A stretch of DNA of 64,000 nucleotides from an uncultured cyanobacterium. Its GTDB lineage: Bacteria; Cyanobacteriota; Cyanobacteriia; CAKZMO01. The stretch's first letter is position 1, and each line of letters opens with the position of its first letter. Shown in pieces: positions 1 to 64,000 of this stretch. Under the pieces are notes generated by a model. It searched no databases. It was not told the DNA's origin and saw only the letters and a program-made list of their open reading frames with translations. The translations under genes were made by a program, and so were the position numbers. The stretch spans positions 416,001 to 480,000 of the forward strand of contig CAVRCJ010000003.1 in assembly GCA_963719515.1 (NCBI GenBank), given 5' to 3'.

Positions 1-404
1 TCAGGCTAGGTATTCAGTTTCTAATAACGCTGGGAAAAGATCGCGTCCGCAAGATCAGCCGTGGTTCATCAAAACCTAATACGGATTTTTTCAAAATTCA
101 CGATCCAAGATCCCAACGTCAAATTCGCGTTTCTTCCTATGTATTAGCGACCCGAACAGAGTGAAATAATGAGCCTCTCTATTTAAAATCTAGCGACCTG
201 CACGAGCGTTAACGCCTTGAAAACTTCTCAGGAAATTCCTGATCAATTCTCAAGCGAGTGAGAATGTACTCATAACCCGGCGGCGCTAAAACTAGGCCCA
301 CTGCGCCCGCTCTCAAAAAGCTTGTTCCCCCTCCGCAGCACAGCGATCGCAGCGGTCAATGGCACGGTGCCAAATAGCGAGAACCCGATAGACACCAGAA
401 AGTA

Positions 405-1151
405 ATGAGTATAAAAAAACACATAAAACAGATGCTTTGCCGCCGCGTTTTCTACACTTCTATTTTGAGCCTTTTGACGCTAGGTTTGCTGATGGGCTGC
501 TCTTCTAGCCCTATAAAGTCTTCTGCCAACGGTGTTACCCATTTAACTATTCGAAACATCGAGCCTTCAGGCCAAATGGGAAAATATCTGGTCTCCGGCG
601 AGGCCGAATCTTTTAGCGGCGCGACCGTGACCGTCTCTGCTATTCGCCGCTTTACTCAAGACACCGCCAAAACTGCGCCAAGCTACGCCCTGCTCGACCG
701 TCAGTTTACGTCGGTGTCTGACGGAGAGTGGCAGGCAGAGCTTCAGATTTGGCAAACCGAAGGGTTAGCTTCGCCGCAAGAGCTGTGGCAGATCGACCAG
801 GCGACCCTCAATATGGCCCTCACGCCCACTCCAGAAGTCGAATTCGCCGCCACTTTAGATCCCATAGAAGCCCGTAAATGGCCCCAAGCGATCGCCCAAG
901 CTGAGGCATCATCTGCTGCTAGCTATACGGTAGACGGAGACGTTTACCTAGCGGCACAGAGCACAATTGGAATTCCCGTTCCGGCTAGCTTGGCGAAAGA
1001 CGCGCTCAAAAGCGCAGCTATTGCCCGCCGGATCAGCGATCGCAAGGTCACGACCATTGATCCGGGCGTCAGCGCCGTCAGCGATAGCGAACAATCAGCT
1101 GCGGCGAACCGGACAACTCTGCCCATCAGCCCTAGGCAGTACTTACGATGA
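405..1151 (+). CDS. hypothetical lipoprotein
   Basis: 248-aa ORF with a hydrophobic N-terminus ending in lipobox-like LLMGC; true start may be the ATG at 432. Confidence 0.7.
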   Translation: MSIKKHIKQMLCRRVFYTSILSLLTLGLLMGCSSSPIKSSANGVTHLTIRNIEPSGQMGKYLVSGEAESFSGATVTVSAIRRFTQDTAKTAPSYALLDRQFTSVSDGEWQAELQIWQTEGLASPQELWQIDQATLNMALTPTPEVEFAATLDPIEARKWPQAIAQAEASSAASYTVDGDVYLAAQSTIGIPVPASLAKDALKSAAIARRISDRKVTTIDPGVSAVSDSEQSAAANRTTLPISPRQYLR

Positions 1152-1594
1152 GGAAGGCTGTCGGCCAAAGCCTCTGATTTTGTAGGCAACAGGACGCGCA
1201 GAGACTCTGTCGACCCAAGATATTGACAGCATCTGAGCCTTCATAGAGGCTACAAACGGTGCAACCACCCTGTAAAGCAAGGGTGAAGGTTGCCCCAAGA
1301 ATCACTAAGAATTGGCCTAAATCGCCGATAATTCACGTAGCGCAGCTGGGAACCTTAACCTCAGGGCTAGTACTCTCCAGCCAGATGATTAAAGTTAACC
1401 TTTAGCCTAACGACATATCAATAAATTACCAGCGGATGTTAAACCAAAATCACATTGGAAAGCGCCGCTGCCTTGCCTAGCTAGAATTTGCTTTTATGCT
1501 GCGGTAAGGGAAGAGTGTGGCGCGCTGCCACCGATTAAACTCGTCCTTTACGGGCTTAAAAATCGCTATATGTTTACGTCATAACTAGAGAACG

Positions 1595-2140
1595 ATGGAC
1601 GTTACGCCAACAGAGATTTCAGAGGTGCTTTTGATAGCGCCCAAGGTCTTCGGAGACGATCGCGGCTTCTTTTTTGAAAGCTACAACCAACAGGCCTTTG
1701 CGGATAAGGTCAGCGCTGAACACTCTTTTGTGCAGGACAATCACTCGCGGTCTGAAAAGAACGTCCTGCGAGGACTGCACTACCAAGTTGAGCAGGCTCA
1801 AGGCAAGCTCGTCCGTGCTGTGGTGGGATCGATCTTTGATGTAGCCGTTGACATCCGCAAAAGCTCGCCGACCTTCGGTCAGTGGGTGGGGCACATGTTG
1901 ACCGCTGAAAACAAGCATCAGCTGTGGGTTCCCTCAGGGTTTGCCCATGGTTTTTTGGTCGTCTCGGAGGTTGCTGAGGTGCTCTATAAGACAACCGACT
2001 TCTATGCCCCCCAGTACGAGCGCTCAATTCTCTGGAACGATCCAGACCTAGAAATCCGCTGGCCCACCTCGGAAGCCCCTATTTTATCGAAAAAGGATAT
2101 GGGCGGCCAACGACTCAAAGAGGCTGAGGTTTACCCATGA
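1595..2140 (+). CDS. rfbC: dTDP-4-dehydrorhamnose 3,5-epimerase
   Basis: FGDDRGFFFESY, QDNHSRS, LRGLHYQ and GFAHGF motifs; first gene of the rfb operon. Confidence 0.97.
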   Translation: MDVTPTEISEVLLIAPKVFGDDRGFFFESYNQQAFADKVSAEHSFVQDNHSRSEKNVLRGLHYQVEQAQGKLVRAVVGSIFDVAVDIRKSSPTFGQWVGHMLTAENKHQLWVPSGFAHGFLVVSEVAEVLYKTTDFYAPQYERSILWNDPDLEIRWPTSEAPILSKKDMGGQRLKEAEVYP

Positions 2141-3021
2141 CCACCCTGTTGCTCATTGGGGCCAGCGGCCAGGTTGGCCAAGAACTAAAGCAGACGCTAA
2201 CGGGGGTGGGGGAGGTTGTTGCGGTTGGGCGGCAGGAGCTTGACCTCACCGATGTTGACAGTCTGCGCCACCGAATAGCGGCGGTCAAGCCCGACGTCCT
2301 CGTCAATGCGGCAGCCTATACGGCTGTCGATAAAGCCGAGTCAGATATCGAGCTGGCCAACGCCGTCAATGCGATCGCCCCCACGGTCATGGCGGAGGAG
2401 GTCCAACGCCTGGAGGGTATGCTGATCCATATCTCCACAGACTATGTGTTTAACGGCAAGAAAAGCTCCCCCTACTTAGAAGACGACCTGCCCCACCCTT
2501 TGGGCATTTACGGGAAGTCTAAACTACTGGGAGAAGACGGGGTTCGTCAATCTTGCGATAACCACATCATCCTGCGCACGGCGTGGGTATACGGAGCCAA
2601 AGGGAAGGGTAACTTCGTCAAAACGATGCTGAGGCTAGCCTCGGAGCGAGAGGAGCTGCGGGTGGTTTCAGACCAAATCGGCAGCCCCACCTGGGCGGGA
2701 GACATCGCGGCGGCGATCGCCCAGCTGATTTATCTAGAAGCCTCTGATAACCCTCCTGAATCTGGCACTTATCACTTCACCAACAGCGGCGTTGCGAGCT
2801 GGTACGACTTTGCCGTTGCTATTTTTGAGGAGGCGAAAACCTTGGGGGCATCGCTGCCCATCAAGCAAGTGATTCCTATTACTACAGCAGACTACCCAAC
2901 GCCAACAGAAAGGCCGGCCTATTCCGTCCTGTCGAGCCAAAAGGTCTCGCCCCTGATCGGCGTGCCGCCCCACTGGCGGCACAGTCTCCGGCAAATGCTC
3001 GTAGAACTATATACCTCATAA
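2137..3021 (+). CDS. rfbD: dTDP-4-dehydrorhamnose reductase
   Basis: GASGQVG, NAAAYTAVDKAE, HISTDYVF and YGKSK motifs; ATGA overlap with rfbC. Confidence 0.97.
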   Translation: MTTLLLIGASGQVGQELKQTLTGVGEVVAVGRQELDLTDVDSLRHRIAAVKPDVLVNAAAYTAVDKAESDIELANAVNAIAPTVMAEEVQRLEGMLIHISTDYVFNGKKSSPYLEDDLPHPLGIYGKSKLLGEDGVRQSCDNHIILRTAWVYGAKGKGNFVKTMLRLASEREELRVVSDQIGSPTWAGDIAAAIAQLIYLEASDNPPESGTYHFTNSGVASWYDFAVAIFEEAKTLGASLPIKQVIPITTADYPTPTERPAYSVLSSQKVSPLIGVPPHWRHSLRQMLVELYTS

Positions 3022-3039
3022 CTATCCTTAACGATCACT

Positions 3040-4113
3040 ATGAAAGCACTCATCCTCTCCGGCGGCAAAGGCACTCGACTGCGGCCCTTGACCTACACTG
3101 GCGCCAAGCAGCTGGTTCCTGTCGCCAACAAGCCTATCCTTTGGTATGGCATTGAATCTATTGTGGCGGCCGGCATCACCGACATCGGTATTGTTATCAG
3201 CCCTGAAACGGGAGAGGAAATTAAGGAAAAAACGGGGGATGGCGATCGCTTCGGAGCCAAAATTACCTACATTCTGCAGGACGAGCCCGCTGGCCTAGCT
3301 CACGCCGTCAAAATTTCTCGCTCGTTCTTGGGCGATGCGCCCTTCGTCATGTACCTGGGGGACAACCTAATTGAGGGCGGTCTGCACGACTTCTGCGCCA
3401 AGTTCAAAGAGCGCCAGCTTGATGCCCTAACCCTGCTGCGCCGCGTCCCTAACCCTACCGCATTTGGTGTGGCCGAAGTGGACGAGGAAGGCCGCATTCT
3501 CCGCCTGGTGGAAAAGCCCAAAGTTCCTCCCTCCGACCTGGCGCTAGTGGGGGTGTACCTGTTCTCCCCTGAAATCCACACCTCCATCAGTCAAATCCAG
3601 CCTTCGGCGCGGGGCGAACTAGAAATCACCGACGCCATCCAAAACCTCATCGAGCGTCAGCAGGCAGTGGAGGCGGTGGAGCTGCACGGCTGGTGGCTGG
3701 ACACCGGAAAGAAAGACGACCTGCTGGAGGCCAACCGCATTATTCTAGACACCTGCCTAGAAGCGGACAACCAGGGCCACGTCGATGAGGCTAGCCAGGT
3801 TATTGGCCGCGTCAAAATTGGCCAAAACTCCAAGCTCATCAACTGTACGGTGCGCGGTCCGGTGGTCATTGGCGAGAATTGCCACCTGGAAAATTGCTTC
3901 ATCGGCCCCTACAGCAGCATTGCAGACGAAAGCTGGCTGGTGGAGACAGACCTAGAGCACAGCGTCATTTTGCAGGGTGCCAAGGTGATTGGCATTCATC
4001 AGCGCATCGTGGATAGCCTGATTGGCCAGCGGGCCAGACTGACGGAAGCCCCGCAGCGGCCCCGCGCCCTGCGCTTTATGATTGGCGACGATTCTCAAGT
4101 TGAGCTGGTATAA
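3040..4113 (+). CDS. rfbA: glucose-1-phosphate thymidylyltransferase (long form)
   Basis: [23 protein letters not shown] and [10 protein letters not shown] motifs plus a C-terminal beta-helix region. Confidence 0.96.
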
Positions 4114-4121
4114 GGAGAATA

Positions 4122-5210
4122 ATGACACAGCAACCCAAGCGCACCCCCCGCCGCATCATCATCACAGGCGGTGCAGGCTTTATCGGCTCTAACTTCGTTC
4201 ACCACTGGTGCGAGCAGTACCCCGGCGATCGCGTCGTGGTGTTAGACGCCCTCACCTACGCCGGGAATCGCGCCAATCTGGCTGACCTAGAGGATAATCC
4301 TAACCTGCGCTTTGTCCAGGGCGACATCTGCGATCGCGCTCTTGTCGATACCCTACTGCAGGAGGAAAAAATCGACACCGTTGCCCATTTTGCCGCCGAG
4401 TCCCACGTCGACCGCTCTATTCTCGGTCCTGGCGCATTCGTGCAGACCAACGTCGTCGGGACCTTCACCCTGCTGGAAGCCTTCCGCCAATACTGGATGG
4501 GGCAGGGCAAGCCTCAGGACTACCGCTTCCTGCATGTCTCCACCGATGAGGTGTACGGTTCCCTCTCTCCCAGCGACCCCGCCTTCACGGAGACCACCCC
4601 CTACACACCGAACAGTCCCTACTCCGCCTCTAAGGCAGGCAGCGATCATCTGGTGCGGGCCTACTTCCACACCTACCAAATGCCCACCTTGATCACCAAC
4701 TGCTCCAACAACTACGGCCCCTACCACTACCCTGAGAAGCTGATTCCCTTGATGTGCATCAACATTCTCCTGGGTAAGTCCCTGCCGGTGTATGGCGACG
4801 GGCAGAACGTCCGGGACTGGCTCTACGTGGGTGACCACTGCAGCGCTTTAGATACGGTGATTCACAAGGGCGAGCCGGGCGAGACCTACAACGTCGGCGG
4901 CAATAACGAGGTCAAAAATCTCGACCTGGTGCATAAGCTCTGTCAAATCATGGACGAGCTGGCCCCTGACCTCCCGGTAAATCCGTCTCAAGATCTGATT
5001 ACCTTTGTCAAGGATCGCCCTGGCCACGATCGCCGCTACGCCATCGACGCGACGAAAATTAAAACTGAGCTGGGCTGGACGCCTCAGGAAACCGTAGACA
5101 ATGGCCTGCGCCGCACCGTTGAGTGGTACCTCAGCCATGAGAGCTGGTGGACACCTCTACTCTCTGACGAGTATCGGGCCTACTACGATAAGGTTTACGT
5201 CAGCGCTTAG
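4122..5210 (+). CDS. rfbB: dTDP-glucose 4,6-dehydratase
   Basis: [38 protein letters not shown] and [10 protein letters not shown] motifs. Confidence 0.97.
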
Positions 5211-5380
5211 GTCGCACGGCGAAGAGCGATCGCCCCCACCGCAATTCTCAACGCCGCCCGCGATAATGCGCGGGCGGTAGCAGCGCTGCGACGCGACAAA
5301 AGCTCCGCCTTCGCGACGCGATCACCATAGGTGTACCCGATACTTTATACTCTTAATTCTTTACAGAGACGACTATAGCT

Positions 5381-6337
5381 ATGGCAACCTACGTTGTAAC
5401 GGGAGTAGCCGGTTTCATCGGCTCTCACTTGGCTCGTACGCTTTTAAAGAGGGGACAGACCGTAGTTGGCGTTGATCAGTTTAACGACTACTACGATCCT
5501 CAGCTAAAGCGTCAAAACGTCTCTGAATTGGAGCAAGCGGTAAACTTTAAACTGGTTGAGAGCGATATTCAGGCCCTCGACTGGGAAGCGCTATTGGCAG
5601 ATGTAGACGTGGTGTACCACCAGGCGGCCCAAGCGGGCGTGCGCTCAAGCTGGGGCGAAGGATTCCGCACCTACACCGAGCAAAACATCAACGCTACTCA
5701 AATTCTGCTGGAGGCAGCCAAAAGCGCTGACCTCCAGCGGTTCGTTTACGCCTCTTCGTCGTCTATCTACGGCAACGCCGCCACCCTGCCCACCCAAGAG
5801 ACCATCTGTCCTCAGCCCGTTTCCCCCTACGGCATCACCAAGCTCGCCGGGGAGCAGCTCTGCACGCTCTATCACCAGAGCTACCAGGTTCCCACCGTTT
5901 CTCTGCGCTACTTCACGGTCTACGGTCCCCGCCAGCGCCCCGACATGGCGTTCCACAAGTTTTTCAAAGCCGCCCTCACCGGTCAGCCCATCACCATCTA
6001 CGGTGACGGCCAACAGACGCGGGACTACACCTTCATCGAAGATGCGATCGCTGCTAACCTTACGGCCGCCGAAGCTCCTGATGCGGTTGGGGAAGTGTTT
6101 AACGTCGGCGGCGGCAGCCGGGTGGGGTTAATGGAGGTAATCGACACCATGGAGGCGGTAAGCGGTCTCTCTATCAAGCGAGAGCATATTGAGCAGGCTC
6201 GCGGCGATGCGCGGCATACCGCTGCAGATATTACCAAGGCCCAGAAGATTTTGGGCTATCAGCCCCAGGTGTCGCTGAGAGAAGGACTAGCGGCAGAGTG
6301 GCGGTGGATTCAAGTCCTCTACGGTTCGTCAGTTTAA
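5381..6337 (+). CDS. NAD-dependent epimerase/dehydratase (UDP-glucuronate 4-epimerase-like)
   Basis: TGVAGFIGSH, HQAAQAGVR, YGITK and YFTVYGPRQRPDMA motifs. Confidence 0.92.
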   Translation: MATYVVTGVAGFIGSHLARTLLKRGQTVVGVDQFNDYYDPQLKRQNVSELEQAVNFKLVESDIQALDWEALLADVDVVYHQAAQAGVRSSWGEGFRTYTEQNINATQILLEAAKSADLQRFVYASSSSIYGNAATLPTQETICPQPVSPYGITKLAGEQLCTLYHQSYQVPTVSLRYFTVYGPRQRPDMAFHKFFKAALTGQPITIYGDGQQTRDYTFIEDAIAANLTAAEAPDAVGEVFNVGGGSRVGLMEVIDTMEAVSGLSIKREHIEQARGDARHTAADITKAQKILGYQPQVSLREGLAAEWRWIQVLYGSSV

Positions 6338-6438
6338 AAGAGGGCGGACAGTCTGCTAGAATTGCGGCTCGATAGAACTGTAGAGGAGCATTACAGGCAA
6401 CACTCCTTGCCAGAACTCTAAAGTTCAGGCCGTTGTGT

Positions 6439-7176
6439 CTACTGCGCAATGCCGAATCTAAACGCCGTGACCTTCTGCAGCTTGATATAGACCGTCAGCG
6501 CATACAGAAAAATAGTTACTCCAACTATTTCCAGCGACTCTTCTACGGTTGTTACCAATGAATAGAGAAGGTTTACCCGATCTGAAGCCTCCGCCAGCAC
6601 CTGAAAGCCAGAGCGGCTGTGGATGAGAGCGGCTACCATTTCAAAGCCTATCGCTCCTAATACAAAAAGGCCGCCTGACAGTATGAACAAATTTCTGACC
6701 TGCTTGGGCAACTGGAAGACGAATTTAGCGCAGATGATTGCAAGCAGGATGACAGCAGGAATCGCGACAATTACCCAGGTATAGTAGAAAAACCCTGATG
6801 TATTTACATAGGCTTGAGAAAGTTCGGCTATAGACTCCCGAAAGGTAGCTATCTCGTCGATGGAAATGTACAGAAACAACAGCGACAACCCGAACCAATA
6901 TCGGGAAAACTTTTCCTGATTGCTCTTTGCTCTCAACCCAATTAGAAAAAGAAGCAGCGAGCAAGCAAGGAGCTGAAAAGAGGAATACCACGTCGGCAGA
7001 CTTTCCTCCGCTCCAAGATTAAATCGCATTACCAAGAAACCTAAATTCTTGTCTATTAAATAGGTACAGAGGTTGCTCAGAAGACCTGCGATCGCAAGTC
7101 CAATATCAATTCCCAGCAAAAACGTAAGAAGTCGCCTGGGAGAGATATTTACAGTTTGCACAATCGAATTTTGCAT
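6439..7176 (-). CDS. multi-pass membrane protein of unknown function
   Basis: 245-aa ORF with about 6 hydrophobic segments and SIDE..RE and VEESLE motifs; more AT-rich than its neighbours. Confidence 0.8.
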   Translation of the reverse strand: MQNSIVQTVNISPRRLLTFLLGIDIGLAIAGLLSNLCTYLIDKNLGFLVMRFNLGAEESLPTWYSSFQLLACSLLLFLIGLRAKSNQEKFSRYWFGLSLLFLYISIDEIATFRESIAELSQAYVNTSGFFYYTWVIVAIPAVILLAIICAKFVFQLPKQVRNLFILSGGLFVLGAIGFEMVAALIHSRSGFQVLAEASDRVNLLYSLVTTVEESLEIVGVTIFLYALTVYIKLQKVTAFRFGIAQ

Positions 7177-7500
7177 GTCAGAAGAGAATCCTTGTCGTCA
7201 CTAGAGGGAGAACACCATTGAGAGCACGTCATCCCCAATCCTAAAGAGCGCCCTACGCCCCTAGCTCCTGGTCCTGAATTCTAGAAGCCAGAGGTCAAGC
7301 GCTGGGGTGGAGTTAAGAGGTAATGTATTTTCTTAACCTGTCCTTAATTTTATGATAACGATCTCTTTCCTTTTGGGCGGAGCTCTGGCTTGACGTCAAC
7401 CTCAAGCCAAGGTCAAGATTTGATTAACCCGTCCTAGAGGCAGGCTGTTTTTCGCTCAGGTCCTTTACAGGGGCGGGCGCTACCGCCGCCAGACCAAAAT

Positions 7501-7520
7501 TTACGCTACCGGTAGCGCAA
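7501..7520. promoter_or_regulatory. near-perfect 20-bp palindrome upstream of the HTH gene; possible operator
   Basis: TTACGCTACC|GGTAGCGCAA, one mismatch. Confidence 0.35.
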
Positions 7521-7568
7521 CCTCACTCAAGTTCCGCTAGAATTGGTCTACCGATAGAGGTTAGGCGT

Positions 7569-9662
7569 ATGGGGCAGGCGGCGTTACAGAACCAGGTGGC
7601 GACCAGAGCAAACCCGGCTAATGTGGGTACATGCTCAAAGGACCGTCAGCCGCCCCCCCCGGAGATGGTGATTCAGCTCCAGCTAGAGAGTCCGGCGGCG
7701 CTAGGACAGCGGGTGAAAGGCGCTCGCGAGACGGTGCCGTCCGTCGCGGCGGAGAGGCCCGCAACGTCTGCTTCAATCCCTTTGACCGCAATCGTCGACC
7801 AGGTCGTCACCTCAGCAGACCTAGATCGGCTTATTGCCCACCTGCAGCGCAGTCCGGCAGTAATTCAGGCCATCACCCAGCAGCTGTTTCAGCGTCTCGC
7901 CGAGGCCTACCGTGAGCAGGTGGCGATCGCCATCGCAGAGGCAGGGCTCGGCGCCGTTGACCTCGCCCAGCCCCACTTCCGCCTGCAGCCCGGCCAGCAG
8001 CTAGATATCGTTATCGACGACGACGTCCAGCGCTATCTCGTGCAGTCTTTACCTCCCTTCTTCGAGCATCCCCGATTTCGTCGCCCCTTTAGCCGCTTCA
8101 TCGGCACGCACCTAGTAACCTGGGCCATTGACGACCTAGGGCTTTCCCCCTTTGACGCAGGCGCGTCGTCTGCCGTCATCCAGGGCCACCTCCGCCAAAA
8201 TATCGATCGTCTCGCTGAAAAGATTGACCTACTGGGCAAGATCTACAGCCTCGACATCACCCAAATGATCGTCGACAGCCTAGATTTGCCTAACTGCTCG
8301 CCCGCCCACCTAGAGACCCTGATGGGGCTGCGATCGCGCCCCGAGATGACGGTGGACGACCTGCTGGAGATGCCCAGAATTGCCCCCATGCCCACTTCGA
8401 TTCCCATCGCCAGCAGCATTCGCGCCCAGCTGCGCCCCGACCTCTGGCAGCGGGACAGCGACCTAGCGGTATTTCAGTACCGCAGCAAGTCCAATCCCGC
8501 CAACACCATCGAGCATTACATCACCGATCCGGGCGACATCGCCCTGCTGCCCTGGGAGGCGGCGGAGCAAATCATCAACAAGTTTGGCTTCGACACCGTC
8601 AAGCTGCAGATGATTTTCGCCGCCCGCGCCATGGACCAAGACGAACCCTGGAACAGCACCTTTCGCCTGCGGGCCACCGACATCGTGCAGCTGTTGGGCT
8701 GGGACCGCAACCACAACACCAGCCTCCCTGAAAAGCGCAACACCATCGCCAGCGCCGCCCACGCCTTGTCCTGCCTGCTGGTGAAGTCGGTGTGGATCGA
8801 GGGGCGGGGCAAGCGCAAGGTGGACGCCAGCACCCCAGTGGGCCGCATGTGGGACGTGCTGGTGGACCCCCACGGGCAAATCGACTGGGTCACCGGTAAA
8901 ATTGAGCGGCCAGATGAGGTGTACATCACCGTCACGCCGGGACTATGGACAAAGCATTTTCTCAATCGAGCCGGCCAGAAGGCCAAAGCCGCCCTGCACC
9001 AGTTTGGCTATCTGGCCCGCGACATTCTGCAAATCGACCCCTACCACCACGAAATGGCGCTGCGGCTGGCCATTCAGCTGACCCTAGACGCGCGGGTGAG
9101 AGTCCATAACCAGCACCCTTACGAGTATCAGGTGCTGAACTTGCTCAAAGAGGTGATGCCCCCCGCCGAAATTAGCCGAGCGCTCGACGATAAATACAAG
9201 GCCCGCGACCTGAAGAACCGCTGGAACCGCGCCCTGACGCTGTTAGTCAGCTTGGGCTGGCAAATCGAGTATGATGCGCCCTCCTACCCTGAGTGGCTGC
9301 AGCCTAACAGCAAAGCCCCCCGCCCCACCGACTGGCGGCGCATCAAGATTATTGAGCGGCTGCTGCAGGCCCGTCTAGTCATCCGGCCTCCCCAGCCTAT
9401 TCCCCAGCTGCTAGCTCAAGTCAAATCACCCCAGCAGTTCAGCTCCAAAAAGCGATCGCGCCCGGCCCAGCCCGCACTACCGGCCCGAGAAATCACCGGG
9501 GATGAGGTGCGGGAAGGGCGTCAGGGCCGGGGCTGGAGCCGTAAGGAGCTAGGGGGCTTTTTGGGGGTGAGCGCTGACTATGTGGGCAAGCTGGAGCGGG
9601 GCGATCGCATTATTACGCCACCGCTGCAAAAGCGGCTGCAGAAGCTGCTCAGCCTACCCTAA
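7569..9662 (+). CDS. large cyanobacterial protein with C-terminal XRE/Cro helix-turn-helix
   Basis: 697-aa ORF; C-terminal ITGDEVREGRQGRGWSRKELGGFLGVSADYVGKLERGDR is an HTH_3-like motif. Confidence 0.85.
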   Translation: MGQAALQNQVATRANPANVGTCSKDRQPPPPEMVIQLQLESPAALGQRVKGARETVPSVAAERPATSASIPLTAIVDQVVTSADLDRLIAHLQRSPAVIQAITQQLFQRLAEAYREQVAIAIAEAGLGAVDLAQPHFRLQPGQQLDIVIDDDVQRYLVQSLPPFFEHPRFRRPFSRFIGTHLVTWAIDDLGLSPFDAGASSAVIQGHLRQNIDRLAEKIDLLGKIYSLDITQMIVDSLDLPNCSPAHLETLMGLRSRPEMTVDDLLEMPRIAPMPTSIPIASSIRAQLRPDLWQRDSDLAVFQYRSKSNPANTIEHYITDPGDIALLPWEAAEQIINKFGFDTVKLQMIFAARAMDQDEPWNSTFRLRATDIVQLLGWDRNHNTSLPEKRNTIASAAHALSCLLVKSVWIEGRGKRKVDASTPVGRMWDVLVDPHGQIDWVTGKIERPDEVYITVTPGLWTKHFLNRAGQKAKAALHQFGYLARDILQIDPYHHEMALRLAIQLTLDARVRVHNQHPYEYQVLNLLKEVMPPAEISRALDDKYKARDLKNRWNRALTLLVSLGWQIEYDAPSYPEWLQPNSKAPRPTDWRRIKIIERLLQARLVIRPPQPIPQLLAQVKSPQQFSSKKRSRPAQPALPAREITGDEVREGRQGRGWSRKELGGFLGVSADYVGKLERGDRIITPPLQKRLQKLLSLP

Positions 9663-9786
9663 AGGTTGACGCTAGGTTTACCCGCAGCGTGCTCGCCTTC
9701 ATCTTTTTGATGGGGACAAGAGTCAGGCCGCGTGAATAAAGCTGTAGTCCCCACAGCCTGACTCTCAGAGCAGCTTTTTCACGCCC

Positions 9787-11486
9787 ATGATTATCTACGG
9801 CACCCCGGACCGCGATCGCATCGTTGGCACCGCTTCAGCAGACGAACTCTACGGCATGGGGGGGGACGACGTTATCGAAGCTCTAGGTGGCGGCGACGTG
9901 GTCTACAGCGGCGAGGGCTCCGATAGCGCTAGCGGCGGCGACGGCGACGATACGATATTTGGCGAGGCCGGGGATGACGTATTAGACGGCGGTGCAGGCA
10001 ACGACAGCCTCCACGGCAGCGTCGGAGATGACCTGCTGCGCGGGGGCGCGGGGCAAGACCGCCTATTTGGTGAGGCGGGCCGCGATCGCCTTGAGGGCGG
10101 TGAGGGCAACGATGAGCTTTTGGGCGGTACGGAGGACGATACGCTGGCGGGCGACAGCGGCGACGACCAGCTGAACGGCGATGGCGGGGACGATACGCTG
10201 ACAGGAGACGACGGCAACGATGCGCTCAGCGGTGGTGAAGGGCAACGACGCACTGAGCGGCGGCGAGGGTGACGACGAGCTGCAGGGCGAGGCCGGCAGA
10301 CGACGCGCTCAGCGGCGACGGTGGGCGACGACCTGCTGTTTGGTGGCGAGGGCCACGACACTCTTCAAGGCGGAACCGGTAGCGATCGCCTATTCGGGGA
10401 GGCAGGTTTCTGATGTGCTGTCGGGGGGTGCTGGGGACGACCTAGCTCTACGGCGGCGACGGCGACGACCAGCTGCAGGGCGATGCTGGGAGCGATGTCC
10501 TATTTGCCGAAGGGGGCAACGACAGCCTAGCGGGCGGTGAGGACAATGATGCGCTCTACGGCGGCGAGGGCCGCGACAGGATAGCGGGGGACGGGGGCAG
10601 CGATCGCCTATTTGGGGAAGCCGGGGACGATGAGCTCGCAGGTGGTGCGGGCAGCGATGCTCTGTATGGCGGCGAAGGCAACGATGCCTTAGACGGCGGC
10701 AGCGGCGACGACACGCTGTATGGGGAGGCCGGGAACGATGAGCTCGCGGGTGGTGCGGGCAACGACGCCCTCTACGGCGGCACTGGATCAAACCGGCTCA
10801 GGGGTGGGGACGGCGACGATACCTACTGGGTAGGCTACGGGAATGACGTGATTTTGGAAGCGGCGGGCGAGGGGCGAGACGTGGTGATTAGCCCCACGAG
10901 CTGGCAGCTGGCTGAGCAGGTAGAGACCTTGGTTTTGACCACCGACCAAGCGGCTAACGGCGTTGGCAATGCCCTCAACAATGTGCTTGTCGGCGGCGAG
11001 GGCCGCAACGTGCTGCGCGGGAAAGCGGGCCGCGATCGCCTGGTGGGCAATGGGGGACGCGATACCCTGCACGGCGGTTCAGGACACGATCGCCTCGCTG
11101 GCGGGGCGGGCGCTGATACGTTGATTGGCGGTGGGGGGAGCGATCGCTTTTTGTTCAAGGGGGACGGGCCTTTTCGCCGTAAGGCTTTTGGCGTAGATCG
11201 AATTGAGGGGTTCTCTCGTCGCCAGGACCAGATCGTCTTGGACCGCGACGTCTTCACTGAGCTAGAGAGCCACCGCGGTCGTGGGTTTAGCGACGCCGCT
11301 GACTTTGCCATTGTGCGCGGCAGCCGAAATGCCGCTAGCAGCGACGCCGCCATTGTGTATGACGAGGGCAACGGCAACCTGTTCTATAACGCGAATGGCG
11401 CTAGGGCAGGGTTTGGCGGCGGGGGCCGCTTTGCCGCTGTGGCGGGGGCCCCTGCCGTGAGCGAGCAAAATTTTGTTGTTGGCTAG
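9787..11486 (+). CDS. RTX-type calcium-binding repeat protein, split by several frameshifts
   Basis: GGxGxDxLx nonapeptide repeats continue across frames from 9787 into the 10848-11486 ORF, which ends in an RTX-type C-terminal region. Confidence 0.85.
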
Positions 11487-11572
11487 GCAGCGAGCAGTAT
11501 GCAGAGCGCACTTCGCAGTAGAGAGAGCACCAGAAGAATCGCGCTTTCAGCCAGGGCTAAAGTCGTGAACAA

Positions 11573-11613
11573 CCTATAGCAAATGTCTCAAGCATTAAGA
11601 CATTTGCTATAGG
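11573..11613. repeat. palindrome with perfect 16-bp arms
   Basis: CCTATAGCAAATGTCT-9 nt-AGACATTTGCTATAGG between convergent genes. Confidence 0.75.
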
Positions 11614-11664
11614 CCTTTAGAAGCAGATCTAAACTGCTGGCCAAGTCGAGGTTTCTCAACAAGA

Positions 11665-11694
11665 AATGCCCGCAGGCCATATGCTGCGGGCATT
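11665..11694. terminator. hairpin between convergent RTX genes
   Basis: AATGCCCGCAG-gccatatg-CTGCGGGCATT. Confidence 0.6.
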
Positions 11695-11730
11695 GTAGGC
11701 TAACCCTGAATGCGTCAGAGACTAGGGCCG

Positions 11731-14700
11731 TTAAGCCGCAATGGTGTTGAAGTCCCCGGCGGTCAAACTCGTGTTGTTGATCACCACCGCCAGCGTCTCA
11801 TCACCAAAGACGATTTCAGTGTTGCGGCCGCTGACGTTGAGGCCAAGCTGAGCGAAGCTGATGTCTTCCAGCAGGAAGCGATCGTTGCCCTGAGCGTCAA
11901 AGCGGAAGACCGTATCGGTTCCATCGCCGGCCCTAAGCACAACACGGTCATTGTCAGCACCCGTGCGGATGATGTCATTAGCTACGCCGCCATCGAGGCG
12001 ATCGTTGCCCGCACCTGCCCGGAGCGTGTCGCGGCCCACGCCGCCAAACAGACGATCATTGCCCTGACCGCCAAGCAGCAGGTCGCTGCCCGCGCTGCCG
12101 CGTAGGACATCGTTCCCCTTACCCCCTCGAAGGATATCGTCGTTGGCGCCGCCGTTGAGGCGATCGTTTCCTTTGCCGCCAACTAGGATGTCGTCGCCCA
12201 GGTTGCCGCGCAGGACGTCACGGCCCCCGTTGCCGCGCAGATTATCGTTCCCATCGCGACCAATCACGCGATCGCTGCCGGCGAGCCCGCGCAGGACGTC
12301 ATCGCCGTCGCCACCGTTGAGGGTATCGTCACCGCGACCGCCAAAGATGCTGTCGTTGCCCCCTAGGCCGAAGATGACGTCGTCGCCGTTGTTGCCCCGC
12401 AGCGTATCGTCGCCCTCGGTGCCGAAGATGGTATCGTCGCCCAAAGTGCCCATCCCTGTACCAGCGACAGGGGCAGCCGTAGACGTCAGACCGATTACGT
12501 CTATTCCGTCAATGCCGCCAATCATGCCCAGGCTGTTTGCCACGCCCGTATCCAAGTTGATGGAATAGAGCGTCGAGTTCGATACGGCGAAACCCGTATT
12601 ATTCCCCTCTCCAGCAGTGACAATGTCAAAACCCCCCAGGTCATCAAAGTCGATGCCCAGGCCACCTACGGTGACGAGCGTACCGTCGTTGGGCGGGTTT
12701 TGCTCTAGCAGCACATCTAGCTCAGAGTCGATGTCATACAACTCCGTGGTGCTGGGGTTAGCGATCGCGTTGGTGTAGGCCGCTGCCGTAACGGTGGGGT
12801 CTGTGCCCTGGTTAGCGTCACCCGGCGCGAAAGCCAGGTCGCCATCGACGGTGACCTCGCCCGTATCGACGTTGATGCGGAAATCCTGGTCGTTCGCGCC
12901 CACCAACCGCAGTCGGTCTGCCACCGGGTTGAAGTCAAAGCCGGATACGGTGCCGCCGTTGAAGGGGGTATCCAGCGTGCTGATGAAGGTGGCCGCGCCG
13001 GTGGTAATGTCGATGGTGTAAACATCGTTAGTGGTGCTGATGCCGTAGACCAGTCCGTTAGACGGGCGGGTATCGATGCCAATCAGGGTACCGTTGACGC
13101 CGGTGACGGCGGTGGTCACCGAGCTGCCAACGCGGTTGGCGGCGAAGGTCACCAGCGTGTTGTTTTCCGCCAGCGCCGTGAACTGAGTGTTCAGGTTCAG
13201 CACGGGCGCATCCGGCAGGGCGGTAAACCCAGCTAGATTTGTGCTAGATCCATCGCCGATCTGACCTTGGGCAGTGGCGGCGCCGGTCTGCAGGTCAACC
13301 GAGTAAAGGGTGGAATTGGAGACCGCAAAAGCGGCGTTGTTCCCCTCCGCTGCGGTGACGATGTCAAAGCCGCTGAGGGTGTCAAAGTCTACGCCCAGGC
13401 TCCCTACCGTCAGCAGCGTTCCGTCGTTGGGAGGGCTTTGCAGCAGCAGCGTATCGAGATCTGAGTCGATGTCGTAGAGCTGAGTCGTGGTCGGGTCGGC
13501 GATCGCGTTGGTGTAAGCCGCCGCTGTAACCGTAGGATCGGTCCCTTGGTTGGCGTCGCCCGCAGCAAAGGCCAGGTCACCATCGACGGTCACCGCGCCG
13601 GTGTCCACATTGATGCGGAAGTCTTGGTCATTCGCACCTACCAGCCGCAGCCGGTCTGCTACCGGGTTAAAGTCAAAGCCGGAAGCGGTGTCACCCTGAA
13701 AAGGCTGGGACAGCGTGCTGATGAACGTCGCAACGCCGCTGGTGGGGTCAATGATATAAATGCTGCTGTTGGTGGTAATGCCGTACACCAGGCCGTTGGC
13801 AGGACGAACGTCAATCCCCAGCAAGTCTCCGTCTAAACCCGTTACCGATGTCGAGGTTACGTCGTCAGCGCTATCGCCATCGAATACCTGCAGCACGTTG
13901 TCATCGGTCAGCGCCACGAAGCGAGTTCCGGCTGCTGTGGGAGGAACCAAAGTGCCCACCGTAGAGGTCAGACCGAGGATATCTAGGCCGCCGGCTGACC
14001 CGATTGCGCCGATGCTGGTAGCGGCCCCAGTCTCAAGGTCAATCGAATACAGCGTTGAGTCGGAGACCGCAAAAGCCGTGTTGTTGCCTTCAGCCGCTGA
14101 CACAATATCGAAGCCGCCGACGGTGTCGAAGTCTATGCCCAAATCGCCGAGGGTGATCAGCGTCCCGTCGTTGGGTGGGTTCTGCAGCAGCAGCGCGTCG
14201 AGCTGAGCGTCGATATCGTAGAGCTGGGTGGTGGAAGGGTCGGCGATCGCGTTGGTATAAGCAGCTGCTGTGACGTTGGGGTCTGCGCCCTGGTTAGCGT
14301 CACCTAGGGCAAACGCTAAGTTGCCGTCGACAGTCACTTCTCCGGTGTCGACATTGATGCGGAAGTCCTGGTCATTCGCGCCCACGAGCCGCAGTCGGTC
14401 GGCCACAGGGTTGAAGTCGAAGCCAGAGATTGTGCCCCCCAAGAAAGGCTGGTCTAGGGTGCTGACAAAGGTGGCGGCCCCTGAAGTGGTGTCGATGGTG
14501 TAGAGGCTGTTTGCATCGGTGATGCCATAGACCAATCCGTTGGACGGACGGGTATCGATGCCCAGCAGAGTACCGTTGAGGCCAGTCACGGCGGTAACCG
14601 TCGCAGCCTCGGGGGTAATGGATGAGAAAGAAATCAGGGTATTATTGCTGGCCAGAGCGGTGAACTGAGCGCTGATTGGCGCATTTGCTGCTGCCTGAAT

Positions 14701-15414
14701 CGTACCAGCCGCAACGGGGGCCGTGATGCGAAAGGATTCGCCATTGCCTAGATCTACTCCCGGAGGTGCACTGCCCATGGCCGAAGCGTCAATCGCGTTT
14801 GAGATTTCGGTTGGAATCGTCAAGCCGTGAATGACAATTTCGCGGGCGTCTAGCGGCATCAGATTGTTAAACTGGCGCGCTTGGTCAGGGTCAGTGAGGT
14901 CGAAGGTGTAGGTGGTGTCGAGAACGAACTCAGTGCCAGAGGGAAACAGCTCGGCGGGATTGATCTCGCCAGCGGTCGCTAGATTGAGAAAATTAGCTAG
15001 GGGAGGCACCCCCTCAGGCGCTGCGGGGAGCTGCTCGGAGGTAAGATTGAGCACCACTGGGCCGTAGTTGGGACGACCTTCCAGGAAATTCACAAAGCCG
15101 TCGCCATCGACATCGCTGTCGGCGAGGGTCGGCAAAATTGAGTTGGCTGGAATCCCCCCGGTGCCGTCGAAGAAGGTGCCGTCGCCTTGGTTTAGGATTG
15201 GGCGGCTGGCGTTGCCTTCAAATTGACCGTGAATGTGGGCGACGTGGATGCCACCGATGCCGGTGAGATCTTCTAAACCACTGACATCAATCTGCACTCG
15301 AACCGTGCGTGTTGTTGCGGTAGGAGATTCTAGGGTCACGGTAGCTGCGCCTGAGGCGGCTGAGCCAAAGGGATCAGCGGCGTTGAGGACGCGAACGTCT
15401 GAGGTGAATTTCAT
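11731..15414 (-). CDS. large secreted protein: CHRD-like N-domain, 3 DUF4394-like domains, RTX repeats
   Basis: HVAHIHG motif; three ~250-aa repeats containing GIDTRPSNGLVYG, GFDFNPVADRLRLVG and AAAYTN; C-terminal GGxGxD repeats. Confidence 0.88.
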   Translation of the reverse strand: MKFTSDVRVLNAADPFGSAASGAATVTLESPTATTRTVRVQIDVSGLEDLTGIGGIHVAHIHGQFEGNASRPILNQGDGTFFDGTGGIPANSILPTLADSDVDGDGFVNFLEGRPNYGPVVLNLTSEQLPAAPEGVPPLANFLNLATAGEINPAELFPSGTEFVLDTTYTFDLTDPDQARQFNNLMPLDAREIVIHGLTIPTEISNAIDASAMGSAPPGVDLGNGESFRITAPVAAGTIQAAANAPISAQFTALASNNTLISFSSITPEAATVTAVTGLNGTLLGIDTRPSNGLVYGITDANSLYTIDTTSGAATFVSTLDQPFLGGTISGFDFNPVADRLRLVGANDQDFRINVDTGEVTVDGNLAFALGDANQGADPNVTAAAYTNAIADPSTTQLYDIDAQLDALLLQNPPNDGTLITLGDLGIDFDTVGGFDIVSAAEGNNTAFAVSDSTLYSIDLETGAATSIGAIGSAGGLDILGLTSTVGTLVPPTAAGTRFVALTDDNVLQVFDGDSADDVTSTSVTGLDGDLLGIDVRPANGLVYGITTNSSIYIIDPTSGVATFISTLSQPFQGDTASGFDFNPVADRLRLVGANDQDFRINVDTGAVTVDGDLAFAAGDANQGTDPTVTAAAYTNAIADPTTTQLYDIDSDLDTLLLQSPPNDGTLLTVGSLGVDFDTLSGFDIVTAAEGNNAAFAVSNSTLYSVDLQTGAATAQGQIGDGSSTNLAGFTALPDAPVLNLNTQFTALAENNTLVTFAANRVGSSVTTAVTGVNGTLIGIDTRPSNGLVYGISTTNDVYTIDITTGAATFISTLDTPFNGGTVSGFDFNPVADRLRLVGANDQDFRINVDTGEVTVDGDLAFAPGDANQGTDPTVTAAAYTNAIANPSTTELYDIDSELDVLLEQNPPNDGTLVTVGGLGIDFDDLGGFDIVTAGEGNNTGFAVSNSTLYSINLDTGVANSLGMIGGIDGIDVIGLTSTAAPVAGTGMGTLGDDTIFGTEGDDTLRGNNGDDVIFGLGGNDSIFGGRGDDTLNGGDGDDVLRGLAGSDRVIGRDGNDNLRGNGGRDVLRGNLGDDILVGGKGNDRLNGGANDDILRGGKGNDVLRGSAGSDLLLGGQGNDRLFGGVGRDTLRAGAGNDRLDGGVANDIIRTGADNDRVVLRAGDGTDTVFRFDAQGNDRFLLEDISFAQLGLNVSGRNTEIVFGDETLAVVINNTSLTAGDFNTIAA

Positions 15415-15448
15415 GGTTTTGTATCATTGATGACAAGACTACACTTAG

Positions 15449-15474
15449 TACGAGGGCTGTCAGTACTTGGATCT
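15449..15474 (-). promoter_or_regulatory. putative ECF sigma promoter
   Basis: minus strand AGATCC-N16-CGTA about 35 nt upstream of the ATG at 15414. Confidence 0.5.
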
Positions 15475-15887
15475 ATCCCTGAGGACATAGATTGAGGTCT
15501 GACCTGGGTGAGTTCACGATGTGCCAATTCTCTGTAACGTTGTCAGTACCAAGGCTTTCGCCTAAAAATATGCCTGAATGTATTGAGTTAATAAGTTTCA
15601 ATAAAGACGTTTCGACGCTGCTCTGTTTGGCCTGTCATCAGACCTTCATAGGCTCCAAAAAGCGGTGCGACCGATGGGAATTTGAAACAGCGGCGGTAGA
15701 TCCGCCGGCTAGGTGGGTTCCGGCCCAAAGCCCCGCTCTGAGTTCAGCAGCCCGCTGCGCTGAAGCCGGCGGAAATTAGACGACCAGATTGCTGTTGGCC
15801 CAGGTTGCGCTAGGTGGGGGAATTGACCCCTTGCTATCCGCAAGGCATTATTCCGTAATAGAGGAAAGCCTTTCACCTGCCGGAACC

Positions 15888-17780
15888 ATGACCACCCCCA
15901 TCGAAGCCGAGCTGCCCCGCGCTCTTGCCCAGGCTAGCCTCACTCCCCGAGGCCGCATTCACCCCAGCCCCGCCACTTGGCGCGACCAGGTGCTCTACTT
16001 CCTGCTGCCCGATCGCTTCAGCGACGGTAAAGAAGGCGATCGCACCCTCTACAGCCCGCAGGCCCAAAATTCAAAGTGTGATGCACCCGCTGACTGGGCC
16101 GCCTCAGGCAAGATCTTTCAGGGGGGCACCCTCAACGGTATCCGCAGCAAGCTCGACTACCTACAAACCCTGGGGGTGACGACCCTGTGGATTGGCCCAA
16201 TTTGGCGGCAGCGGCGCGACAGCCAGACGTCTTACCACGGCTACGGCATCCAAAACTTCTTAGATGTCGACCCCCGCTTTGGCACCCGGCAGGACCTGCG
16301 CGACCTGGTGGACGCCGCCCACGATCGCGGCATGTATGTGCTGCTGGATATTATCTATAACCACAGCGGCAACAACTTCTTTTACGAGCAGGGCGGTGAG
16401 CCCAAAGAGACGCTGGACTACCGCGCTGGGGAGCCCTACCCCGTCTACGGCTGGCGGTCTAAAACGGGGGAGCCACTGCCGTCTAAGCCCCAGGACATTG
16501 ACGATGGGGTCTGGCCGCGCGAGTTTCAAAATCTTGACTGGTACACCCGCGCCGGAAAAATCATTAACTGGGATGTGGAGGTTTGGGAAGACCCCATGCA
16601 CCCCAGCGTTGAGTTTCGTCGGGGTGACTTCTTTGAGCTTAAGGACATCGACCTGACGCAGGAAGACGCCCTCAACGCCCTGATTCAGGTCTATCAATAT
16701 TGGATTGCCCTCAGCGACTGCGACGGCTTTCGCATCGACACGGTGAAGCACCTGCCGTGGGAAGCCTCCCGCAACTTTTGCGGCGGCATCTCCGAGTTTG
16801 CGGAATCCATTGGCAAAGAGAACTTTTTGCTGCTGGGGGAGGTGACCGGCGGCGCGCAGATTGCCCGCAGCTATATCGAGATTTTTGGCCGCAACCTCGA
16901 CGCAGTGCTGGATATCGGTGAGCCGACGCTGCGGCTGGCTAACTTCGTTAAAGGCCAAATTCCGGCCAAGGAGTTCTTCGCGCAGTTTGGCGGCCACGAT
17001 GAGCTGGGCAACCACCGCCAGCTGGGGCGCTACCACGTCTCCATTCTTGATGACCACGATATGGTGGGGCGGCCCCGCAAGGCCCGCTTTGCCGCCGACA
17101 ACCCCATCGACACCCTCCCGCAGCAGGCCGCCCACGCCGTCGGCGTGATGCTGATGACGCTCGGCATTCCCTGCATTTACTACGGCACTGAGCAGGGGTT
17201 TGACGGTTCAGATCGCCTCAGCGTTCAGCAGGCGGCGGACGATGAATACTACGAAGACCGCTACGTGCGCGAGTCCATGTTTGGCGGCACCGCCTACGGC
17301 GATCGCGTCCCCTTTGGCGCGTTTCAAACCTCGGGCTACCATTTCTTCAACCCCAACCATCCCACCTACCGCCACATTGCGGCGCTCGCCCAAATCCGTA
17401 ACGCTGACGACGCGGTGGGGCTAGCCCTGCGGCGGGGGCGGCAATACCTGCGGACCATTCGCACCGATGCCGATGGGGCTTTCCGAGACTCTGAGGCGGG
17501 GGCGATCGCGGCCTGGTCTCGGCTGCTGTTTCGGCAGGAGGTGCTGGTGGTGTTTAATACCCACGCTACCGAAGCGCGGCAGGCGGATGTGATGGTGGAT
17601 TTCACGATGACGCCCCCCGGCTCTCGGTTAACCTATCGCTATCGCAGTGATGCGCTGGAGGCTGGTGCGCCGGGGCAGGCTAATGCGCAGCCCGATGGGG
17701 TGACGGTGCAAGAAGTAGACGGGACGGCGTTTGTGTCGGTGGCGCTGCCGGCGGCGGGGATGGCGATTTTGGCGTTGTGA
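15888..17780 (+). CDS. alpha-amylase family glycosyl hydrolase (GH13)
   Basis: YFLLPDRFSDG, SYHGY, DIIYNH, DGFRIDTVKH, GEV and DDHD motifs; ATG at 15888. Confidence 0.93.
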   Translation: MTTPIEAELPRALAQASLTPRGRIHPSPATWRDQVLYFLLPDRFSDGKEGDRTLYSPQAQNSKCDAPADWAASGKIFQGGTLNGIRSKLDYLQTLGVTTLWIGPIWRQRRDSQTSYHGYGIQNFLDVDPRFGTRQDLRDLVDAAHDRGMYVLLDIIYNHSGNNFFYEQGGEPKETLDYRAGEPYPVYGWRSKTGEPLPSKPQDIDDGVWPREFQNLDWYTRAGKIINWDVEVWEDPMHPSVEFRRGDFFELKDIDLTQEDALNALIQVYQYWIALSDCDGFRIDTVKHLPWEASRNFCGGISEFAESIGKENFLLLGEVTGGAQIARSYIEIFGRNLDAVLDIGEPTLRLANFVKGQIPAKEFFAQFGGHDELGNHRQLGRYHVSILDDHDMVGRPRKARFAADNPIDTLPQQAAHAVGVMLMTLGIPCIYYGTEQGFDGSDRLSVQQAADDEYYEDRYVRESMFGGTAYGDRVPFGAFQTSGYHFFNPNHPTYRHIAALAQIRNADDAVGLALRRGRQYLRTIRTDADGAFRDSEAGAIAAWSRLLFRQEVLVVFNTHATEARQADVMVDFTMTPPGSRLTYRYRSDALEAGAPGQANAQPDGVTVQEVDGTAFVSVALPAAGMAILAL

Positions 17781-19013
17781 GGGGGGTAGCGGTGAGTCGG
17801 TCGGCCTAGAATGATTGAGAGGCTGTTTGAAAAGTAGCAGAAGCTCTACATTACCCCCTCTAACGCCCCCTTACCAAGCTATCCTTTAGGCAAAAGTCGC
17901 TCAAATGCTCTTTTGGTCTAGCCTCTGGAGGCGAGTTGTGCCCCTTCAAGCATACTATGCAGCTTGGTCAGCCCTCGCCAAAGGGTCTTCACCCCAGGGT
18001 GGCGATCGCCCCTGCGAGCCAAGAAACCACCTAGCCGAGCAATCCACACCAGTGCTTGCTTGAGGGTGGGCGGTTTCTTCGAGCGGCTCTTGGGAGAGAA
18101 CTTGCGCCGCAAAAGCCGCCACTCAGGTTTTTGCAAGACTATCTCGCATGAGTCATCTGGGGTGAGGCGAGCACGGTAGGTGAGCCACATCAGCCGCCAA
18201 GCGACAATCGAGTAGGTGGCGAGCGCCTTACGCAATCGAAAAGCGCTCTCAAGCTGTAGTTCTTCAATGCCGCAGCCACTTTTGAGGGTGAAGTGGAAGC
18301 GCTCAATCAGCCAGCGATAGCTGTACCATCTGACGCAGGTGAGCACCTGCTCAAACGAGGCGATGGCGAGCGTCGTCAGCAGCAACCAGCGGATAGGCTT
18401 ACCACCATCATCTGGCGACAGATGCTCGTCTACTAGAATGACGCCCAGCGTCACGGGTTCGAGGCCAGAGGATTTTGGGTGCTTGCTTGGCACCTCAAGG
18501 GTCACCTCCATTGCCCGCACCTGCAAGTGCGCCGTGCGGGCTTTGCGCTTCGGATTGCGATGCACCTGCAGAGTGAATTCTCCCAGCACAGCGGCTTGCT
18601 CGATGGTGGGTACCAGGTAACCTAAATCATGCTGCACCTTGCGGTTGTGCTCTGCTCGAATCAATAGCTCACTGCCCGCTGCGCGCGGCTGGGCAAACAG
18701 CTCGAAGATGTCCGCCTCCCTATCGCCCACATGCACCGTCTGCGCCACTCCAGCGAGTGCGGCTTCCGCGGCTTTGGCCCCTTTGAGCCATCGGTAGCTT
18801 TCCTTCTTCGCTATCGGCGTTTTGTGGCGGCTCTGCTTTTTCCCGCTACGCTTCTTTCGGCTCCAGCAGTACTGATGCAGCATCCTAGGGGCTCACCTTC
18901 GCCGCTCACAGCAAAGCAGTTGTGTACCTTTATCCCCAGATTCTCGCTCTGGTTGGTGAACCCTAACCCGGTTGTCTTCGGCCGCGTTGCGTAGCTTAAG
19001 TCCGCCGTGTCCT

Positions 19014-20433
19014 CAGCAATTCTCAGTTTGGCGAAAGGGTAGCGATGGTTGAGGGATTAGGAGTAGTGTGATGACATCGAGACGCAGCTGAGCGTGACGC
19101 TGATTGAAGCAACCAGGCAAATTTGACGCCATCGTAAGCTACTTCCGCCAAGTGCTGGCAACGCTACCGGACCAGCGCAGGGGGAGCAATAGTCGATATG
19201 GGATGGAAGATGCAGCGCTGAGCGCGTTCAGCGTGTTCTTCACTCAGACGCCATCGTTTCTAGCGTATCAGCGGGCAATGGAGGGGAACAAGGGCAGTAG
19301 TAATGCTCAAAGCCTGTTCGGGGTGCATCAGATACCGAGCGACAACCAGGTTCGCAGCTTGCTCGATGGGGTGAGTCCGAGCTGCCTTTTGGCGGTGTTT
19401 GAGCACATCATAGCGGTGCTAGAGGAGAGCGGGCATCTAGAGGGGATGCGCTCGGTGGGCGGGACGGTGCTGATAGCGCTAGACGGCACGGAGTATTTCA
19501 GCTCCAAGAAGATCCACTGCCCAGCATGCTCAACGCGAGCGCTCAAGAATGGGCAGACCCACTACTTCCACAGCGTAGTGACGCCAGTGGTAGTTTGCCC
19601 TGGGCGCAGCGAGGTGCTGCCGCTGATGCCAGAGTTTGTGGTGCCGCAGGATGGTCATGACAAGCAAGACTGCGAGAGTGCAGCAGCAAAGCGCTGGCTG
19701 CTGGGTCATGGCGCACGCTACAGCGCCTGGAATACAACGCTGCTGGGCGATGACCTCTATTGCCGCCAGCCCCTAGTCAAGCTACTGCAAGAGCAACAGT
19801 TCAACTTCATCTTCACCTGCCGCCCTGAGTCTCACACCACGCTCTACGAGCATCTAGAGGGTATCGAGATACCGACAGTCGTCACCCAGCGCTGGACCGG
19901 CAAGATGCAGGAGACTTACACCTACCGCTACCTCAATGGGGTGCCGCTGATTGACCACAAGGACGCCCTGAGCGTCAACTGGTGTGAGCTGACGGTGACT
20001 CGCCCTGACGGCCAGGTCCTCTACAAGAACGCTTTTGCCACCAATCACGCCATTACTGACGGCACCGTCGCTGAGCTAGTGCAGGCCGCTCGCTCCCGCT
20101 GGAAGATTGAGAACGAGAACAACAACACGCTCAAAACCAAGGGCTACAACCTAGAGCACAACTTCGGCCACGGCCAGCAGCATCTGGCCTCCTTCTTGTT
20201 GACCCTCAATGTCCTAGCGCTACTATTCCACACCCTGCTGGAGTTGCTCGATACTAAGTACAAGTTGCTCAGGACGCATCTAAGCGCCCGTAAGACCTTT
20301 TTTGATGACTTGCGGGCACTGACCCGCTACATGTATTTCGACAGTTGGGACCATCTACTCACCTTCATGCTCGACGGTCTAGAGCTAGAGATACCGCCCG
20401 ACACCAGCTGATTTCCTAAACTGAGAATTGCTG
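19014..20433 (+). mobile_element. ISNCY-type insertion sequence
   Basis: perfect 16-bp IR CAGCAATTCTCAGTTT; 9-bp TSD CCGTGTCCT at 19005-13 and 20434-42. Confidence 0.93.
19104..20411 (+). CDS. DDE transposase (ISNCY / ISAs1-like)
   Basis: IALDGTEYF, GDDLYC and RSRWKIENE motifs; fills the IS. Confidence 0.9.
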   Translation: MKQPGKFDAIVSYFRQVLATLPDQRRGSNSRYGMEDAALSAFSVFFTQTPSFLAYQRAMEGNKGSSNAQSLFGVHQIPSDNQVRSLLDGVSPSCLLAVFEHIIAVLEESGHLEGMRSVGGTVLIALDGTEYFSSKKIHCPACSTRALKNGQTHYFHSVVTPVVVCPGRSEVLPLMPEFVVPQDGHDKQDCESAAAKRWLLGHGARYSAWNTTLLGDDLYCRQPLVKLLQEQQFNFIFTCRPESHTTLYEHLEGIEIPTVVTQRWTGKMQETYTYRYLNGVPLIDHKDALSVNWCELTVTRPDGQVLYKNAFATNHAITDGTVAELVQAARSRWKIENENNNTLKTKGYNLEHNFGHGQQHLASFLLTLNVLALLFHTLLELLDTKYKLLRTHLSARKTFFDDLRALTRYMYFDSWDHLLTFMLDGLELEIPPDTS

Positions 20434-20956
20434 CCGTGTCCTGTATCGCCAACACCGTTTGGCATTCTTGTGCCCGTTTTACTACCCCATCCCGATGACT
20501 TGATAGTATTGCCCGCGGCTTCACCTTCGTGTTTGACCAAAATCGATAGATGTTCTGCGCCTCGCTCGCTGTGCCGCTTGCCTCCGGTACAATTGCAGTC
20601 GGTTGCTCTGCTAGCGTCCTGAGCACTGCTTTGAGACGTTTGGCGTGGCGCAAGTCACCGAAGTGAGCGCAATTGATTTCTCAGCTAGCCCAATCTTGCA
20701 TCGTGCTGCTGTCCCTGCGATAGTGAGTATTATTAATTCTCTCGCAACAACCCCCTCTATCCCCCTCCCAGCAACACTCCTACACACTTCTGTGTAATGG
20801 ATAGCTTACCAAGGGGGAGAATTGCGGTTTTCCCCCCTTGGCTTTCGCGCAGCGCGTCCTACGGACGCAGGGGGACTAAGGGGAGTGAAGCCAGAGCGTA
20901 AGGCTTTACTCAACATTTCTCAAGCGCCCCCTGAAAGCAAATAGGCCAATGTAGCG

Positions 20957-21577
20957 ATGGTTCTTCTCAATGACTGGTCCAATCGATTGTCGCTGGACGA
21001 CCCGGAAGAGCGGCGCGTTTTGAGTCTGGTCTCTTGGTCACAGTACGAGACGCTGCTTGCTGACCTGGGAGACGCCTCTTCCTACCGGGTGTCTTTTTTA
21101 GATGGCGTGTTGGAAATTTTGGCTCCCAGTCGAAAACACGAGAGCGACAAAACTCGAATTGGAGCGCTTCTAGAACTCTATTTTCTCGAAACCGACACCG
21201 AGTACTTTCCCATGGGGTCAACGACCCTAAGGCAGCCAGAGAAAGCTGGTGGGGAGCCCGATGAGAGCTACTGCATCGGCAGCGATAAGGCTGTCCCGGA
21301 TTTGGCGATTGAAGTGGTTGTGACCAGCGGCAGCATTGACCGGCTAGCGCTCTATCGCCGCTTGGGGGTGCAGGAAGTGTGGATTTGGCAAGGCAGCCTG
21401 TCGATCTACTATCTCCGCGAGGCTAACCCCAGTCAATTTGCGGAGACGGCGGGGTATGAACCGATTGTTCGAAGCGAGCTGCTTCCGAGTTTGGATATCG
21501 ATTTGCTGACGCGCTGTCTGCAGATTTCTAGTCCCCTGATGGCGGTGAAAGCGTTTCGGCAAGGGATGTTGAGCTGA
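20957..21577 (+). CDS. Uma2 family endonuclease
   Basis: GEPDESYC, PDLAIEVVVTSG and YRRLGVQEVWIW motifs. Confidence 0.92.
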   Translation: MVLLNDWSNRLSLDDPEERRVLSLVSWSQYETLLADLGDASSYRVSFLDGVLEILAPSRKHESDKTRIGALLELYFLETDTEYFPMGSTTLRQPEKAGGEPDESYCIGSDKAVPDLAIEVVVTSGSIDRLALYRRLGVQEVWIWQGSLSIYYLREANPSQFAETAGYEPIVRSELLPSLDIDLLTRCLQISSPLMAVKAFRQGMLS

Positions 21578-21595
21578 GCGGCGATCGCGGGAGAA

Positions 21596-22243
21596 CTAAA
21601 GAACTGTGCGTCTTATTACCGAAGATCTACCGTCAGCATGAGGAGCGACAGGCTCTCCTGTTGCTGCTGGGCTAAGGGGCCGGATCTTGGATAAGAGTTC
21701 CAACACGCTCTCTACACCGACTTCGCAATCGCACCCCGTTGACACCTGCAGCAGTTGGTCAGAACCGGGAACTTTGCCTAGGAAAACAGCACCCCATCCA
21801 TCCGGGTATGCCGCAACGTAGCCATCTAGGCCGTTCTGCTGATAAACCATCATGTCAGCGCTGGAACTATTTCCCGCAATTTCAGATATTTGCGCCCTAA
21901 GGCTCATAGAGGACGCTGGGGCAACTTGTTGAATCTCCTCAAAGTAATACCCATGGTAGGCTACTCCTCCACTAGCAAGACATTGAAACCACCGATATAC
22001 GTTGGGAGGCATCACCTGAACAGAACCGTCCTCAAACTTCATAGTTCGATAATTTTCTGGAATGGTGACTGAAATGCCAAATTCAGGTATTTCAGCAACG
22101 CGTGTTGTGTTGGCGGGATCTTCTGAGCCTTCAGAAATGTCACAGATCCGTTCCGACTGTGCCTGCACAGGGATAGGAGCTAGAGTACTGGTGAGAAGAA
22201 CGGCAACTGTCCAGGAGGCAAGCGACTGGAATTTGGTAGTCAT
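21596..22243 (-). CDS. hypothetical secreted protein
   Basis: ORF 21596-22312; likely start MTTKFQ followed by a signal peptide ending VQA. Confidence 0.7.
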   Translation of the reverse strand: MTTKFQSLASWTVAVLLTSTLAPIPVQAQSERICDISEGSEDPANTTRVAEIPEFGISVTIPENYRTMKFEDGSVQVMPPNVYRWFQCLASGGVAYHGYYFEEIQQVAPASSMSLRAQISEIAGNSSSADMMVYQQNGLDGYVAAYPDGWGAVFLGKVPGSDQLLQVSTGCDCEVGVESVLELLSKIRPLSPAATGEPVAPHADGRSSVIRRTVL

Positions 22244-22346
22244 AGCTTTTTTTGATGATGCTTGATCGTGTGAGGCTAGCTCGGCTTGGTTTTTGACTAT
22301 GAGCTTGAGCATGGCGGGGGTGTCCGAGCATGCTCATCTTCGTTGA

Positions 22347-23765
22347 TCAGGCGGATTCCTGCAGTCTTCGCCGGATGCGATTGTGCTCTTCTATGCCTTC
22401 ATAAGCGAACCGGTTGTAGCGATTGCGCTGGATGAGGGCTTGAAGGTAGTTCAAGCGTGTCTCAGGTGCAGGATGGGTTGAGAGATATTCTGGTGGCCCT
22501 CCAGAGGATTGCTCGTTGAGGGTGACGAAGAAGCCGTGGAGCCCATCGGCTGCATATCCATAACCTGCTAGGGCGCGGGTGGCCAAAATATCGCACTGAC
22601 GCTCTTGGTTGCGGTTGAAGTTCAGCGTCATCAAGTTTGTGAGTCTGGTGAGAGAGGTAACTTCGCCGATGGTGGCGAGTAGGTTGCTCCGAGCCATTTT
22701 TTGGTAGCCGTGGGATAGTACTGCGTGAGCAACTTCGTGTCCCATAAGTCCTGCTAGCTCGGCCTCAGAGTTGGCTGCTAAGATAGCACCCGTATTGACG
22801 AACACTTTGCCGCCTGGAAGCGCAAATGCATTCAGCGTGGGGTCTTGGAGGACGTAAAACTCATATTCAAAGTCGTTTCGACCCATGAGGTCGGCCATGT
22901 CGTGACCGATGCGGCTGACATAGTCTACGATTACGGGGTCTTCGAGGAGGATCCGTTCTTCAATTTCGGTAGCAGCTAGCCGTGAACCCGTACTTGACTC
23001 ACCGGAAGTCAGCATTCTAATGAGAGGAACGGTCTCTAAGGTGTTGGAAACGACGTCGCCATCACCTAGTAGGATTCGCCCAAGAATACCTAAACCGCCA
23101 CTAATACCCATTTGGCGGCGGGTTTTCTTCCGAAAGCTTTTAAATTCGTCTTCTGCAATTTCCTCAAAGTCTTCGGTTTCTGGGTGCTCTGGGTTGACGA
23201 TGGTGAAGAGACGAGCGGCGATGGAGGCTTCTAAGGCTTTGTCTTCGTTTTGCAGAGCAGTTACCCGCGCTCTGGCAATATCGGCATTGTTTGGGAATAG
23301 CGTTGCGGCTCGCTCTAGGATGTCTAAAATTTCGTCGTCGCGCTCGTAGTCTTCTAGCGCCTGGGCCATCATGGGGTAGGCAGGGGTGAATTCTGGATAG
23401 TCTTGGAGCAGAAGCTCAAGAGGGACGAAGAGCTTGCTTTCGAGACCTTCTTCATAGCCTGCTTGGGCCTCTGCCCAGAGGGTCTGTCCGCCGGGGGGGA
23501 GTTGAGCCGCGTCGGTGATGGGTTCGGGGAAGAAGGTGGCTAGGTCTTGGTCTTCGGGGACGGATTTGCACTGTCGGTATAGTTCTTCGGCGGCAGTGCG
23601 ATCGTCTTCTAGGTAAAGTTGATCGGCTTGAGCGATAGTCGTGGTGCAGGAATTTGATGAATGTTGAGCGACAGCTCTTCTGGTTAGCAAAAGCTGGCCT
23701 GATAGAGTGACAGCTATCAGAACTGATATACAGGAAAGAGGAATAAATCTTTTATAGAGTTTCAT
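22347..23765 (-). CDS. M48 family metallopeptidase with N-terminal TPR-like region
   Basis: signal peptide; NAFALPGG, GHEVAH (HExxH) and LSTHP motifs. Confidence 0.9.
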   Translation of the reverse strand: MKLYKRFIPLSCISVLIAVTLSGQLLLTRRAVAQHSSNSCTTTIAQADQLYLEDDRTAAEELYRQCKSVPEDQDLATFFPEPITDAAQLPPGGQTLWAEAQAGYEEGLESKLFVPLELLLQDYPEFTPAYPMMAQALEDYERDDEILDILERAATLFPNNADIARARVTALQNEDKALEASIAARLFTIVNPEHPETEDFEEIAEDEFKSFRKKTRRQMGISGGLGILGRILLGDGDVVSNTLETVPLIRMLTSGESSTGSRLAATEIEERILLEDPVIVDYVSRIGHDMADLMGRNDFEYEFYVLQDPTLNAFALPGGKVFVNTGAILAANSEAELAGLMGHEVAHAVLSHGYQKMARSNLLATIGEVTSLTRLTNLMTLNFNRNQERQCDILATRALAGYGYAADGLHGFFVTLNEQSSGGPPEYLSTHPAPETRLNYLQALIQRNRYNRFAYEGIEEHNRIRRRLQESA

Positions 23766-25464
23766 TTTTTCGATGAATGTTTTGGCATGGACTGGACAAC
23801 CCGATCACTAAAAAATATGCACAAATTGAATTCATGTGCGGGAAATTTTTCTCAACTCTCACTAATCTATTGCCTTAGCTACATCTTCGGATATCTTCCC
23901 TCGGCTGGTCAGATCTTTAACTACGTCATCTAATATATTCTCTCTTAACTCTTCCGCTCTGAAAGGAATTCCTCCGGTTAACCAGTTATCAGAAGAGCCC
24001 CACCTGAGAGAAAGAGAGAGAGGAAGATCTTTCAGACCTGGTACTAGAACCGCTTCTAAAAGCTGAGAATGTTCGCTTCTGAGCTGTCTAATTGCGAGAT
24101 TAAGTTCTTGTATAAGTTCGTTTTCACTGAGGCAACGATTATCAATAATCGGTAAAATCATTTGTTCAATCCCTTGCTTGAAGGCTGGTTTTAGATGTCG
24201 ATTGACGTGATGCTCTCCCGATCTTGCAAAGCCGCAGTCGTATGCACGTTGACTATTATTGTAGGGATCGATTACGATAGCCCCTCCTGTTTGACTAGTT
24301 ATATCTAGAAGCTCAGATTCGGAAGCATTGCAGAACCTGGCAAAAGCAAATCCCAATTGGGAGTCAAAAAATGAATCAATGAATGAGTTAAATCTTAATT
24401 CAACGGGAGGAGGGGCATTCCAAAAAGAGGGGTTTGATGCTATATCCTTAGCTGCTATTAAAAGCGTGTTTCGCGTAAAATCACCAGCCCATCTTCCATT
24501 TTCCGCTCTATTTTGATATGAACCATCTGCAAGATTCCACATTTGTTGTGCAAACGCAGATGCTGCTGAATTTCTTAAATTGGCATTTTTATAATTGCTC
24601 AATACGTCGAGTATATAACTCCAGTCCGTTTGATTTTCATCGCCATTATTTTGCTCTTCATTTGAGGCTACCTCAGTACCACAAGAACAAGAGATTTCGT
24701 ACCACCACTCAGTACTTTCATCCGGATTACCAATGACCCTAATCCCAACATAGCCCTGTGTTACATCCGAAAGTGCAAAGGAATGAGTTCCTGAACCACC
24801 GGTTGGTCCAAAAGCATCTTCAATTTCGCCGTTATACGAAATTTCAAGTCGATCAGGAACCTCAAAAAACTCATACTTCAAAGTAAAATCACCCGTTGAA
24901 CCAGACGGTACCCGAAACAAGTCAGTAATAATTTGGTTCCCGCTGATCCCCTCTGCCCGTGTATCTCGTCTGAAACCGCATTGCACAGGTTCTTTGCAAG
25001 TAACCTTTTGTAGAGCAACACTGCTAGAAGTTGCTTCCTTAAGCGTATGTGCAAGAGCTGCAGATGCCTCGCGAACTAACGTCATGGCTAGAGCATCTTG
25101 CCAAGAAATATCAGGCGAATACCGAGGATCGATCGATTTTGACCATGCTTCTACTTCAGTCGCTTCTCGAACAATTTCTCTTGCCGTATTACCTTCACAA
25201 CCAGAATTGGCCTGAGCAATCAATTCTTCAGCCTTCTGCTGGCTTTTGCGAGCCAGCATCGCATCATCAACTCTACTGCTTTGGTTTTTGGTAATTGTCG
25301 CTGCTGTTCCACCATCAGGATGTTTGATGACAACCTGAGATTCTGAAAATTCAGCTTTAGTTCCATCTACCAAGCTAATTTCTGAAAGTACATTGCCATT
25401 AAAATCTGCCTTGAAGCTTTGCAGCCTCCGCTGCACTTCAGCTGGAGTAGTTTGAGCACCAACT

Positions 25465-27021
25465 GTACCTATTCAGGTGCAGGGATTGACAAAGGGAGAC
25501 GTTGCGGTAGCGTTAGTTGATGAGCCCACCACCTGCCTCGGATATTCCAGACCTCAGCGAATTAGAGCAAGCACCGCGCTCTGTGCTGGTAGGGATTATC
25601 GTGCGGCAGCAAGAGCTGATAGAGCAGCTAGCTCGAGAGGTAGAGCGGCTCAAAGGAATCATTGATAGCGATAGCCAGAGTTCGTCGAAACCGCCGTCAA
25701 GCGACTTGGTGCGACGCAGTGAGAAACCAAAGCCAGCAGAAGAGGGGAAAGAGGATTTGCCCAAAGCCGGCAAGCGGAAAGCAGGGGGACAGCCAGGGCA
25801 CCAGGGGAAAACACGCAAGGGATTTGGACGAGTAGATCGATACGAGGTGGTGCATCTAGAGCATTGCCCGAGATGCGGAAGTGGACATATCGAAAGCGTG
25901 GGACAAAGCTATCGGTGCTACCAGGTGGCGCAGCTGGTGGCCAAGCCGATAGAAGTGGTGGAATACCAGCAGTGGCGGGGATATTGCGGGGGATGTGGTA
26001 GCCATGTCGCTGCGCCCTTACCCGAGGATGTGGTGGCAGGAGAGGATTTGGGCGTGAGCTTGCAGGCGATGCTGGTGTGGCTGAGTCACTATGGCCACTT
26101 ATCCTACGGCAAGCAGCAGGAATGGCTCAAAGAGCTAGGTGATATCGAGGTAGGTGTGGGGACGCTTGTGGCAACGACGCGGCGGGCTAGCCAAGCAGTA
26201 GCGGCAGCGGTGGATGACTTGCAAGCTTGGGCAAAGCAGCAACCACAGCTGCATGTGGATGAAACAGCTTGGCTGGTGAAGGGGGTCAAAGAGTGGTTAT
26301 GGACCATCAGCGGTGAAGGATTTGCGCTCCTCCATGCCGGGGATACCCGCTCGCGCAGTGAGCTGGAGATGCTGCTGGGAAAGAGCTTTGCAGGGGTGCT
26401 CATCTCCGATGACTACAGCGTATACAACGGCTACCCGGTAGCCGCTCAGCAGAAGTGCCTAGCGCACCTATTGCGGCACTTCAAGCAAGTAGCTAAGCTA
26501 AAGCCCCCGCACCAGAAGGCATTGGCCGAAGCATTCATTGCCTTGATAAAAGAGGCCTTTGACCGCCATCGCCACTACCGCCTCGCAGGCGACAGGGCAT
26601 CCTATAACCTATGGGCTGAGCAATTCAAAGTTACATTAGCCGAGGCAATAGCCGAGTGGAAGCCCAAAGCGGGCCATGCGGCTGGGCTTCTGCTCACCTC
26701 ATTGGTGAGCAAGGCGCACCAGTGGTGGTACTTCCTAGACCACCCTCAGGTGCCGCCAGACAACAATTGTGCTGAGCGCTCGCTGCGGCTCGGAGTGACC
26801 AAACGCAAGGTGTCAGGCGGCTCTCGCTCGATGTCAGGCTTTGAGCACACCGCACGACTATTATCGGTGATTCAGACCTGTCGGGCTCAGGGACGCTCTG
26901 CCATAGCCTTCGTCGGGCAGGCATTGGCCAAAGCGGCAGGAGCCATCGACTTGGAGGTGTCACTCATCCCTCTCCAGCATCTACAGCCCTGTGCCGTCAA
27001 CCTCTAGACCTGAATACGTAC
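25465..27021 (+). mobile_element. IS66-family element (single-ORF type)
   Basis: IRs GTACCTATTCAGGT and GTACGTATTCAGGT; 8-bp TSD CACCAACT at 25457-64 and 27022-29. Confidence 0.93.
25517..27007 (+). CDS. IS66 family transposase
   Basis: SSKPPSSD, GGQPGHQG, CxxC zinc motifs, LHVDET, QKCLAHLLR and DNNCAERSLR. Confidence 0.95.
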   Translation: MMSPPPASDIPDLSELEQAPRSVLVGIIVRQQELIEQLAREVERLKGIIDSDSQSSSKPPSSDLVRRSEKPKPAEEGKEDLPKAGKRKAGGQPGHQGKTRKGFGRVDRYEVVHLEHCPRCGSGHIESVGQSYRCYQVAQLVAKPIEVVEYQQWRGYCGGCGSHVAAPLPEDVVAGEDLGVSLQAMLVWLSHYGHLSYGKQQEWLKELGDIEVGVGTLVATTRRASQAVAAAVDDLQAWAKQQPQLHVDETAWLVKGVKEWLWTISGEGFALLHAGDTRSRSELEMLLGKSFAGVLISDDYSVYNGYPVAAQQKCLAHLLRHFKQVAKLKPPHQKALAEAFIALIKEAFDRHRHYRLAGDRASYNLWAEQFKVTLAEAIAEWKPKAGHAAGLLLTSLVSKAHQWWYFLDHPQVPPDNNCAERSLRLGVTKRKVSGGSRSMSGFEHTARLLSVIQTCRAQGRSAIAFVGQALAKAAGAIDLEVSLIPLQHLQPCAVNL

Positions 27022-27542
27022 CACCAACTTCCTCAACTAACCGCTCCGCGTTGTTCACGGGTACATTGGTCAACTCTAATTCATATAGCTGGAATTCTTC
27101 TCCAGGAAGGTTAATCCAGAAACGCTGTGTTGTATCCGTTGAAGGAGATGTCACTACAATTTCATTGCGTCCTGAATCATAGGGCGTTTGTAGAGAAACC
27201 TCAAAGTCATCTGCAAGATAGTTTGGTAATTCCGCTGACGGTGGTCTAACAATTGGTGGTACTGCAATATGTTCGGCGTCAGTTGGTACAACCTCCGCAG
27301 ACTCAAGTCTTAGTCTCGAAGTCTTAGCACTAGCTGCATCGCTTCCCGAGAGGCTAAAGCAAATTGACGAATTGCCAAGCAGAAGTCCGCATAGGAGTAA
27401 CGCTAATCCCCTTTTAAGGAACGAACTCCATAATACTAAGACAAGCGTTAATAATGTCAGCAATATAAAGCGTAGCCGCAGCATAGTACCTATATACCTA
27501 AAAAGTTATTTCTCTTAAAATTCTTGGTGCGAACTTATACAA

Positions 27543-28463
27543 CTATCTGCAGCTCGTTGGAGGAGAATATGATCCTACGTTGTAGCGATAGAAGCTACTT
27601 AAATCGAGAGACGCTCTATTGAAAATAATATAGTCGCCATCAATAGAAGGCTCTCCCACATTGAGATAACCTTCCGTATCGAAAACAGTTACGCCCTCTA
27701 CTAAATCAAGCGTTGGGTTCTCAACACCATATGGCAGATCAATCACTCGCCCATTGACTGTATTACGATCAAGAGACCCAGTCAGACAGGTTCCATATTC
27801 ACCAAAAGTACCAGTATCCCAAAAGTTTCCAACGACCTGATTGCCGGCCTTATTGAAGAGATAGCACCAGATTGAATTCCGAGTCAGATATTCTTCACTG
27901 ACTACGCTCGAAGGCGGTTGGCGATCGCAATACCGATAATTACCGTCCGGTAGCGCTGCAATAGTCCCCTCAGCAGAACTAGACGAGCTAGCACTCGGCG
28001 GCGCGGTCTCAGATGTAGCTGTAGTCGCTGAATCTAGTGACGTGATCGTCAGTAGGTAATCTCCGCGTCCCTCACTACTGTAAGAATTGGCGATCGCTCG
28101 ATAGGTCCCATCTTCAGGCAGAGCCAAAGATAGTTCAGCGTTCGTATTGCTACCATCCACATCATCGCTCTGAGCAATTGAATCGCCGTCAGGGCCAAGC
28201 AAGATTAGATACGCATCAAACTGAGAGCTTTGTAGACGGATTGTCACTTGCTGCCCCACTTGACCCTGAAACGAATACGCGTCGTACAAGCTACCGCCAG
28301 AGTCTATGACCGAATCGCCAGGGCTGAGCGCCCCTCGCTGCTCAAGAACGGTATTAGCAGCGGCATTTCCCTGCCAAACCGCTAGCGTGGCTGACATCAC
28401 GGCTCCAAGCCATAGCAAATTCAGTGTGTTTGTTTTCACATCTAACTCCCTTCGGTAGGGCAA
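27543..28463 (-). CDS. secreted protein with PPC (pre-peptidase C-terminal) domain
   Basis: signal peptide; YDAYSFQGQVGQQVTIRLQSSQFDAYLILLGPDG...LPEDGTYRAIANSY. Confidence 0.85.
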   Translation of the reverse strand: MPYRRELDVKTNTLNLLWLGAVMSATLAVWQGNAAANTVLEQRGALSPGDSVIDSGGSLYDAYSFQGQVGQQVTIRLQSSQFDAYLILLGPDGDSIAQSDDVDGSNTNAELSLALPEDGTYRAIANSYSSEGRGDYLLTITSLDSATTATSETAPPSASSSSSAEGTIAALPDGNYRYCDRQPPSSVVSEEYLTRNSIWCYLFNKAGNQVVGNFWDTGTFGEYGTCLTGSLDRNTVNGRVIDLPYGVENPTLDLVEGVTVFDTEGYLNVGEPSIDGDYIIFNRASLDLSSFYRYNVGSYSPPTSCR

Positions 28464-29081
28464 TCACCAGCTGAGCAAATCGAAATCACTTTTCTGCAAC
28501 CCGGCATCATTATGATAGAAAGATGCCAAAGAGTACAGCGAAACAAGTATCCTTCTATACGGTTCAATGAAAATTTTCTTTTCTAAAGACAAAGATTTGT
28601 AAATCTCTGCTTTTGACCGTAGGCATAGGCTAGAACGCCACTGACAAGGGTTAGACGATTTTGCCTGTGCCATGCTTTCCACTGTTGATAGTGTAAAATG
28701 CGACCGCTGTTCTCTGTAAACAGCCATATCCACAGTTTCTACAACCACCGAGTTGCCAACATGAAACAGAGCGGCCTGTAGCGAGGGTAAAGTAGTCTTC
28801 TCAGGGGATGGAACCTATGCCCCTTTTCGCTATGAGTCGGGTGAATTTTATTACGTGGGCTCCCCTGATGGCAGTATGTTTACTGTAGAGAATGGGATCA
28901 TTCTAATTGAAGACTTTCGAGGCGGACTTACCTTATTCGAAATTACATCTGCTTCGCCAGATCAGTTCAACTTTGTTAGAGAAAATCTAGGGCAATGAAA
29001 TGTTATGGTCAATTGCTCTACATAGGAGAGGTCTAAACGTCGGCAAGTCCAACAGCTTCAAATCTATCCGTCTCCCCGCCC

Positions 29082-29131
29082 GCTTCGCGATTGGCGTAGA
29101 AGACGAAGCACCACAACCCCAAGAATGCAAA
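29082..29131 (+). repeat. 50-bp direct repeat, copy 1 (gene 3'-end remnant)
   Basis: 40/50 identical to 29919-29968. Confidence 0.7.
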
Positions 29132-29185
29132 CCTAAACAGTAAGGCAAACATCCATGGACGCCGTTGAATTAACTTGACAAAGAA

Positions 29186-29497
29186 ATGCTAAAAGTAGCC
29201 CTCGACCATCTGAAACAATATCTTAAAGACGAATACAGCGATCGCCTCAATCGAGTTATTTTATTCGGCTCTCACGCTAGGCAAGAGGCTACAGCTGACT
29301 CTGATATCGACATTCTAATTGTTCTAAATGATCCAGTCGATGCTAGCGTGGAAATCCGCCGCACAAGCCAATTTATCGGTCAGCTTTGTTTAGATCACGA
29401 CCTATTAATTTCTCGACTCTTCCTACCCAAATCTCGCTACGAAACAGAAAACTCTCCTCTTCTACGAAACATTCGCAATGAAGGAGTTCTGCTGTGA
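29186..29497 (+). CDS. minimal nucleotidyltransferase (MNT) antitoxin
   Basis: LFGSHARQEATADSDIDILIVL. Confidence 0.92.
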   Translation: MLKVALDHLKQYLKDEYSDRLNRVILFGSHARQEATADSDIDILIVLNDPVDASVEIRRTSQFIGQLCLDHDLLISRLFLPKSRYETENSPLLRNIRNEGVLL

Positions 29498-29865
29498 CCC
29501 CAGAACAGCAATTTCTCATGCAGAAGGCACAACGCAGCCTAGACGCAGCAACGCAGCTCCTACAACAAGAGTTCTACGACTTCGCCGTCTCTCGCGCCTA
29601 CTACGCAATGTTTTACGTGGCTGAAGCCTTGCTAGATAAAGAGGGGCTGTCTTTCTCCAGTCATGCTGCCGTAATCAGCGCTTTCGGCAGGTGTCTCGCT
29701 AAACCTGGCAAAGTTCCTACAGAATTTCATCGGCAGCTCATAGATGCGCAAGCTCAACGCACTCGCGCTGACTACGACCTTCAACCTGACTTATCACAAC
29801 AAGACGCGACGAGCCTAATCAACCAAGCTCAGCAGCTCATAGACTTCGGTTATCGAGAACTTTGA
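29494..29865 (+). CDS. HEPN domain protein
   Basis: AVSRAYYAMFY, SSHAAVISAFG and RTRADYD; GTGA overlap with the MNT gene. Confidence 0.92.
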   Translation: MTPEQQFLMQKAQRSLDAATQLLQQEFYDFAVSRAYYAMFYVAEALLDKEGLSFSSHAAVISAFGRCLAKPGKVPTEFHRQLIDAQAQRTRADYDLQPDLSQQDATSLINQAQQLIDFGYREL

Positions 29866-29918
29866 GAATCAGTATCAATCTGTGCCCTCATGCTTTTGGG
29901 CATCTAGAAACTGACGCA

Positions 29919-29968
29919 GCTCCGCGATCGCCGTCGAAGATGTGGGACCACAGCCCCAAGAGTGCAAA
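29919..29968 (+). repeat. 50-bp direct repeat, copy 2
   Basis: 40/50 identical to 29082-29131. Confidence 0.7.
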
Positions 29969-30053
29969 GCCAGCTAGCTCGGAGCGATAAGTGCTATACC
30001 CTCGCTAGCGCGATCGCCCCCTCCAATCCGTGAGTAAGCATCGTACCCTGGGC

Positions 30054-30075
30054 AGTATGTACAGGTGTGCATACT
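30054..30075. promoter_or_regulatory. palindromic operator candidate of the brnTA locus
   Basis: AGTATGTACA-GG-TGTGCATACT, 10 nt upstream of the brnT ATG. Confidence 0.55.
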
Positions 30076-30084
30076 ATGCTTAAG

Positions 30085-30170
30085 ATGGCCTACCAATAGA
30101 ATCTAGACAGGGCAGCCAGCAATCTCCGCAAGCGCGGCATCGATTTTGCCGACAGTACGAAGAGGAATAA
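30085..30170 (+). pseudogene. BrnT toxin remnant (nonsense change plus internal deletion)
   Basis: MAYQ*NLDRAASNLRKRGIDFAD fused to C-terminal QYEEE* just before brnA. Confidence 0.75.
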
Positions 30171-30172
30171 CC

Positions 30173-30418
30173 ATGGAAGCCGAATACGACTTTAGCCAAG
30201 GCAAACGCGGGGCAATTGATCCAACCCCAACCGGCAAAACTCGCATCACCATTCGTCTCGATGAAGATATCCTGGCCTGGTTTCGTGAACAGGTCCATCG
30301 AGCGGGCGGCGGAAACTATCAAACCCTAATCAACGACGCTCTGCGCCAGCACATTCAACAGAGCCGCGAACCGCTAGAAGCTACCCTACGCCGCGTCATT
30401 CGAGAGGAGCTGAAGTAA
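30173..30418 (+). CDS. BrnA antitoxin family protein
   Basis: MEAEYDFSQGKRG...KTRITIRLDEDILAWFR...NYQTLINDALR. Confidence 0.9.
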   Translation: MEAEYDFSQGKRGAIDPTPTGKTRITIRLDEDILAWFREQVHRAGGGNYQTLINDALRQHIQQSREPLEATLRRVIREELK

Positions 30419-30539
30419 GCTCTGCGATCGCACTTTCAGCTCTTATTTTGGCAAACTAACCCTCTGGCTACGCTTCTAGCTCATCCGTAGCTCAAGCGTG
30501 GGACAACGACAGCAAACTCGCTAGCAAAGCCTCGTCCGC

Positions 30540-30589
30540 AGCCCACTTTAGTAGGCTTTCTCCGGTAGCCCGCCGTTTACGCGCGGGCG
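30540..30589. repeat. REP-like double hairpin
   Basis: AGCCCAC-ttta-GTAGGCT followed by GCCCGC-cgtttacgc-GCGGGC. Confidence 0.5.
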
Positions 30590-30620
30590 TCGACAAGCCA
30601 CACTGAGAATTCCTAAGGCG

Positions 30621-30851
30621 ATCGCGCCTTCCAAACCCGCAACTGCTTCATCCAAATCAACAACCCCTCAAACGAAACCAGCAAACACTTACTGGCAAAG
30701 CGCGATCGCCTCAGGCAAACGCGCTACCGCTCAAGCAAATCCCCTTACCACCTACGGGTATCAAGCAAACCTTCAAAGGGAACCTACCGTCGCTCAAGCG
30801 AAACCCCTCAACGCTGAAGCGCCAGCAAAAAACGCTTGCTAAACGGGATCA
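30621..30851 (+). repeat. degenerate tandem array of ~11 x 21-nt units
   Basis: ungapped 21-nt register, e.g. accgctcaagcaaatcccctt / gtcgctcaagcgaaacccctc / acccctcaaacgaaaccagca. Confidence 0.65.
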
Positions 30852-30896
30852 TGGCACAGGCGGCCCAATGAGCAGCAAAAAAAGTTTGTACTACTC

Positions 30897-30925
30897 TTGC
30901 AGCACAGCCCCCAATGCGATAGAGT
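30897..30925 (+). promoter_or_regulatory. sigma70-type promoter of leader module copy 1
   Basis: TTGCAG-N17-TAGAGT with an upstream A-tract; same position as in copy 2. Confidence 0.65.
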
Positions 30926-30931
30926 CACTTC

Positions 30932-31147
30932 TTGAGAGCTGGATCCCACAGCTCATTGCTCCCAAGTACTTTGGTCAGCGGGGGCGATCGCCATCGACAG
31001 TGACGATCGCTCCCTAACCCCCTCGACAGACAATCCCTGTCTCGGCGGCTACGGGCATTATCCCGTGCCATCCCGAAACACATCACGTCTAGGGATGGCC
31101 AAATCTTGGGTTTCTTACCCAATTCACAAAAAAGGAACCCCAAGATG
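30932..31147 (+). ncRNA. structured 5' leader RNA, copy 1
   Basis: six hairpins in the same order as 41528-41753(-), with compensatory changes. Confidence 0.7.
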
Positions 31148-31477
31148 ACAACTCAAAACCGCCCGTTGTCCCTTCTCTCCGAGGGGGCGGCACAGGCCCA
31201 AATGCCCGAAAATCAAGGGCCCAAGCGACCCGCCCCCGAGAGTATACTCAGGCTCACCCGCCCTGACCCCGAAACCGACGACGAATATCTGCACCACATC
31301 ATCATCGGCTCCCCCAAAGCCGTCGAAGACACCATCAAGCTGCTGCACGTGCTGCAGTACGTCGAAAACCGGCGATGGACGCCGCTCATCCCCATTCGGG
31401 AACAGGGGCTGAGGATTACCCCCAATGAAGGGCAGGTGCTGAGCTATTTGGTGCGGCAGCAGCCGAAGCGCTCCTAG
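31145..31477 (+). CDS. small cyanobacterial hypothetical protein ('HHIIIGSP' family), copy 1
   Basis: 110 aa; paralogous to 41219-41530 (HHIIIGSPKAVEDTIKLLHVLQYVENRRWT...GQVLSYLVR). Confidence 0.85.
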   Translation: MTTQNRPLSLLSEGAAQAQMPENQGPKRPAPESILRLTRPDPETDDEYLHHIIIGSPKAVEDTIKLLHVLQYVENRRWTPLIPIREQGLRITPNEGQVLSYLVRQQPKRS

Positions 31478-31488
31478 CTCACCGCAAC

Positions 31489-31515
31489 GGTCAGGTGGGT
31501 ATTACTCACCTGACC
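31489..31515 (+). terminator. hairpin after the small ORF (terminator or REP-like)
   Basis: GGTCAGGTGGGT-att-ACTCACCTGACC. Confidence 0.5.
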
Positions 31516-31564
31516 CTGCGTCAAAAACATCACCCTACCCATAGGTTTTAATGGTGGTGTTGAT

Positions 31565-34031
31565 GTGGGTTTTTACCTCGTGCCTCCTAAATCCTTTCCC
31601 CCCAAAGCAGCTCAGCAGCCCACCCCAACTCGGCTCATTCAGCAGTGGGTCAATCGGGTTGTGAGCGCCGGGGCGATCGCTGTATTGTCGGCGGGCTCGG
31701 GGTATGCTGATGCCGCGATCGCCAACCCAAGCGCCACTGACGCAGGGCAGCCCAGCGAGAGAACCACCCTTGCCCAAGCGCAGCCAGAACTACAGCAGCT
31801 GACGGCATTGCTCGATGCTGTTTTAGAGGCTGCCGCCACCATCGACGCGCCCCAGCCCAGCGCCGAGGCGCTGAGCGACATTGCCGGTGCATACGTGGCG
31901 CTGGGAGATGCGCAGCAAGCCGCGACGGTGATTGAATCAGCCCGACGAGCCGCTTTTAGCATCGACGAGCCCAGCGAAAAATCTTCTGCGCTGACCGCCG
32001 TTACGACAGTATACGGGCAGATAGGAAACCCACAGCAGGCCGCAACGGTGTTTGAAGCGGCCCTGCAGGCTGCCGTCAGCATCAGTGATCCTGAGACTCG
32101 GTCCAATGCGTTGAGTAAAATCGTACGGGCTGCGGCTCAGCTGGGAGAAGTTCAGCAGGCTGCCATGGTGATCAAATCAACGCTACAGACAATTCTTATC
32201 GATGAGTCTAGCTTTGATATCGAGATAATAGATGATTTTGTAGGTGCCGTTGAGCAAATAGAGGATAAGCAGAAGGCCGCGACGGTGCTTGAAGCCGCTT
32301 TAGAAGTGACTGGTACTGTTAATGAGCCTGCTACCAAAGCCCTACTGTTGAGCACTATTGGGTACGCGTATGGGCAATTGGGAGACGCGCAGCAGGCGGT
32401 GACGCTGCTCGAAGCCACCCTGGCGATCGCGATCGTAGAGCCTGAGTATAAGTCCTATCTGTTAAGCACTGTCGTAAGAGCCGCTGAGCCATTGGAAGGC
32501 TTGCCGCAGGTGGCACCGATCCTTGAAGCCGTGCTAGAGGAAACTTCTGGCCTGGAAGCGCCTCGCGACCAGCTGGGGATTTTAACCGCCATCCTGCATT
32601 CGGCTGAGAAATTGGAAGACGCGCAGCAGACAGAACTGCTGCTCGAAGCTGCGCTAGAAGCTGCGGCTGGGTTTGATGACCCTGAGCATAAATCCTCTGC
32701 GTTGAGCGAGATTGCGATCGCCTATAAGCAATTGGGAGACATCCCGCAAGCGGAGATGGCCCTCGAAGCAGCCCTAGAAACCGCAAGCGGCATCGATAGG
32801 TCAGCCAGTTCTAGGGCCCATGTGCTGATTGCTATTGCCAGGGTATACGGACAGCTGGGAGACTCGCAGCGCGCCGCAGCGCTTCTTAGCGCGACGCTAG
32901 AGGATGCGGTCAATGCTGGTGCGCCTCACAACGAAACCTCTACCTTGAGCTACATCGTGAGTGTGGCGGGACAGCTAGAAGACGTGCAGCAGGCGAGAGT
33001 AGTGCTCGAAGCGGCCTTAGCAGTAGCTGACGAGAGGGATTCTCACACGCTGACTGCGATCGCGGATGCCTACGGACAGCTGGGAGAGCCTCAGCAAGGG
33101 GCGACGGTGCTCCAGGTAGCGCTGCAGAGCACTGCAAAAATGGATGACCCGTTCTTCACAGAGGCGGTCAGAAACGGTTCGTTTCTCCTACACCCTAAAT
33201 ACGAGGCGCTCAAGCGCATTGCGGCATCAGCCCGAAAACTGGGAGATGTCGAGCAGACGACGCTCATTCTCAAGGCTGCTTTAGAAGCTGCAGCCAGTGT
33301 TGATACGCCTTACTACACAGTCACTACAATACTTGAGATTCTGAATCCATTTAGGCCAGAGCTGCTGTTCGTTCCCCCACCGGAAGGCGCGAAAGAAGCG
33401 CAGGCAGAAGTGCAGGTGGCGACAGTTCTTGAAACTGGGCTGGAAATTGCCGCCGAAATGGAGAGTCTTAGCAATAGATCCCGCGTGCTGGCCGCTGTTG
33501 CCTACGCCGCACGGAAGCTAGAAGACCCGCAGGAAGCCGCAAGGATTCTTGAAGCCGTACAACAGGCCACGAACGACATCACTGTGCCTTATTCAAGAAC
33601 GTCGCCCTTGATCAATATCTCAAGGGCGTATGCAAAGCTGGGAGATTCTCAGCAGGCGGCAGTGGCTTTCAACGACCGTGGTACAGGCCACCCTCAACGT
33701 CGATGACCCCGATGCCCAATCCTCTCTGTGGAGTTCGCTCGCGTCGTACTGCATCGCGCGAACAGACGAGCCCCAGCCGATGATTCTCGAAGCTGCGCTG
33801 CTCGCTAGCTCCAACATCGACCAGCCCAGCACCAAGTCCTACATGCTGGGCACCATTGCCAACTCGGCCGGAGACCTGAGAGATGTGCAGCAGGCGGCGA
33901 CGCTGCTTGAGGTAACCCTAGAGGCCAGCACCGATCTCAACGAGCCCAGCGATAAGTCCTCCGTGCTGCAGGCGATCGCGATCGCAGTGGGTCAATTGGC
34001 AGCTGGGCCGCTAGCGGCAAATCCGCTGTAG
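31565..34031 (+). CDS. secreted alpha-helical (TPR-like) repeat protein, frameshift near 33670
   Basis: ~39-aa repeats of the type YGQLGDxQQAAxVLEAALxAA continue in the 33630-34031 frame; signal-like segment near the N-terminus. Confidence 0.8.
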
Positions 34032-34037
34032 CGCCCT

Positions 34038-34520
34038 TTAGCGCCAGCGCAGCGTCAAATGACCCAGCTCAGGCCGCGCCATCTCCTGCTCATCCACCCA
34101 GTCCACCGCCTTGTAGGTGCCAAACACGTGGTCCCACCAGTCCACCGCCAGCCCAAAATTGTAGTACCACATGTTGTACTTGTGGTGGACATAGTGCACC
34201 GGCATCTTCATCCAAAAGCACTTGGACGGGTTCTCGTGCTGCAGCTGGTGCGCATAGGCCGAAAAAGCCGCAAAGCTCACCGCGCCCAGCACCCAGCCCA
34301 GACCCGCTTCAATTGAGATAAAGAACGGCGGCACCATGGCCACGGCCCCACCCTTCACATAGTCCAAAAACTCCCACAGCACCCCCTGCCCCTCATTGCG
34401 GCGATGGTGGTCGCGGTGCCGCTGGCCCACCTTGGGCGACTTGTGCATCAGCCGGTGCATCCAATACTCCACCAGGCTGGCGAAAATAAAGGCGACAACA
34501 AAAAAGAGAATCCCAATCAT
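34038..34520 (-). CDS. sterol desaturase / fatty acid hydroxylase family protein
   Basis: His boxes HRLMH, HRDHH, HQLQH and HYVHH, plus NFG...WDHVFGT. Confidence 0.88.
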   Translation of the reverse strand: MIGILFFVVAFIFASLVEYWMHRLMHKSPKVGQRHRDHHRRNEGQGVLWEFLDYVKGGAVAMVPPFFISIEAGLGWVLGAVSFAAFSAYAHQLQHENPSKCFWMKMPVHYVHHKYNMWYYNFGLAVDWWDHVFGTYKAVDWVDEQEMARPELGHLTLRWR

Positions 34521-34780
34521 AGCGTCCTCAGTTCACACCACAGGTCACGAAGTTTTACAGGTGATTCTATATTGTAAAGATGGTTTGAGGGTTTGGGGAA
34601 CAATCGGTTTATCAAGTGGACTAGCCTAAGCTCCACAGACCAGACCAGCCGCACTGGAAACTGCGCGCGTCACCTTGTGTGCTAGGCATGAAGATTGGCC
34701 TTCCGACTCCCCCGATAATCTGGCTGGGCTGATATCATAATGCGATATAGAACCTCCCCGCCTTTCACTGCTGTATCCCT

Positions 34781-35146
34781 ATGCTCACTTACAAAAGCTA
34801 CACTGCGGAACTCAACGTTGACGTCGATGCAGGGCTACTGCGGGGCCAAGTCCTCGACATCAAAGACGTGGTTACCTTTGAGGGCAAAACCGTTGAGGAA
34901 GCGGCTCAGGACTTTCACCGCTCAGTGGACGAATATTTAGCTTTCTGCAAAGAGCTGGGGCAAAAGCCAGACAAGCCCTTTTCAGGGCGGCTGCTGTTTC
35001 GCACCTCCCCCGACATTCACCGGAGCATCTACCTCGCCGCCAACAAGGCGGGGAAGAGCATCAACTCTTGGATTGAAGAGGTGGTTAAGCGGGCGGCTCA
35101 GCACGCCCTGGGCGATCGCAGCGACTCCCAGCGGCGCTCGGCCTAG
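34781..35146 (+). CDS. HicB family antitoxin (no adjacent hicA)
   Basis: MLTYKSYTA...DVVTFEG...SVDEYL...KPFSG...SINSWIEE. Confidence 0.88.
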   Translation: MLTYKSYTAELNVDVDAGLLRGQVLDIKDVVTFEGKTVEEAAQDFHRSVDEYLAFCKELGQKPDKPFSGRLLFRTSPDIHRSIYLAANKAGKSINSWIEEVVKRAAQHALGDRSDSQRRSA

Positions 35147-36648
35147 AGATTCGGCGACTTGGGCACAATTTGAGCGATCGCCTGCGCCACAAACCGCTTC
35201 AGAAACTCCTCTCGGCGCTCTAGGCCATACTGCTCCTGCACCACCGCCATGATGCCGCCGTCTCCCCAAGTTTGCTGACGGCGAAAGTACTCCGCAAAGC
35301 TCTTGCCCGCAATCCGCGTCAGGTAGGCCGCCGTCATTCCCTGCACCCCTTGGCCAATCAAAATCGTGCCGGGATTGAGCCGCATGGTTATCGTGAGCAG
35401 CTCTGTCGCCCCCTTGACGATGCCCACGCCTCCCAAGGTTCTCGCCAAAGAGAGGGCTAGCGCCTTGGCCTCTTCAACCGACACCTCACAGCCATACACC
35501 CGCCCCAGCTCAATCACCATCTGCGCATTGACGGCAGCTGCCGCCAGCAGATCGACCACGGGCAGCGGCATCACCGCCACCACGCCGCCGCTAATCCACT
35601 GATAGCGCTCGATGACGGCGTCGGCCTGGGCCTGCCGCTGCTGGGCCACCACAGCGCGGGCCTCCTCCCCCAGCTGCCGCGACTGCAGCAAAATATTGTC
35701 GGCAATCAGGTCGTCTCCGTCCTGCCTGAGGATGGCCGCAATGCGCTTGAGCAGGGGCAAAATCTGGGGCGGCGGGGTGACCTGCTCGCCGTCTACCCGC
35801 ACCGGGGCCGGGGCTGCGGCGATCGCCACCACATCTTCAGGGGCCAGGTCTCCGACCCGCTGCTGCAGCTGGGCCACAATCGCCTCCCGCTCCGCGTTGG
35901 GATAGCGGTCCGCCTTATTGAGCACCAGCACCAGCCGCTTGCCCACCGCCAGCAGCGATCGCAGCAGCCCATATTCCGACTGCTGCAGATCGTTGTCCAC
36001 CACCATCAAAATCAGGTCGGCCTCAGCCGCCAGCTGCAGCGCTGTCTGGCCGCGCTCTTCCCCCCAAAGGCTCGCCTCTGACAGTCCTGGCGTGTCGATC
36101 AGCTTGATGTAACGAGAGACGCCGCGAAACCGCAGCCGGTAGGCCTGGCTGGCCGTGGTGGTGCCCATGGCGACGTCGGTGTCCCCCACGGGACGACCGA
36201 CAATCGCGTTAATGGTCGAGGTCTTGCCCGTGGAGCCGGTGCCGAACACCACAACCCGCAGCTCGTCCCCATCGAACCGCTGCGCCACCCGCCGCGATCG
36301 CTGCTGCAGAGCCTGCCGGGCGACTTCGTCCTGCACCTGGTCAATCTGCTGCTGCAGGGCCTGCAGCGTTTTGTCAGCAGCTTCCACCGTCGAGCGGGGG
36401 GCAGCGGGCCGGGCGGGCGATCGCGAGCGACGGAACTGAATCGCATAGTAAGCAAGCAGGCCCACCAAGACGGCGATCGCCACCCCTAGCAAGCCCAGCA
36501 GCAGCTGCGCCAGCAGTGGAGACACCGCAGCGACGCTGAGATAGAGCTGCTGCACCGAGGCCGTAAACCACAGCAGCAGTAGTAGGGTCAGCACAACCCC
36601 TAGGCAAATTAACAGGAGACGCGATCGCGGCATAGGTGGCGTGTTCAA
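35143..36648 (-). CDS. membrane-anchored GTPase with DUF697/YcjF domain
   Basis: N-terminal TM helices; GTGSTGKT, DTPG and NKAD motifs; PLPVVDLLA in the C-domain. Confidence 0.88.
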   Translation of the reverse strand: MNTPPMPRSRLLLICLGVVLTLLLLLWFTASVQQLYLSVAAVSPLLAQLLLGLLGVAIAVLVGLLAYYAIQFRRSRSPARPAAPRSTVEAADKTLQALQQQIDQVQDEVARQALQQRSRRVAQRFDGDELRVVVFGTGSTGKTSTINAIVGRPVGDTDVAMGTTTASQAYRLRFRGVSRYIKLIDTPGLSEASLWGEERGQTALQLAAEADLILMVVDNDLQQSEYGLLRSLLAVGKRLVLVLNKADRYPNAEREAIVAQLQQRVGDLAPEDVVAIAAAPAPVRVDGEQVTPPPQILPLLKRIAAILRQDGDDLIADNILLQSRQLGEEARAVVAQQRQAQADAVIERYQWISGGVVAVMPLPVVDLLAAAAVNAQMVIELGRVYGCEVSVEEAKALALSLARTLGGVGIVKGATELLTITMRLNPGTILIGQGVQGMTAAYLTRIAGKSFAEYFRRQQTWGDGGIMAVVQEQYGLERREEFLKRFVAQAIAQIVPKSPNL

Positions 36649-36808
36649 GCGCCCAGTTAGACTTAGCTCAGGCTAGCCTAAGTATAAACCTCGTCTAAGT
36701 TGGCAAGTGAAGCTCTCCCCTCCAGGGGAAATCTCCAGCTCCCCAAATAAATCTGGTTTAGAACGCTTGAATAGGCCCAGTTCGAACTAGAGCAATCTAG
36801 TAGCTCGG

Positions 36809-37060
36809 TCAACGCTGCTCGCGGGGCTTTGCTTTATTGAGGCGTATCTCTCGGCCCATCCACTCCGCTCCATCAAGCTCTTGAATGGCCGCTTCTTCCT
36901 CAGTATCGCTATCCATATCGACAAAACCAAATCCCCGCTGCCTGCCGGTTTCTCGGTCGGTGGGCAAGCTAATGCGCTTAACCGTCCCATACTCGACAAA
37001 AACACTCCGCAAGTCATCTTCAGTCGCCTGAAACGACAGGTTACCAATGTAAATAGTCAC
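36809..37060 (-). CDS. RRM RNA-binding protein (cyanobacterial Rbp family)
   Basis: (M)TIYIGNLS RNP2 and RGFGFVDM RNP1; GTG start preceded by GGAG. Confidence 0.93.
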   Translation of the reverse strand: MTIYIGNLSFQATEDDLRSVFVEYGTVKRISLPTDRETGRQRGFGFVDMDSDTEEEAAIQELDGAEWMGREIRLNKAKPREQR

Positions 37061-37187
37061 AATTTTCTCCAACCAATCTAAATCGATTCCGTAGAAGCTA
37101 GTTCTGTTGACTTATGCAGCTCGATAGCTGTGCCATCTCACTGACATCGCCGCCATAATAGCCGATTTATCGAAAAATATCAGTTGC

Positions 37188-38543
37188 CTAAGCATCACGC
37201 TCGGCCCATGCCCTCATTTTACCTGGATTCATCAAGCCGTAGGGGTCTACCTGCTGCTTAAACCGAAGCTGCGCCGGGTTTATAGTCTTACGTCCACCAT
37301 CTTCCAAAATGTAGGTGTGGGGGTTGGCGATGAACGCGCCTTTGTCCTCGTGATACACGATAATCTCCTGCAGTCGCTCCTGGGTTTGATAGCGCACCAG
37401 CTGCAGCGCGGCGGGAATAACTTTCCCCCCGACTCGGAAAAACTCTAGGTGCATCATTACTTCGTCGCCAAAGCGGTTATACATATGCTCAACAAGGTCC
37501 AGACCTCCCTCAACAAACAGGGTCTGTAGATAGGTGAGACTGGGGTCTACGTTGCGGGCATGGAGGGTGGTGTGATTCCAGGTATATTCCATCAGCAAAG
37601 TGCCTTTTCCAGCCTCCTGGGCGGGCCTCTCGTAGGTGAGACGGCCGCCAAGTTCTTCCACTAAATCCCTGAAGGCCTGCTGGTCGGCTTCCGACACCAT
37701 GAGTAGGGCCGCGTGGCAGCCGTCCGGTAAATAAGGTTTGAGAGCTGCGAAGTACTGAGGCACCGGGTCGGCGCAGACGCAAATTAGCTTTTTCGCGATG
37801 CCGTCGGCGTCTCCTAGCGCTTGGCCGAAGCGAGCTGCCGTCATGAAATCATCAAAAACAGCGATCGCCTCCTGCCAGGGATAGGCCGGAGCTAGGGGAA
37901 TTTCCAGCTGGGTGATGATGCCGTTGGTGCCGTAGGCATGGTTCACCTGCTGCACGGCGTCCCCCCGCAGCTCAATAACCCGGGGCTCATCTTCTAGGGT
38001 GACCACCCGCACCGCCTGCAGGTTGCCGCGATCGCGCAGCTGCCCGTAGGTAATCGAGCCAATGCCGCCGCTGCCACCCCCGATAAAGCCGCCGATGGTG
38101 GCGGTGCGGTAGGTGGAGGGGGTCATGCGAATTTCCCATCCCGTGGGGCGGGTTTGTTTGTCGAGGGCGGCCAGCTTTACCCCCGGGTCCATGCAGGCCC
38201 GCCCCGGCTGAATCCAATGGATGGTCTGCATGGCGCTCAAGTCGAGGATGACGCCGCCCTCTAGGGGCACACACTGACCGTAGTTTCCCGTGCCGGCCCC
38301 TCGCACCGTGAGCGGCACGCGGTGAGCCACGCAGACTTGGGCCACGCGCAGGACTTCTGCTTCTGAGGTGGGGCGCACCGCTAGGTCACCCCGGCAGCCC
38401 TCGAGCTGGGGGGTGAGGATGGGGCTGAAGGTGTAGTAGTCCTGACTCAGCTTAGCGAGCTGGTTGGGATCGCGAATCACGGTGAGGGCGGCGAGATCCT
38501 GGGCGATCGCGTCCCAGTTGGGGGTCGAAGTGGCGACGGTCAT
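37188..38543 (-). CDS. FAD-binding oxidoreductase
   Basis: RGAGTGNYGQCVPLEGG, ATIGGFIGGG and DPYGLMNPGK motifs. Confidence 0.9.
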   Translation of the reverse strand: MTVATSTPNWDAIAQDLAALTVIRDPNQLAKLSQDYYTFSPILTPQLEGCRGDLAVRPTSEAEVLRVAQVCVAHRVPLTVRGAGTGNYGQCVPLEGGVILDLSAMQTIHWIQPGRACMDPGVKLAALDKQTRPTGWEIRMTPSTYRTATIGGFIGGGSGGIGSITYGQLRDRGNLQAVRVVTLEDEPRVIELRGDAVQQVNHAYGTNGIITQLEIPLAPAYPWQEAIAVFDDFMTAARFGQALGDADGIAKKLICVCADPVPQYFAALKPYLPDGCHAALLMVSEADQQAFRDLVEELGGRLTYERPAQEAGKGTLLMEYTWNHTTLHARNVDPSLTYLQTLFVEGGLDLVEHMYNRFGDEVMMHLEFFRVGGKVIPAALQLVRYQTQERLQEIIVYHEDKGAFIANPHTYILEDGGRKTINPAQLRFKQQVDPYGLMNPGKMRAWAERDA

Positions 38544-38681
38544 GGTGCTTGGGTGATGTTAACTTTTGGAAAATTTTTGGCCAGTGGAGCGGCCCACAAG
38601 GTCTCAGCAGCGCTAGCTTAAATGCGATTCTGCGCTGAGCCCAAACCAACGGTGGACCCGTATCATTACTTGACCGTACTT

Positions 38682-38741
38682 GGCCGTGCGCAGATAGGCC
38701 GGGCGTAGATAGGCCGGGCGTAGATAGGCTAGGCGTGGATA
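38682..38741. repeat. 4 x 15-bp tandem repeat
   Basis: GGCCGTGCGCAGATA GGCCGGGCGTAGATA GGCCGGGCGTAGATA GGCTAGGCGTGGATA. Confidence 0.85.
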
Positions 38742-38931
38742 GATTACTGAAATTCTACCCCACGGGTTTCAGCTCACTGCGTTCTCAAAGCCTGTTTTCT
38801 GCGGGGTTAAACTTTGCGGCGACACCAGCGTTGTCATTCTGCCTCGAGGCCGCCCCCCTCACCCCCCAGATATCGGTATAATTCAACAGGACTTGAGGCG
38901 GTGAGTACCCCGTCCTGTGCGATTGTGGCCT

Positions 38932-39723
38932 ATGTCTTCAACGTCATCATTTCGTCCCCGTAACCGTTCCATCGTCACTGCTAGCACCGTTTTGGTGACG
39001 TTCTTGGTCAACGTTTGGTCAAATATTGCACCTATAAACGGCCAAACTATTGGTGATATTTCTAACCAGCAGTTCGCCGATATCCTAATTACCCCTGCAA
39101 GTTACGCCTTTGCCATTTGGGGTTTGATCTATATCGGGCTGTTCATCCTAGCGGCCTATCAGCTCCGGCCTGCACAGCAAGGCAATCCTCGATTCCACGG
39201 CACCTACTGGCTCGTAGCGGCCTGCCTAGCTCAAATTCTTTGGGTGTTTTTGTTTTTGACGGAGCAGTTTGTCGCCTCGCTGGCGGCGATGGTGGCGATT
39301 TTGGTCCCCCTCATTGTGTTCTACATCGATCTGCGCCGCGAGGGGCGACCCTCTGCCGTCGAGAAATGGCGATCGCAGCGCCCCATCAGCCTCTATCTGG
39401 GATGGATTTCCGTCGCTACGATTCTCAACGTGGCCATTGCCCTCGAAAGCGCCGGGTGGCGGGGCTGGGGAGTTCCTCCGGTGGCGTGGACGGTGCTGAT
39501 GATAGCTGTGGCGGCGGCGCTAGGGGCGCTGATGCTGTGGCTGCAGTCGGACTGGGTTTATACGGGCGTTGTCATCTGGGCGCTAGTGGCGATCGCAGTT
39601 CGGCACAGCGATCGCCCTGTTCTGGGGGGTGTGGCAGCGGTGGGGGCGGGGCTGCTGACGCTGCTGGCGAGCTGGCGATATTGGCGGGCGGGCGCAGCAC
39701 CATACCGACGCAGGTCGCGGTGA
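38932..39723 (+). CDS. tryptophan-rich sensory (TspO/MBR-like) membrane protein
   Basis: ITPASYAFAIWGLIY and ISLYLGWISVATILN motifs; multiple TM helices. Confidence 0.82.
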   Translation: MSSTSSFRPRNRSIVTASTVLVTFLVNVWSNIAPINGQTIGDISNQQFADILITPASYAFAIWGLIYIGLFILAAYQLRPAQQGNPRFHGTYWLVAACLAQILWVFLFLTEQFVASLAAMVAILVPLIVFYIDLRREGRPSAVEKWRSQRPISLYLGWISVATILNVAIALESAGWRGWGVPPVAWTVLMIAVAAALGALMLWLQSDWVYTGVVIWALVAIAVRHSDRPVLGGVAAVGAGLLTLLASWRYWRAGAAPYRRRSR

Positions 39724-39819
39724 TGGTCCAGTCCACAACTGACCCACACGAGATCGCGCAATTCGCCTTAAAATTCAGGCAGGGGAGTGCCCCAAAGCAG
39801 CAGTAACGGAAGCATCAGC

Positions 39820-40809
39820 ATGGATATCAAAGACGGGTTTGTCGGTACCGTAGGCAATACGCCCCTAATTCGGCTTAACCGGGCCAGCGACGAAACTGGG
39901 TGCAGCATTCTAGGTAAAGCCGAGTTTCTCAACCCTGGCGGTTCCGTCAAAGACCGGGCAGCGCTATTCATCATTCAAGATGCCGAAGAGAAGGGGCTGC
40001 TGAAGCCGGGGGGAACCGTGGTGGAAGGGACGGCGGGCAACACCGGCATTGGCCTAGCCCACATCTGCCGCGCCAAGGGCTACAAGTGCCTGATCGTGAT
40101 TCCCGAAACCCAGTCCCAGGAAAAGATGGACATGCTGAGGATGCTGGGAGCTGAGGTGCGCCCGGTGCCTGCGGTGCCCTACCGCAACCCTGAAAACTAC
40201 GTGAAGGTGTCGGGGCGGCTGGCGAAGGAGATGGACAACGCCATTTGGGCCAACCAGTTCGACAACTTGGCCAACCGACAGTCCCACTATGAGACCACCG
40301 GGCCGGAAATCTGGGCGCAGACCGACGGGAAAGTGGACGCCTGGACGGCGGCAACGGGGACGGGGGGCACCTATGCGGGGGTGGCCCTGTTCCTGAAGGA
40401 GAAGAACCCCGAGGTGAAGTGCATCGTGGCTGACCCCATGGGGAGCGGGCTATATAGCTATATCAAGACGGGGGAAATTAAGCCCGAGGGCGGCTCCATT
40501 ACTGAGGGCATTGGCAACAGCCGTATCACCGCCAACATGGAAGGGGTGCCCATTGACGATGCGGTGCAGGTGCATGACGACGATGCGCTGAAGGTGGTGT
40601 ACGACCTGCTCTATGACGAGGGCCTGTTTATGGGGGGCTCGGTGGGCATTAACGTGGGGGCGGCGATCGCTCTGGCGAAGGAGATGGGGCCGGGACATAC
40701 GATTGTGACGGTGCTGTGTGATGGGGGCGGGCGGTATCAGTCGCGGCTGTTTAATAAAGAGTGGCTGACCGAGAAGGGATTTGACTTGGAGGCCATCGGG
40801 ATTGCCTGA
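39820..40809 (+). CDS. cysK: cysteine synthase A
   Basis: VGNTPLIRL, KAEFLNPGGSVKDR and GTGGT motifs. Confidence 0.9.
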   Translation: MDIKDGFVGTVGNTPLIRLNRASDETGCSILGKAEFLNPGGSVKDRAALFIIQDAEEKGLLKPGGTVVEGTAGNTGIGLAHICRAKGYKCLIVIPETQSQEKMDMLRMLGAEVRPVPAVPYRNPENYVKVSGRLAKEMDNAIWANQFDNLANRQSHYETTGPEIWAQTDGKVDAWTAATGTGGTYAGVALFLKEKNPEVKCIVADPMGSGLYSYIKTGEIKPEGGSITEGIGNSRITANMEGVPIDDAVQVHDDDALKVVYDLLYDEGLFMGGSVGINVGAAIALAKEMGPGHTIVTVLCDGGGRYQSRLFNKEWLTEKGFDLEAIGIA

Positions 40810-41095
40810 GGCTGAAGGTCGCTCAGAGCGGCAGGTGCTGGTGTGCCAAAATCGCACCTGCCGTAAGCAGGGGGCGGCAGAGGTGCTGGCGGCGTTTCGC
40901 GACCAGCCGGTTCCGGGGGAGGTGATGGAGAGCGGCTGCCTGGGGCAGTGCGGCAATGGGCCGATGGTGCTGGTGCAGCCGGATGAGGTGTGGTATTGCG
41001 GGGTGCGATCGGAGGAGGTGCCGGCGGTGGTGGAGCGGCATTTGAGAGAGGGGAAGCCGGTGAGGGGGATGCTGTATTCGAAGTTTCATGGGTGA
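40802..41095 (+). CDS. thioredoxin-like (2Fe-2S) ferredoxin
   Basis: VLVCQNRTC...SGCLGQCGNGPMVLV..WY...VERHL; start uncertain. Confidence 0.85.
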   Translation: MPEAEGRSERQVLVCQNRTCRKQGAAEVLAAFRDQPVPGEVMESGCLGQCGNGPMVLVQPDEVWYCGVRSEEVPAVVERHLREGKPVRGMLYSKFHG

Positions 41096-41218
41096 TGGAG
41101 GGCGTGCTGCTTGGGGGCTTGGGGGCCAGCGGCCCCCCGCATAGAACGGTATCTGTTAGCAGTTGGAGCGGTAGGGTTGGGTGAAGGCTAGCGCAACCTA
41201 CCGCCACGGGTTGAGCGA

Positions 41219-41530
41219 TTACCCTGTGGGTACGTCGAGCGATCGCAGCCGCATTAGGTAAAACAGCACCTGTCCCTGGCTCTGGGTGATGTTGACGCCG
41301 TTGGGGCCAATCTCGATGGGGCCGGTCCACATGGCCTGCTCCACGTAGCGCTTTAGGTGCAGCCGGTGGATGGTTTCGCGGACGGCTTCGGGGGAGCCGA
41401 TGATGATGTGGTGGACCACTTCGCCGCTGGGGCCAGGGTCGGGGGTGGTGATACGGGTGGGGGCGGCTTCGGTGGCCAGCGCGTCGGGTGCGGCCTCGGG
41501 TTGAGGTCGCTCGGGATATAGAAATGTCAT
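41219..41530 (-). CDS. small cyanobacterial hypothetical protein ('HHIIIGSP' family), copy 2
   Basis: 103 aa from MTFLYP; paralog of 31145-31477. Confidence 0.85.
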   Translation of the reverse strand: MTFLYPERPQPEAAPDALATEAAPTRITTPDPGPSGEVVHHIIIGSPEAVRETIHRLHLKRYVEQAMWTGPIEIGPNGVNITQSQGQVLFYLMRLRSLDVPTG

Positions 41531-41753
41531 GGGTTTTCTCTTTTTTTGGTGGTAAGAAAACCCAAAAATCGGGTCGATCCCTTGTCTTGGGCGTCTGGGA
41601 TGGCTGCAGATATTGGATAATACCTGCAGCTCATCGACAGGCTGACTCTGTCGAAGGGTCAGGGTGCGGCTGGTGTGTCTCAGCGCCAGTCGCGCCCGTT
41701 TGACCAAATTTTTGGGGTTTGTGGTTAAAGCTGCATCAGGTAACAGCTTCTAG
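41528..41753 (-). ncRNA. structured 5' leader RNA, copy 2
   Basis: same helix order as 30932-31147, with compensatory changes. Confidence 0.7.
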
Positions 41754-41759
41754 CAAATG

Positions 41760-41788
41760 AGTGTATCGGCAATGGGGCTTAAAGGCAA
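41760..41788 (-). promoter_or_regulatory. sigma70-type promoter of leader module copy 2
   Basis: minus strand TTGCCT-N17-TACACT with an upstream A-tract. Confidence 0.65.
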
Positions 41789-42046
41789 GGTTGATCTAGA
41801 TATTTTCTTGCCCGTGGTGGGGATTACCTTTGGGCTGAGCCAAGGCAAAGGAGAGCGATCGCCCCGTAGGGTGCCGTTACCGTGGGGTGGCGCACTACCC
41901 AGAGGAGCACGGCTAGAGGAACAGCCAGCCGATGATGAGCACGGCGACTAGTAGCCCGACTAAACCCAGGCAATTAGCGGTATCCCGTCGCCGCTTCCGC
42001 GCTACGGGCGTATCATCGCCGATGGCGGGGGCTGAGCGGCGGATTT

Positions 42047-43661
42047 CTAGGTGACTCTACCTAGATCTTGAATTGCTGTCTTGCATTTCTCTACTTCCTT
42101 TGGCAGCCCTAGCTCCTGAAATAGAGCCTGTGCCGCCTCGTAGCAGGATTGGGCTTCTAATTGCCGATCTACTTTAGTAAGGGTGAGGGCTTTGTTGAAT
42201 AGAGAATTAGCTTCCCCTTGGCGATCGCCAATCTCCCGCGCGATTTCGAGGGATTGCTGATAGAAGTCTATGGCCTGCTGATACTGCCCCAGGGAATGGT
42301 AGGCATTCCCTAGATTGCCGAGTGAGGTTGCCTTCCCCTTGGCGATCGCCAATCTCCCACGCGATTTCGAGGGATTGCTGATGGAAGTCGATGGCCTGCT
42401 GATACTGCCCCAGTGAATTGTAGGCATTCCCCAGATTGCCGAGTGAGGTGGCTTCCCCTTGGCGATCGCCAATCTCCCGTGATTTCGAGGGATTGCTGAT
42501 GGAAATCGATGGCCTGCTGATACTGCCCAGGAATGTAGGCACCCCAGATTGCTTGCCTCCCCACAATCGCCAATCTCTCGTGATTTCGAGGGATTGCTGA
42601 TGGAAGTCGATGGCCTGCCGATACTGCCCCAGTGAATAGTAGACATTCCCCAGATTGTTGAGAGAGTTTGCTTTCCCTTTGGACTCACCAATCTCTCTCG
42701 CGATTTCGAGGGATTGCTGATGGAAGTCGATGGCTTGCTGATACTGCCCCAGAGACTGGTAGGCATTCCCCAGATTGTCAAGTGAGTTTGCTTCCCCTTG
42801 GGGATCGCCCAGCTCACGATACAGCACCAGCGCTTGTTGATAATAGTCAAGACTTTGAAACGGACGCCCGCAATGCCGCAGCGAATCTCCCAAATTGCGC
42901 AGCGATCGCGCCTGCCCAGATACGTCCTTTTTGCGTTTTGCCAGCCCCAGCGCCTTCTCATACTGCTCCAGGGCCATAGAGTAGTCATACTCACTCTCCC
43001 AAGCCTTCCCCAAGTCGTTGTAAAGCGTAATCAAAAGTGGCGAATCTGACTCTATATCCGCAATTTGCTGCTGCAGTTCCTCAATAGAGAGCTGCCCTTT
43101 CCGGTCCGCCCGGTCTGTCTCCTGCATCTGCGGCAACTGCCCCTCTTGCCCCGCAGCCACCACCGACTCCGCCACAAACTCAAACACCCCGCTGCGCCAG
43201 CTCCAAAAGTCCGGTGCCGCCCGCGAAAGCCGCGTCGCAATCGAATCCGCCAGCCACAGCACAATAGGGAACTCAAACTGCCGCAGCGCCTCCCGCGTCC
43301 ACTGCAGCGAAAAGAAAAACCGCTCCTGCTCTGACTGCTCTTGGTTTAGCCGCACCCCCAGCAGCTCGCTAGCATTCACTATTGTCACCATCGCCGTCCC
43401 GTCCCGCAGGGCAGGCTCGCGGGCTACCATCGCCTCCAGCGTTGCCCGCAGACTGGGCTGCTTAGGGTCGAGTCGTGCCCGCAGTGGGGTGATGCCTGCC
43501 TGATTTAGCTCCGCCTCGTAGTTCTCAATCAGCTGGGCCTGCAGGTTGCGATCGTCGCATATGGCTAGCAGAAGGTCGAGCTGCTGGGCGCTGGCCTTGA
43601 TGGATACTAGTAGCTTGCGGTATTCGCGCTGGTTGAGGCGATCGAGGTCGGGGGGCGTCAT
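42047..43661 (-). CDS. tetratricopeptide repeat protein with conserved N-terminal domain; frameshifts within the repeats
   Basis: ~40-aa repeats GEANSLxNLGNAYxSLGQYQQAIDFHQQSLEIAREIGD; N-domain with LQWTREAL...APDFWSWRSGVFEF. Confidence 0.85.
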
Positions 43662-43736
43662 AGAGGTTGCTTTCAAGGGACGCCGATCTAGAAGCAGAGC
43701 TCAATGTGACAAAGAGCTTTTGCTTGTGCATCCTGA

Positions 43737-43990
43737 GATCCCCCCGCCTCCGGCACCCCCCTTGTTAAGGGGATGTTTGAAAAGTATCGGCTGGAGGGTT
43801 ACCTCTTGCCTCACCCCCCTCAATCCCCCTACGCCCTTTGGGCACGCTGCGCGAATGGCAAGGGGGGAAGTTGGAGTTCTCCCCCTTGAGCTTTGGCGTT
43901 AGCTTGCCCGCAGGGCGTAGGGGAGTTAGAGGGGGTAATGCAGCACTTTTGTGGCTTTTCAAACGCCCTCTAGGGGGGGCGGGGGGGATC
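43737..43990. repeat. REP-like palindrome split by a MITE
   Basis: GATCCCCCCGCCTCCGGCACCCCCCTTGTTAA ... GGGGGGGCGGGGGGGATC flanks the MITE. Confidence 0.6.
43769..43970. mobile_element. MITE, same family as 17819-20931, inverted
   Basis: TIRs GGGGATGTTTGAAAAG and CTTTTCAAACGCCCTC; flanked by TAA and TAG. Confidence 0.75.
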
Positions 43991-43994
43991 GCCT

Positions 43995-45307
43995 TCAAAT
44001 CAACTTTTTCCGCTTCAGCAAATCCACCACAATTGGGTGCAGGTCATACCACAGATCATCATTCACATATTCCAGCACATACAGCCCGTGCAGCAGATTC
44101 CAGAAAAGTCAATCGCTCTTAATATCCGCTGGCGTAAAATCCCGGTACGTCTCCACCAGCAAATCATATAGATTACTGCCCAGCGTCCGGGCGAACTGAT
44201 TCCGCAGCGATCTCACCGACACTTCAAGACATACTGGCATCGATTTTAACGTCAGGCGTCTCCTCCGTTTCCAGCTCTATCATGCATTCCCGAATGCACT
44301 CCTGGGCCAGCCGCACCAGCTCCCGCAGCACCCCGCCGCTCAGCAGCACAATTTGCCGCTTCATCTCCGGCTCAATTAGCTTATCTGGAACGCGCTTCTC
44401 CAGCAGCGCGACCAGCCGCTGCACATTTTTTTCAAGGGGCGCGGCCCCTTCTTGATGTGCCACTGCCTGCGGAAAAAACTTAGTCACCGGCAGCATCACG
44501 ATGCGACTATCAGACTCCAGGGTTGTAATCAGCCGAGGCTCTCGAATCACGGCGATGGGGATGGTGAACACCACGCGGATATTGGGAGAGAACAGCGCCT
44601 TGATATTGTCCTGAAAGATGGTTCTGACCACCGCTAGGTCGAGCTTGTCTAGGTCATCAATAATCACCAGCACGGGCTTTTTGAGTTGCGGCCTGAATCG
44701 CCGCCGCAATTAGGTCAATCTGCCGCGACAGATCCGATACTCGGCGCTCATAGGTCTGCTTAATTTCCTCTCGAAATGCCTCTTCCTTCTGCAGCTTTGC
44801 CGTAAATAGCTCAAAGAACTTCCCCCCCAGCCCCATTTCCTGCTTGAGCTGGTCGCTGTAGGTGCGGGATTTGGTTTCGGTAAACCAGGTCATCAGCGTC
44901 GTCTTGAGTGCGACTCTGGAATTGGCACCTGTAGCTTGGTGGCCTGACTAAGCAGCTTCAGGGCGATCGCATAGAGAATGTTGATGTGGTTTACGTCCGA
45001 CATCTCCACCATGTCGGCAATGGAGAATAGGGCCACAAAGTGTCCGTCCTCGCGCAGCCGCCGCACGAGCTGGGCCAGCAGCGTAGATTTGCCGCAGCCC
45101 CGATGCCCCGTAAAAATTAGCTTACCTGCCTTATCCGAGGCCAAGATGTCGCTGCGCAGCTTGGCCAAGGCCCGCTGACCGTAGGGCACGCGAAACTTTT
45201 CGATGTCCTCCGCCGATAGCAGCGGAAACAGCCTTCAGATTGCGGTACGTCTCAGTCAGTTTCTCGGAGCGCTGACGAAATTGCGCAGTGCGCTCGTCAT
45301 GGTCCAT
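43995..45307 (-). CDS. P-loop ATPase (AAA/STAND-like), multiple frameshifts
   Basis: Walker A GHRGCGKST, Walker B VLVIIDDLDKL, SGGVLRELVRL and WYDLHPIV across successive frames. Confidence 0.82.
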
Positions 45308-45386
45308 CGGCGAGGGTCCAAGACCAGCCATAGGCTAACGCCTCCAAAAATCTGCACTCATCATACCGGAGTTAGAAAACGAAGGC

Positions 45387-45850
45387 TTAAACAACCCACA
45401 AATACACCGTCGATTCCTCCTCAGACTCCGGCAGCTTCACCACGCGCTGCGGCTCCCAATCCCCCATATCAAACTGGTGCGACACCACACGACTCCCAGC
45501 CCGGAGCTGGCGTAGCTTAGGCCGCAGCCGCACATTTAGGTGGGGCAGCAGATAGACAAACACCACAGTCGCCTCATCAAAAGACTCCTCATACAAATTG
45601 CCCACCCGAAACGAAACGCGATCGCCCACCCCGGCCCGCTCCGCCAGCGATCGCCCCTCTTCCACCCGAACCGGGTCAATATCGATGCCCACCCCCCGAG
45701 CCCCGTAGCGCTGCGCCGCCTGGATCTAAAATCCGCCCGTCGCCGCTGCCCAGGTCATACACCACGTCCTCTGGGGTCAAGGCCGCTAGCTCTAGCATCA
45801 CCTCTAGCGCATCCTGCGGCGTGGGGATGAAGCCGATGTCGGGGGAAACC
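45387..45850 (-). pseudogene. class I SAM-dependent methyltransferase, 5' end lost at the IS1380 junction
   Basis: FIPTPQDA..VVYDLGSGDGRI..GVGIDIDP..ATVVFVYLLP..GSRVVSHQFDMGDW; 1-bp shift near 45727. Confidence 0.8.
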
Positions 45851-47104
45851 CGCTGGGTAGAGGTGCGGTCGCTGAACAGGGCAAGCTGGTGTTCCTTGAT
45901 GCGATTCTCCATATCGCCCCTGGGGCAATAGAGGTCTTGGTGAAGCGCTGAAGGAAGCATCTGGCTCGCGGGAATCGAGGTGACGACATAGTGACGCTTG
46001 GGGCCAGCCTCTGAGTAGGTGATTTTGCTCACCACGCGCCGCCGCCTTGTCCAAGACGATTGGGTGCGGTAGTAGACGGTACGATACCAAGCGGTGGTGG
46101 GCAAGGGAGGCTCGACGCTACCGCAGCGCTCGAACTCAGCTTTAGCCTTGGCTTCAAGCGGTTGGCTCATGCGCTCCAAAACCCCATTGCCCGCTAGCCC
46201 CAGCACATAGTCCACACTTGGCTGCGCCTCGCACCAGCTCATGATGTCCTCTCGGCCATAGGCGCTGTCGCCCCGCACGATGATTCTCACCTCAGGCCAG
46301 CGCAGACGCAGCTTGGGAATGATGCGCTGCAGCTGCTCCAAAGCGCCTTGAGCTGGGTCCACGTTCGAAGGGCGCAGTTGCGCCGCCAGCAGGTGATGTC
46401 CGCAGAAAATCAACAGCGGCGCGTAGCACTCATGCTGGTAGTAGCCATTGAAGAAGCTATCAATCTGGTTGCCATGGGTAGCATCATCGGTTACGTCCAA
46501 GTCCAATATCAGCTCCTTTGGAGTGGGCTCTGATAGCTGAAAAAATAGGTCAAGAAACGTTTGCTCTATCGCCTCCCGGTCCATGCTGATGCGCACGTAG
46601 CGCCCTGGCTTTTCGCTGTCGTAGTGCGGCGAGCCCTCGAAGCGATTCAGCGTACTCTTGCCTGACAACGGCGCGCAGCGGGCGTGATTGCTCTCAAGCT
46701 TCCCAACCGCCGCGCAGAAGCTCAGGTCGTGGCGCAACTGCTCATGGTCATTGAGATCCTCATATCCCTGCACCAATCCATACAGCCGCTGGCTCAACAG
46801 ATGCTCTACGCTATGCTGCACCCGTGATGGGTCTCGGTGGTCCGTGAAGCACTCCGCAAACTTACCGCTGATGCCAAAGTGGCGATCTACTGCTGCCACT
46901 AGCGCTAGCCCACCGTCGTGGCTCAGGTGCCCACCATCAAAATCCACGACAACCTTGCGCTTGTCGATGCGATCTACAACGATGGGTTTTCCGCTACACT
47001 CTGTAATTGTTGGGGTCATAGGTTAAAGCTGCCAGAAGCTTTGTGGTATCTGCATTCTCGCAGTTCTTTGACCCCAACTTCTACCTCTTGGTGAGATATC
47101 CGGG
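45851..47104 (-). mobile_element. IS1380-family element, 3'-truncated
   Basis: transposase from 47019 (DFDGGHLSHDGG, LDLDVTDD, VRGDSAY, YCPRGDMENRIKE) breaks off at LFSDRTSTQR; putative left end CCCGGATATCTCACC at 47104; no right end seen. Confidence 0.85.
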
Positions 47105-47741
47105 TTATGACCCATAGTCGCGCTCCATCTTCTCTAGTTTCTGGCATTGCTGACACCACGGGCTCGCTGGTATCGAATTCCTCCACCTCGACCGCAGCTA
47201 CCCCATTAACAGAGCGCACCTTGTAAACCCGTCGGATAATCCGCTTGGGCGGCAGTTTAGCACAATGCTCGGCGTAGTGAAGCAGGGTGACGTTGTTGTG
47301 GTCTGAACCTAGCGGCAGGACTTTGCCGCCGCAGTCAATGAGCTTACCGAACGGTGAACGGGGGCCGTAGCCGTAGGATAGGGGGTGGTCGGCGCAGAGC
47401 CACTCCGCCTTAGCGCCGACGGCTACGATAGATGCACCAGGATTAAGCGAGCGCACGGCACCGGGCCACTGCCGGATGATTTCGGGCAGGACGCCGTATT
47501 CTGACCGCGCGGGCGATCGCTGGGCATCGAAGTTGGGGACCGATTCTGTAGGCTCGAAGTCGACGTAGGCCATCAAGGTACCCCTGCTGCCAAGGACGGA
47601 TAGGAGCCCTGAAATTAGCCCTGCTGCTCTATTTTCGACAGGGCCGATGGCTCGCATAGAGGCGTGCACCATAAGAGTGTCGCCGGTCGTGATGCCAAGG
47701 TTCTTAATCTGAAGCGCTAGCGTGGTGAGGAGTGTGGCCAT
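47105..47741 (-). pseudogene. aminoglycoside 3-N-acetyltransferase AAC(3) family, internal 3' deletion
   Basis: GDTLMVHASMRAIG, SYGYGPRSPFGKL and VTLLHYAEH motifs; after SAMPE the likely native tail (EKMERDYGS*) is out of frame. Confidence 0.8.
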
Positions 47742-48077
47742 ACTGTGAGGCTATTGAGACCTAGGCGCTCTAGGCCCCGAACTTGACATCATATAGCTAA
47801 GCAATTAAACCGGTGAAGGGTAATGCTCTCTAGGGCGATCGCCTCGCCTTTGCCATCAGGCTGATACAGCCAAAAGCACTCCCCATTCACCTTCTCACCG
47901 CTAATTATTCAGGACTGCTATAGGTGAGAATTAACTGCAACATCTTGACTGACGACGAGATACCGAAACCGTAGAGTGGGTATATCGCCATAACTTACCT
48001 TGAGTTAAGGCTATAGGCAAAAAATAATAGATCAACAGCGCGCTAACGCTATTGCTCAAGGCAGAAGGTGAACACCA

Positions 48078-48926
48078 ATGAGCCAGTCTAGATTGTTTTT
48101 GTCGAGATTTTTGCTGTGCGTTTGGGCTGTTCTGTTTGCGGCATTTCTCTCTCTAGTTCTATTTGAAGCGCGGGGCGGCGGCGTGGAGTCGCCGATGGCG
48201 GGGGTGTATCTCAACGCTGAGCCCACGGCTATCCACCTGCCAAACCGCATCTTTACCTGCACCGAGCTAGAGCAGGGCACCCAGTGCCAAGCAGAGGTCC
48301 AGGGTCACCCGCTGGTTCTAGATTTAGTCTCCAACAGAGACTCCAGCATCGCGCTGCGGGACTGCCAGGCCCAGTATGACGGGCAGCCAGTGGCCTGCAC
48401 CAGCGTAACGCTGGACTACGCGCCAGCCCTTTCAGAATCGGTTGAGCTTGGCCCTTTGGGGCTGACGCCCCAGCAGCTCCAGGCGGTCCGGCAGCAGTAC
48501 TGGGGCGTTAACGCGCTGCTGTGGGTAGGGGAGAGAAAGCTGCTGAGGATTACGCTGGGGCTGTCGATGGCGGCGGGGGCGATCGCGGCGGTTTGGGCCT
48601 GGTGCTATCCGAGCTGGCTGAGCAAGGGCTGGACCGGCGTGACCTGGGGGTTTGCGGCCTATAGGCTGACGTGGATGCGGCTAGCTAGCGTACAGTACGA
48701 TGCGGTGACGCCTTACGGGTTTACGGCGAGCAGCTGGGACCAGGTGGTCACCGGCGGCGCGATCGCGGCGGGTGCTGTGGCGCTGCTGGCGGTGATTTGG
48801 TTCCTGCGCGGGTGGGAGCACCGCGCTGCAAGGGCTGTGGTGACGTTGAGCAGTGGGTTTGGCGCGATGGCGATCGCGGGCTATACCTTGATGCTGATTC
48901 TTTTGGGGGCGGGGTTTGTGGACTAG
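48078..48926 (+). CDS. hypothetical membrane protein
   Basis: 282-aa ORF with an N-terminal TM helix, a Cys-containing loop and ~4 C-terminal TM helices. Confidence 0.75.
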   Translation: MSQSRLFLSRFLLCVWAVLFAAFLSLVLFEARGGGVESPMAGVYLNAEPTAIHLPNRIFTCTELEQGTQCQAEVQGHPLVLDLVSNRDSSIALRDCQAQYDGQPVACTSVTLDYAPALSESVELGPLGLTPQQLQAVRQQYWGVNALLWVGERKLLRITLGLSMAAGAIAAVWAWCYPSWLSKGWTGVTWGFAAYRLTWMRLASVQYDAVTPYGFTASSWDQVVTGGAIAAGAVALLAVIWFLRGWEHRAARAVVTLSSGFGAMAIAGYTLMLILLGAGFVD

Positions 48927-48955
48927 ATTTAACGAGACCTATGTATTAGCTATTT

Positions 48956-49171
48956 TTACTGAGGACCTTTTTGCTCAAAGGCTCGAATTTTTTGGGCAAG
49001 GCTTTCTACCGTCTCGTTGACGAACAGTCCCTCTCGATATTTGAGCGTATCGCCACCATCACGCCACCAGTGGCTGATCAAGATGACCATTTGAGAAGGC
49101 GTCATGGTTCGGCTAAGAATTTGCATTGCTTCTAGCATGACGACCTGCTCATCGGGAAGGGAGATGTTCAT
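48956..49171 (-). CDS. small hypothetical protein, probable antitoxin partner of the PIN gene
   Basis: 71 aa; ATGA overlap with the upstream PIN fragment. Confidence 0.65.
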   Translation of the reverse strand: MNISLPDEQVVMLEAMQILSRTMTPSQMVILISHWWRDGGDTLKYREGLFVNETVESLAQKIRAFEQKGPQ

Positions 49172-49365
49172 TCAGTGACCTCTGTAAGTTCTAGAACGAA
49201 GCTGACGGGATTTACCGCTTTAAGTAAACCTCTGTAGCGACGGAGTAGCCGATCGTCGCAAGCGAGAAATGCGTAACATTGGGCTTCTTCAGCAGAAGTA
49301 ATATGAAGAGCATCAAGGGGCTTTATCGCCCTGCGGCTCAAAGGCATGCTTTGCCCGGCGCTCAT
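49168..49365 (-). pseudogene. C-terminal fragment of a PIN-domain toxin
   Basis: IKPLDALHITSAE...FLACDDRLL...VNPVSF; the N-terminal half is absent. Confidence 0.7.
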
Positions 49366-49797
49366 CTACTCAGGTAACCAATCTTCCGCTAGAATCTGCG
49401 TCAGGGAGTAGGGACAAGCTTCTGGGAAAGTCGAGATGTCCAGACTGGTTTGCTTTGCCGCCTGCCGCCGCGATCTTTGGTAGCTCTTGTCTAACGCTTC
49501 AGCTAGGTAGCCAGTAAAGCTGGGGCTGTCTTCAATAGCTAGCTCAATTTGGGTACGGGCGTCGGTGATTGAATCTAGCCAGCTATCGGAGCGCCGCTGG
49601 GGTTGATAGTGCCATTTGAGCAGGTGGAGCAACAGCCGAGTGAGTTGGCTAGCGATCGCTCGTCGTTCGCGCTTGCCCAAGTCTTCAACCTCATCGATTA
49701 GGCTAGGCAGATCAATGTCTTGCCAACGGCGCTCCCGCAGCAGTTGGGCAGTCTCACTAATCCACTGGTTGAAGTCTGTTGCATACGGTTTGCTCAT
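49366..49797 (-). CDS. DUF29 family protein
   Basis: YATDFNQW...DLPSLIDEVEDLG...LLLHLLKW...SWLDSI...FPEACPY. Confidence 0.92.
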   Translation of the reverse strand: MSKPYATDFNQWISETAQLLRERRWQDIDLPSLIDEVEDLGKRERRAIASQLTRLLLHLLKWHYQPQRRSDSWLDSITDARTQIELAIEDSPSFTGYLAEALDKSYQRSRRQAAKQTSLDISTFPEACPYSLTQILAEDWLPE

Positions 49798-49817
49798 ATA
49801 GAAATCCTACGTGATTT

Positions 49818-49855
49818 ATGAGAGGGGGGGCAGGCTGAGCCCGCCCCCCCTCTCA
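49818..49855 (-). terminator. hairpin downstream of metH
   Basis: TGAGAGGGGGGGCAGGC-tga-GCCCGCCCCCCCTCTCA. Confidence 0.7.
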
Positions 49856-49869
49856 CTTCACATGCTAGA

Positions 49870-52800
49870 TTACGCACTAAAATACTTCGCCGTCGGGTGA
49901 TACGCCACGATCGCCGTCGTCGACTGCTCCGGATAGAGCTGCTCGCTCTCATCCATCGTCATGCCAATGCGCTCCGTCTGCAGGAGATCCAGCAGCGTAT
50001 ACTGGTCCGCCATATTGGGGCAGGCCGGGTAGCCAAAGCTATAGCGCGAGCCCTGGTAGCGCTGGGCCAAGACATCGCGGATACCCGCCGGGTCTTTGTC
50101 CGCTAGCCCTAGCTCCCGGCGAATGCGGGCGTGGTTCCACTCCGCCACCGCCTCCGCCATCTGCACCGAGAAGCCGTAATAGTAGAGGTAGTCGGTATAG
50201 CGATCGCTCTCAAACAGGGTTTTAGCGTGCTCCGTCGCCACCTCGCCCACCGTCACCGCCTGCATCGGGAAGACGTCTACCACGCCCGTTTCGCGCGGGG
50301 CGAAGAAGTCGGAGATGCACAGCCGCCGCAGGGACTTTTGGCGAGGGAAGTCGAAGGTGGCCACAGGCGCGAGCCCGTCGGGCAGCTGGGCCGCTCGCTG
50401 CATCACCGCCGGGTCGTAGAGGTGGAGGCTGTTGCCGTCCGCTTGACAGGGAAAATAGCCATAAACCACTTGGGGGGCTAAGAGCGTATTGCTGAGCACC
50501 TGCTGCTTCAGGTCTTCCAAAATCGGGTAGGCCTTCTCGGCTAGGAATAGGTCATACTCTTGTCGGGACTGCCCTTGAGGCTTGCGGAACTGCCACTGCC
50601 CCGCAATCAGAGCCTGCAGGTCCAGGAACTCGAAGATCTCTTCTAGGGGAATGTTCTCCGGCCCCAGCACCCTGCTGCCCCAGAAGGGCGGGGTGGGCCG
50701 GTCGATGGCGATGTCGACTGCCTCAGAGCGCTGGGTATCGACTACCGTCTCCTTGAGGACGGCGGCTTCAGGCGTCTCTGCACTGGGTACCTTCTCTACC
50801 GAGGCGATCGCGTCAGCATGCTGGCCGTTCTGGCCATTTTGAGCCCCGTTTTGCTCCGCCTCATCCAAGAAGCCCCCCAGGTCGTTCCAGTTCTCCTCGG
50901 CCTTGGCCGCCATCAGCTTGTCCATAAAGTTGAGGTCGCTGAAGGCATCCCTGCCATAGATCACCCGACCTTTATAGACGCCCTGACAGTCGCCGTTGAC
51001 GAATTTCGGCGTCAGCGCCGCGCCCCCCAAAATCACCGGAGCCGTGATGCCCCGCTCGTTAAAGGTGGCCAGATTCTCTTTCATGAACGCCGTCGACTTC
51101 ACCAGCAGACCGCTCATGGCGATGCAGTCCGCGCCGTGCTCTTGGTAGGCGTCGATAATGTTGTCCACCGGCTGCTTGATGCCCAGGTTGATTACCCGGT
51201 AGCCGTTGTTGGACAAAATAATGTCCACCAGGTTTTTGCCGATGTCGTGGACGTCGCCCTTCACCGTCGCAATCAAAAAGGTGCCCTTGTCGCTGCTGGC
51301 GGCGTCCTTGTCCATATGGGGCTCTAAAAAGGCCACCGCCGCTTTCATAGTCTCCGCCGACTGCAGCACAAAGGGCAGCTGCATCTGCCCGGAGCCAAAC
51401 AGCTCGCCCACGGTTTTCATGCCGTCCAGCAGATAGACGTTGATGATGTCCAGCGGCGGGTACTGCGCCATGGCTAGGTTGAGCACCTCTTCTAGGCCCT
51501 GGCGCTCGCCGTCGATGATGTGCTGCCGCAGCCGCTCTTCTAAGGGCAGGGCCGCCACCGCTGAGCGATCGCGCTTGGTGGAAACGCCCTCAAACAGCTG
51601 GGTTAGCTCGATCAAGCGGGTCGTAGGTGCAGACCTCCCCGTCGAAGCGGCGCTGGTCGTAGATCAGATCGCGGCAGATTTGCTGGTGGTCGGGCTCGAT
51701 TTTGGCCAGGGGCAAGATCTTGGCGGCGCTGACGATGGCGGCATCAAGGCCCACCTGCATCGCCTCGTATAGAAATACCGAGTTGAGCACCATGCGGGCC
51801 GCTGGGTTGAGGCCGAAGGAGATATTAGAGATGCCCAACAGGCTGTGGACGCCGGGGAGATTTTCGTGGATGCGGCGGATGGATTCCACGGTTTCCCGTC
51901 CGTTTACCCGGTCTTCTTCGATGCCGGTAGAGACGGGCAGGGCCAGCGGGTCATAGAAAATTTCGTGGGAAGGAATGCCGTATTCCACGATATCGCGGTA
52001 GGCCCGCTGGGCGATCGCAAACTTTCTGTCGGCGGTGCGGGCCATGCCCTCTTCGTCGATGGTGCCCACCACAATGCCCGCGCCGTAGGCTTTGGCCAGC
52101 TCCAGCACCTTAAAGAAGCGCTCGTCGCCGTCCTCGTAGTTGGTGGAGTTGAGGATGCACTTACCGCCAGCGGTTTTTAGCCCTGCCTCCATCTTTTGCC
52201 ACTCGGTGGAGTCGAGCATCAGAGGTAGGGTAACGTTGGTCACCAGTCGGGACACCAGCTCCCGCATGTCGTGTACCCCATCGCGGCCCACGTAGTCTAC
52301 GTTCACGTCCAGCACGTGAGCGCCTTCTTTCACCTGGGCCTTGGCCAGAGATACTAGCCCGTCCCAGTCTTCGTCGTTGAGCATAGTGCGGCATTTTTTG
52401 GAGCCGCTGGCGTTGAGGCGTTCGCCGATGATGAGGAAGGAGTTGTCTTGGTCGTAGGGCTGGGCGGAGTAGAGAGAGGCCGCCGCCGGGGTGTATCCCA
52501 GGGCGGGGCGGGGGTCGGGTTGGGGTAAATGGCCGTTTGTCTGCAGGTCGGAATGGTCATCTGCTACGGAATGGGCCGTATTGTCCGAGGGCGATCGCCT
52601 CACGGGGCGGTCCTTCGGCGTCAAATCCTGCGCCACTTCCGCTAGCTGCGCGATATGGTCCGGGCGCGTCCCGCAGCAGCCGCCAATCACCTGCACTCCC
52701 AGGTCTTCCACGAAGTGCATCAGCGCCATGCGCAGCTCCATGGGCGTCAGCTTGTAGTGAGCGTGCCCCCCCACGTTTTCCGGCAGTCCCGCATTGGGGA

Positions 52801-53554
52801 TGCAGGACACCACAAATGGGGAATGGGCCGACAGGTAGCGGATGTGGTCCGCCATCCGGTCTGGGCCCGTGGCGCAGTTGAGCCCCAAAATATCGATGGG
52901 ATAGGGCTCTAAAATCGTCAGCATTGCCGCCGCATCCGAGCCCACCAGCATCGTGCCCGTGGTCTCCATGGTCACCGACACCATCAGCGGGCGGCGGTCG
53001 CCTTTTTGCTCAAACACCTGCTCTATCGCCGACAGGGCCGCCTTGATCTGCAGCACGTCCTGACAAGTTTCAACGATGAATAGGTCCACATCGCCGTCGT
53101 ATAGCCCTTCGGCCTGCTCGACGAAAGAGGCCCTCATCGTGTCGAAGTCGATATGGCCCAGGGTGGGCAGCTTGGTGGTTGGCCCGATAGACCCGGCCAC
53201 AAAGCGGGGCTTTTCCGGCGTGGAAAATTCTGCCGCTACCGTTTTGGCCAGCTTCGCGGCCTTGACGTTCAGCTCATAGGCGCGATCGCCCAGGTCGTAT
53301 TCATCCAGGACAATGGAGGCCGCACCAAAGGTATCGGTCTCGATGACGTCGGCCCCCGCCTGCAAAAACTCGCGGTGGACCTGCTCCACCGCTTCGGGCT
53401 TGGAGATCACCAAATACTCGTTACATCCCTCGTACTGCGGCCCGCCAAAATCATCGGCGGTGAGGTTCTGCGTCTGCAGCGACGTTCCCATAGCCCCGTC
53501 AAAGACAAGCACTGGGCGATCGGGGCTGTGGAGCGTTTTGAGGAAGGCAGTCAT
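49870..53554 (-). CDS. metH: B12-dependent methionine synthase; one apparent +1 frameshift near 51615
   Basis: [37 protein letters not shown] and [10 protein letters not shown] across two ORFs. Confidence 0.95.
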
Positions 53555-53719
53555 AGGGCGTTTCGGGGGTGAGGCAGATAAACCGTCAGCATCTAGGCTG
53601 ACTCGGGCAACCCGCAGGCTGCACAATCAGCCTAGCAAGCCATCAGCCGCTAGAGCCACATCCGGAGCAATAGCTCCCTCTATTCTAAATTTTTGTCAAC
53701 CCAATTTCCATGCCTGAAA

Positions 53720-55039
53720 TTAGATTTGGGCAAACAGCGACGTGTCTAGCTGCCCGAAGTTGGTGGTTAGCGCTACGTTGAGCAGCTCTAGAGCATGGAC
53801 TAGCCAGCTCACCGCATCGCGGCGGTGGGTTTCGTAGTGGTTAAATAAAATCGAGAACCGACGCTCAAGGTAGGGGCGGACCCGGCGACAAAGCAGCACC
53901 AGCTTCAGCAGCAGCCCCATGGTGCGCACGGGGCCGATGTTGTTGAGCAGGTCTACGAAGACGAAGTGCTGCGGATTTCTGGGTCCGTCAACCACCAAGA
54001 AGTTAAAGAGATAGCTACAGGTGCGAACAATGAGAAAGTCGTTGACTAGCACCGAATCGCTCTCGGGTAAAATCGCCTCTAGCTGATTGCACAGCTGCTG
54101 GTTGAACTGACGGCGGCCATAGCCTTGATCAACCCCATCAACTAAGTAGTGGTAGAGGTCTTTTTTAAAGGACAGGTAGGGCTGCGCATAGCCGCTGCTG
54201 GCCATAAAGTTTTGCGCCAGATCCTGATAGGTGCGTCCGGGCGAGACAGAGCAGGCGTAGTGCTTAACGGCCTGGTTGAGGGCGCGATCGCTCAGCAGCG
54301 TTGGGTTGAGAATGCGAGACCTGTAATATCTGTTGGACTCAGGGTCTTGAGTCTTGACGCTCCGCACCTGGGCCGTCAGGTATTTAGAGAGGGCAATCTC
54401 AAACTCTGATTGGGCGCTGACCTGAATATTACGAACCGTGCGCCGATGTTCTTTAGGGCTATCTTCGCTGACAAGGCAGTGGGGGTAGAGATAGGGATAG
54501 CGGCAGATGAGCGTGCCGAGCAGTCGGCTGCTGCTGCCGGAGACGTTGGCCCGCAGCAGTTCGGCCAGCCGCCGTAGGGTAAGGTACTGCTCTGTGGTCA
54601 CGAACTGGCGCATCAGCTCCCGCAGTCGCCGGACGTAGTGGTGACGCCACACGCCCGCAACAGGGGCATCGGGAACCCGCTGAAAAAGATCGATGAGCTG
54701 GATGATGTTTGCTTTGGCTTGGGAGCGCGACTGCCAGCGGTTGATCAAGATGTGGCAGCAGCGGTTGACGATGTAGCGAAACTCCTGCGGCGCTGTCGGC
54801 GAGGCCGTTATTGTGTCGAGCGCTTTGGCCACTGCGGTATCGGGGTAGTGATACCCCTCGATGAATAGAGTTTTAAACCGACAAAGCATCTGCTCTGGAG
54901 ACTCCTTGTCGATCCAGAAGAGTAGATGATTGTAGATGAGCTGTTCATCCGTTGTGATGAACCGGCTGTAGTGCCCCTTAGATAAAACTGCCACCTGGTG
55001 GTCTTCCTCAAAGTTGAGCGAGGTATAGTAACGCAGCAA
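53720..55039 (-). CDS. cyanobacterial hypothetical protein
   Basis: long 439-aa ORF with no recognised catalytic motif; start uncertain. Confidence 0.75.
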   Translation of the reverse strand: MLRYYTSLNFEEDHQVAVLSKGHYSRFITTDEQLIYNHLLFWIDKESPEQMLCRFKTLFIEGYHYPDTAVAKALDTITASPTAPQEFRYIVNRCCHILINRWQSRSQAKANIIQLIDLFQRVPDAPVAGVWRHHYVRRLRELMRQFVTTEQYLTLRRLAELLRANVSGSSSRLLGTLICRYPYLYPHCLVSEDSPKEHRRTVRNIQVSAQSEFEIALSKYLTAQVRSVKTQDPESNRYYRSRILNPTLLSDRALNQAVKHYACSVSPGRTYQDLAQNFMASSGYAQPYLSFKKDLYHYLVDGVDQGYGRRQFNQQLCNQLEAILPESDSVLVNDFLIVRTCSYLFNFLVVDGPRNPQHFVFVDLLNNIGPVRTMGLLLKLVLLCRRVRPYLERRFSILFNHYETHRRDAVSWLVHALELLNVALTTNFGQLDTSLFAQI

Positions 55040-55433
55040 GTGCGATTGTTTCAGATCACCTTCCGAAACCTGTAATCCCTACCTATTATGGCCCAAGACC
55101 TGACCGTTGAATCAGTGATTATCGTCACGGTTGTCCCTAAAGATTCAGTAAACTTACTGCCGAGTTGAACAAGGTAACGTTAAGTGCTGGTTAGGGTCGA
55201 AGAACCGATCGCCCGACGGCTGCGCTCAAGCGATCGCTCAAATCATAGCGTCTCCAGTAAAGAACATCTGGCTTATCGGGGACAACTGCTTCAGCGGCAC
55301 AGGAGTTCATATTGCCACAGACCAATTGCCGCGATCGTGAGCTAGTTCTCTCAGGACTTTCAAATTGAGAATTTGTTCCCCTCGCAGCTCTCGGGGCACC
55401 CTCCCATCCGTTTAATTGTGGCCATCTACTTAT

Positions 55434-55847
55434 AGGAAACGCCGTAAGACCCATCCGCTTTAGCGGTGGGATATAAGGCGGTGAGCGTAGCAAACATATG
55501 CAAAACCCCTGCTGTGACTGGGATTTGCTATAATAAAGGCGGTCAATGACCCACCCGAGACGCAGACGTAACAGACAGCCTAACGTGACGAAATCGGTAA
55601 TCAGCTGATGGCGCGGAAAGCTCGGTAGACCGGGAAAAGAGGATAGGGCAACGGAAACGACCCTAGAATCAACAATCGACATAGAATTCCTTGAATTCAA
55701 CAAAGAAGAACCGTAGGGCTTGCGGGGATAGTCTGTGGAGCGATCGTAAGACCGGAAAGGTTTAGGCCTCGAAGGCAGATGCTACGAAGCAGAAACCTCC
55801 TCGGGTGACCGGGGAATCCCACGTGCTTTAGCCGTGGGAGTAGTCAA
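55434..55847 (+). mobile_element. non-autonomous IS200/IS605-family element (no ORF)
   Basis: left hairpin CCCATCCGC-TTTA-GCGGTGGG after TTAT; right hairpin TCCCACGTGC-TTTA-GCCGTGGGA ending TAGTCAA. Confidence 0.82.
55526..55534 (+). promoter_or_regulatory. extended -10 promoter inside the element
   Basis: TGCTATAAT. Confidence 0.65.
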
Positions 55848-55867
55848 TTTCTATCGTTAGGTACGAC
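55708..55867 (+). ncRNA. TnpB omegaRNA (reRNA)-like scaffold plus flanking guide
   Basis: AACCGTAGGG...CTGTGGAG...GTAAGACC...GAAGCAGAAACC...GAATCCCAC...GTGGGAGTAGTCAA resembles tnpB 3' ends; the guide would be 55848-55867. Confidence 0.65.
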
Positions 55868-55870
55868 CCC

Positions 55871-56794
55871 ATGACCGTCCCCTCCCTAGCTGGACGTGAC
55901 TTCCTCCGTATGGCCGACTTGAGCAGTGCTGAGGTCATGCAGCTGCTCGATCTTGCCGCTCAGCTCAAAGCTGGAGAGATTCGTCCTCAGTGCCATAAGA
56001 TTTTGGGCCTGCTGTTCAGCAAAGCCTCCACACGCACTCGGGTTAGTTTTTCGGCAGCCATGTATCAGTTAGGGGGGCAGGTCCTAGATCTCAACACCAA
56101 CGTCACCCAGGTCAATCGGGGTGAACCCCCACAGGACACAGCCCGCGTGCTGGACCGCTACCTCGATGTGCTGGCCATTCGCACCTACGCCCAGTCCGAG
56201 CTAGAAACCTTTGCCCACTACGCCAAGATTCCGGTAATTAACGCGCTCACCGACCTAGAGCATCCTTGCCAAATCCTAGCGGACCTGCTAACCATCCAGG
56301 AGGCGTTTGGGAGCTTGGATGGGCTGACCCTAGCCTACTTAGGGGACGGCAACAACGTTGCCCATTCCCTCATGCTGGGATGCGCTTTAGTGGGCATCAC
56401 CATCGTGGTGGCTACGCCGGAGGGCTACCAGCCTTCTCCGGAGGTCGTCGCCAGCGCAACGAAGCTAGCGGGAGACCGCGCTCAGGTTAAGGTCACCACA
56501 GAGCCTATCGACGCGGTGAAAGGGGCTCATGTCCTCTACACGGACGTCTGGGCCAGCATGGGCCAGGAAGCCTCCGCCTCCAACCGCGTGCCGGTGTTTC
56601 AGCCCTACCAAATTAACGCCGACCTGCTGGCAAATGCCCACAAAGATGCCATCGTGCTGCACTGTCTGCCCGCCCATCGGGGAGAAGAGATTTCAGAAGA
56701 GGTTATGGAGGGGGAACGCTCCCGCATTTGGGACGAGGCCGAGAACCGGCTTCATGCTCAGAAGGCTCTGCTCGTGGCGCTTCTAGGGGTATAG
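55871..56794 (+). CDS. argF: ornithine carbamoyltransferase
   Basis: STRTRVSF, HPCQILAD, YTDVWASMGQE and HCLPAHRGEE motifs. Confidence 0.97.
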   Translation: MTVPSLAGRDFLRMADLSSAEVMQLLDLAAQLKAGEIRPQCHKILGLLFSKASTRTRVSFSAAMYQLGGQVLDLNTNVTQVNRGEPPQDTARVLDRYLDVLAIRTYAQSELETFAHYAKIPVINALTDLEHPCQILADLLTIQEAFGSLDGLTLAYLGDGNNVAHSLMLGCALVGITIVVATPEGYQPSPEVVASATKLAGDRAQVKVTTEPIDAVKGAHVLYTDVWASMGQEASASNRVPVFQPYQINADLLANAHKDAIVLHCLPAHRGEEISEEVMEGERSRIWDEAENRLHAQKALLVALLGV

Positions 56795-56819
56795 CTAGCT
56801 GCCGACGCTGAAAGGTACG

Positions 56820-57251
56820 CTAGCGTTTTGCGTTCGAATCATTGCGGTGGACAATTCCCCAAAGGGGGTGAGATGTCCCCTGCTGGTTAATGCTCTGCAG
56901 CTGTCGCTCCAGTCGTTTTTGCTCCCGCCTTGGGAGCCCCCAAAGAATGTTGCGGCTTTGCCAGACCAGCGTCGACGCAATGAGGGCGACGCACAGCAGC
57001 AAACCTATCGCTGGGGCAGGGTTGAACGCCAACGCATAGCGCAGGGCCGGCCAGGTGAAGTAAGTTTGCAGCATCTGCACCTCGCCCCGCAGCGCCCACA
57101 GACTGGGCAGGCCAATGAACAGGCAGCAGCCTCCCACCAGAATCCACCGAGCCAAAACTAACAGGCCGTGCAGCTGCATCAGCTGTTGCCAAAATTGGGG
57201 GGTGTATCCCTCTGGAGAAATGACGAATTCGTTTCGCCGGTCTCCTAACAT
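56820..57251 (-). CDS. hypothetical membrane protein
   Basis: 143 aa with two TM helices and TLVWQSRNILWGLP. Confidence 0.7.
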   Translation of the reverse strand: MLGDRRNEFVISPEGYTPQFWQQLMQLHGLLVLARWILVGGCCLFIGLPSLWALRGEVQMLQTYFTWPALRYALAFNPAPAIGLLLCVALIASTLVWQSRNILWGLPRREQKRLERQLQSINQQGTSHPLWGIVHRNDSNAKR

Positions 57252-57303
57252 TTAGGGTCGTAAGCCACGCAACATATCGGTTTCGTTGATGAGCTGAGAG
57301 GGT

Positions 57304-57855
57304 CTAAAATCGCAGGCCCACTCCGCCTTGAAGTGCCGCCGCCGTGCCGCCGCCCTGTTCGTAAGCATCGAAGGCGACGATGGCGTTGCCGAAGACGACA
57401 AGGCGACTGTTAGGAATGCTGTAGTCAACGCCAGGCTGAATCACAAAGGCCGTTTCATTGCCGATGGGGGACGCAGAGTCATTGTCGTCTTGGAGAGCCA
57501 CGCCGGCGCCGATGTAGGCGTCAGTCTGCCAGTTGATGGGAAAGTCGTAGGACACCGTGGGCACGAAGGCATCTGTATCGGTGAACACTAGCGCCTGGGC
57601 CCGAACGGAAATGGGAAGCCGTAGGAAGTGGTAGCGGGCCGCAATCACGCCGGCAAAGTCTTGATCTTCTCCCAGGTCGCTATCGCCGCTCGTCAATCCG
57701 ACTGACGCCCCGACGCCGACATAGCTGCCGTAGGCCGCTTGGGCGACAGCGCTTTGCTGACCCAGGCTCATCAGACCGGCGATCGCTAGTCCAGCGGCGA
57801 CGCCAAGTCGGACGGCGGGTTGGCGTTCCGGCTGCTGGCGAGAAGAAAGAGTCAT
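57304..57855 (-). CDS. outer-membrane beta-barrel-like protein
   Basis: signal peptide, alternating beta-strand pattern and C-terminal GVGLRF. Confidence 0.75.
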   Translation of the reverse strand: MTLSSRQQPERQPAVRLGVAAGLAIAGLMSLGQQSAVAQAAYGSYVGVGASVGLTSGDSDLGEDQDFAGVIAARYHFLRLPISVRAQALVFTDTDAFVPTVSYDFPINWQTDAYIGAGVALQDDNDSASPIGNETAFVIQPGVDYSIPNSRLVVFGNAIVAFDAYEQGGGTAAALQGGVGLRF

Positions 57856-58226
57856 GGGCGGGGCCTCGCGGTTGTTCTAGAGGATTTTGGCTTAGGAGCG
57901 CGCACTTCAGGCAGTTTACCTATTTTATTGCCCATTAATATACATCGCCTGTCCCTAAAAGCCTAGGGGTCGCTCTGCGGGCGGAGCTGAAATTCAGGCG
58001 ATTTTAGCACTTCGACGGCTTAGGCAAAATGTACAGAGCCGCCGACTCCCTTATCAAGAATCGGCGGCCCCGCAAGCATTCACTCGTTTATCTTCAAGGC
58101 CTTTATATCGGCTGGCCTCTATTTATCTTTACCTAGAATGCCAGAAACTAGCGCCAAGTCTGTGTCCCGTAATGTTTTCTTTATGTTTCAGCTTTGTTGC
58201 CTCCAATGACGTCCTATGTACAGTTG

Positions 58227-58496
58227 TTAAGCTTGAGGGCGATCGCGCCTCAACAGCCAAACCATCAGGGCTACGATGCCAACCTGCAGCGCCAGATTCG
58301 GTACAGCTTGGGCGAGATCTCGTCCGGCGAGCGTCTGAAAGAAAAAGACAACGGCTCCAATGAACCCAGAGGCCGCCACCGAACCGTAGACAAAGCGCCT
58401 CAGGCCTCGATAGGGCGCTTTAGATTCTTCCGTCAGTCGCCGGTAGAGTTCTGGGTCAATTTGACGCGATCGCTTAGGGCGATTGGGGTTGCTCAC
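58227..58496 (-). CDS. DUF3493 family membrane protein
   Basis: RLTEESKAPYRGLRRFVYGSVAASGFIG followed by two TM helices. Confidence 0.75.
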   Translation of the reverse strand: MSNPNRPKRSRQIDPELYRRLTEESKAPYRGLRRFVYGSVAASGFIGAVVFFFQTLAGRDLAQAVPNLALQVGIVALMVWLLRRDRPQA

Positions 58497-58530
58497 AATA
58501 AGTTGCGAAAGTGAATAGCTGCCTAAGACT

Positions 58531-60141
58531 CTACCACGGTCCTCTTTTGCGGTGTGGGTATGTCGTCTTCCAGTTGGTCCGAGCCCCCTTCAGCTGGCGT
58601 TCTGAAATCTGCGCCCCCGTCAGGTCAGCGCCGCTGAGATTGACGCCTCTCAAGTTGGCGCTCGTTAAGTGGGCATAGCTCAAGTTGGCCCCCCGGAGAT
58701 CGGCGTTAGTTAGATCGGCGTTGGTGAAAGAAGCGCCAACCAAATTGGTATTTCGCAACACGGCTTCCCGAAGGTTGGCTCGACCAAAATTAGCGCCGCC
58801 CAGGTCTGATTTTTGAAAGTTAGTTTTGATGAGCTTCGATTGCTGGAAATCGGCGTCGTGAAAATTGGCCCCAGACAGGTCGGCCCCCTGGAGGTTAAGC
58901 GAACCAAGGTTGCGGTCAGCAAAGTTTCGCTGACCATGAGAGTAGGCGTTCAAGAGCTGCCTGGCGCTGGTGTAAGAAACGCGATTGCTGTGCGGGGTTA
59001 TCGCCTCAATTCGCCCAGATAGCGGCATTGAGGACCTATCTTTATCGGTATTGGTAGAGCGAAACTGACTGTTGTCAGCGGCCCGGCGAGCCTTACGGGC
59101 TCGAATCTGGGCGGCAAGCTTTGCGGTGGGTGAAGAGAGGGTGCCGCTGGAGTTATCGAACTCTGCCGTGTAGAGCGTCAGCTTGGGGCGAGTGTCAGGG
59201 CGATTAGTCGTTGTCATGCTTTCTGCCAGGCTGTCCATGTAGGGGACAAGGTCTAAGGCCCGCAAAACCTCGATTGCCGTTTGGTAGCGATGCTGCACCG
59301 AGAATTCCAGCATGTGCTTGATGACGTTGGCAAAATGATCGCTCACGTGCACATGCTCCCGCCACAGCACTTCCCCTGTGGTGGGGTTATAGTTCATGTC
59401 GCGGGGAGATCTGCCGCTGAGGAGATAGACGCAGGTGATTCCTAGCGCGTAGATGTCGCTCGCGTAAGTGGGCCGCATCGACATTTGTTCAGGCGGAGCG
59501 TATCCCGGGGTGCCGACGGCGTAGGACGTCAGGGCCGTATTTTCAGAGGTCATCGACGCTAGCTTGGGATTGACTTTATCCTTAACCGCACCAAAGTCGA
59601 TGAGCACCAGCTTCTTATCCTGCTCGCGGCGGATTAGGTTGGCCGGCTTGATGTCACGGTGAATGACCTGATTGCTGTGAATGTACTGCACCATCGGCAG
59701 AATCTCGCTGAGAAACTGCTTCGCCGCACCTTCTGTAAGCGGCCCCGTGCGCTTTACCTCTTGCTGTAGCGTGTTGCCGCTAATGTACTCTTGAACCAGA
59801 TAAAATTCTTGGTTCGTGTCAAAGTAGTCGAGGAGTCGGGGTACTTGAGGGTGGTCGCCAATTTTCCCTAGGGTTTTGGCCTCTCGCTGAAACAGCTCCC
59901 GCGCCATGTGGAGAACCTCAGAGGAGGTAGCAACGGGGCGCAGCTGTTTGATCACGCAGTTAGGGTGTCCCGGTAAGGACTCATCGATGGCCAGAAACGT
60001 TGCCCCAAAACCGCCGTGCCCGAGCTGCCGAACGATCCGATAGCGATCGTTCAGCTTCATTTTGGACCCGCACGCCTGACAGCGCTGGTTTACGTCTGGG
60101 TTTACCGGGTGAGGACACATCGGATTTAAGCAATAGCCCAT
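58531..60141 (-). CDS. Ser/Thr protein kinase with pentapeptide repeats (SpkB-like)
   Basis: N-terminal CxNPxC zinc motif; LGHGGFG, HRDIKPAN, LIDFG and GTPGYAPPE motifs; A(N/D)LxG repeats. Confidence 0.93.
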   Translation of the reverse strand: MGYCLNPMCPHPVNPDVNQRCQACGSKMKLNDRYRIVRQLGHGGFGATFLAIDESLPGHPNCVIKQLRPVATSSEVLHMARELFQREAKTLGKIGDHPQVPRLLDYFDTNQEFYLVQEYISGNTLQQEVKRTGPLTEGAAKQFLSEILPMVQYIHSNQVIHRDIKPANLIRREQDKKLVLIDFGAVKDKVNPKLASMTSENTALTSYAVGTPGYAPPEQMSMRPTYASDIYALGITCVYLLSGRSPRDMNYNPTTGEVLWREHVHVSDHFANVIKHMLEFSVQHRYQTAIEVLRALDLVPYMDSLAESMTTTNRPDTRPKLTLYTAEFDNSSGTLSSPTAKLAAQIRARKARRAADNSQFRSTNTDKDRSSMPLSGRIEAITPHSNRVSYTSARQLLNAYSHGQRNFADRNLGSLNLQGADLSGANFHDADFQQSKLIKTNFQKSDLGGANFGRANLREAVLRNTNLVGASFTNADLTNADLRGANLSYAHLTSANLRGVNLSGADLTGAQISERQLKGARTNWKTTYPHRKRGPW

Positions 60142-60595
60142 TCCAATCTCAAGAACATATGGCGTTGTTTAGGACAAACTCTGGTTTCTCTCGTCTAATC
60201 TATCGAGATTAGGCGGCCTAGCTAGGCCTCTTTGATGAGGCGTAGGCTGTGGCTTTTGGCTATCATTTCTACATTAGATGATTTCCCTTGGGATACTGGA
60301 CAAAAAACACGCTGCTATATATGGCTCTGTTAAAGAATTGCTAAAGTTCCATTGAATTGTCGACTCTGCAGCAGAGTTATCCGGATACCGTAAATCCTGG
60401 TGGAAGCACTGTGCAGCATCGGCAGTCAGGCTCTTGAGCGGTCTCTTGAGCGTTGGACTTTCGGCGGCGATCGCTAGAGTCGCCCTAAGGCGGCAGCATT
60501 CAGAGGCCTGTATTAAGTCCATTTGAGACTGCGATCGCCATGAGCGATAGAATGAGGGGCGACAGCTAGGAGAATCATAGGGACAAAGACGCGGC

Positions 60596-63097
60596 ATGCG
60601 AATTTCACTGGAATGGCTGCAGGAGTTTGTTGACTTCTCGATGACGCCCGTCGAGATCAGCGATCTCTTGACGATGGCTGGCTTTGAAGTCGAAGACATT
60701 GAAGATCGCCGCAGCTGGGCCGACGGTGTCGTCATTGGATATGTCTCTGACTGTCAGCCTCATCCCAATGCCGACAAACTGCGGGTGTGCACCGTAGATG
60801 TCGGACAGTCTGAGGCATCTACCATTGTTTGCGGCGCGGCGAACGTAAAATCCGGAATATTTGTGCCAGTTGCCACGGTGGGAACCTATCTCCCCAAGAT
60901 CGATATCAAGATTAGTCCTCGTAAGCTGCGGGGGGTCAAGTCCCAAGGCATGATCTGTTCCCAGTCAGAGCTGGGCTTGGAGAAAGATTCAGAGGGAATC
61001 TACATCTTTTCAGAAATTGACCAGCCTAAGGGGCCGTCCGATGGCGGCACCGCCGGCCAAGCAGCGCAGCCCGAATTTACGCCGGGAGAAGACGCCCGTC
61101 CGTATCTGGGGCTCGACGACGTGGTTCTAGATGTCACGTCAACGGCCAACCGCGCTGATGCCCTCAGCATGATTGGCATTGCCCGAGAGGTCGCGGCATT
61201 GACCGGAGCATCCCTAACGCTTCCAGAGTGCCCCGATATCGATGTCCCCTCTAGCCCCAAACTGACCCTATCCGTCCAAGAGCCCCAAGCTTGCCCTGCC
61301 TACATCGGCACCGCTATTGAGGGAGTGACCCTCGGGCCCTCGCCTAAGTGGCTACAGCGCCGCCTCCAGGCCGCTGGGGTGCGGCCCATCAACACCGTAG
61401 TAGACGTGACTAACTACGTGCTGCTGGAGTGGGGACAGCCGCTGCATGCCTTCGACTACGAGCGGCTGCAGACCTGCGGTCAGGGGGACAATCTCACGGT
61501 TGGGGTGCGCCTTGCCCATGAGGGGGAAGCCCTGAAAACCCTAGACGGGCAGGAGCGAAAGCTGCAGACTCAGGCGCTGCTGATTACCGCTGACGATGTG
61601 CCCGTGGCGTTAGCCGGCGTCATGGGGGGGGAAGAAACCGAGGTGCACGACGGCACGACAGCGGTGCTGCTAGAGGCTGCTCTGTTTGACTCGGTGGCCA
61701 TCCGACGCTCGGCCCGCAGTCAAAGCCTGCGCACCGAGGCCTCCTCTCGCTACGAGCGCGGGGTTAACCAGGCCGAGGTGGGGCGAGCCTGTCGGCGAGC
61801 CCTCCACCTGATCACCACTCTGGCGGGCGGAACCCTGCGGTATCAGGCGATCGCCAACACGATTTCTGACGCCACTCGCACCATCAAGCTGCGGCAGACA
61901 AGAATCAATCAGATTCTGGGGGCGGTGGTGAAGGAAGACGAGAGCCTGGGCACTTTGGGCGCTGAGGAGATCGAGCGCATTTTGGTGGCGCTGGGCTGCG
62001 AGCTAGAGGCTGCTTCTCTAGACTCTGGCGCTGAGGGGGACCGCCAATGGCAGGTTACCGTTCCGCCCTACCGCTACCGCGACCTAGAGCGGGAAATTGA
62101 CCTGATTGAAGAGGTGGCCCGGCTCTACGGCTACAATCGCTTCGATACCACGCTTCCCGGTAAAAGTGAAGCGGGGCGCCTCTCGCCGCAGTATGCCGGT
62201 CGACAGCGCGTCACGGCAGCGCTGAGGGGGGAAGGGCTCACCGAGCTGGTCCACTACTCCCTTGTTAAGCCGGAAGACGAGCGCCAAATTAAGCTCGCCA
62301 ACCCGCTGTACGCGGAGTATTCGGCTCTGAGGATGGAGCTGTTCTCTGGACTGATCGATGCGTTTCAATACAACTTGGAGCAGGGGAACGGCGCGCTGAA
62401 CGGCTTTGAGCTGGGGCGGGTGTTCTCGCAGCAGGACGGATCGCGCTCAGAGCGCGATCTGATCGCCGGTATTTTAGGCGGTGACCCGAAGCAGGGCCGC
62501 TGGGTCAGCGGTGGACGCGATCGCCCAATGGACTGGTTCGAGGCCAAGGGCGTTTTGGAGAGCGTCTTTCGGCATCTGGGGGTGACGGTTGAGTATCGGA
62601 CTCACGCCGATCACCCTTGGCTGCACCCAGGACGCACCGCAGCCCTTTGGCTAGGAAAGCAGGAGCTGGGCCTATTTGGGCAGCTGCACCCCCAGCTGCG
62701 GCAGCAGCGCGACCTGCCGGAGGCGGTGTATTTATTCAATCTCAATTTAGCGATACTGTTGAACGAGACTACCCAAGAAGGTGCAGACGTGCCGCTGTTT
62801 GTCCCCTACTCCACCTATCCCGCCGCCGACCGAGATATTGCGTTTTACGCGCCCTTGACTCTGCCTTTGGCCAAGATTGAGGAGGCTATGCACTCTGCAG
62901 GCGCGCCGCTGCTGTCGTCAGTGGAGCTGTTCGATGAGTATCGCGGGGAGGGCGTTCCCGAGGGGCAGCGTAGCCTGGCGCTGCGGCTGGTGTACCGCAC
63001 CGAAGAGCGTACCCTGACGGATGAGGATGTGGACCCGGTGCACCAAAAGGTGCGGGATGCGCTGGTTGAGACGCTGGGGGTAACTCCCCGGAGCTAA
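60596..63097 (+). CDS. pheT: phenylalanine-tRNA ligase beta subunit
   Basis: [50 protein letters not shown] and LHPGR motifs. Confidence 0.97.
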
Positions 63098-63233
63098 ATT
63101 CCCCATTAAGATCTCTTAACCTACGGCTGCTACGCTACGGTTGACCGAGCGCTGCTAGAGCAGGAAATACTCGCATGGGCATAGGAGCCTAGGCTTTTGA
63201 TGTCGTCAGCGCCGCTAGTCAAGGGTCTGACAT

Positions 63234-64000
<767 letters not shown>

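Follow-up and report, generated by a model that had tools for sequence, protein, structure and literature searches.

Two copies of one module, in which a predicted promoter is followed by a long structured leader and a small open reading frame (ORF), lie in the window, i.e. the whole stretch of 64,000 nucleotides of cyanobacterial DNA that was analysed. Copy 1 is encoded on the plus strand and copy 2 on the minus strand, and the coordinates of their features are collected in Table 1. An earlier reading made from the letters of the DNA (hereafter the sequence-only reading) had listed helices, a promoter pattern and the ORF for each copy, and all of these were found where it had placed them. The leader of copy 1 measures ~213 nt from the predicted start to the AUG. 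It folds at z -6.1 and that of copy 2 at z -7.0, with 0/200 shuffles as good. A TTGC-type promoter had been proposed upstream, and the pattern TTGnnn-N16-18-TAnnnT indeed precedes 55 of the 60 parsed copies of the family compared with 1.3% of random windows, though a stricter consensus promoter scanner returned 0 promoters in 30800–31600. The final stem (H6), described as covering the RBS and reaching the AUG, is predicted to sequester the RBS, but in copy 1 its end lies 1–4 nt before the AUG. The stable hairpin behind the stop codon of copy 1 is not conserved at the equivalent position of copy 2 (z -1.0). At gathering level, Rfam gave no match in the 64-kb window, and no tRNA was found there. 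This agrees with the sequence-only reading, which recognised no named RNA family; the closest named RNA, SymR, had escaped it.

Table 1. Coordinates of the features of both module copies in the window
Feature	Position	Strand	Remarks
Predicted mRNA promoter, copy 1	30897–30925	+	-35 30897–30902, spacer 17 nt, -10 30920–30925; predicted start ~30932
H1, mRNA 5' hairpin, copy 1	30936–30954	+	Two-sided changes in 3/6 pairs; many sense-strand G-U
Segment a (anti-anti-SD), copy 1	30961–30976	+	Partner 31097–31110 in nascent transcript; nascent folds and shuffled control
Predicted SymR-like cis-antisense RNA, copy 1	30977–31050	-	~74 nt, two hairpins complementary to H3 and H2, copy-specific loops; 3' end by analogy to SymR
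H2, copy 1	30980–31014		Located in sequence
H3, copy 1	31025–31041		Located in sequence
H4 and H5, mRNA hairpins, copy 1	31047–31096	+	H4 31047–31069, H5 31070–31096; antisense -10 within H4 loop
Predicted antisense -10, copy 1	31057–31062	-	GATAAT; TAAAAT or TACAAT in 30/60 copies; no conserved -35
Segment a' / anti-SD, copy 1	31097–31110	+	Overlaps RBS hairpin; long-range partner of a
H6, RBS-sequestering hairpin, copy 1	31106–31143	+	Fold predictions; a' and anti-SD overlap
Protein ORF, copy 1	31145–31477	+	110 aa; ATG at 31145
Stable hairpin 3' of stop, copy 1	31483–31520	+	z -5.9; possible terminator
Predicted mRNA promoter, copy 2	41760–41788	-	From sequence
Leader, copy 2	41531–41753	-	H1 41728–41749, a 41702–41716, H2 41662–41697, H3 41636–41652, H4–H6 up to ATG
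Predicted antisense RNA, copy 2	41628–41700	+	~73 nt; -10 GATAAT at 41616–41621
Protein, copy 2	41219–41530	-	103 aa, 44% identity to copy 1; ATG 41530

A large cyanobacterial family

The repetition noted from the two copies is real, but it extends to ~70 copies in the host genome (5.28 Mb, 57% GC, with photosystem genes and dense HIP1). An iterated profile gave 80 domain matches, corresponding to 78 loci after merging, of which 68 hold the full core in one frame. The ORF is broken or partial at 10/78 loci, in some cases below an intact RNA, which fits a dispensable gene and not a toxin specifically. Among 72 profile matches of at least 58 bits, 60 could be parsed into a common hairpin layout and 12 fell below the parsing threshold; family statistics refer to these 60 copies, or to the 50–51 for which a start codon was assigned. 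When 150 candidates of this genome were scored with a covariance model of the H2–H3 core, 68 matched; the model also has matches in 12/16 further genomes of the order and, with 22 candidates scored per genome, in 9/150 other genomes sampled from the phylum (five other families). A family ORF lies 3' of 41 of the 44 RNA matches having at least 450 nt of downstream DNA.

The protein itself occurs in 34/300 other genomes and forms 762 clusters at 50% identity. Homologs were found on 10 cyanobacterial plasmids and none in 50,697 phage records, while a narrow motif pattern matched no viral contig and six genome loci (five in cyanobacterial MAGs, one a probable chance match). On plasmid D of Trichormus variabilis (1190–1620 of the locus), the homolog lies between parG and a replication gene and has a symE-like loop in a short hairpin leader, which an inverted-repeat insertion separates from the ORF. 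Seven further loci (L074, L081, L082, L084–L086, and L089) display a third regulatory form, with a single short hairpin leader immediately upstream of the RBS, and no symR match was obtained for the short hairpin leaders of Nostocales-type homologs. In another genome (G005, locus L194, 1420–1497) the leader is broken just after H3 by an antisense-oriented group II intron sequence (Rfam Intron_gpII, E 2e-4), and a leader of genome G000 (C1:181200–181990) is likewise broken at this point by such a sequence, as read by eye. An interpretation as a CRISPR-like orphan array of Anabaena was rejected.

The proteins comprise a variable Pro-rich N-terminus followed by a conserved beta-alpha-loop-beta core of ~65 aa, which AlphaFold models as strand-helix-loop-strand (pLDDT 83). 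As judged from sequence comparison, the ORF is under purifying selection (rough dN/dS of the core 0.16). It is predicted to encode a soluble homodimer: the dimer model has a score of 0.49, a mark attained by 20/30 solved pairs and by 1/23 single chains, whereas the best of three controls stays at 0.00, and at least 95% of contacts are shared between runs (pLDDT 71). No hydrophobic segment was found (peak 19-residue hydropathy 1.3 in 60 proteins), nor any resemblance to known toxins. Searches of Pfam, NCBIfam, PHROGs, and PDB sequences gave nothing significant for the two window proteins or for 53 cores, and no Pfam SymE match was obtained among 53 members. In fold searches, which by their negatives do not show that the fold is new, the best VIA Z was 4.3 among 48,161 chains and no Foldseek match reached E <= 0.001 in PDB or BFVD; the ESM Atlas returned unnamed cyanobacterial clusters only (0.82–0.84).

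Alignments of homologous leaders show that H2 and H3 covary across paralogs and other genomes. In 56 paralog leaders, 17 of their 19 pairs display two-sided changes, with a covariation score of 0.63 compared with 0.19 for shuffled and at most 0.16 for slid partners; in 51 distinct matches from other genomes, whose alignment was fitted to the model, the values are 16/19 and 0.54. Two-sided changes are also found in H1, H4, and H5, though just 71% (H4) and 77% (H5) of cells are paired when 29 leaders are aligned with plain MAFFT. Raw mutual information, computed on 45 leaders, was discarded as a measure because clade structure dominated the signal. The long-range helix 30961–30976/31097–31110 and the strand of H2–H3 had been overlooked in the sequence-only reading.

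The strand of the leader core and its likeness to SymR

Wobble pairs indicate on which strand a hairpin is selected. On the mRNA strand, H2 shows 92 A-C against 14 G-U pairs in 60 copies (94 against 7 in the 51 matches from other genomes), and H3 shows 20 against 0. The H2–H3 core folds better on the antisense strand in 48/50 copies, by a median of 10 kcal/mol, compared with 50% of random windows, whereas this strand is better for H1 in 13/50 copies and for H4–H6 in 17/50. The SymR of E. coli, taken as a control for this strand test, likewise folds better as antisense (-37.8 vs -28.4). At the position expected for an antisense -10, the minus strand carries TAnnnT in 47/60 copies (9.7% background) and TAnAAT in 30/60 (0.6% background), against 0/60 on the plus strand. 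The counts from other genomes (TAnnnT 40/52, TAnAAT 25/52) are partly preselected, because the RNA model contains the -10 columns. The hexamer stands 6–7 nt from the SymR-like 5' end, with no conserved -35 (TTG in 8/58); both window copies deviate from TAnnnT with GATAAT. The predicted antisense RNA of copy 1 takes a two-hairpin fold like SymR, and the antisense strand of copy 2 folds at -45.8 kcal/mol (41626–41698, z -5.9). U-turn motifs in the antisense loops (30/60 and 26/60, against 21/60 and 9/60 in the sense loops) are suggestive for H3 alone.

Sequences of the SymR type were also retrieved directly. Among 19 distant paralog loci scanned below the gathering cut-off of Rfam symR (RF01809, 61 bits), full-length matches of 38.9, 33.4, and 25.5 bits were found on the opposite strand, the antisense-strand matches reaching E 3e-4 and 7e-3 and covering model positions 1–77. 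None of 21 genomes reaches the cut-off (best 38.9), and the two window copies have no symR match even at E 10. At E <= 0.05 these genomes yield 13 matches: 11 are situated upstream of an ORF of this family and in antisense orientation to it, a twelfth represents the same motif at the end of a contig, and the last has no relation to the family. In the reverse direction, the cyanobacterial core model finds the symE leader of E. coli as its best match in 1.8 kb, weakly (13.6 bits, E 0.01), and places its hexamer on the symR -10. This box lies within symE and was mutated in the experiments of PMC1891008. The elements of the E. coli locus stand in the order seen here: a long hairpin comes first, then a short linker, a second hairpin, and the 5' end of the RNA, with the complement of the -10 box following at a distance of 7 nt. 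Taken together, the wobble bias of H2–H3, the minus-strand -10, and the symR matches indicate that the leader very probably contains the gene of a ~74-nt cis-antisense RNA.

As in symE/SymR, the predicted RNA is a cis-antisense molecule of ~75 nt with two hairpins, a 5' AG(U/C)C end, a long 3' hairpin with G-U pairs and, in distant paralogs, similar flanking bases; a -10 box, as a sequence motif only, stands 6–7 nt off its 5' end on the opposite strand. The product is likewise soluble, ~110 aa long and multicopy, with relatives lying alternatively beside cHTH or RHH genes. What characterises symR, a ~77-nt two-hairpin RNA antisense to the leader with its structure selected on the antisense strand, has a predicted counterpart here. 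Unlike SymR, the predicted RNA leaves the RBS and AUG uncovered, its 5' end (31050) lying ~95 nt upstream of the ATG (31145), and its promoter is located in the leader, whereas that of SymR lies in the ORF. The cyanobacterial loci further differ by the additional H4–H6 and proposed long-range relay, by hypervariable loops, by ~70 copies, and by scores under the Rfam cut-off, and their protein is not an AbrB-fold SymE (hhalign probability 0.1% against E. coli SymE). Further traits of symE/SymR are LexA/SOS control and degradation by Lon. The module would resemble symE/SymR in its working, yet stands outside the family by score, protein, and RBS overlap. Since the window copies are unmatched, carry GATAAT, and the reverse search is weak, common descent of the antisense module with SymR is likely but unproven.

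Other comparisons had been suggested, of which that with type I toxin leaders holds as an analogy and that with P1 C4-icd and P4 CI-kil is not supported. The latter share a long structured leader before a small ORF and specificity coded in loops, but C4 and CI are processed from RNA of the strand that also encodes their target, whereas the regulator predicted here is antisense to its target and has a predicted promoter of its own. No C4-family or CI-like Rfam match was found in the window at the cut-off, or in searches up to E 5–10. With hok/sok, ldr/rdl, tisB/istR-1, and ibs/sib the module would share indirect repression from a distance, a silent structured mRNA, and several paralogs per genome discriminated by variable recognition regions. 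The toxins of these systems, given with copy numbers of 4–12 in PMC4147584 and PMC12390103, are short hydrophobic membrane peptides, unlike the proteins described here (79–158 aa, with the low hydropathy peak given above). The same distinction separates the module from MsoT1/MsoA1 (PMC12390103) and Ncl1450/Ncr1470 (bioRxiv 10.64898/2025.12.20.695498), which also combine a small cyanobacterial ORF with an overlapping antisense RNA and encode membrane peptides. MsoT1/MsoA1, a type I candidate, was called the first in cyanobacteria in 2025, and the Microcystis screen that produced it deliberately omitted cytosolic SymE-like systems (PMC12390103). No description of the present family was found in the literature covered, mostly freely accessible papers (including PMC12390103, PMC1891008, PMC4147584, PMC3610870, bioRxiv 2025.12.20.695498, and bioRxiv 2020.04.14.041012).

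A proposed antisense switch and its specificity

How an RNA that pairs ~95 nt upstream of the AUG could silence translation is suggested by segment a, upstream of H2, whose sequence complements that of the 5' arm in the RBS hairpin; the a:a' and anti-SD pairings overlap in 39/51 copies. Cognate a:a' pairs score 23.8, compared with 18.2 for non-cognate and 14.4 for shuffled ones. In nascent folds cut before the SD arm, the a:a' helix forms in 43/51 copies (more than 5 expected pairs; median 13.6), falling to 8/51 if a is shuffled. It persists in 11/51 full-length folds; the RBS is therefore predicted to be accessible in the nascent RNA and sequestered once the RNA is complete. When the 5' part is deleted, the median opening cost of the RBS increases from 7.6 to 9.9 kcal/mol (up in 35/50 copies, down in 6), whereas merely blocking the antisense target in an equilibrium model raises it from 7.6 to 8.1. 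For copy 1 the change is from 9.4 to 10.1, i.e. 0.7 kcal/mol, and at equilibrium the RBS is mostly closed already without the antisense RNA. A rigid 74-bp duplex, or its cleavage, might be what prevents the long-range helix; RNase III was dispensable for SymR action (PMC1891008).

We propose that the forward promoter would produce an mRNA with the ~213-nt leader, in which segment a would pair with the anti-SD during transcription and leave the ribosome site open, until the finished RNA relaxes into the RBS hairpin; according to the fold models, translation would be confined to a short window. The second, -10-only promoter in the leader would give rise to the ~74-nt antisense RNA of SymR shape, which would bind the nascent leader via its two loops. 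The resulting duplex (or its cleavage) would keep a from the anti-SD, so that the RBS hairpin could form at once. The silenced product would be a small soluble dimer, most likely harmful when made. Taken as a whole, from antisense RNA through relay to the silencing of a harmful protein, this switch seems to us somewhat favoured by the evidence.

The loops are the variable part of this module: no two of the 60 H2 loops are alike, and 55 of the 60 H3 loops are distinct. Since random 7-mers would also rarely coincide, close pairs are the informative test. In 10 non-overlapping pairs of at least 85% stem and 75% protein identity, loop positions are identical at 76/138 compared with 212/307 four-fold sites (Fisher p 0.005), which suggests diversification for specificity, although the divergence may be partly neutral, because identity at four-fold sites is inflated by codon bias and indels in the loops entered the count. 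As each copy has loops of its own, every antisense RNA would be expected to repress chiefly the mRNA of its own locus. Two paralogs of another genome (L174, L183) have H2 loops that are reverse complements of each other, which suggests loop inversion as a source of specificity; no such pair exists in the genome of the window.

Several observations bear on the nature of the product. Homologs that lack the RNA were scanned at 26 loci, and the ORF preceding them encodes an XRE/Cro-type HTH protein in 15 cases (10 from one genus) and an RHH protein in one. This alternation of HTH gene and RNA parallels the SymE family, in which a transcription factor (cHTH/RHH) or an sRNA serves as alternative regulator (PMC1891008). 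A TA, restriction, or TIR gene lies within ~2 kb at 17/40 loci, a raw count from 129 scanned flanking ORFs. The SymE-type alternation and the layered repression are the reasons for which the protein is deemed toxin-like; if the antisense RNA exists, the protein is more likely than not toxic. The fuller scenario, in which a new family of soluble toxins adopted a SymR-type module, moved it ~95 nt upstream, and coupled it to the RBS through the relay, with loop diversification allowing 60–70 mutually insulated pairs on a 5.3-Mb chromosome, is somewhat less likely than not.

Alternative readings, implications, and mobility

The same antisense switch could instead control a protein that stems from a plasmid or island, be it a dosage-sensitive regulator or a mobility factor, the loops being specificity codes of the incompatibility type, as in the antisense-controlled FinP/traJ, CopA/CopT, and IS10 RNA-OUT systems. 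This reading, which we consider rather unlikely, accommodates the plasmid-borne homologs, one of them between parG and a replication gene and another beside a short tyrosine-recombinase ORF, as well as the lack of a hydrophobic segment and the predicted dimer via an antiparallel first strand, a mode shared with small DNA-binding proteins; it is opposed by 40 chromosomal loci without consistent partner, origin, integrase, or transposase (one IS605 OrfB apart), and by three layers of repression that would be more typical of toxic products.

Much less probable is a non-autonomous mobile element with hairpins that would function as single-stranded DNA, like REP, attC, or IS200 ends, with the ORF as passenger or helper. 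Copies are indeed scattered (~70, with unrelated flanks), a 94%-identical pair is alike from promoter to stop codon only, locations differ among congeners, and hairpins of single-stranded DNA can likewise produce strand-biased wobble pairs. Against this, neither terminal repeats nor a target duplication nor a clean empty site were seen in comparisons with relatives that are ~80% identical and fragmented; the hairpins are internal instead of terminal, and this reading accounts neither for a -10 spaced as in SymR nor for the SymR match. In 27 best-pair alignments (reciprocal pairs counted twice), the -35 lies no more than 6 nt from the start of similarity in 12 and the stop codon no more than 13 nt from its end in 21, with no terminal repeats. 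HIP1, whose enrichment beside the copies (36/60 and 25/60 vs 19–20%) would fit such an element, is found at few homology ends (6/27 and 8/27 vs 8.7% background) and is therefore not established as the end of a mobile unit.

Least probable of all, by a hair, is the view of the sequence-only reading, right as to a selected RNA coupled to a small protein of unknown function, that the whole structure is one sense-strand cis-regulatory leader or processed RNA (C4/CI type or riboswitch-like) with no antisense transcript: H1, H4–H6, and the a:a' helix do fold on the mRNA strand as a closed multi-branch structure, but H2–H3 is selected on the other strand, the -10 motif occurs on the minus strand only, the hypervariable loops are unlike a ligand pocket, and C4/CI-like Rfam matches are absent up to E 5–10.

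With the antisense switch as the preferred reading, the data point to a large, undescribed multicopy family of RNA-silenced, possibly toxic genes. If this is true, a soluble type I candidate, found across several cyanobacterial families, would be added beside the membrane-peptide pair of PMC12390103, and the SymR design would be a portable module independent of SymE. The 60–70 pairs would then be several times the copy numbers given for SymE, Hok, and Ibs (PMC1891008, PMC4147584, PMC12390103), SymE being present in at least 14 copies in Erwinia (PMC1891008). With stems fixed and loops changed among ~70 paralogs, the evolution of antisense specificity becomes testable within one genome, which would also offer, if the switch operates as proposed, a natural library of orthogonal RNA/translational switches for cyanobacteria. 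The protein is a new target, toxic or otherwise, its 762 clusters being without annotation or fold match.

The flanks of 40 copies are varied, with one IS605 OrfB and no integrase. Directly upstream of copy 1 lie a MNT-HEPN pair and a BrnA antitoxin gene (29186–30418), and the block of copy 1 with MNT/HEPN and BrnA is absent between the same flanks in one congener. In three congeners copy 2 is not next to the ferredoxin gene, each having different DNA there, and other copies hold their position in a congener. Two ORFs of the window (25517–27007 and 45676–47019) are presumably IS66-like and IS1380-like transposases, judging by motifs, and upstream of copy 2 (42047–45331) TPR and ATPase-like ORFs are apparently frameshifted into several pieces. 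In genome G000, one copy (C10:637718–638239) has a stop codon in the core with its RNA intact and shares 94% identity across 533 bp with an undamaged copy on C15. A site adjacent to aroC holds a cassette in both G311 (L199) and G000 (L164), the two belonging to different paralog clades and the ORF of G311 being internally deleted.
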